A stretch of 28,535 bases of DNA. Source: Alphaproteobacteria bacterium (GTDB taxonomy: Bacteria; Myxococcota_A; UBA796; UBA2385). The first letter of the stretch is position 1, and each line of letters opens with the position of its first letter. Below the pieces are notes generated by a model. That model made no database searches. It was not told the origin of the DNA and saw only the letters and a program-made list of their open reading frames with translations. Shown here in pieces: positions 1-28,535 of the stretch. The stretch covers positions 1 to 28,535 of the forward strand of contig JBEIVK010000001.1 in assembly GCA_040373935.1 (NCBI GenBank), read 5' to 3'. The position numbers were made by a program, and so were the translations under genes.

Positions 1-285
1 CGCGGCATCGGGGAGCGCGCGCCGGCGTCGGCCGGCGCGCGCGGCGGCGCGGCGAAGTCCGGGCACGCCGACCCAGAGCGCCGTCGCCGTCGCCCGCCCC
101 GCCGAGGGTGTCGCGGAAGTGGTCTCCCGCGGTGCTGCCGACGCGTCGCGCTCCCCGGCGCCAGGTCTCTCCCCGCGGGCCCGCCGCTGCCGCCCCGTGC
201 CGCGGTGGCTGGTGCAGCGCGAGGGTGCGCTCGCCCCGCTTGCGGTCGCCGCCGTGGCCTCGACCGTGCGCGGCCTCGACCGTGC

Positions 286-747
286 TCAGGCGGTGCGCGG
301 CGGGGTGGGGTCCGGGCCCAGAAGGGCGGCGGCGATGGCCGCCGGGATGAGGTGGAAGGCCACGAGGACGGCCTGGAGGGCGGCGCCGTCTTGGCGCAGG
401 GGGCCGCCGAGGCTGAGCACGGCGACCGCGGCGCAGAGCGCCTGGAAGTGCCGTTGGCGGCCGAGGCCGACGGCATGCCGCACGACGGCGGCGGGCAGGA
501 AGGGCGCCGCGGCCGCGAGGGCCGTGGCGGCGATGGGCAGCGTGCGCGGCGCGGGGCCGCCCGGGAGCACGACCTCCACCGGGATTCCCAGCGGCCCGAT
601 GGCGAGAAGGTGCACCAGGACGACGGCGCCCGCGGCCCAGGCGGCGCCCCGCACAGCGCGGGCGGGCAGGCCGGAGGCGGCGGTGGTCGGGGGGGCGTTG
701 CGGGGGGGCGCAGCCCCCCTGCCCTCCGAAGAGAAAGGCTCACCCAT
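286..747 (-). CDS. Small multi-pass membrane protein, DUF6069-like
   Basis: C-terminal part of ORF 286..1284. ATG at 747 (alternative 756) overlaps the stop of the upstream ATPase gene (ATGGGTGA). Three to four hydrophobic segments; the ending LSLGGPL...AVLVAFHLIPAAIAAALLG resembles the DUF6069 pattern as recalled. Confidence 0.55.
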   Translation of the reverse strand: MGEPFSSEGRGAAPPRNAPPTTAASGLPARAVRGAAWAAGAVVLVHLLAIGPLGIPVEVVLPGGPAPRTLPIAATALAAAAPFLPAAVVRHAVGLGRQRHFQALCAAVAVLSLGGPLRQDGAALQAVLVAFHLIPAAIAAALLGPDPTPPRTA

Positions 748-1417
748 GCGCGCCATCGCCGACGGGGATGAGGTCGGTGAAGGTGAACGCGCCGTCGGTG
801 TGGACCGCGCCGGCCTCGACATCGACCGGGCGGGCGAAGCCGGGCGCCCAGGTGCAGAAGGTGTGAAACTCGCCGTTTTCGCCCAGCGGGTCTGTGCCTT
901 CTGGCAGGGACTGGAGCAGCGCGTCGTCGAAGGCGGCGCCGGCGAGGGTGGCTGGCACGACGCGCGTGTCGATGCAGCTGAGGCGCGCGCGCAGGCCGGC
1001 GCGGAGCATCTCGGCGGCGAGCGGGCCGGTGGGCTGGCCCCACAACGGAAACAGCCCGTGCAAGCCGGCGCGGGCGAGCTGGGCCTCACGGTAGGCCCGG
1101 ACGTCGGCGAGGAAGAGGTCCCCGAAGGCGATGGCGTCGACGCCGGCGGCGCGGGCTGCGGCGAGCGCGGCGCCGACGCGGTCCTCGTAGGTTGCGTTGT
1201 CGCAGGGCCAGGGCAGCCCGACTTCGTGCATCGGCAGGCCGACGGCGGCGGCTTGCTGGGCCAGGAGCGTGCGCCGGACCCCATGCATCGCGACGCGGCC
1301 GGCTGCCTCGTTGACCGTGCTGAGCAGGCCGACGACCTCGACGCCGGGGGTGCCGCGCAGGACGCTGAGCGCCCACGCGCTGTCTTTGCCGCTGGACCAA
1401 GAGAGGACGACGCGCAA
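740..1417 (-). CDS. Diphthine-ammonia ligase (Dph6/MJ0570)-like PP-loop ATP pyrophosphatase
   Basis: N-terminal PP-loop LSWSSGKDS, FGDLFLADVRAYRE, FPLWG and DPLGENGEFHT motifs typical of PF01902-like proteins. Confidence 0.9.
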   Translation of the reverse strand: MRVVLSWSSGKDSAWALSVLRGTPGVEVVGLLSTVNEAAGRVAMHGVRRTLLAQQAAAVGLPMHEVGLPWPCDNATYEDRVGAALAAARAAGVDAIAFGDLFLADVRAYREAQLARAGLHGLFPLWGQPTGPLAAEMLRAGLRARLSCIDTRVVPATLAGAAFDDALLQSLPEGTDPLGENGEFHTFCTWAPGFARPVDVEAGAVHTDGAFTFTDLIPVGDGAHG

Positions 1418-1461
1418 TGGAAGCTCCGAAGCTCGGCCCTAACCGGCGGGGCGCGCGGTGC

Positions 1462-2922
1462 TCAGCGGGCCGGGAAGGGGATTTGCACCACCGTCTCTCC
1501 GCCGCGGCGTTCGACGACCACCACGGCGCCCTTGGGGTTTCGGGCGAGGGCCTTCGGGAGGTCCGCTGCGGCGCGTACCGGCTCGCCGTTGACGGTGAGG
1601 AGGCGATCTCCCGGGGCGAGGCGCTGGTGGGCTGGGCCGCTCGGGTCGACGCGCATCACGACGAGGCCCTGGCCTTCGGCGCCGGCATCGGCTGCGGCGC
1701 GCACGGTGATGCCGAGGCGTGGGCCCGCGGGGGCCTCGCTCGCGGACGGTGAGGGGGTGCGCGGCTCGGCGTTGCTCAGGGCTGCGGCGTCGGGGCGCGC
1801 CCCCAAGGTCAGGCGCAGCTCGCGCGCCTTGCCGTTGCGGACGGTGCGGAGGGTGACCGACTCGCCGGGGCGGCGCGCGCCGATGGAGCGGATGAGGGCG
1901 TCGGCCCCGGAGATGTCCTTGCCGTCGATGGCGGTGACGACGTCTCCGGGCTGGAGACCGGCCTTGGCCGCAGGGGTGTCGGGGTAGACCCGGCCCACGA
2001 CCGCGGCCTTTTCGTTGGGCAGGCCGAGCGCGTCGGCCATGCCGGGCTCGACGTCCTGCAGCGCGACGCCCACCCAGCCGCGGTTCACCCGGCCGTCGGC
2101 CTTCAGGTCGTCGAGCATCGACTTCACCATGTCGATGGGCACGGCGAAGCCGATGCCCTGCCCGATGATGGCGGTGTTGATGCCGACCACCTCGCCGGCG
2201 AGATTGAACAGGGGCCCGCCGGAGTTACCGGGGTTGATGCTGGCATCCGTCTGCAGGAAGGCGTCGTAGGGGCCGGCGCCGATGTCGCGCCCTTTGCCGG
2301 AGACGATGCCGGAAGAGACGCTGTGGTCCAGGCCGAATGGGTTTCCGATGGCCACCACCCAGTCCCCCACGCGCAGGGCACCGCTGTCCCCGAGCGGAAC
2401 CGCGGGAAACGTGTGGCCGCCGTCGATCTTGACCAGCGCGACGTCGGTGTTGGCGTCCCGGCCGACGACGCGGGCGGGGAAGGTGCGCTCGTCCGCGAGG
2501 CGGACCGTGACCTCCCGCGCGTCGTCGACCACGTGGTTGTTGGTGAGGATGTAGCCGTCCGCGCTGACGAAGAAGCCGCTGCCCTGGCCCTTGCGCAGCT
2601 GGCGCTGGCCGTCGTCCGGCCCCGGCAGGGAGAAGGGCATCCCGAAGAATGGATGCACCGACGGAACCTCGACCTCCTGGGAGACGTCGAGGTGCACGAC
2701 CGAGGGGCCCAGGCGGTCCACCAGCGGGGCGAGCGAGACGCGCGGGTCGTAGTGCAAGGGGGCGAGCGGCGCCTCGGCCCGCGGCGTGCCGGTGGCGAGC
2801 GCGGCGGGGGTGGCCTCGACGGCGGGGCGGGCGTCCGCGTCGCGCGTGAGGGTGGGGATCGCGACGGCGGCGGCGCCAAGCACGGCGCCCGCGACGAGGA
2901 GCACGGCAGAACGAATGCGCAT
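1462..2922 (-). CDS. HtrA/DegP-DegQ (Do family) serine endoprotease with two PDZ domains
   Basis: N-terminal signal/anchor; triad motifs TNNHVV, DVALVK and NPGNSGGPL; two PDZ-like segments (GWVGVALQ...; LGITV...GDRLLTVNG). Confidence 0.95.
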   Translation of the reverse strand: MRIRSAVLLVAGAVLGAAAVAIPTLTRDADARPAVEATPAALATGTPRAEAPLAPLHYDPRVSLAPLVDRLGPSVVHLDVSQEVEVPSVHPFFGMPFSLPGPDDGQRQLRKGQGSGFFVSADGYILTNNHVVDDAREVTVRLADERTFPARVVGRDANTDVALVKIDGGHTFPAVPLGDSGALRVGDWVVAIGNPFGLDHSVSSGIVSGKGRDIGAGPYDAFLQTDASINPGNSGGPLFNLAGEVVGINTAIIGQGIGFAVPIDMVKSMLDDLKADGRVNRGWVGVALQDVEPGMADALGLPNEKAAVVGRVYPDTPAAKAGLQPGDVVTAIDGKDISGADALIRSIGARRPGESVTLRTVRNGKARELRLTLGARPDAAALSNAEPRTPSPSASEAPAGPRLGITVRAAADAGAEGQGLVVMRVDPSGPAHQRLAPGDRLLTVNGEPVRAAADLPKALARNPKGAVVVVERRGGETVVQIPFPAR

Positions 2923-3020
2923 CGGGACCTCTGGGCGGGGGAGACGCTGCGCACCCCGCGGCCGGTCGTCAACCCGTCGGGGCCGCGGGCCCTTCCGTGG
3001 GGCTGGGATACCGGGGTGAG

Positions 3021-3025
3021 GGAGG
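3021..3025 (+). promoter_or_regulatory. Shine-Dalgarno sequence GGAGG
   Basis: GGAGG 4 nt upstream of ATG 3030. Confidence 0.7.
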
Positions 3026-3029
3026 CAAA

Positions 3030-3599
3030 ATGGACGGCTACTACGACCATCACCCGAGCACCCAACTCGACCGGCCGATCGTGTTGTGGGGCTTCATGGG
3101 CAGCCTCTGTGACCGTGTGGCGTCCTCGCTCGGCGCGCTCACCGGACTGCCCTCGGTGGATCTGGACCGCCGGGTGGAGCACCGCGCCGGCCGCAGCGTG
3201 TCGCAGCTCGTCCTGGAGGCAGGGAGCTGCGAGTATCGGCACGTCGAGCAGGACGTGCTCACCCAAGCCCTCGCAGACCGCCCCTATGGCGTGATCGCGC
3301 TGGGCGAGGGTGCCTTGCTGCACCCCGGCAACCTCGAGGCCATCCGGGCCTCGGCCTGCACCGTGTACCTCCAGTGGCCCTTGGCAGACCTCGCGCGAAA
3401 CATCCGCCGGGAGCTGGACCAGCGCCCGGGGCGGTGGCCGTGGTTCATGCAGCGCGGCAGCGTCGTGACGGCGCTGGGCATCCAGCCGATGTTGCAGGAG
3501 CGGGAAGACGCCTACCGGCTGGCCGAGCACACCATCGCGTGCGCCGGGCGCACGCCGCCCCAGATCGCCATTGGACTCAAGGGCATTTTGGGGATTTGA
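3030..3599 (+). CDS. Shikimate-kinase-like protein with degenerate Walker A
   Basis: IVLWGFMG, DLDRRVEHRAGRSV, YRHVEQDVL, VIALGEG and TVYL follow AroK in order, but GKS/T is replaced by LCD. Start set at ATG 3030 from the RBS. Confidence 0.75.
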   Translation: MDGYYDHHPSTQLDRPIVLWGFMGSLCDRVASSLGALTGLPSVDLDRRVEHRAGRSVSQLVLEAGSCEYRHVEQDVLTQALADRPYGVIALGEGALLHPGNLEAIRASACTVYLQWPLADLARNIRRELDQRPGRWPWFMQRGSVVTALGIQPMLQEREDAYRLAEHTIACAGRTPPQIAIGLKGILGI

Positions 3600-3610
3600 C
3601 GCGCGGTGCG

Positions 3611-4024
3611 TCAGGCGGGGCTGGGAGGCGCCGCTGCCGGGTCGAACCAGAACGGCTCCCAGGTGTGGCCGTCCGGGTCTTGGAAGGCCCAGGAGAACAT
3701 GAAGCCGAGGTCTTGGGGGTCGCGCAGCGGGGCCCCTCCGGCGCGAAACGCGGTTTCGCACATGGCCTTCGCGGCATCCACCGAGTCGCAGGACAACGCG
3801 AGGAGGGCGGCCGTGGACGACCGGGCGTCGACGATGGGTTTCGGGGTGAACTGCGAAAAGTGCCCGTGCGTGAGCAGCATGACGTACAGCGGCCCGTCCA
3901 CGTGGAAGCAGGCGGCCGCCTCCGAGGTGAACGCCGGGACCAAGGTCCAGCCCAGCGCGAGGTAGAACGCTTGGCTCCGTGGCAGGTCGCGAACCGGTAG
4001 ATTGATGAAGAACGACGTGGCCAA
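3611..4024 (-). CDS. VOC/glyoxalase family protein
   Basis: FINLPVRDLPRSQAFYLALG, YVMLLT, DLGFMFSWAFQDPDGHTWE. TTG start. Confidence 0.9.
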   Translation of the reverse strand: MATSFFINLPVRDLPRSQAFYLALGWTLVPAFTSEAAACFHVDGPLYVMLLTHGHFSQFTPKPIVDARSSTAALLALSCDSVDAAKAMCETAFRAGGAPLRDPQDLGFMFSWAFQDPDGHTWEPFWFDPAAAPPSPA

Positions 4025-4029
4025 GCCCT

Positions 4030-4050
4030 CTCCGGCCCGCAGGGCCGGAG
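4030..4050. repeat. Perfect 9-bp hairpin CTCCGGCCC-GCA-GGGCCGGAG
   Basis: Read directly in the intergenic gap between the peroxidase and VOC genes. Confidence 0.75.
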
Positions 4051-4072
4051 GGCGGCGCGGACGAGGCGAGCC

Positions 4073-4657
4073 CTACTTCGCGGCGAGCGCAGCGTCGATG
4101 GCGGCGCGGAGCTTCGGGTCGTCCGGCTTGGTGGTGGGAGCAAAGCGCGCGACCACCTTGCCGTCCCGCCCCACGAGGAACTTCTCGAAGTTCCAGGAGA
4201 TGTCGCCGCCGCCGCCGGCCGCCGAGCCCACGAGCGAGGCATACAGCGGGCTGCGCTTCGCCCCGTTGACGTCCTGCTTCGCGAGCAGCGGGAAGCTGAC
4301 GCCGTAGTTCATCTGGCAGAAGCTGGCGATCTCTGCGGGTGCGCCCGGCTCCTGCCCCCCGAACTGGTTGCACGGCACGCCGACGATGACCAGCCCATCG
4401 GACTTCTTCTCGTCGTACAGCGCCTCCAGGCCTTTGTACTGCGGGGTGAGACCGCACATGCTCGCGACGTTGACGAACAGCACGACCTTGCCCTGCAGCG
4501 CCGCGGCCGCCATGGGAGAGCCGTCGAGCTGCTGCAGCGGAAGGGAAACGGGGCTGGACACGGCGGACTCCACGGGGGCGCCGGCGTCGGCCGTGCGCGG
4601 CAGGAAGGGGACGGAGGAGGCCAGCGCGAGCGCGAGGGCCGGGAGCAGACGAGCCAT
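4073..4657 (-). CDS. Glutathione peroxidase family protein (Cys type) with signal peptide
   Basis: NVASMCGLTPQY, PCNQFGGQEPG and WNFEKFLV motifs. Start moved to ATG 4657 (MARLLPALALALASS...ADA). Confidence 0.92.
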   Translation of the reverse strand: MARLLPALALALASSVPFLPRTADAGAPVESAVSSPVSLPLQQLDGSPMAAAALQGKVVLFVNVASMCGLTPQYKGLEALYDEKKSDGLVIVGVPCNQFGGQEPGAPAEIASFCQMNYGVSFPLLAKQDVNGAKRSPLYASLVGSAAGGGGDISWNFEKFLVGRDGKVVARFAPTTKPDDPKLRAAIDAALAAK

Positions 4658-4775
4658 GAGGGGCTCCGTTCGGGGAAGGGGACGGAGCACACATAGGGCC
4701 ATCCGGGGCTGGGTCAAGGGCGTGTGCCGCGCGCGGGGGGCCGACCCGTCGCCACCGCATTAGGACGCGGCCGCC

Positions 4776-6056
4776 ATGACTGTCCGCATCGCCGACCACC
4801 TCCCCGCCGACCCGCGCGCCGCCATGCGCGCCGCGGTCACTCCCACCATCGCCGCCATGCAGGGGAGCTTGATCCTCGGCATCGCCCAACAGGTGCGCCA
4901 GCTCAAGGCTGCAGGGGCGGCGGTCGCAGACTTCACCGTCGGTGACTTTGCGCCCGCGCAGTTCCCGATCCCGCCCGGGCTGTCGGCCGAGATCGGGCGC
5001 GCGCTTGCCCGCGGCGAGACCAACTACCCGCCGGCCGAGGGCATGCCGGCGCTCCGGCAGGCGGTGGCAGACCTCTACCGGGAGCGCTTGGGCCTGGACT
5101 ACGGGCCCGACGGCGTTTGCGTGTGCTCCGGTGCCCGGCCGCCCATCTTCGCCACGTGGCAGATGTTCGTCCGGCCGGGGGACAAGACGGTGTCCTTCCT
5201 GCCGGGGTGGAATACGGGGTACTACGCGCAGCTGTTCGGTGCAGACCACCACTTCGTGCCGACGCGCGCCGAGGATGGCTTTTTCCCCACCGTCGAGGCC
5301 GCTCGCGCGGCGATGCGCGGGGCCCGCCTCGTCATCCTCAACAGCCCGCTCAACCCGACGGGCACCGCCATTCAGCCGGAGGTGCTGCGCGGCATCGCGC
5401 AGGCCCTGGTGGAAGAGAACCGCGGCCGCGCCGAGCCGTGCATCCTGCTGTTCGACCAAGTGTATTGGCTGCTCACCCAGCCGGGGGTGTCCCATCACAA
5501 CCCGGTCGCGCTGGTGCCGGAGTGCGCGCCCTACGTCGTGCAGGTCGATGCCATCTCCAAGTGGCTGGCCGGCACGGGGCTCCGCGTGGGCTGGGCCGTG
5601 CTGCCGCCGCACCTGCAGGAGCGGATGAAGGCGCTGGTCGGGCACATCGGCGCGTGGGCCCCGCGCGCCGAGCAGGTTGCCACGGCCGCATTCCTCGCAG
5701 ACCGCGCGTCCCTCGACGCGGGCGTCGCCGCACTGAACGCTGCCGTGGGCGCGCGCCTGGGCCGCCTCTACACGGGCATCCAGGCCATGAAGGCCCGGGG
5801 CCTCCCGGTGGATGCCATCGCCCCGCAGGGCGCGATCTACCTGTCGTTTTGGGTGGGCCTCGTCGGCCGCGAGGCCACCCCCACCAACGAGTCGGTGCGG
5901 CGTCTCCTGTTGGAGCAGGCGGGCGTCGCGGTGGTGCCCTTCCAGGCCTTCGACATGCCGGGCGACACGGGGTGGTTCCGCCTCAGCGTCGGTGCGGTCG
6001 GAATGGCGGACATCGACGACGCGCTCGCCCGCCTCGAAGCCCTCCTGTCGCGCTGA
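4776..6056 (+). CDS. Class I/II PLP-dependent aminotransferase (aspartate aminotransferase-like)
   Basis: TNYPPAEG, NSPLNPTG, FDQVY and DAISKWLAGTGLRVGW (PLP lysine) motifs. Confidence 0.92.
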   Translation: MTVRIADHLPADPRAAMRAAVTPTIAAMQGSLILGIAQQVRQLKAAGAAVADFTVGDFAPAQFPIPPGLSAEIGRALARGETNYPPAEGMPALRQAVADLYRERLGLDYGPDGVCVCSGARPPIFATWQMFVRPGDKTVSFLPGWNTGYYAQLFGADHHFVPTRAEDGFFPTVEAARAAMRGARLVILNSPLNPTGTAIQPEVLRGIAQALVEENRGRAEPCILLFDQVYWLLTQPGVSHHNPVALVPECAPYVVQVDAISKWLAGTGLRVGWAVLPPHLQERMKALVGHIGAWAPRAEQVATAAFLADRASLDAGVAALNAAVGARLGRLYTGIQAMKARGLPVDAIAPQGAIYLSFWVGLVGREATPTNESVRRLLLEQAGVAVVPFQAFDMPGDTGWFRLSVGAVGMADIDDALARLEALLSR

Positions 6057-6110
6057 CTTGCGCGCCCACCCTGCCCGGGTAGGCCCCGGCCGCAACCCTG
6101 GAGGCCCCGG

Positions 6111-6449
6111 ATGGCCAGTGAATTCCGCGATGACAGTGACTTCCGGCGCGCCGTCACCGACGTGCTCGAAGCCCTCACGTCCCAGGTGGACGTTCTGGAC
6201 GAAGACGCGATCGACGCCCGCCTGATCCCCGGGAGCCTCGAGGTCGTCTTCGAAGAGGCGGGCGGGACCTTTGTGCTCTCTCAGCAGACGCCGACGCACG
6301 AGCTGTGGCTGTCGGCCAACCTGCGGGCGTGGCACTTCCGGCGCGTCGGCGGCGCTTGGGTGGAGCGGGACACCGCGGAGCCGATGCTCCAGCTGCTCGG
6401 CCGACTGTTCTCCGAGAAGCTCGGCCGCGCCGTCCAGTTCGGCTTGTAG
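6111..6449 (+). CDS. cyaY: Iron donor protein CyaY (frataxin family)
   Basis: Acidic N-terminal helix followed by GSLEVVFE, FVLSQQTPTHELWLSA and WHF. GGAGG RBS at 6100-6104. Confidence 0.85.
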   Translation: MASEFRDDSDFRRAVTDVLEALTSQVDVLDEDAIDARLIPGSLEVVFEEAGGTFVLSQQTPTHELWLSANLRAWHFRRVGGAWVERDTAEPMLQLLGRLFSEKLGRAVQFGL

Positions 6450-6461
6450 CGAGCGCCCCGG

Positions 6462-9400
6462 GTGCAGCCGCCCGCCGGCGTCGAGCCGTGGATGAACCTC
6501 CGCCTCGTGGGCGAGGGCGCCACCGGGACCGTTTGGGCGGCATGGGACCCAACCCGGGAGTGCCCGGTCGCCTTGAAAATCGCACGGGACTCCCTGGCCC
6601 GGCTCCCGCGGTTCCGTGCTCGATTTGCCCGGGAGATCGCGCTGACGGCCGCCGTTCCGCACCCGCGCATCGTGCCGGTCCTGGACCGCGGCACGTTGGC
6701 GGGTGGGCAGCCCTTTGCGGCTCTGGCCTTCGCGGCGCACGGGAGCTTGGGGGACCTGTTGCGCCGCGGCGCCCGGCTGTCGGTCGCGCTCCGGGTGATG
6801 GACCACGTGTTGGAGGCGCTGGGCGCGTTGCACGCCCGCGGGCTCCTGCACCAAGACCTCAAGCCAGAGAACGTACTTCTGCACGGCAATCCGGCGGTCC
6901 CTGATGCCTGGGTGGCTGACCTTGGCGTGGCCGGGGCCTTGAGTGAGCTCGCCATGGACCGGCGAGGCATCGCGGGCACCCCCGATTGGATGGCTCCGGA
7001 GCAGCTGCGGGGCAGGGCGCAGGAGTTGGGCCCTTGGACAGACCTCTATGCCGTAGGGTTGCTGCTCGCGGAGATCCTTGGCGTGCGGCGCGCGGGCGGC
7101 CCCCGCGGCCCCGCGGCCGCCGCGCACGCCCTCCCGGCGGCTTTGCGCGAGCTGGTGGATGTCCTGCTCTGCGTGGAGCCTCGCGGCCGTTTTGACCGCG
7201 CCGCAGACGCGCGGCGTGCCCTCGCGGCCGCTGCGGAGGGGCTGGATCCCACCCTCTCGACGGACCCGTTGGGCGATGCAAGCCTCCTTGGCCGCACGAC
7301 GACCCACCCGGAGTGGTGGGTGGAGGCCCCCGTCGGCTACGGCGGCGCCAGCGCCGCGGGCGTACCCGTGTGGCACCGGGTTCCGCCTGGCCCCATCTCC
7401 CGCGAGCCGACGCCCAGCCCCCGCTCGGAGCCCGCGCTGCGGCCGGCGCCGTCGCTTTTCGCGCTGCGGGACCCGCCGCTCGTCGGCCGAGACACCGAGC
7501 GGCAGCGCCTCTGGCGGCGTGCGCGCTACGTCGTGGCGGCGGGTGAGCCCCAGGTCGTGCTCGTGGTGGGCCCCGCGGGCAGTGGCAAGAGCCGTTTGGT
7601 GGAGGGGACGGCCCGGGCGCTCGACGAAGGGGGCCACATGGAGCCGGTCGTGCTCCGGTACTCGGACCCGGCAGAGCCCGATGACGGCTACCGCGGCGCG
7701 GTGCTGGAGCTGCTCTCGGCCTGGAGCGACACCCGCACCGAGGCGGAGGCGCGCCTCGCGGGTTGGCTCGCGCGGGACCGTCAGGTGGAGGTGCCGGCGG
7801 TGAGCGCGGAGGCCGCCGTCCTCGCCCGCTGGTGTGGATACGCGCGCGCCGATGAGCCCCCCGCGAACGCCGCGGTCGGGCTCGCGTGGCTGTACCGGCA
7901 CCTCGATGCGCGGGGCTGGCGCGGGGGCGCGTGTCTGGTCTTGGAGGATGCCCACAACGCGCGGGCGGAAGGCGACGGGCTCGCCATCGCCGCCGCGCTG
8001 CTCGAGCGCTCCGTCGGCACCCGGCCGGTGTTGCTGGTGGCGACGCTCTCCGTCGAGGCGCTGGCGCAGGATGCGTCTCTGGCCGCGCGGGTGGCCGAGC
8101 TGGAGGCGCGCGGGGCGGTCCGAATGGACCTTCCCCCGCTGGACGCGGCGACGCTCGGGGCGGGGCTCGTCGACGGCTTGGGGCTCGAAGCCGCCCTCGC
8201 GCGGCAGGTCGCGGAGGCGTCTGGGGGCAGCGTCACGTGGCTCACCACGCTTTTGCGCGATTGGGCCGCTCGGGACCTGCTCGTCCCGTTGGGCGGCGGC
8301 CGGTGCGCGCTGGTGCCGAACGTGTCTCTCGAAGACGAGCTGGAGCCGGACCTCGATCGCCTCATCGAGCGCCGCGTCTTCGCTGCCATCTCGACGACCG
8401 ACGACCCTGCCGCCGCCGAGGAGGCCTTGGTGGTGACTGCGCTCGCGGGCACCGAACCCCCGGTTGGCGTGGTGCGCGCAGTGGCCGATGAAGGATTGGA
8501 GGCGCTGCTGGCGACGGGGCTCGTGCGCCAGCGTGGCCATCGGCTCGTGTTCGAGCACAGCGGTGTCCGGCGTGCCGCGCTGGCCCGCGCCGGCGGGACG
8601 GCCACGCCCCTGCACCGCCGTCTCGGCGCGGCGTGGGAGGCCCTGGGACGCCAGACGGGCGCGGATGTGGACCTCCCGCTCGGCCGCCATCTGCTCGACG
8701 GGGCGCAGGCGGATCGCGCCCTGGTGCCGCTGCTGCGTGCGGCGCGGCGGCTGCTGGTGCAGGGGCGCGCAGGCCTCGCCTTTGATGCGTCGCGCCTCGG
8801 GCTCCTCGCTGCCGAGCAGGCCGACGTGGCCTCCGCCCGCGTCGAGGCGTGGCAGCTCGTGGCCGAGTCCTTGCTCGAGCTCGAACGGCCGGCCGACGCC
8901 CAGGCTGCTGTCGACGCTGCCTTGGCATTGGACCGGCTGGACCGCCTCTCGCGCGCCCGGCTGTGGGTGGTGGGCGCGCGCGTCGCCGTGCAGCGGGGGG
9001 CCACCGACGACGCCCGGCGGCAACTGGACCGCGCCCGCCAGGTCTTCGACGCCACCTCCGACACGCCTGGCCTCATGGAGATCGCCCATGGAGAAGCGGT
9101 TCTGGACCGTATCGAAGGGCGGCCGGCCGCGGCGGCAGACCACTACGGACGCATGCTCTCGCTGGCCGCGCCGACCGACCTCCGCGCGCTCGTGACCGCG
9201 CTGGTCGGCCGGGTGGAGACGCGCCTCGCGGCGGGTGTGGCCGCGGGCGTCGAGGCCGATGTGGCCCGCCTGCGAGAGATCGCGGCGCGCAGCGGAGACA
9301 CCCGCCTCATCGCGCAGGCGACCTGGGCGGCGGGGCTCGTCCACCTGGGGCGGCGGCGCCTCGAACTGGCGGAGCGCTTCTTTTCGACCGCGCGGGCCCT

Positions 9401-9938
9401 GGCCGCAACCCTGGGGGCAGACCGCCTTCAGGTCGCGTGTGATCACAACCTCGGAGAGGTTGCGCGGTACCGCGGCGATGTCGGCGCAGCGTCGCTGGCG
9501 TACGCGCGGGCCGCCGAGCGCTCCGAGAGCCGCGGCTGGGGACAGCTCTCCGGGGTGGCCCGGCTGCACCTCGCGTTGCTCGCGCTGCGGCGTGGGGACG
9601 CTCCGTTGGTCGCACGCGAGACGGCAGGCGCCGCCGCCCAGCTGCCCGCGGCCCATTGGGCCTGGGGCCCTCTTCAGCTGTTGCGGGCCCTGGCCCTCGC
9701 CGAAGCCGGGGATCAGGCGGCTTGCGGGCAGGCCTTCGTCGCGGCTCGGGCTGCGGGCGTGGGAGAGAGCCCGAACGCGGACCTCTGGTTGCCCCTGGAG
9801 CGCCTGTCGGCCACCTGCGCACGCGCGGGCTGGCGCGACCTCGCCCGGGAGGCGACGCAGCTCGCCGACGCTTGCGGTGGGCGCCCGGGCACAGAGGTGG
9901 GAATCGACGTCGAGGACGACGAGGCACCGAGCGTATAG
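6462..9938 (+). CDS. Ser/Thr protein kinase fused to AAA/STAND-like ATPase and C-terminal TPR-like helical repeats
   Basis: GEGATG, VALK, HQDLKPEN, DLG, GTPDWMAPE and DLYAVG kinase motifs; Walker A GPAGSGKS; Walker B LVLEDAH; Ala/Leu-rich helical C-terminus. Start may be ATG 6492. Confidence 0.9.
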   Translation: MQPPAGVEPWMNLRLVGEGATGTVWAAWDPTRECPVALKIARDSLARLPRFRARFAREIALTAAVPHPRIVPVLDRGTLAGGQPFAALAFAAHGSLGDLLRRGARLSVALRVMDHVLEALGALHARGLLHQDLKPENVLLHGNPAVPDAWVADLGVAGALSELAMDRRGIAGTPDWMAPEQLRGRAQELGPWTDLYAVGLLLAEILGVRRAGGPRGPAAAAHALPAALRELVDVLLCVEPRGRFDRAADARRALAAAAEGLDPTLSTDPLGDASLLGRTTTHPEWWVEAPVGYGGASAAGVPVWHRVPPGPISREPTPSPRSEPALRPAPSLFALRDPPLVGRDTERQRLWRRARYVVAAGEPQVVLVVGPAGSGKSRLVEGTARALDEGGHMEPVVLRYSDPAEPDDGYRGAVLELLSAWSDTRTEAEARLAGWLARDRQVEVPAVSAEAAVLARWCGYARADEPPANAAVGLAWLYRHLDARGWRGGACLVLEDAHNARAEGDGLAIAAALLERSVGTRPVLLVATLSVEALAQDASLAARVAELEARGAVRMDLPPLDAATLGAGLVDGLGLEAALARQVAEASGGSVTWLTTLLRDWAARDLLVPLGGGRCALVPNVSLEDELEPDLDRLIERRVFAAISTTDDPAAAEEALVVTALAGTEPPVGVVRAVADEGLEALLATGLVRQRGHRLVFEHSGVRRAALARAGGTATPLHRRLGAAWEALGRQTGADVDLPLGRHLLDGAQADRALVPLLRAARRLLVQGRAGLAFDASRLGLLAAEQADVASARVEAWQLVAESLLELERPADAQAAVDAALALDRLDRLSRARLWVVGARVAVQRGATDDARRQLDRARQVFDATSDTPGLMEIAHGEAVLDRIEGRPAAAADHYGRMLSLAAPTDLRALVTALVGRVETRLAAGVAAGVEADVARLREIAARSGDTRLIAQATWAAGLVHLGRRRLELAERFFSTARALAATLGADRLQVACDHNLGEVARYRGDVGAASLAYARAAERSESRGWGQLSGVARLHLALLALRRGDAPLVARETAGAAAQLPAAHWAWGPLQLLRALALAEAGDQAACGQAFVAARAAGVGESPNADLWLPLERLSATCARAGWRDLAREATQLADACGGRPGTEVGIDVEDDEAPSV

Positions 9939-9950
9939 TTGGAGTTGCGG

Positions 9951-10526
9951 ATGCGGACCTGGATCCAGATGATCGCTGTGGGTGGGGTGCTCGGAGGCTG
10001 TGTTCGCCCCCTCGAAACCCCGCCGCCTGGGGGGCAGACCGGCCCCGGCCCCGCGGGGGGCCTCTCCGCGGGGCCCGACGCCCCGTCCGCTGGGCCCGGG
10101 GCACCGCCCGCTGGACCGCCGCCCGACGAGCCGGCGGACGCTGCGCTCGACCCGCTGCACCCGCAGGACACGCTGCGAGATGGCCCGTCGGTGGAAGGAG
10201 TGGTGCATTGTGCGGATTGCAGCGGCACCATCCTGCTGCGGGTCCTGCCGCCTCCCCCGGACCAGGGCGGGGGTGAGCTCGTGCTCGTGACCACCGCGAC
10301 CATCGCGGCTCCGGGGGCGTTCCGGGTGAAGCTGCCGCCGGGCCTGGGGCCCGTGGTGGTGCAGGCGGTCGAGGATTCCGACGGCAACGGGCGCCCGGAT
10401 CGTGGCGAGCGGATTGGCTTCTCCGCCGGAGGGCCCGTCGACGGTGGCGCCGGCGCGCGGGGCCTGGAGATTCGCATCGACGCAGGGGACGCCCCGCCAC
10501 CGGCGCCACCCGCGGGCGCGCGCTGA
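9951..10526 (+). CDS. Hypothetical lipoprotein with Pro/Gly-rich linker and beta-rich C-terminal domain
   Basis: GGAG at 9941-9944 before ATG 9951; lipobox VLGG-C; C-terminal DSDGNGRPD acidic loop. Confidence 0.7.
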   Translation: MRTWIQMIAVGGVLGGCVRPLETPPPGGQTGPGPAGGLSAGPDAPSAGPGAPPAGPPPDEPADAALDPLHPQDTLRDGPSVEGVVHCADCSGTILLRVLPPPPDQGGGELVLVTTATIAAPGAFRVKLPPGLGPVVVQAVEDSDGNGRPDRGERIGFSAGGPVDGGAGARGLEIRIDAGDAPPPAPPAGAR

Positions 10527-10537
10527 GCCGCGCCGGC

Positions 10538-12145
10538 TCATGCCGGCCCCCCGAGCGCGCGCCAGGCGGCTTGCCGGGCCTCTGCGCCCTGCAGGCGGAT
10601 CTCGACCGTCTGCCCGGCGGTCGCCGCGGCGGTACCGGTGACGGGCAGGAGCGCCCCGCCATCGACCGTGCCGCCGATGCCGGCGCGGGCGGTCCCGGTC
10701 GCGACCACGGACTCGAGGCCACCATTCGGCGCGAGGCTGGCGGCGCGCTCCAAGGTGGCCTCAAGGCCGGCGGCCCAGTCCGGCAAGGGCGCGCCGAGGG
10801 CGTGCGCGGCGAGCGCGCGGGCGGCGGAAGGGGCGTCGGGTGCTTGGCGAACCGCGCTGGTGGCGGCGCCTGGGGCTGCGAGGGTGACCGCGGTGCGGGC
10901 CTCCAGCAGACCGCTCGTGACCCCCGGCTGTAGGCCGGCAGCCCGCGCGAGGGCGGCCCAGCCGGGACCAACGGGGAGCGGGTCGGGCGCCGGGGCCTCG
11001 AGGTCGCAGCGGACCGCGGCGTTGGGCGCGGCCGAGCCGCGCAGGCCAGCCGCGAACGCCGAGAGGGAGGGGTACTCCCAGCAGTCTGTCCCGGCGGCCA
11101 GCGCGACGCTGCCGTCGTCCAATCCGACGGTGCATTCCACTGCGCCTTCGGCGTCCCAGCCAACGTCCAGCTCGTCGGCCGTGGGCATCCCGAGGACGGC
11201 CGCCGGGCCTTCGAGCGCGTCGGGAATGAATGGCAGATCCTCCCAGCGCGCCTGGAGCACCGCCGACAGCGCGCCGGACAGCGTGACGGAGTTGCCTGCC
11301 GGGCCCGCCTCCCACCGAGCGGCCACGCCGGCTTCGGCCCCCCAGGAAACCGCGTCGGGGAGCAGCTCGCGCAGCGCCCGACCGAGCCAGCCCGGGTCAT
11401 CCTCGCCGGCCTCGTCCAGCGCGTCCGCCCCGGCGCGGTCGAGCACCTGGGTGGCCGACGCGCTCGCCGATTGGGTGACCGCGACCTGATGCGACCAAGC
11501 GCCGGGCAAGGCGGCGGCCAGCGCTGGCCCGAGGACCGCCGTTGCGCCTGGCCCGGCGAGCGCCACCACCGGGACTCCGCTCGCGAGAAGGGGCAGGAGC
11601 CCCTCCGGGCTGATTGGCGCGTCGAGCTGCTCCATGGTGTCGACCGTGAACGCCGCCCCCGCCGAGATGAGCTGCCCGGCGATGGGCCGTCCGTGGGCGT
11701 CCGTGCCCAGGAGCCCTTCGGCGACGCCGGCGCTGAGGCCGATGCTCCCCTCGATGCGGAGGGAGAGGTGGTCGGCCGTGGGCCGAGCCAGCGTGGCTGC
11801 CGCCTGCTCGGACACGGCGAGCTCGACGCCGAGCCCGCGGGCCACCCGGACTGCGACCGCGCTGCCCGGAGGCAAAGCGGCGTCGAGCAGGGCGCCCAGG
11901 GTGTCGTTGGACAGCGCGGTGGCCTCCGCTGGCGCAAGACCCGCGACTGGCGCGCGCAACGCCGGGTCGGCGGGCGCCCTCAGCCACGCCTGGACGTGCG
12001 CGTCCGGGCTGGCGACGGCGGGGATCGCGGCGGCGGCAGCGGCGTTGCCGCGCGGCGCGGAGGACCGGCTGCGTGCGGTGACGGACTGCGCTTGGGAGGA
12101 GGTGGGGGTGGATGGAGACGGGGAGTTCTGGCAGAACGAGGACAT
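10538..12145 (-). CDS. Hypothetical protein (535 aa), no recognised family
   Basis: ATG start; Ala/Leu/Gly/Asp/Glu-rich translation unlike the Arg/Pro-rich shadow frames; fills the gap between flanking genes. Confidence 0.75.
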   Translation of the reverse strand: MSSFCQNSPSPSTPTSSQAQSVTARSRSSAPRGNAAAAAAIPAVASPDAHVQAWLRAPADPALRAPVAGLAPAEATALSNDTLGALLDAALPPGSAVAVRVARGLGVELAVSEQAAATLARPTADHLSLRIEGSIGLSAGVAEGLLGTDAHGRPIAGQLISAGAAFTVDTMEQLDAPISPEGLLPLLASGVPVVALAGPGATAVLGPALAAALPGAWSHQVAVTQSASASATQVLDRAGADALDEAGEDDPGWLGRALRELLPDAVSWGAEAGVAARWEAGPAGNSVTLSGALSAVLQARWEDLPFIPDALEGPAAVLGMPTADELDVGWDAEGAVECTVGLDDGSVALAAGTDCWEYPSLSAFAAGLRGSAAPNAAVRCDLEAPAPDPLPVGPGWAALARAAGLQPGVTSGLLEARTAVTLAAPGAATSAVRQAPDAPSAARALAAHALGAPLPDWAAGLEATLERAASLAPNGGLESVVATGTARAGIGGTVDGGALLPVTGTAAATAGQTVEIRLQGAEARQAAWRALGGPA

Positions 12146-12216
12146 GGGTGCTCCGGTCCAAACGCCGCATGCATGGTTCGGGCCCCAGCGAGTTCAGCCA
12201 CTTACGGGCGAGCATC

Positions 12217-12257
12217 TGTCCGACACTGTCCGGGTTTTCGGACAGGTGTCCGGACAC
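12217..12257. promoter_or_regulatory. Inverted-repeat array of TGTCCG/CGGACA half-sites in a divergent intergenic region
   Basis: TGTCCG at 12217 and 12227; CGGACA at 12239 and 12251; perfect palindrome GTGTCCGGACAC at 12246-12257. Confidence 0.5.
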
Positions 12258-12293
12258 GGGCAACAAGGCGGGCCGCACCGCCGTACCGGCGAC

Positions 12294-12797
12294 ATGGTTC
12301 CCCCGTGTCCGCGTTGTTCCTCTGAATCGGCGTGTGCTTGCGCGGCGCGGTCCTCGACGCCGACCACCAGCCACCGCGTCCTTCGGGTGCTCGGCAGCGC
12401 GCCGGAGCTGGGCCTGCTGTTGGCCGCGGAGATGGCTTTCGTCCTTGTTCCGCCGTTGGGGATGCTCACGGGGCTGGCGGGGGCGGCGTTCTACGCGCTG
12501 CGAGATCGCCACGGCGGCCGGTACAGCCCGGGCAAGCGCCTCGCGGGCTTCACCGTGGTGGACGCCAACACCGGCGCGCCGCCAACCCCCCGCCAAGCGG
12601 CGCTACGAAACGCCCCGAGCGTCGCCGGCTTCGCGCTCGCCATCGTCCCGGGGCTGGAGCTCACGGGGTGGGCGCTGCTGCTGGTGAGCGCCTGCGTCGA
12701 CGTCGCATTGATCCTCGCCGGCCCCGATGCTCGTCGGATTGGAGATTTGCTCGCGGGGACCTGCGTTGTCCAGCGGCCGATCCGCAGTCTGCGCTGA
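12294..12797 (+). CDS. RDD family membrane protein
   Basis: SPGKRLAGFTVVD, RQAALRN and RRIGDLLAGTCVV motifs with hydrophobic helices. Start at ATG 12294 is uncertain. Confidence 0.8.
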   Translation: MVPPCPRCSSESACACAARSSTPTTSHRVLRVLGSAPELGLLLAAEMAFVLVPPLGMLTGLAGAAFYALRDRHGGRYSPGKRLAGFTVVDANTGAPPTPRQAALRNAPSVAGFALAIVPGLELTGWALLLVSACVDVALILAGPDARRIGDLLAGTCVVQRPIRSLR

Positions 12798-12877
12798 AGT
12801 CGCTCGCATACGTGTTCGTCCGGTATCATGTCGACGCGGGGCCGATCCGTCTCCTGGAACACCACCGAGGAGCCCAA

Positions 12878-13063
12878 ATGTCGACCGCCAACCTCCGCGA
12901 TCTGTTCCAGCCCGAGCCCCTGATTCTCGCCAGCGCGATGGCTTCGATGGGCAGCCTCGGCCTCCTGGTGGTCGGCGTCTTCTCCGTGCCCGCCGCGACG
13001 GCCATCCTCGCGGTGTCTGCCGCGGTGGTCGTCGCCGTGACCGCGCGCATCGACGTGCAGTAG
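12878..13063 (+). CDS. Small membrane protein (61 aa)
   Basis: GAGGAG RBS at 12867-12872 before ATG 12878; about two hydrophobic helices. Confidence 0.65.
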   Translation: MSTANLRDLFQPEPLILASAMASMGSLGLLVVGVFSVPAATAILAVSAAVVVAVTARIDVQ

Positions 13064-13067
13064 GCCG

Positions 13068-15446
13068 CTACATCTCGGGGGGGAGCGAGCCGTCCCCGCC
13101 CGCACCGGGGGCGGCCGTCTCCGCTTCCTTCTCAGCGGCAACGCGGGCCCGGCGTTCCCAGAGGTTCTCCCGGCCATCCCCGCCCGGGGCTCCCTCCTCC
13201 GGTGGCGGTGGCGGCGGGTGGTCCATCGAGCAGCCACCCTTCGGCCCATCCCCGGGCAAGAAGGGCGCACCGATGCCCCGGCAGGTGGCGTTCGGGACCT
13301 TTCCCGTAACCGTACAGATGCCCTTGCGGACTGTCTTTTCGCCGGGAAGCTCCACCACGGGCAGGCCCATATGGACGGCGCGCATCCACCAACCCCAGAG
13401 CGGGGCCGCGAGGTCGCTCGCGGATGCGCCGATGCGCTTTGGCTCGTCGTAGCCGAGCCAGAGCGCCCCCGCGTAGTGGGCCGTCCCCCCGACGAACCAG
13501 AGGTCCTTCTCGCTGTCGGTCGTGCCGGTCTTGCCGACGACGGGGCCGCTGTAGCCCGGGTGGCCGCCTCCCCCGCGCGCCGCGCCGCCCGTGCCGACCT
13601 CGACCACGAGGCGCATCAGGTCGCGCGTGAGCGCGGCGGCTTCGCGGCTGATGACGCGCTCGCCGGACCCCTGCGGAGAGACCCGTACCTGACCAGCGGC
13701 GTCCACCGCCTGCACGACGGGACGGCCGTCCACAAGCGTGCCACCAGCCAGGACCGTGCCCACGAATCGGCCCATTTCGAGCGGCGTCACCTCGCCCTGG
13801 CCGAGCGCGAGGCCCATCTCTGCGGGCCACAGCGCGGTGTCGAATCCGAAGCGCTGCGCGAACGTGATGAAAGCGGGCGGGCCCCCAACCTTCTCCAGAA
13901 GCGACGCCGTGGCCACGTTTTGGCTCCATGCGAGCCCCTGGGCGAGGGCGCTCGTGACGCTGTAGTCCCCGCTGATGTTGCGCGGCCGCCAACCGTTCGT
14001 CCCTGGGAAGGTCCGCGGCTCGTTGGGGACCGTGTCCGATGCCTTCCACGCGGGCTTTCCGTCTGACCCAGCCTGGGAGAACGCGAGCGCATACACCATC
14101 GGCTTGATCGAGCTGCCGGATTGGCGTTTTGCCTGGGTGGCCCGTGAAAAGTCGGTGGGCAGGACCTGCGATCCGCCGTAGCTCGCCACGAGATAGCCGG
14201 TCGAAGGCTCGATGAGCACCGTCGCGGTCTGCAAGGGCTCCTTGCCGTTTCGCCCGACGACCTTCTCCAGATAGGCGACGCGCTCGGGCAGCAGGCGCTC
14301 GGTCTCGGTCTGCGCCACGAGGTCCATCGCCGTGTGGACCTCGAGCCCCGCGCCGTACAGCACCGCCGGCCCGACCGATTGCTCCAGCCACGCGCGGGTC
14401 GCTTGGAGGTACGCAGGGTGCACCGGCTCCGGCAGGTGGTGCGGCGAGGCGACCACCGGCTCCGCGAGCGCCGCCTCCACCGCCGCGGCGTCCCATCCGC
14501 GGGCTTGCATGGCGCGAAGCGTGCGGTCTCGCCGGGCTTTCGCCTCTTCTGGCGCGCGGTCCGGCGCGAAGCGGGCAGGGGCGGGCAGGATGCTCGCCAG
14601 CGTCGCGGCTTCGCCCAAGCTGAGGCTCCGGGCATCCTTGCCGTAATAGTAGAAGGCGGCGGCCTGGAAACCGCAGATGGAGAAGCTGCCGTCCTGGCCG
14701 AGGTACGGGGCGTCCAGGTACATCTGGAGCACGCCGTCCTTGCCGAGGTGGCTGTCGAGGGCGACCGCCGCCATCATCTCCTGCAGCTTTCGTTGGAGCG
14801 TTTTGTCTTTGCGTTGGCTCAGGTTGCGGACGACCTGCATCGTGATCGTCGAGGCGCCCTGCTTCATGCCCTTGCCGCTGAGGTTGACCCAGGCCGCGCG
14901 CGCGACCCCGCGGAGGTTCACGCCGCGGTGGCTCTCGTAGTCCTGGTCTTCGGCGGCGAGCAAGGCCGCGATGAGGTGCGGTGGTGCCTCGGCGAGCGGG
15001 AGATGGACGCGGATCTCCGCGTCCGGACCCACCAGCCAGCCCAGAAGAACCGGCTCGAAGTCGAGCGGCCCCGCCCCGGCAGCGCCGCTCGCCTCCAGGC
15101 GTCCCGCCGGAACGACCCCGCCGCGCACCTTGACGTCGCCCGTCTTGGCGCAGAACGACCCGGGCTCGGTGGGCGGGCAGGCCTCGGTGTAGCCGCGGGC
15201 CTTCGCATGCGCGAGGCGGCGCTCCTTCGGGAGCTCCACCGAGGCCGGAGCCGACCAGATGCGGGCCGGAAAGCTCCACCCGGGGTGCGCGACGGCGTGG
15301 GTCCGATGGGCCTCCGCCAGCGCGATGGTCGCGTCGCGCTCTGCCACCCACCGCGGCCAGACAGCCACGCCGAGCGTGACCGCGAAGGCCAGCCCGAAGA
15401 AGAACAATCCGCGCAGAAAGAGCGGAATCCGCCAGCGACGCGCCAC
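13068..15446 (-). CDS. Class A bifunctional penicillin-binding protein (PBP1B-like transglycosylase/transpeptidase)
   Basis: N-terminal TM helix; glycosyltransferase motifs AEDQDYESHRG, GASTITMQVVRN and RKLQEM; transpeptidase motifs SSIK, SQN and KTG. Confidence 0.93.
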   Translation of the reverse strand: MARRWRIPLFLRGLFFFGLAFAVTLGVAVWPRWVAERDATIALAEAHRTHAVAHPGWSFPARIWSAPASVELPKERRLAHAKARGYTEACPPTEPGSFCAKTGDVKVRGGVVPAGRLEASGAAGAGPLDFEPVLLGWLVGPDAEIRVHLPLAEAPPHLIAALLAAEDQDYESHRGVNLRGVARAAWVNLSGKGMKQGASTITMQVVRNLSQRKDKTLQRKLQEMMAAVALDSHLGKDGVLQMYLDAPYLGQDGSFSICGFQAAAFYYYGKDARSLSLGEAATLASILPAPARFAPDRAPEEAKARRDRTLRAMQARGWDAAAVEAALAEPVVASPHHLPEPVHPAYLQATRAWLEQSVGPAVLYGAGLEVHTAMDLVAQTETERLLPERVAYLEKVVGRNGKEPLQTATVLIEPSTGYLVASYGGSQVLPTDFSRATQAKRQSGSSIKPMVYALAFSQAGSDGKPAWKASDTVPNEPRTFPGTNGWRPRNISGDYSVTSALAQGLAWSQNVATASLLEKVGGPPAFITFAQRFGFDTALWPAEMGLALGQGEVTPLEMGRFVGTVLAGGTLVDGRPVVQAVDAAGQVRVSPQGSGERVISREAAALTRDLMRLVVEVGTGGAARGGGGHPGYSGPVVGKTGTTDSEKDLWFVGGTAHYAGALWLGYDEPKRIGASASDLAAPLWGWWMRAVHMGLPVVELPGEKTVRKGICTVTGKVPNATCRGIGAPFLPGDGPKGGCSMDHPPPPPPEEGAPGGDGRENLWERRARVAAEKEAETAAPGAGGDGSLPPEM

Positions 15447-15914
15447 CTACTCGACCGGGTACCCGGCGCTGACCCAGGCCATCGTGCCGCCCTCGACGTT
15501 GACGGGCGACGCCAAGCCGCGCGCCCGCGCGATCTCCACCGCCCGTGCGCTGCGGCCGCCCACGGCGCAGATGAAGTAGACCGGCGCGGCCGGATCCGAT
15601 GTGACCTGCGAGAAGAGTGCTTCGAGCTGGTCGATGGGGATGTTGATCGCGCCGGGAACGTGGCCGGCGGCGTACTCCGCGGGTGCGCGCACGTCGATGA
15701 CCCGCGCGCCATCGGCGAGGCGGGCCTTCAGGCCGGCGACGTCGATGCGATCGGTGGCGGCGGCCGGCGCGCTGGGTGCTGCCGGGGGCGATGGGGTGGC
15801 TTCTTCGGCGGCCGCGATGGGGGCAGAACCCGCGTCCGCCGGCGGCGCAGCGGGTTCGGTGCCGGCGTTGCACGCGAGGAGCAGGGCGAGGGCCACGAAC
15901 GAGAGGCGGCGCAC
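15447..15914 (-). CDS. Rhodanese-domain lipoprotein
   Basis: Lipobox LLLA-C; Ala/Pro linker; IDVRAPAEYAAGHVPGAINIP; active-site loop CAVGGRS; NVEGGTMAW. Confidence 0.88.
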   Translation of the reverse strand: MRRLSFVALALLLACNAGTEPAAPPADAGSAPIAAAEEATPSPPAAPSAPAAATDRIDVAGLKARLADGARVIDVRAPAEYAAGHVPGAINIPIDQLEALFSQVTSDPAAPVYFICAVGGRSARAVEIARARGLASPVNVEGGTMAWVSAGYPVE

Positions 15915-16009
15915 GGTTGAGTCTCCGCACGGGGTCTAACGAGGCCCCGGCGGCTTGTCGGCCCCGCGTCGCTGGGTGCGGGTTAGCGCAGGGCGCCGGA
16001 GGGACACCC

Positions 16010-16375
16010 ATGGATCCACGCCCGCTGCACGACGCCCCCTCGGAGCGCGCGCTCGCCGCCATCAGCCGCTTCCACCCTGACACCATCCGCGAGGTCGCGT
16101 CGGCGGTCGCCCGGGACCCGGTGGTCGTCGTCGGGATGGCCCACAACCCCTTCGTGCGTCGCGCCCGAAAGGCGCTTGCGGAGGCCGGAGTGCCGTATAC
16201 GTACCTCGAGTACGGGAGCTACTTCAGCCAGTGGAAGCCCCGGCTCGCGGTCAAGATGTGGTCCGGCTGGCCCACGTTTCCGCAGGTGTTCGTCCGCGGC
16301 CGGCTGCTGGGCGGCGCGGTAGAGACGGCGGCGGCGTTGGCCGATGGCTCGCTCAAGGGCAGCATCGGCGGCTGA
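16010..16375 (+). CDS. Glutaredoxin-like protein lacking cysteine
   Basis: WPTFPQVFVRGRLLGG Grx signature; GMAHNPFV at the active-site position; GGAGG RBS at 15998-16002. Confidence 0.85.
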   Translation: MDPRPLHDAPSERALAAISRFHPDTIREVASAVARDPVVVVGMAHNPFVRRARKALAEAGVPYTYLEYGSYFSQWKPRLAVKMWSGWPTFPQVFVRGRLLGGAVETAAALADGSLKGSIGG

Positions 16376-16383
16376 GGCGGCGC

Positions 16384-17091
16384 TTACTCGTCGGCCGCGA
16401 AGCAGCGCGTGAGGTCCGCAGCGTCAACCGGGCGCCACGCCCCCGCGGTCAGGCCGTCGAGCCCGAGGCCGCCCATGTGGCTTCGGTGCAGCGCGTCGAC
16501 GTGGTTGCCGAGAGCGGCGAACATCCGCCGCACCTGGTGGTATCGCCCCTCGGTGAGCCACACCGCCGCGCGGTGGCTGCCCAACCGCTCCAGGCGCGCC
16601 GGCTTGCAGGGGGTCGTCTCGCCGTGGAGGAGCAGCGTGCCCGACGCGAAGACCGCGGCCTCCTCGCCGCTCAGGGGGCGTGCCAACACGGCCTCGTAGC
16701 GGCGTGGCACGTGCCGCTTCGGGTGGGTGAGGCGGTGGTTCAGCGTGCCGTCGTCGGTGAGCAGCAGCAGCCCGCTCGTGTCCTTGTCCAGCCGCCCCAC
16801 GGGGGACAGCGCGGGCTCTCGCGCTCCGAACCGCGGCGGGAGAAGGGCATAAATCGTCTCGCCCGGGTCCTGCGTGCTGCACACGTAGCCCACGGGCTTG
16901 TGCAGGAGCACGCTGAACGGGGGCGACGGGTCCACGGGGGCGCCGTCCACCGTCGCCCCTGGCCCCGGCACCCGGTCGCCGCGGCCGAGCACGGCCCCAT
17001 CGGCGGCGCGCAGCCGCCCGTCGTCCAAGAGGTCGAGCACGGCGCGGCGACTGCCGTAGCCGAGGTTGGCGAGCCACCGATCGATGCGCAT
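16384..17091 (-). CDS. RsuA-family rRNA pseudouridine synthase
   Basis: S4-like start MRIDRWLANLGYGSRR; HKPVGYVCS; catalytic GRLDKDTSGLLLLTDDG; LTEGRYHQVRRMF. Start corrected to ATG 17091. Confidence 0.93.
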   Translation of the reverse strand: MRIDRWLANLGYGSRRAVLDLLDDGRLRAADGAVLGRGDRVPGPGATVDGAPVDPSPPFSVLLHKPVGYVCSTQDPGETIYALLPPRFGAREPALSPVGRLDKDTSGLLLLTDDGTLNHRLTHPKRHVPRRYEAVLARPLSGEEAAVFASGTLLLHGETTPCKPARLERLGSHRAAVWLTEGRYHQVRRMFAALGNHVDALHRSHMGGLGLDGLTAGAWRPVDAADLTRCFAADE

Positions 17092-17134
17092 GTCTCCCCT
17101 TGACGGGTCTCGCTGCGGCGCGCAAGGGGACGGG

Positions 17135-17998
17135 ATGGAATCGGACGCCTTCTCCCCGCCCTCCGCCGATGCGCTTCGCCTCGCCCGCGCGCTGATCGAG
17201 CCCTTCCGGCGGGTGTTCTCCCCCGTCTTCCTGGGAATGGAGCAGGTCCCCGCCAACGCCGGGCCGCTGCTCTTCGTGGGCAACCACACGCTCTACGGGG
17301 CGCTCGACGTTCCCCACCTCTTCCTGGCCCTGCAAGAACAAAAAGGCCTCTGGCTGCGCGGCTTGGGTGACCACGCGCACTTCCAGGTGCCGGTGTGGCG
17401 CCGCTTCGTCCGGGATTGGGGCGTGGTCGATGGCACCCCCGAGAACACGGCAGCCCTGTTCCGAGCGGGGCACAGCGTGCTGGTCTTCCCCGGCGGGTCG
17501 CGGGAGGTAGCGCGGCGAAAAGGCGAGGGACACCAGCTCATTTGGAAGCAGCGGGCCGGCTTCGCGCGCCTCGCGGCGGCGCACGGCGTGCCCATCGTCC
17601 CGTTCGCGGCGATGGGCGCCTCGGACGCCTGGGACATCGTCTACGACGCGGATGATCTCCTCGCCTCGCCGGTGGGCCCGCTGCTGCAGGCCGCGCAGCG
17701 CGCCGTGGGCCTCCCGCTGGATGCCCTCCCGCCGGTGGTGCGCGGGCTGGGCGGCACTCCGCTGCCGCGCCCGGAGCGGCTGTACTTCTGGTTTGGACCC
17801 CCGATTCATCCCCCTGCTCCCGATGCGGGCGCCGACGCCGTCTGGGCGTTCCGGGAGCAGGTGCGGCAGGCGGTCGAGGGCGGGCTCGACACGCTCGACG
17901 CCCATCGTGCGCAAGACCCGTCCCGCCGCGTGGAAGACCGCCTCGTCAGCGGGTTTCGAGACTTTCTCTGGCGTCGCTTCCCGCCGAGCGGCGGCTAG
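17135..17998 (+). CDS. Lysophospholipid/diacylglycerol acyltransferase family protein
   Basis: GNHTLYGALD, VLVFPGGSRE, GFARLA and PIVP motifs. Confidence 0.88.
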   Translation: MESDAFSPPSADALRLARALIEPFRRVFSPVFLGMEQVPANAGPLLFVGNHTLYGALDVPHLFLALQEQKGLWLRGLGDHAHFQVPVWRRFVRDWGVVDGTPENTAALFRAGHSVLVFPGGSREVARRKGEGHQLIWKQRAGFARLAAAHGVPIVPFAAMGASDAWDIVYDADDLLASPVGPLLQAAQRAVGLPLDALPPVVRGLGGTPLPRPERLYFWFGPPIHPPAPDAGADAVWAFREQVRQAVEGGLDTLDAHRAQDPSRRVEDRLVSGFRDFLWRRFPPSGG

Positions 17999-18750
17999 GC
18001 GGGCGGCGGCGGCAGGAGCCGGTGAAGATGCAGATGCAACTGCCGCTTCCACCAGTCCCAGTGGTGCGCGCTGTCTCGTCCCCAGACGTCGCGCAGATGG
18101 GGCAGGCCGGCCGCGGCCATCGCGTGGGAGATCGCCAGCGTCTCGTCGATGCAGCCGCCTTCGTGCGGCCCCGTGCCCACCACAAAGGTAAAGCGCGTAT
18201 GGCGGCGCACGCGGTCTCGCGCCTCTCCGCGCAACCCCGGCACGTACCAGAGCGGCTGGTGGTAGTAGAGGTCGGCGGGGACGCCTTCGGGGAAGAAGCG
18301 GTCCAGACCGTAGCGGCCCGAGAGGCACAGCGCCCACGCCACCGGCTCCGGGTTGCGCAGCGCGAAGTTGCAGGCGTACCAAGCGCCCATGCTCGCACCG
18401 ACGACCCCGACCCGGCTCGCACCACCCGAGTCCGCGGCGACCCACGGCAGCAGCTCGTCGCGCACGAAGCGCTCGTAGGACTCGTGCCGGGCGAGGCGCG
18501 GACCCGCCGCCCCGTCGGCGTGCGACCACGCCTCCGCGATGTTGCTCTCCGGGCAGTAGAGCTTCATCCGCCCCGAGGCAAAGAACGGCTCCAAGGCCTC
18601 GATCGCCCCGCCGGATTGCCATTCGTGGGCCATGCCGGAGGCGGTGGGAAAGGCGATGACCGGCAGGCCCCAGTGCCCGTACGTCCACAGGTGGACCGGA
18701 CGCCCGAGGTGTTGGGACGGAAGGCGAAGGTAGCGGGACGCGGTGGCCAT
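17995..18750 (-). CDS. Putative esterase (alpha/beta hydrolase)
   Basis: Nucleophile elbow GASMG; YGHWGLPVIAFPT; HHWDWW. AGGAGG RBS before ATG 18750. Confidence 0.88.
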   Translation of the reverse strand: MATASRYLRLPSQHLGRPVHLWTYGHWGLPVIAFPTASGMAHEWQSGGAIEALEPFFASGRMKLYCPESNIAEAWSHADGAAGPRLARHESYERFVRDELLPWVAADSGGASRVGVVGASMGAWYACNFALRNPEPVAWALCLSGRYGLDRFFPEGVPADLYYHQPLWYVPGLRGEARDRVRRHTRFTFVVGTGPHEGGCIDETLAISHAMAAAGLPHLRDVWGRDSAHHWDWWKRQLHLHLHRLLPPPPA

Positions 18751-19099
18751 TGGGCCTCCTACCCAGTGCAGGTCGCGCGCGGGAGCACGGGAGTTGACGG
18801 ATCTTGGCGCGGGCTGGCAGGTACAGGCGGGCAAAAGCCGTGAAACGCGATGCGCAGCGGTTCGATACGGCCGCGGATCCGTGGTGCGTTGCGCGTCATC
18901 GGGCCAGCCCGTGGCGGCGCGGCGCGCGGGGACCGCGACGATCTCGGCGCCCTCCGCTGCGCTCCCACCGCGGCGAGCGGCCAGGGTTGCCCGTGTTCCC
19001 ACCGGGACAATGGCGGGACCCTGGACAACGGGGAGCGTCTGCCGGGACGGCCGCCGCACGACCCGAGGATTGCCGCCTTCGCAGCTTTTTCCATTGGGG

Positions 19100-19123
19100 G
19101 CGGGGAGGGCGCACCCTCCCCGC
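19100..19123. repeat. Perfect 10-bp GC hairpin GCGGGGAGGG-CGCA-CCCTCCCCGC
   Basis: Read directly, about 40 bp downstream of the 19160 stop. No U-tract follows on the minus strand. Confidence 0.75.
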
Positions 19124-19159
19124 AACGCCCCTCCGCTGCGCCCCCGCCGGGGGCCTCCC

Positions 19160-19873
19160 TCAGCGGATCGTGACTTCGGCGTCGACCGTGAACGGGTAGG
19201 ACCCGCCGTACCAGTTCAGGACGGACTCGTAGCTGTACTGGGTCGTGCCCGTGGAGTCCTCGGTTCCGTTGCCCAGCTCCACGGCTTCCAAGCCGCGCCC
19301 GTAGTCCGCGATCACGTAGATGGTCACGCGGCTCCCATCCCGGGCGACCCCGCGGTAGGCCGGGTTGGAGAGCGGCACGCCACCCTCGACGTACTCGTCG
19401 CAGATGCTGTCCTTGCTCATCTCGACCTCGTAGACCTCCGCACAGTCGCGGCAGGCGTCGAGCAGGGCCTCGGCGCCGGGCTCTTCGGAGACTTCGATGC
19501 CCTCTTCACCCACGCGGTCTTCGCAGCCAGCGTCGAACTCGAAGATGCGGCTGCCCGACCAGCTGCGGGGGTAGGCGGGCTCGGGCTCGGTCCCGGTGTC
19601 GCCCCCGCCGCCGCTGCCGCCGCCGCTGCCGCCGCCGCCCGTGTCGGTGTCTGCGTCGGTGTCTGCGTCGGTGTCTGCGTCGGTGTCTGCGTCGGTGTCC
19701 GCGTCGGTGTCTGCGTCTGCTTCGGCCGGCGAGGCGGTGTCGCCGAGGGTGAGGCCGCTGCTGCCGTCGGAGGAGAGGTCAGCCTTGATGGGGGCGCAGG
19801 CGGTCATCAGCAGGAATACGGACAGGGCGCGCATGGGGACTCCGGATCTGGTGAGGAGGATAGCGCCGCTCAC
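19160..19873 (-). CDS. Hypothetical lipoprotein with Asp-Ala-Asp-Thr repeat linker and 4-Cys C-terminal domain
   Basis: Lipobox LMTA-C; (ADTD)n repeat plus Gly/Ser linker. Start is GTG 19873 (coupled) or ATG 19834. Confidence 0.8.
   Translation of the reverse strand: MSGAILLTRSGVPMRALSVFLLMTACAPIKADLSSDGSSGLTLGDTASPAEADADTDADTDADTDADTDADTDADTDTGGGGSGGGSGGGGDTGTEPEPAYPRSWSGSRIFEFDAGCEDRVGEEGIEVSEEPGAEALLDACRDCAEVYEVEMSKDSICDEYVEGGVPLSNPAYRGVARDGSRVTIYVIADYGRGLEAVELGNGTEDSTGTTQYSYESVLNWYGGSYPFTVDAEVTIR
19643..19714. repeat. Six tandem 12-bp repeats (GTCGGTGTCTGC; one copy has a single substitution)
   Basis: Counted directly; encodes the ADTD repeat on the minus strand. Confidence 0.95.
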
Positions 19874-20265
19874 GGCGACCGGGAAGTGGGCGCGTGCGAA
19901 TCGGGCCAGGGCGCTGCCCGCAGCGGCGGTCTGCCGAGAGCCTCCAGCGCGCGTAAGGCTGCCTCTTGGCTGGAGAAGCAGAGAATGTCATCCCGCTGGC
20001 TGGAGCGCAGGAGCCCGGCCCCTGTGGCGAACGCGTACATGACGTAGGCGCTTGCGCGGTCCCGGATCAGCGCATGCACGGGGCCCGCCGGGCCGGCGTC
20101 CTCGACCTGCCGCGCGTGGTCCCGGGTGCGTTCGGGGTTGAGGCGGAGCTGCCCGCGCGGATCCATGGTGAAGATCGCCGGCGGCCCCTGCAGCGCCAGG
20201 GCGCGATCCCACAGGTCCCCGAACGGAAGGAGCGGGCTGTCTGCGGTGGTGTAGACGTCCGTCAC
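19870..20265 (-). CDS. Hypothetical protein (131 aa)
   Basis: GTG start overlaps the upstream stop (GTGA); its own stop overlaps the next GTG; protein-like composition. Confidence 0.65.
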   Translation of the reverse strand: MTDVYTTADSPLLPFGDLWDRALALQGPPAIFTMDPRGQLRLNPERTRDHARQVEDAGPAGPVHALIRDRASAYVMYAFATGAGLLRSSQRDDILCFSSQEAALRALEALGRPPLRAAPWPDSHAPTSRSP

Positions 20266-20573
20266 GCGCTGCCTCGCACCAGGGGCCCCGTCCAGGCGCT
20301 GAGCCCGCCACCGAGGAAGGCGGCCGGGATGCCCCGCCCACGAAGCCAGAGGGCAAGCTCGGCTGCCCGCGCACCGCCTGGGTCCACCACGAGCACCGTC
20401 GCGCCCTCCGGCACGAGGCCCGGAGCCTCGGCCTGGAACCGCCCGTAGGGAAGGTTGCGCGCGCCCGCGAGGTGGCCGCGGGTGAAGGCGTCGGGCTCGC
20501 GCAGGTCGAGGATGAGGTCGAAGGTGGCCTCGCCGCAGGCGAGGGCCCAGGGCGGCACCTCAAAGGGGATCAC
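20262..20573 (-). CDS. Rhodanese-like domain protein lacking the catalytic Cys
   Basis: ILDLREPDAFTRGHLAGARNLP, VVDPGGARA and FLGGGLSAW. C-terminal part of track ORF 20262..22193; GTG start at 20573. Confidence 0.8.
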   Translation of the reverse strand: MIPFEVPPWALACGEATFDLILDLREPDAFTRGHLAGARNLPYGRFQAEAPGLVPEGATVLVVDPGGARAAELALWLRGRGIPAAFLGGGLSAWTGPLVRGSA

Positions 20574-20647
20574 CGGCTCTCCAACAGCAGGCCGAGGAAG
20601 GCGAAGCCCACAAGCACCGCGAGCAAGGCGAAGCCCACCCACTCCAT
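20570..20647 (-). CDS. Putative 25-aa single-TM peptide MEWVGFALLAVLVGFAFLGLLLESR
   Basis: ATG 20647; fully hydrophobic core; TGA overlaps the rhodanese GTG. Confidence 0.5.
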   Translation of the reverse strand: MEWVGFALLAVLVGFAFLGLLLESR

Positions 20648-20711
20648 TCGGCCACCCCCTGCCCGCGAGGATAACCCCTTCGGGGGCCGCGGCGGCCTTC
20701 CGGGGGCAGTC

Positions 20712-21914
20712 ATGGGCGAGCGCGCGGGCGTGTGCGGGATGGTGCTGGTCGCGACCCTCGGATGCGCGTCCGGTCGCGCGCCGCTCGGGGGGGGCGCGGG
20801 GTCCCCCGACAGCCGGGGCGGGTCCGACAGTCGGGGCGAGGACGGCGGTGGGGTCGACCACGGAGCGGGGGCGGACGCAGGCGCCGGCGCCGACGGCGGG
20901 GGCGGAGACGACGGGGGTGCGGCCCCGCCGGTGCTGGTCCTCGCGGGGCTGCGGGCGCCGGGTGGCGACGCGGTTGAGCTGCGCATCGAGGGCGGCCGCA
21001 TCGTGGCGTTCGGCCCGGCGGTGGACCGTGCGGGCGCCGCGCTGCGCGACGGCGGGGGCCGGACGGTCGTCCCAGCCTTCATCGACAGCCACGTTCATCT
21101 CGCGTATCTGCCCACGGCGGACGCGCTGGCCCGCGGCGGGGTGGCGGCCGCCGTCGACCTGGCCGCACCGCTGGACGCCATCGGGGACGACGCGGGGCCG
21201 CTCGAGGTGCGGTGGGCGGGTCCGATGCTGACGGTGACGGGGGGCTACCCCACGACATCCTGGGGGGCGGCTGGCTACGGCATCGCCGTGGACGACCCGG
21301 CCGGGGCGGCGGAGGCGGTCGGGCGCGTCGTGGCGGCCGGCGCGACGGTCGTGAAGGTCCCCCTCACAGGCACGCCGTCCTTGTCGACAGAGACGCTGGA
21401 GGCGGTGGTCGCGGCGGCCCATGCGCGCGGCTTGCCGGTCGTCGCGCACGCCATGACCGACGCCGAGGTGCTGCGCGCCGCGGCGGCCGGGGTGGATGGC
21501 CTCGCGCACACGCCGACCGCGCCGCTCGGCGACGCGGCTGTGGCGGCCTGGTCGGGGCGCTTCGTCATCAGCACCCTCGCGGCTTTTGGCGGCGGGGCCA
21601 ACGCGGTCGACAACCTGCGGCGCTTGCGCGGCGCCGGGGCCCAGGTCCTGTACGGGACAGACCACGGCAATCTCTCGGCGGCCGGGATTGTCTCCGCGGA
21701 GCTGGACTTGCTCGGGGCGGCTGGCTTGGATGGCGCGGCCATCCTGGAGGCGGGGACGGCGGCGCCGGCGGCGGTGTGGGGGTTCCCGGGTCGGGGAGCG
21801 CTCCGCCCGGGGGGGCCTGCCGACTTCCTGCTGTTGGAGGGCGACCCGTGGGAGGACCCGGCGCGGCTCGCCGCGCCGCGCGAGGTGTGGCTGGCCGGAC
21901 AGCCCTTGGATTGA
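20712..21914 (+). CDS. Amidohydrolase family lipoprotein
   Basis: Lipobox TLG-C; Gly/Asp linker; metal ligands DSHVH, VVK, VAHA, LAHT and GTDHG; C-terminal GALRPGGPADFLLL. Confidence 0.88.
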   Translation: MGERAGVCGMVLVATLGCASGRAPLGGGAGSPDSRGGSDSRGEDGGGVDHGAGADAGAGADGGGGDDGGAAPPVLVLAGLRAPGGDAVELRIEGGRIVAFGPAVDRAGAALRDGGGRTVVPAFIDSHVHLAYLPTADALARGGVAAAVDLAAPLDAIGDDAGPLEVRWAGPMLTVTGGYPTTSWGAAGYGIAVDDPAGAAEAVGRVVAAGATVVKVPLTGTPSLSTETLEAVVAAAHARGLPVVAHAMTDAEVLRAAAAGVDGLAHTPTAPLGDAAVAAWSGRFVISTLAAFGGGANAVDNLRRLRGAGAQVLYGTDHGNLSAAGIVSAELDLLGAAGLDGAAILEAGTAAPAAVWGFPGRGALRPGGPADFLLLEGDPWEDPARLAAPREVWLAGQPLD

Positions 21915-22268
21915 CCCCGGCGGGCGCGGCCCCCGACGCGCCGCGACCCGAACGGGTGGCGTCGATCGGCGGGTCCCTTTCCGGTTGGGGCGTGGCGGGG
22001 CCGTCGCCGGCGGTGGTGGGCGTCCACGGCGGGCGCGCCTCCGTGACGCGCCTCCCGCCCGTCTCCGACTGCACGGCGCCGACCGGCGTCGCATCCCGGT
22101 GGTGCGGGAGGCGCCGTGGGCGGGGCCACCGCGGCACGGGCCGGAGCCGGCGGCCGGAACGGCCGGTGCAAGCGGCGGGACGCCGCGCCGCACGGAGCGC
22201 AGCGACCCGGCGGAGAGACCGGGTGCCGGCCCGACCGGGCCGGCAGCCGCCCGTCGGGCTCGGCTAAA

Positions 22269-22868
22269 CTATCGGCCGCCCCCGTGGTTCTTGGGGTCGT
22301 CCTCTTCTTCGGCGGTGCCCGACCCGTCGATGATGCGGCGGGCGAGGTCGAACGAGAACCCGGCGCGGCCGAGGGCGGCGAGGTCTTTGTCGCGGGAGGC
22401 GGCGCGGGACGCGCTGTCTCGCCGGAAGGGGCCGAGGCGGCGCCGGCGTGCGTAGGCGCGGGCGGCGTCGGCCTCATCGTGGGGGGCGCGGGCGGCCAGG
22501 GCCTCGCCCAAGGCCTCGGCCTGGAAGCCGCGGCGGTGGAGCTTTTCGCGGATGCCGCGTGCCGAGGCGCCGCGGCGGCCGAGCGCGGCGCCGATGGCGG
22601 TGGCGAGGGAGGGGTCGTCCAGGCGCCCGGACTCTCGAAGATCGGCCACGAGGGCGTCGACCCACGCGGCGGCGGTGGTGGCGTCGCCGCGGCCCCAGTC
22701 GACGGCGCGCTGGATGCGACGGGCGAGCACGGCACGCAGACGGGCTTCAGAGGCGGGAAAACGCTCGAGGTAGCGGAGCGCCTCGTCGCGCAGGGTGGTG
22801 GGGCTGAGCGGCGGGGGCGGGCGGCGCCGGCGGGGGCGTCCGCCGTCGTCGGGGTCGAAGGTGGGCAT
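22269..22868 (-). CDS. recX: Regulatory protein RecX
   Basis: ALRYLERFPASEARLRAVLARR, LDD, SARGIREKLHRRG, RRRRLGPFR and LGRAGFSFDLARRII. Confidence 0.88.
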   Translation of the reverse strand: MPTFDPDDGGRPRRRRPPPPLSPTTLRDEALRYLERFPASEARLRAVLARRIQRAVDWGRGDATTAAAWVDALVADLRESGRLDDPSLATAIGAALGRRGASARGIREKLHRRGFQAEALGEALAARAPHDEADAARAYARRRRLGPFRRDSASRAASRDKDLAALGRAGFSFDLARRIIDGSGTAEEEDDPKNHGGGR

Positions 22869-22877
22869 GGGGCGCGT

Positions 22878-23744
22878 TTATCCCGGGCTGCGACGAGGTG
22901 GGCGAGGGAAAAGCCGCGGGACATCCCGAAGATAGGCTTGGTAAGATGGGTCTTGGCCCCAGCGGGCGGCGGCCCGCGCCTCGAGCAGCGGGACCCCACT
23001 CCCGAAGCGGAGGAGGCCGAACACGAAGAGCGGTGAGGCGAGGGCGAGCCAGGCGACCCCGTGGAGGCGAGGGGTTGCAGCGAGGAAGAGGCCGGACCAG
23101 AGCAGGATCTCGCCGAAGTAGTTGGGGTGGCGGCACCAGGCCCACAGTCCGACGCCGATGAAGCGGCCGTGATGGGCCGGCACGGCGCGGAAGGCCGTTT
23201 TTTGGGCGTCGGCCGTGACCTCGACGGCGAAGCCGACGACCCACAGAGAGAAGCCGAGGGCCTCGACGGGGCCGGGCGCGGGCGCGGCGGGGCTGAGGAC
23301 TGCGGCCGTGACCGCGAGGTTGGTGAGGTTGACCCAGAGGCTTTGCAGCGCCCAGGCGACGGCGAAGCGGGCGGGATTTTGCTTGATGGCGTCGAAGCGC
23401 CCGTCCCCCTCGCGGTGCGCGCGGCGGGCGAGAAAAACCCCGAGGCGGAGTGCCCAGAGCGCGGGCAGGCCGAGAAAGAGCCACCGGAGCGGGCCGCCAC
23501 TGCCGGTGGTGGCGAGCAGCGCGCAGGAGAGCAGCGTCGAGAGGGCGCCGACGAGGTCGTAGAAGCGCTCGGTGCGGGCGCGGGCGGCGGGGACGAACGC
23601 GAGCGCGTTGAGGGCGACGACCGCGATGGCCGCCCAGGCGGCGGCGGGCAGCGGCCCCCAGCGGGGACCGGCAGCGCCGACGAGGCCCACCAGCAGCGGG
23701 CCGCCGAGGGCGCAAGCGAGGACGACGACGATGGCCTGGGTCAT
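22878..23744 (-). CDS. DUF1295 (steroid 5-alpha-reductase-like) membrane protein
   Basis: WALRLG, DGRFD, EVTADAQK, GLWAWCRHPNYFGE, SGVPLLE and YQAY motifs; multiple TM helices. Confidence 0.92.
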   Translation of the reverse strand: MTQAIVVVLACALGGPLLVGLVGAAGPRWGPLPAAAWAAIAVVALNALAFVPAARARTERFYDLVGALSTLLSCALLATTGSGGPLRWLFLGLPALWALRLGVFLARRAHREGDGRFDAIKQNPARFAVAWALQSLWVNLTNLAVTAAVLSPAAPAPGPVEALGFSLWVVGFAVEVTADAQKTAFRAVPAHHGRFIGVGLWAWCRHPNYFGEILLWSGLFLAATPRLHGVAWLALASPLFVFGLLRFGSGVPLLEARAAARWGQDPSYQAYLRDVPRLFPRPPRRSPG

Positions 23745-23810
23745 GGGCGCTCCACCAGCCGGTTACCACGGTGGGCGTGGCGTGCCTGGTGGGGCGCCCA
23801 GGAGGTCCCG

Positions 23811-25016
23811 GTGAGCCAGAACGCGCCTGCGCCGCAGTCCCTCGTGTTCTCCCCGGCCGATGTGGCGGCGCGGGTCGACGCCGCACAGACGGCCCTCGCA
23901 CGCGGGCTCGGCGAGAGCGTCGTTCTGGCCTTCGTGGGTGCGGCGTCGGCAGGCAAGGACGCCGGGATCAAGGCGCTCTTTGGCGTGGACTTCGGCGAGG
24001 TCGACCCGGTGCCGGGCAGCACGGATCGCTTGCGCGCGGTGGCATTGGACACGGCCGGGCAAGTTCTGGTGGTGAACGCGCCCGGCTTCGGGGACCTGCG
24101 CGCGGAGGTGGCGGCGACGAGCCAAGCCCTGCTTCACAAGCTGGACCTCGCGGTCTACGTCGTCAACGCCGACGGCGGCGCCACGGCCGATGACAAGGCG
24201 CACCTCGCCGCCCTTCGCGCCCTGCAGCGGCCGGTGCTCGTGGTTCTGAACAAGATCGACCTCATCCGGCCGCACCAGAAGGAGGCGTTCGTCTCCGCCA
24301 CCTTCGCGCAGCTGGGGGTGGAGCCCGGGGACGGCGTGGTGGCGGCCTTCGATCCGTTGCCCGCCCTGTCGGCGGGCCCCATCGGGCTCGACGGGGTGAC
24401 GGAGTGGATCGTTCGGACGCTGACGGCCCAGGGCAAGGCGATGCTGTTCGCGCGCCAGCTGCGAGACAAGGCGCTGGCCTGTGAGGCGCTCATCAAGGCG
24501 GCGGCGCGTCGATCGGCCCTCGCGGGGGCCATCCCGGTGCCCGGCGCGGACATGGCGGCCGTGACGGCCGTGCAGGTGCAGCTCATCACCGAGATCGCGA
24601 CGATCTACGGTCGGCGCATGGATCGGGACCTCGCGTTGTTCATCGTGGCGGAGGCGCTCGCCGGGTCGGGCAAGGGCTTCGTGCGTTGGGCGACGAACGC
24701 CCTAAAGACGGCGGGGTGGATCCCGGGCGGCCAGCTGGGAGAGGTGGCGGCGAGTGCGTTGGGCGCGGCGGTGTCGAGCGCGGCCACCTACGGGGTCGGG
24801 CGGGCGGCGGTCTCCTACATGGAGAAAGAGTCGCTGGGATTGCCGGTGAGCGGGGCGGACATCCGCGCGGTGTTCGAGACCTTTGCGCGGCAAGCGCGGG
24901 GCGGCGGGGTGCCGGGCATCGGCGCGGCGCCGGCGGCGGCCCTCGCGGCCGGGGCGGCAGATGACGTGCTGGACGCGGAGATCGAGACGCCCTCTCCGGG
25001 TGGAGCGGGCCGTTGA
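23811..25016 (+). CDS. Atypical TRAFAC-class GTPase with C-terminal DUF697/YcjF-like domain
   Basis: AGGAGG RBS at 23800-23805, GTG 23811; G1 GAASAGKD, G2 PGST, G3 NAPG, G4 NKID; C-terminal AGAIPVPGADMAAVTAVQVQLITEIATIYG. Confidence 0.85.
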   Translation: MSQNAPAPQSLVFSPADVAARVDAAQTALARGLGESVVLAFVGAASAGKDAGIKALFGVDFGEVDPVPGSTDRLRAVALDTAGQVLVVNAPGFGDLRAEVAATSQALLHKLDLAVYVVNADGGATADDKAHLAALRALQRPVLVVLNKIDLIRPHQKEAFVSATFAQLGVEPGDGVVAAFDPLPALSAGPIGLDGVTEWIVRTLTAQGKAMLFARQLRDKALACEALIKAAARRSALAGAIPVPGADMAAVTAVQVQLITEIATIYGRRMDRDLALFIVAEALAGSGKGFVRWATNALKTAGWIPGGQLGEVAASALGAAVSSAATYGVGRAAVSYMEKESLGLPVSGADIRAVFETFARQARGGGVPGIGAAPAAALAAGAADDVLDAEIETPSPGGAGR

Positions 25017-26167
25017 CCGGGCCGCTGCCGCCGGACTTGCCCGAGGTGCTGCGCCGGGCGCGGCGGGACGAGCTCGCCCCCTTGTGCACGCTGCTGCGGG
25101 TGCCGTCGGAGGGCCGGAGCCGGGACGCGGTCGCGCGGTCGCTGCAGCTCGCGCTGCGCATGGCGGGGACGCGGCCCTTGCTCAACGTCGCGCGCGGGCG
25201 GCGAGAGCCCGACGCGTGGCATGAGGTGGTGGACCGCATCGCCGAGTCGGTGGGCGCGGCGCCGGGCGGGGAGCCGGCCTTCACGGAGCGGCGCGTTCTC
25301 GAGGCTTGGGCGAAGCGGGGGCGCCCGCGGCCGGTGCCGGCCGAGGACATCGCGGAGGTGCTCGCGGCCGGGTGGGCGCCAGCGCCCGGCGAGGCGCTGC
25401 AGCCCGTGCGGCGCGGCGCCGTCCAGCGCACCGTGGCGCAGGCAGTCCTCATGGGGATGAGCCGGTTCTTGCTGCTCTTTGTCGGGCCGCTGCTGGTGCT
25501 GGGCCTGCTGTATCTCCTGAGCCGGCCGCGCGAGGCGGTGCTCCTCCGGGCGGTGCTGGAGGTGGCCCGCTTGCGCGTGCGGGTGGGTCACCGCTTCACG
25601 CTCGCGCTGGTGGGGCCGCCGTCCGTGGGCAAGGACGCCGCGATGAAGGCGATTTTTGGGTTCGATACCGGGAACGTCTCCCCGATCGCCGGGTCGACCC
25701 GGCGCGCGGCCGCCTGGGAGGTGCCCGGGGAGCGCGGCCTGGAGGTGCTGAACACGCCGGGGGTGGGCGACACGGATGACGCGCTGACGGACGAGACGCG
25801 TGGCCTGCTCGACGCCGCGGACCTGTTCCTGTTCCTGGTGAACGCGCAGGGCGGCGTGCGTCAGCGAGAGAAGGACGAGTTTGCGCGGGTGCGCGCACGC
25901 CGGCGGCCGACCTTGGTGGTGGTGAACAAGCTGGACACCCTCCGACCGGGAGACCGGGAGCGGTTCCTGGCGGATTGCGCGGCCAAATTGGGCGTGGGCC
26001 GGGAGGGCGTCGTCGGCGCGGCGTTCGACCCGCTGCCCGCGCTGGCCGACGCGCCCTTCGGCGTGGGGGAGGTGCACGCGTGGCTGCGCGCGTGTCTGTC
26101 GGCGGCGGGGCGGGACCCGGGGGCCCTGGATGGACTGATCGGGGGCGGGCCGACGCTCGAGGTCTAG
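25013..26167 (+). CDS. YaaW-like membrane domain fused to atypical TRAFAC-class GTPase
   Basis: TTG start overlaps the previous TGA; hydrophobic FLLLFVGPLLVLGLLYLL; G1 GPPSVGKD, G2 GST, G3 NTPG, G4 NKLD. The GTPase call is firm; the YaaW call is tentative. Confidence 0.82.
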   Translation: MTGPLPPDLPEVLRRARRDELAPLCTLLRVPSEGRSRDAVARSLQLALRMAGTRPLLNVARGRREPDAWHEVVDRIAESVGAAPGGEPAFTERRVLEAWAKRGRPRPVPAEDIAEVLAAGWAPAPGEALQPVRRGAVQRTVAQAVLMGMSRFLLLFVGPLLVLGLLYLLSRPREAVLLRAVLEVARLRVRVGHRFTLALVGPPSVGKDAAMKAIFGFDTGNVSPIAGSTRRAAAWEVPGERGLEVLNTPGVGDTDDALTDETRGLLDAADLFLFLVNAQGGVRQREKDEFARVRARRRPTLVVVNKLDTLRPGDRERFLADCAAKLGVGREGVVGAAFDPLPALADAPFGVGEVHAWLRACLSAAGRDPGALDGLIGGGPTLEV

Positions 26168-26202
26168 GTCCGGTGTGCGATGATGGGGCGCTGGGGGGAA
26201 CG

Positions 26203-28494
26203 ATGCGGCGTGCGGTTTTCGGGTGTTGGATTGGGGTGGTGGCGGGCTGTGCGGGCGGCGCGGGCGGCGGAGGGCCGTCTGGCAAGCCCGCCCCGGACAC
26301 GGGGGCACCCCCGCCCGAGGACACCGGGCCCGCTCCGTGCGGGGACGCTGGGGGCGCCTTGCCGTCCGGCCTGGAGACCCTCACGACGGGCCGCGAAAAC
26401 CCCCAGGCGACCGTGCGGGACATCGACTTTCGCACCGGCGGCGAGGACCTCAACGACACCCTCCTCCATGAGGCGGTGCGCTTCGATCTGCCGCGTCCGG
26501 CGCGGATTTACGGGTACTCGGTGTGGTACGGGCACCTACCGGCCGGCGGCCCGGCGGACTTGCTCCCGGTGGCGCTGTGGCCCGACTTTGGGCACAACGG
26601 CTTCGACTTCCAGCCTTGGGCGCCGCTCGCGGTGGGGACCCGGTGCCTCGGGGAGCTGTCGACCGATGGCTGGTCGGACTACGTGCTGGCCGAGCCCTTC
26701 GAGGTGGCGCAGCCGGGGCTCGTCTACGTCGGGCACACCCGCGAAGGCCTCGACGGCGCGGCGTGGGCCTTCGACACGGCCACGGTGCGCTCGGATGGCG
26801 CGTGCGCGGAGTGGGCGGATTGCAGCTCGGCCCTGAACCTCCCGCTCGCCGACGATGCGAGCTATTACAATGGGACCAGTTTCCCCCTGCAGTACAGCTT
26901 TCTCGTGCGTCTGCATGTGGAGTGGACGGCGGAGGCAGACCCGGCGCAGCGGGTGTTCGTCGACACCGCGGTGATCGATGTGGACGCCGACGGAGACGGC
27001 GCCTTGGACCCGCTCGTCCTGGGAGGCCGCGCCGCGTGGGCCGATTACGACGGCGACGGGTGGGAGGACGTGCTGACGGGCGGGACCTTGCTGCGCAACC
27101 TCGGGGCGGGGGTGTTCACGGACGTGACGGCCGAGAGCGGGGTCGCGGCGGCGGCCGCGCGGTCCGGCGGCGTGTGGGGAGACATGGACAACGACGGGGA
27201 TCCAGACCTGCTCGTGTTCGCCGAGGCGCTGAACGCCACAGAGACGCTCTTCCGCAATGAGGGAGATGGCACCTTCTCCGACGTGAGCGAGGCGGCCGGG
27301 CTCGTGGATGTGAACGGGACGGATGACTGCGGGGACCCGGTGGCGAACGTGCATCGGCCGACCGCCGCGGCGGCGTGGTGGGACATCGACGGCGACGGCT
27401 GGCTTGATCTCACCATGGCCAACTTCATCTGCTGGTCGAGTGGGAGCACTTACGCGGACACGGTCTTCCGGAACCGGGGAGACGGGAGCTTCGAAGATTG
27501 GTCTGAGGCGCGTGGGTTCTCCGGGCTGGAGCGTGCGGGGCGCGCCTTGGGGCCCGCAGACGCTGACGGCGATGGAGACGTAGATCTCCTGGTGGGCAAC
27601 TATCGTCTTCAGGCCAACTTTTTCTACGACAACGGTGGCGATGGTACCGTCATCGAAGCGGCGCGGGAGGCTGGCCTGCGCGGGACGGAGAGCCTGCAGG
27701 GCACCACCCGGTACTATGGGCACACCATCGGGATCTCCTGGGGCGACCTCGACAACGACGGCGACCTGGACGTCGTGACGGGCAACCTGGCCCACCCGCG
27801 ATTCTTCGATTTCTCCGACAAGACCCAGATCCTGCTGAACGACGGCGCGGGGTCCTTCACGGATCGGCAGGGAGATTGGTCCGACCACGCGGGGGACGCC
27901 GGCCTCCGGTACCAAGAGACCCACTCGGTCCCGGCCCTCGCCGACTTCGATCACGATGGCGTGCTGGACCTCGCCTTGAGCGCCGTGTATCCGGGGCGGC
28001 CTTCGGAGCTGTACTGGGGGCGCGGCGATGGCACCTTCGCGTGGGAGGCGATGGACGCGGGCCTCGAGGAGACGAATGGGTGGGGGCTCTCGGTGGCGGA
28101 CCACGACAACGATGGGGATGTCGATCTCGCGGCCAGCCGGGCGCTTTGGGACAACCGCCGCGCGGAGGGCGCGTGGGCGCAGGTGCGCGTGGTCGGGGCC
28201 GCGGGCTGCAATCGGATGGGGCTCGGGGCCACGGTGCGCGTCGAAGCCGGTGGGGTGCGGCACACCCGGGTCGTCAGCGGCGGCAACGGGCAGGGCGGGC
28301 AGGACAGCGCCGTGATTCACGTTGGACTCGGGACGGCGGAGGTGGTGGACCGCATCGCCGTGCGCTGCCCCGGGCAGGCGGAGGTCGTCGTCGAAGGGCC
28401 CCTCGCCGTGGGTGAGCGCTGGTGGGTGGGCTCCGATGGGCGCGTGGAGGCGGGGTGGTCGCCGCCCGCTTGGGCGCGGGGGGCTGCGTGGTGA
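26203..28494 (+). CDS. CRTAC1-like lipoprotein with FG-GAP/VCBS repeats and C-terminal ASPIC/UnbV domain
   Basis: Lipobox VAG-C; repeated DxDGDGxxDL motifs (DYDGDGWED, DMDNDGDPDL, DIDGDGWLDL, DLDNDGDLDV, DFDHDGVLDL); C-terminal NRMGLGATVRV...SGGNGQGGQDSAVIHVGLG. Confidence 0.9.
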   Translation: MRRAVFGCWIGVVAGCAGGAGGGGPSGKPAPDTGAPPPEDTGPAPCGDAGGALPSGLETLTTGRENPQATVRDIDFRTGGEDLNDTLLHEAVRFDLPRPARIYGYSVWYGHLPAGGPADLLPVALWPDFGHNGFDFQPWAPLAVGTRCLGELSTDGWSDYVLAEPFEVAQPGLVYVGHTREGLDGAAWAFDTATVRSDGACAEWADCSSALNLPLADDASYYNGTSFPLQYSFLVRLHVEWTAEADPAQRVFVDTAVIDVDADGDGALDPLVLGGRAAWADYDGDGWEDVLTGGTLLRNLGAGVFTDVTAESGVAAAAARSGGVWGDMDNDGDPDLLVFAEALNATETLFRNEGDGTFSDVSEAAGLVDVNGTDDCGDPVANVHRPTAAAAWWDIDGDGWLDLTMANFICWSSGSTYADTVFRNRGDGSFEDWSEARGFSGLERAGRALGPADADGDGDVDLLVGNYRLQANFFYDNGGDGTVIEAAREAGLRGTESLQGTTRYYGHTIGISWGDLDNDGDLDVVTGNLAHPRFFDFSDKTQILLNDGAGSFTDRQGDWSDHAGDAGLRYQETHSVPALADFDHDGVLDLALSAVYPGRPSELYWGRGDGTFAWEAMDAGLEETNGWGLSVADHDNDGDVDLAASRALWDNRRAEGAWAQVRVVGAAGCNRMGLGATVRVEAGGVRHTRVVSGGNGQGGQDSAVIHVGLGTAEVVDRIAVRCPGQAEVVVEGPLAVGERWWVGSDGRVEAGWSPPAWARGAAW

Positions 28495-28535
28495 GCGCTG
28501 CCGCCGGGTTCGGCGCCGCGCCAGCGACCGGAGGC
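28491..28535 (+). CDS. Possible 5' fragment of a coupled downstream gene
   Basis: A GTGA overlap with the stop at 28492-28494 opens a frame that runs off the window end. Too short to identify. Confidence 0.25.
   Translation, partial: MSAAAGFGAAPATGG

Follow-up and report, generated by a model that had tools for sequence, protein, structure and literature searches.

The window analysed here is a stretch of 28,535 nucleotides from an uncultured Myxococcota bacterium, in which two overlapping genes encode sister GTP-binding proteins (all features described below lie on the forward strand, +). Gene 1 (P0001, 23811..25016, 401 aa) starts with GTG, 5 nt downstream of an AGGAGG ribosome-binding site (23800..23805) read directly from the sequence, and encodes an N-terminal helix, a G domain (~residues 35-210), a DUF697 helical domain and a low-complexity tail. 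Gene 2 (P0002, 25013..26167, 384 aa) starts with TTG, 8-9 nt downstream of GGTGGAG; this start overlaps the gene 1 stop in the tetranucleotide TTGA (25013..25016), and its product is composed of a JukA/YaaW-like domain, a disordered linker, a TM-like helix and a G domain. Promoter and terminator scans at the locus returned nothing beyond chance level. An NTGA overlap with an in-frame start was found in 45 of 67 gene 1/gene 2 family pairs, a gene-2 family member lay directly 3' of a gene-1 family member in 71 of the 77 informative species loci, and both families occurred in every carrier genome (n = 32/32), all from one Myxococcota order, with one genus having them unlinked. Together the two genes make up a conserved operon with translational coupling, found within a single order of uncultured Myxococcota. 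This agrees with the first-pass annotation, which had noted the TTGA overlap, described the pair as coupled and proposed testing whether such genes occur in pairs, and whose coordinates and motifs for both genes were all recovered.

In gene 1, the G1 (Walker A) motif reads GAASAGKD (23937..23960), with Asp50 replacing the usual Ser/Thr and Ser46 replacing the Asn of Era and Der. It is followed by the G2 (switch I) motif PVPGST (24006..24023) with an invariant Thr71, the G3 (Walker B) motif NAPGFGD (24075..24095), in which Asn89 replaces Asp, a Phe follows the Gly and Asp95 is invariant, the G4 motif NKID (24249..24260) and, in the G5 region, the clade signature AFDPLPAL (24345..24368). The corresponding motifs of gene 2 are GPPSVGKD (25613..25636; Asp208), PIAGST (25682..25699; Thr229), NTPGVGD (25751..25771; Asn247), NKLD (25925..25936) and AFDPLPAL (26021..26044). 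The two G domains share 43% identity over 179 residues (E = 5e-39), and hhalign between their families gave E = 4.5e-56 over 185 columns, confirming the paralogy claimed before. Both score above the Pfam gathering cut-off of 21.9 bits for MMR_HSR1 (PF01926), gene 1 with 33.7 and gene 2 with 39.3 bits. The canonical G1, GxxxxGK[S/T], retains its Gly and Lys in the two genes and ends in Asp, while both G4 motifs read [NT]KxD; in a profile alignment to Der/EngA structures, the Asp of GKD falls at the Ser position of GKS, and the Asn coincides with the Asp of DTxG. Across the family alignments the G1 Gly and Lys, the G2 Thr, the G3 Gly and NKxD are invariant, whereas the G3 Asp is Asn in both gene families. 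The P-loop K-3 position is an invariant Ser (GxxSxGKD), so that the MnmE/Era/Der-type Asn is absent, and a hydrophobic residue follows the G3 Gly in both families.

In MnmE, Era and Der GTPases, the Asn at P-loop position K-3 (GxxNxGKS) serves K+ activation. This Asn defines the MnmE/Era/Der-type cation-dependent GTPases, a definition drawn in part from PMC9599734. The Era/Der(EngA)/EngB/MnmE group provided the best sequence matches of the pair (Der, E ~2e-20; Era, E ~1e-16), Foldseek superposed Era and EngB with an rmsd of 3-4 angstroms over the G domain, and the group shares with the pair the G1-G4 order and the hydrophobic residue after the G3 Gly. In contrast to that group, the pair has Asp for the G1 Ser/Thr, Asn for the G3 Asp, Ser for the K-3 Asn and AFDPLP in the G5 region, and it carries DUF697 and JukA-like partners in place of a KH or other RNA-binding domain. 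Judged from these comparisons, both G domains are of the Era/Der/EngB kind (Pfam MMR_HSR1), in a distinct AFDPLP clade.

A bacterial dynamin-like membrane-remodelling system had been suggested by analogy in the first-pass annotation. The paired bacterial dynamin-like proteins (LeoA/LeoBC, DynA, BDLP) do resemble the pair in having adjacent paralogous GTPase genes, as in DynA/LeoABC-type systems, in membrane association and in a weak G-domain similarity, which here took the form of matches to LeoA/LeoBC; a Foldseek search with the whole gene-1 model also retrieved IRG, EHD, IniA, BDLP and mitofusin at TM-scores of 0.25-0.40 (0.25-0.33 for BDLP, IniA and mitofusin). However, these superpositions had rmsd values above 9 angstroms and covered little beyond 'G domain plus helices', the Dynamin_N scores (15.1 and 20.8 bits) fell below the Pfam cut-off of 27, the G domain is small (only ~170 residues) and lacks dynamin insertions, stalk or paddle, and the nearest sequences and structures were those of Der, Era and EngB. 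Membership of the dynamin-like proteins was thus rejected, and a remodelling system of this kind is considered highly improbable.

Kozlova et al. (2022, PMC9599734) treat the Ser/Thr of Walker A and the Asp of Walker B as a hydrogen-bonded functional pair, a catalytic module universal to P-loop NTPases, and the two residues are regarded as invariant and catalytically essential in all P-loop NTPases, being called strictly conserved, with inactivation upon replacement (PMC9599734). The same two positions are changed here, and the functional pairing fits a coupled change; contrary to the published rule, three families that are evidently under purifying selection carry substitutions at both. Among representatives of 90%-identity clusters, HMM alignments revealed Asp at G1 and Asn at G3 (D/N) in 120 of 121 gene-1 relatives (one being D/K), in all the gene-2 relatives (n = 121/121) and in all the members of a third family, named family C (n = 118/118), for a total of 359/360. 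These alignments show that the GKD/NxPG state is not a matter of chance or decay, the latter as argued earlier.

An unbiased HMMER search, run against 1.84 billion proteins, yielded 83 scorable domains (75 clade members and 8 of the Der outgroup) and revealed an Era/Der-like GTPase clade marked by AFDPLP, in which G1 and G3 covary. The scored domains comprised 46 D/N, 2 D/T, 33 [S/T]/D, 1 E/T and 1 G/D; none of the 83 had two carboxylates at the G1 and G3 positions, or zero. Within the clade, GKD is paired with N (rarely T) and GK[S/T] with D, so that the covariation that the first-pass annotation had proposed looking for is found family-wide against the GK[S/T]/DxPG of the nearest relatives, as would be expected if one carboxylate had been relocated in compensation. 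This strict one-carboxylate pattern suggests selection on the chemistry of the metal site, rather than mere tolerance of loss. A GKD+D intermediate suspected in L103 was ruled out, since its G3 reads VVNAPG. Two metagenome scans sought the gene neighbourhoods of the GKD+Thr variant (P0281/P0293) and the P0298-type JukA-GTPases; the first returned nothing and the second only two contigs of ~1 kb. No paper on the GKD/NxPG swap was found in the open-access literature, which was queried for GKD with P-loop, GTPase and Walker A, and the motif pair still appears undescribed, as had been supposed.

On a full-length tree of the DUF697-bearing proteins the canonical lineages were basal (starred branches with 98/97 and 98/92), indicating that GKD/N is derived, although a polytomy remains in the crown. 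The best G-domain tree needs four G1 changes and five G3 changes, and D/N was never a single clade in 200 bootstrap trees; nevertheless, only one independent switch pair sits on starred branches of that tree, and a single origin of GKD was not rejected (AU p = 0.116). Several independent coupled switches were for this reason not taken as proven. The covariation may reflect one inherited event followed by purifying selection, instead of repeated compensation, and because a single GKD origin is acceptable the raw counts overstate how strongly it argues for coupling.

Outside the G domain, gene 1 carries DUF697 (PF05128) at residues 224-341 (24480..24833), with a score of 45.5 bits against a Pfam cut-off of 27.7, and the domain is present in all the gene-1 family members (n = 79/79). 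It is all-helical in the AF2 model (pLDDT 85.4), and a weak EcsC-like signal covers residues 229-272. Among the DUF697/YcjF-type proteins and GTPase-DUF697 fusions (NCBIfam slr1306 family), the canonical GTPase-DUF697 proteins are the nearest outgroups of gene 1; unlike gene 1, these DUF697-linked relatives read GK[S/T]/DxPG. With the slr1306_fam model the score is 32 bits, the cut-off being 490. No functional paper on DUF697 was found in the open-access literature.

The N-terminal module of gene 2 had gone unrecognised in the first-pass annotation, and it corresponds to a JukA/YaaW (UPF0174, Cbp3-like) domain at residues 10-119 (25040..25369) together with one TM-like helix. In hhalign, the gene-2 family alignment matched E. 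coli YaaW with a probability of 95.1% and E = 3.1e-8 (residues 10-119 vs 11-141), and the PADLOC JukA models matched 56 of 86 gene-2 family members (best E = 2e-12). The gene 2 copy of this locus gave on its own no Pfam DUF3944 or PF03981 match and no PADLOC JukA match at E <= 0.1, for which reason the assignment of its N-terminus stands at the profile level. The TM-like hydrophobic helix, FLLLFVGPLLVLGLLYLLS, occupies residues 152-170 (25466..25522) with a Kyte-Doolittle mean of 2.5, and a helix is present at residues 150-170 in the predicted model. Gene 1, by comparison, has no segment above 1.43, and its DUF697 lacks the hydrophobicity of a classical TM segment; of the membrane-type modules once proposed for both proteins, only that of gene 2 shows a clear TM-like helix. 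No signal of homology emerged for DUF697 with YaaW, nor for the regions of the two proteins outside their G domains (BLASTP E = 0.32; hhalign probability <1%).

The JukA-like domain raises the question of a Juk-type anti-phage immunity, in which the gene 2 domain would act as a sensor, at the membrane, of factors that phages eject; the effector would be the DUF697 (EcsC-like) protein, and the G domains would gate the association of the two. The accessible parts of the preprint on the anti-jumbo-phage system Juk (10.1101/2022.09.17.508391) report fusions of JukA (formerly YaaW, UPF0174; DUF3944 plus the Cbp3-like PF03981) to a 'Ras-like GTPase', as well as jukA operons with EcsC-like proteins, and no motif analysis of the fused GTPase was found in them. 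Gene 2 shares with JukA the alignment of its 110 N-terminal residues to E. coli YaaW. The PADLOC matches of the gene-2 relatives agree with the possibility of Juk-type immunity, as do the weak EcsC matches on the DUF697 stretch in 26 of 79 gene-1 relatives. Family C points the same way: it consists of single JukA-GTPase fusion genes of Proteobacteria, found in the cultured genera Pseudomonas, Shewanella, Vibrio, Serratia and Dickeya/Pectobacterium, and in Pseudomonas, Vibrio and Shewanella it sits in defence islands, next to Mrr, BrxR, type I R-M, GmrSD and ICE genes. PADLOC JukA was also matched by each of the four proteins tested from families C and P0298/P0318 (P0278, P0472, P0298 and P0318). 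The small protein encoded in the three-gene family C module was not significantly related to DUF697 (E = 0.09).

In contrast, the Myxococcota pair is surrounded by ordinary chromosomal genes (RecX, ThrRS, ExbBD, UbiA, FG-GAP, DUF1295 and an amidohydrolase), with no defence genes in the neighbourhoods examined, and differs from the Juk system in lacking JukB and in that both partners have a paralogous G domain. Gene 1 and its 79 relatives matched neither JukB nor other effector models, apart from the G-domain matches to LeoA/LeoBC, and a search for plasmid copies of gene 1 found none. The presence of the pair is consistent within genera of one order, a distribution that looks like vertical descent with losses. 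Moreover, the gene 2 copy of this locus is not itself among the JukA matches, and E. coli YaaW, a homologue of Cbp3, carries the annotation of a putative chaperone. Taken as an account of this locus, immunity of the Juk type is therefore conceivable but on the unlikely side.

In the reading that we favour, with a probability of roughly 0.55, the two proteins form a heterodimeric GTPase switch that is anchored in the membrane and has its Mg-site carboxylate relocated. The one carboxylate at the Mg2+ site would have shifted from G3 in Walker B, where Asn has replaced Asp, to G1 in Walker A, where Asp has replaced Ser/Thr, and both proteins would still bind GTP-Mg2+, which is proposed because the G1 Lys, the G2 Thr, the G3 Gly and NKxD are all invariant. 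Asp50 and Asp208 would be direct Mg2+ ligands where the Ser/Thr hydroxyl normally serves, and Asn89 and Asn247 would take over the second-shell hydrogen bonding of the usual Asp, leaving the local charge unchanged. The two G domains might then dimerise in a GTP-dependent manner at the membrane, with gene 2 as the anchor, and the JukA-like module of gene 2, for recognition or as a chaperone, would thereby be coupled to the DUF697 module of gene 1. The role could be a Juk-like envelope surveillance or a Cbp3-like assembly function.

Binding of GTP without hydrolysis is also possible, because in many P-loop NTPases the Walker B Asp-to-Asn change abolishes activated hydrolysis and leaves binding intact (PMC9599734). 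The two proteins would in that case be hydrolysis-dead, nucleotide-binding pseudo-GTPases, with the Asp/Asn state locking them as scaffolds that are constitutively bound to GTP or sense nucleotides, and that do not cycle as switches. The inactivating effect of Walker A Ser/Thr replacement (PMC9599734) would fit such an outcome, as would the hydrophobic residue after the G3 Gly, which implies that there is no catalytic Gln, and the Ser that stands for the K-3 Asn of the Era/Der-type GxxNxGKS. Against it, the gamma-phosphate sensors (G2 Thr and G3 Gly) are invariant in hundreds of sequences from three families, which fits a working GTP/GDP cycle, and the one-carboxylate pattern speaks for selection on the metal site; pseudo-GTPases are accordingly regarded as a rather doubtful explanation.

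A broader form of the favoured switch reading is put forward only tentatively: GKD/NxPG may be a working alternative P-loop configuration, with the Walker A carboxylate as first-shell Mg2+ ligand and a neutral Walker B hydrogen-bonder, in a widespread JukA-/DUF697-linked clade that forms GTP-gated membrane heterodimers. A large family under purifying selection with exchanged chemistry amounts to a natural double-mutant cycle. If GTP is hydrolysed, a first-shell carboxylate has to be built into models of Mg2+ coordination and of the proton relay; otherwise, the families represent a large new class of bacterial pseudo-GTPases. Motif filters that demand GxxxxGK[ST] or DxxG will miss or mis-score GKD/N proteins. 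Through its JukA/YaaW link, the variant is connected with a family of sensors in anti-phage immunity that is still little understood, and the occurrence of family C in cultured genera makes its biochemistry testable without the uncultured Myxococcota host.

The first-pass annotation had also tied the motif pair to the pairing of the genes, a connection that family C contradicts, since its GKD/N state occurs in a single gene. An A-type (gene-1-like) partner gene is absent next to family C, indicating that heterodimer formation is not an inherent property of G domains in the GKD/N state. Canonical GTPase-DUF697 relatives also exist as tandem paralogues, a pair of which is carried by another Myxococcota genome, in line with pairing as a theme.

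The two overlapping GTPase genes lie in a stretch of ~74% G+C, which is contig C987 of a metagenome-assembled genome (MAG) of 4.8 Mb and 78% completeness. Gene 1 extends on the forward strand from 23811 (GTG) to 25016 (TGA), with an AGGAGG five bases before its start, and gene 2 from 25013 (TTG) to 26167 on the same strand, its start falling within the TTGA overlap with gene 1; the motifs and coordinates that the first-pass annotation had reported for both genes were all correct. Both proteins passed the MMR_HSR1 Pfam threshold, neither reached the cut-off of any NCBIfam model, and their G domains were 43% identical (E 5e-39). Among solved structures, a profile of the G domains came closest to Der/EngA and Era. 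In the profile alignment to these proteins the GKD Asp stood opposite the Ser of GKS and the NxPG Asn opposite the Asp of DTxG, so that the odd residues occupy the Walker A K+1 position (G1) and the Walker B position (G3). The swap observed in both genes is real and robust.

Word-indexed searches retrieved hundreds of relatives per gene, almost exclusively in MAGs of Myxococcota or "Deltaproteobacteria". G1 and G3 residues read from HMM alignments were Asp and Asn (D/N) in 120/121 relatives of gene 1 (family A; the remaining one was D/K), in 121/121 relatives of gene 2 (family B) and in 118/118 members of family C, a group of single-gene JukA-GTPase fusions of Proteobacteria. The invariant columns of the joint A and B alignment were GxxSxGKD, PxxGxT, NxPGxGD, N..GG, NKxD and AxDPxPxL. 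Since the lists of relatives and the locus scan had been seeded with words or patterns containing GKD, a HMMER search without the word index was added, in which the G-domain profile was run against 1.84 billion representative proteins and the G1 and G3 states of the matches were read off the HMM alignment. This search yielded 68 clusters at E <= 1e-30, with scores grading into ordinary Der proteins at ~1e-22. The proteins bearing the AFDPLP-type motif that marks the clade of both genes presented, with few exceptions, two states: GKD+N, in gene-1-like and gene-2-like proteins and in family C (GDGSxGKD...N[YF]PGFND), or GK[S/T]+D, as in protein P0258 (GTASSGKT/DAPGFGD/AAFDPLPQ) and a GKS/DTPGLQD group. 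Outside these states were two GKD+Thr (TAPGVGD), one degenerate GKE+Thr and one GKG+Asp. Each of the 83 scorable domains (75 from the clade and 8 from the Der outgroup) had exactly one carboxylate at the G1/G3 pair, and none of them was GKD+D or GK[S/T]+N. The coupled G1/G3 change that had been proposed to define a subfamily is borne out by the HMM-aligned states in three families and the HMMER set, GKD pairing with Asn (rarely Thr) and GK[S/T] with Asp. A supposed GKD+D intermediate at locus L103 was a pattern-match misread. A small GTPase-DUF697 group with GKD at G1 and Thr at G3 (LTAPGVGD; P0281 and P0293, from loci L100 and L104) was seen only on contigs of ~1 kb.

Trees built after removal of the two trait columns required four G1-state and five G3-state changes in the best topology, and the D/N proteins formed one clade in 0 of 200 bootstrap trees. 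The backbone was a polytomy, its well-supported branches holding only one independent contrast, and a single GKD origin was not rejected by the AU test (p = 0.116). In the full-length tree of DUF697-bearing proteins a canonical GKS/D ladder was basal (supports 98/97 and 98/92), and the crown was an unresolved four-way split among family A (D/N), P0265 (D/N), the D/T pair and P0258/P0259 (T/D). Judged from these trees, the canonical G1/G3 state is ancestral and GKD/N derived, with coupled switches that would number between one and about four. The argument for a compensatory swap holds for the covariation but not for its strength, given that one origin may suffice; the lack of intermediates is compatible with compensation, to which the tree adds no statistical support.

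Gene 1 encodes an N-terminal helix, the G domain, a helical DUF697 region (45.5 bits against a cut-off of 27.7) and a low-complexity tail; weak EcsC matches fell on the DUF697 stretch in 26/79 family A members. The N-terminus of gene 2 had no Pfam match in any of 86 family members. With hhalign and the family alignment, residues 10-119 aligned with residues 11-141 of E. coli K-12 YaaW (probability 95.1%, E 3.1e-8), itself composed of DUF3944 and the Cbp3-type PF03981; 56 of the 86 members matched PADLOC JukA models (best E 2e-12), and the window's own copy did not. C-terminal to this domain come a disordered linker (residues 123-147, pLDDT below 50), a helix of strong hydrophobicity (residues 152-170, Kyte-Doolittle 2.5) and, last, the G domain. 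The accessory domains, misjudged or incompletely described in the first-pass annotation, are thus DUF697 in gene 1 and a JukA/YaaW-like domain in gene 2, and the membrane-type module assigned to each protein stands for gene 2 but not for gene 1, where no segment was hydrophobic enough for a classical transmembrane helix (maximum Kyte-Doolittle mean 1.43). The likeness to bacterial dynamins was not supported, because the Dynamin_N score remained below threshold. Foldseek retrieved only Era, EngB and Der for the gene 2 G domain, and for the whole gene 1 model only loose matches of the "G domain plus helical bundle" kind (IRG, EHD, IniA and BDLP; TM-scores 0.25-0.40, rmsd above 9 angstroms). By homology, each member of the pair is an Era/Der-type GTPase fused to a JukA/YaaW or a DUF697 domain.

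A total of 80 species-representative loci were scanned, 77 of them with enough sequence; B lay directly downstream of A on the same strand in 71/77 loci. The stop of A overlapped an in-frame B start (NTGA) in 45/67 pairs, and in the remaining pairs a start for B was at most a few tens of bases away. Family A was found in 32 of 401 sampled Myxococcota genomes, including the window's, all belonging to the window's order. Leaving that genome out, its distribution by family (f1-f6) was f1 5/8, f2 3/12, f3 12/20, f4 0/4, f5 0/3 and f6 11/12, and its presence was uniform within genera. All 32 carrier genomes also had B. In the three genomes of one genus, B was full-length but on a separate contig from A, a co-retention of unlinked genes which argues for a shared function (L112-L114: G217:C19 and C85, G242:C6 and C4, G347:C16 and C210; both genes full-length). 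The neighbours were ordinary chromosomal genes (RecX, DUF1295, amidohydrolase, FG-GAP/ASPIC, ThrRS, ExbBD and UbiA), with synteny shared by close relatives only, no defence genes among them in the Myxococcota loci, and no plasmid-borne gene 1. The picture is that of a non-essential operon inherited vertically and repeatedly lost.

Upstream of the pair in the window are a 199-aa ORF without Pfam match (22269-22868, reverse strand) and a DUF1295 membrane protein gene (22878-23744, reverse strand). On the contig of a close relative a RecX gene takes the place of the former, and relative to this contig the DUF1295 gene appears inserted between the ORF and the GTPase operon. Downstream, a large FG-GAP/ASPIC (UnbV) repeat protein (25975-28494, forward strand), with a counterpart in one relative (L090), has a longest ORF that overlaps the 3' end of gene 2, which makes the internal, signal-peptide-like MRRAV... 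its probable true start. Several public MAG records with the Myxococcota-type operon (L046, L047, L052, L071, L074 and others) bear the names Klebsiella pneumoniae, Bifidobacterium breve, Enterobacterales or Cognaticolwellia, and are evidently mislabelled.

The pair consists of two paralogous, co-inherited and translationally coupled G-domain proteins, one with a transmembrane-anchored JukA-like module and the other with a DUF697 module; the Lys, the G2 Thr, the G3 Gly and NKxD are invariant in both, and the single carboxylate is shifted from G3 to G1. The Walker A Ser/Thr and the Walker B Asp are described as a strictly conserved, hydrogen-bonded catalytic pair, some NMP kinases being the sole exceptions discussed, and Asp-to-Asn mutants keep binding and lose activated hydrolysis (Kozlova et al. 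2022, PMC9599734). The proteins may thus be pseudo-GTPases without GTP hydrolysis, as this mutational literature suggests. As for the swap itself, Asp50 (gene 1) and Asp208 (gene 2) would ligate Mg2+ directly and Asn89 and Asn247 would take the second-shell role, preserving the local charge; G3 would then need only a neutral hydrogen-bonding residue, which the GKD+Thr variant fits. GTP would promote a G-G heterodimer at the membrane, uniting the JukA-like and DUF697 modules. Nothing relevant linking GKD to P-loops, GTPases or Walker A was found in the open-access literature searched, nor any functional work on DUF697 or description of a subfamily defined by the coupled G1/G3 change.

Family C proteins (about 420 aa) have the gene 2 architecture, an N-domain that matches JukA at E 4e-45, and cultured hosts (Pseudomonas, Halopseudomonas, Vibrio parahaemolyticus, Shewanella, Serratia, Pectobacterium/Dickeya, Novosphingobium and an Azospirillum plasmid); their loci in Proteobacteria lack an A-type partner. 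They belong to a conserved module in which the JukA-GTPase gene always comes last (L088:3666-7239, L091:3669-7254 and L092:3718-7257, in Pseudomonas, Vibrio parahaemolyticus and Shewanella), preceded by a divergent sigma54-activator-type AAA+ gene and a gene for a protein of 120-133 aa that has a glycine-zipper-like hydrophobic stretch. The module adjoins Mrr, BrxR, type I R-M, GmrSD, integrase or ICE genes; it is a candidate three-gene defence module, for which no description was found. In the Juk preprint (10.1101/2022.09.17.508391), JukA, previously named YaaW, acts as sensor in an anti-jumbo-phage system; it is homologous to Cbp3, encoded in operons with EcsC-like proteins and at times fused to a "Ras-like GTPase", in passages that do not mention the GTPase motifs. 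Two roles are possible for the pair. Homology and the family C context favour Juk-like surveillance; a Cbp3/YaaW-like role in assembly or as a chaperone is the better fit to the pair's vertical inheritance in Myxococcota and its setting among ordinary chromosomal genes. The Pseudomonas island also carries, a few kb downstream of the family C gene and beyond a ribonucleotide-reductase-like and a 207-aa gene, two further small GTPase genes, one IIGP-like (331 aa) and one AIG1-like (228 aa), and an ankyrin-repeat gene (L086-L088:9691-11378).

Canonical (GKS/D) JukA-GTPase fusions (P0324 and P0350) and canonical GTPase-DUF697 proteins (P0258 and P0269) also exist. One Myxococcota genome outside the order, from another family, carries tandem canonical GTPase-DUF697 paralogues in overlapping genes (L099:3325-5507, G124:C248; GSVNSGKS/DTPGLED and GKVNAGKS/DTPGLED), so tandem pairing occurs without the GKD/N swap; G-domain pairing and fusion to JukA or DUF697 are thus the older themes, with GKD/N a derived variant within them.
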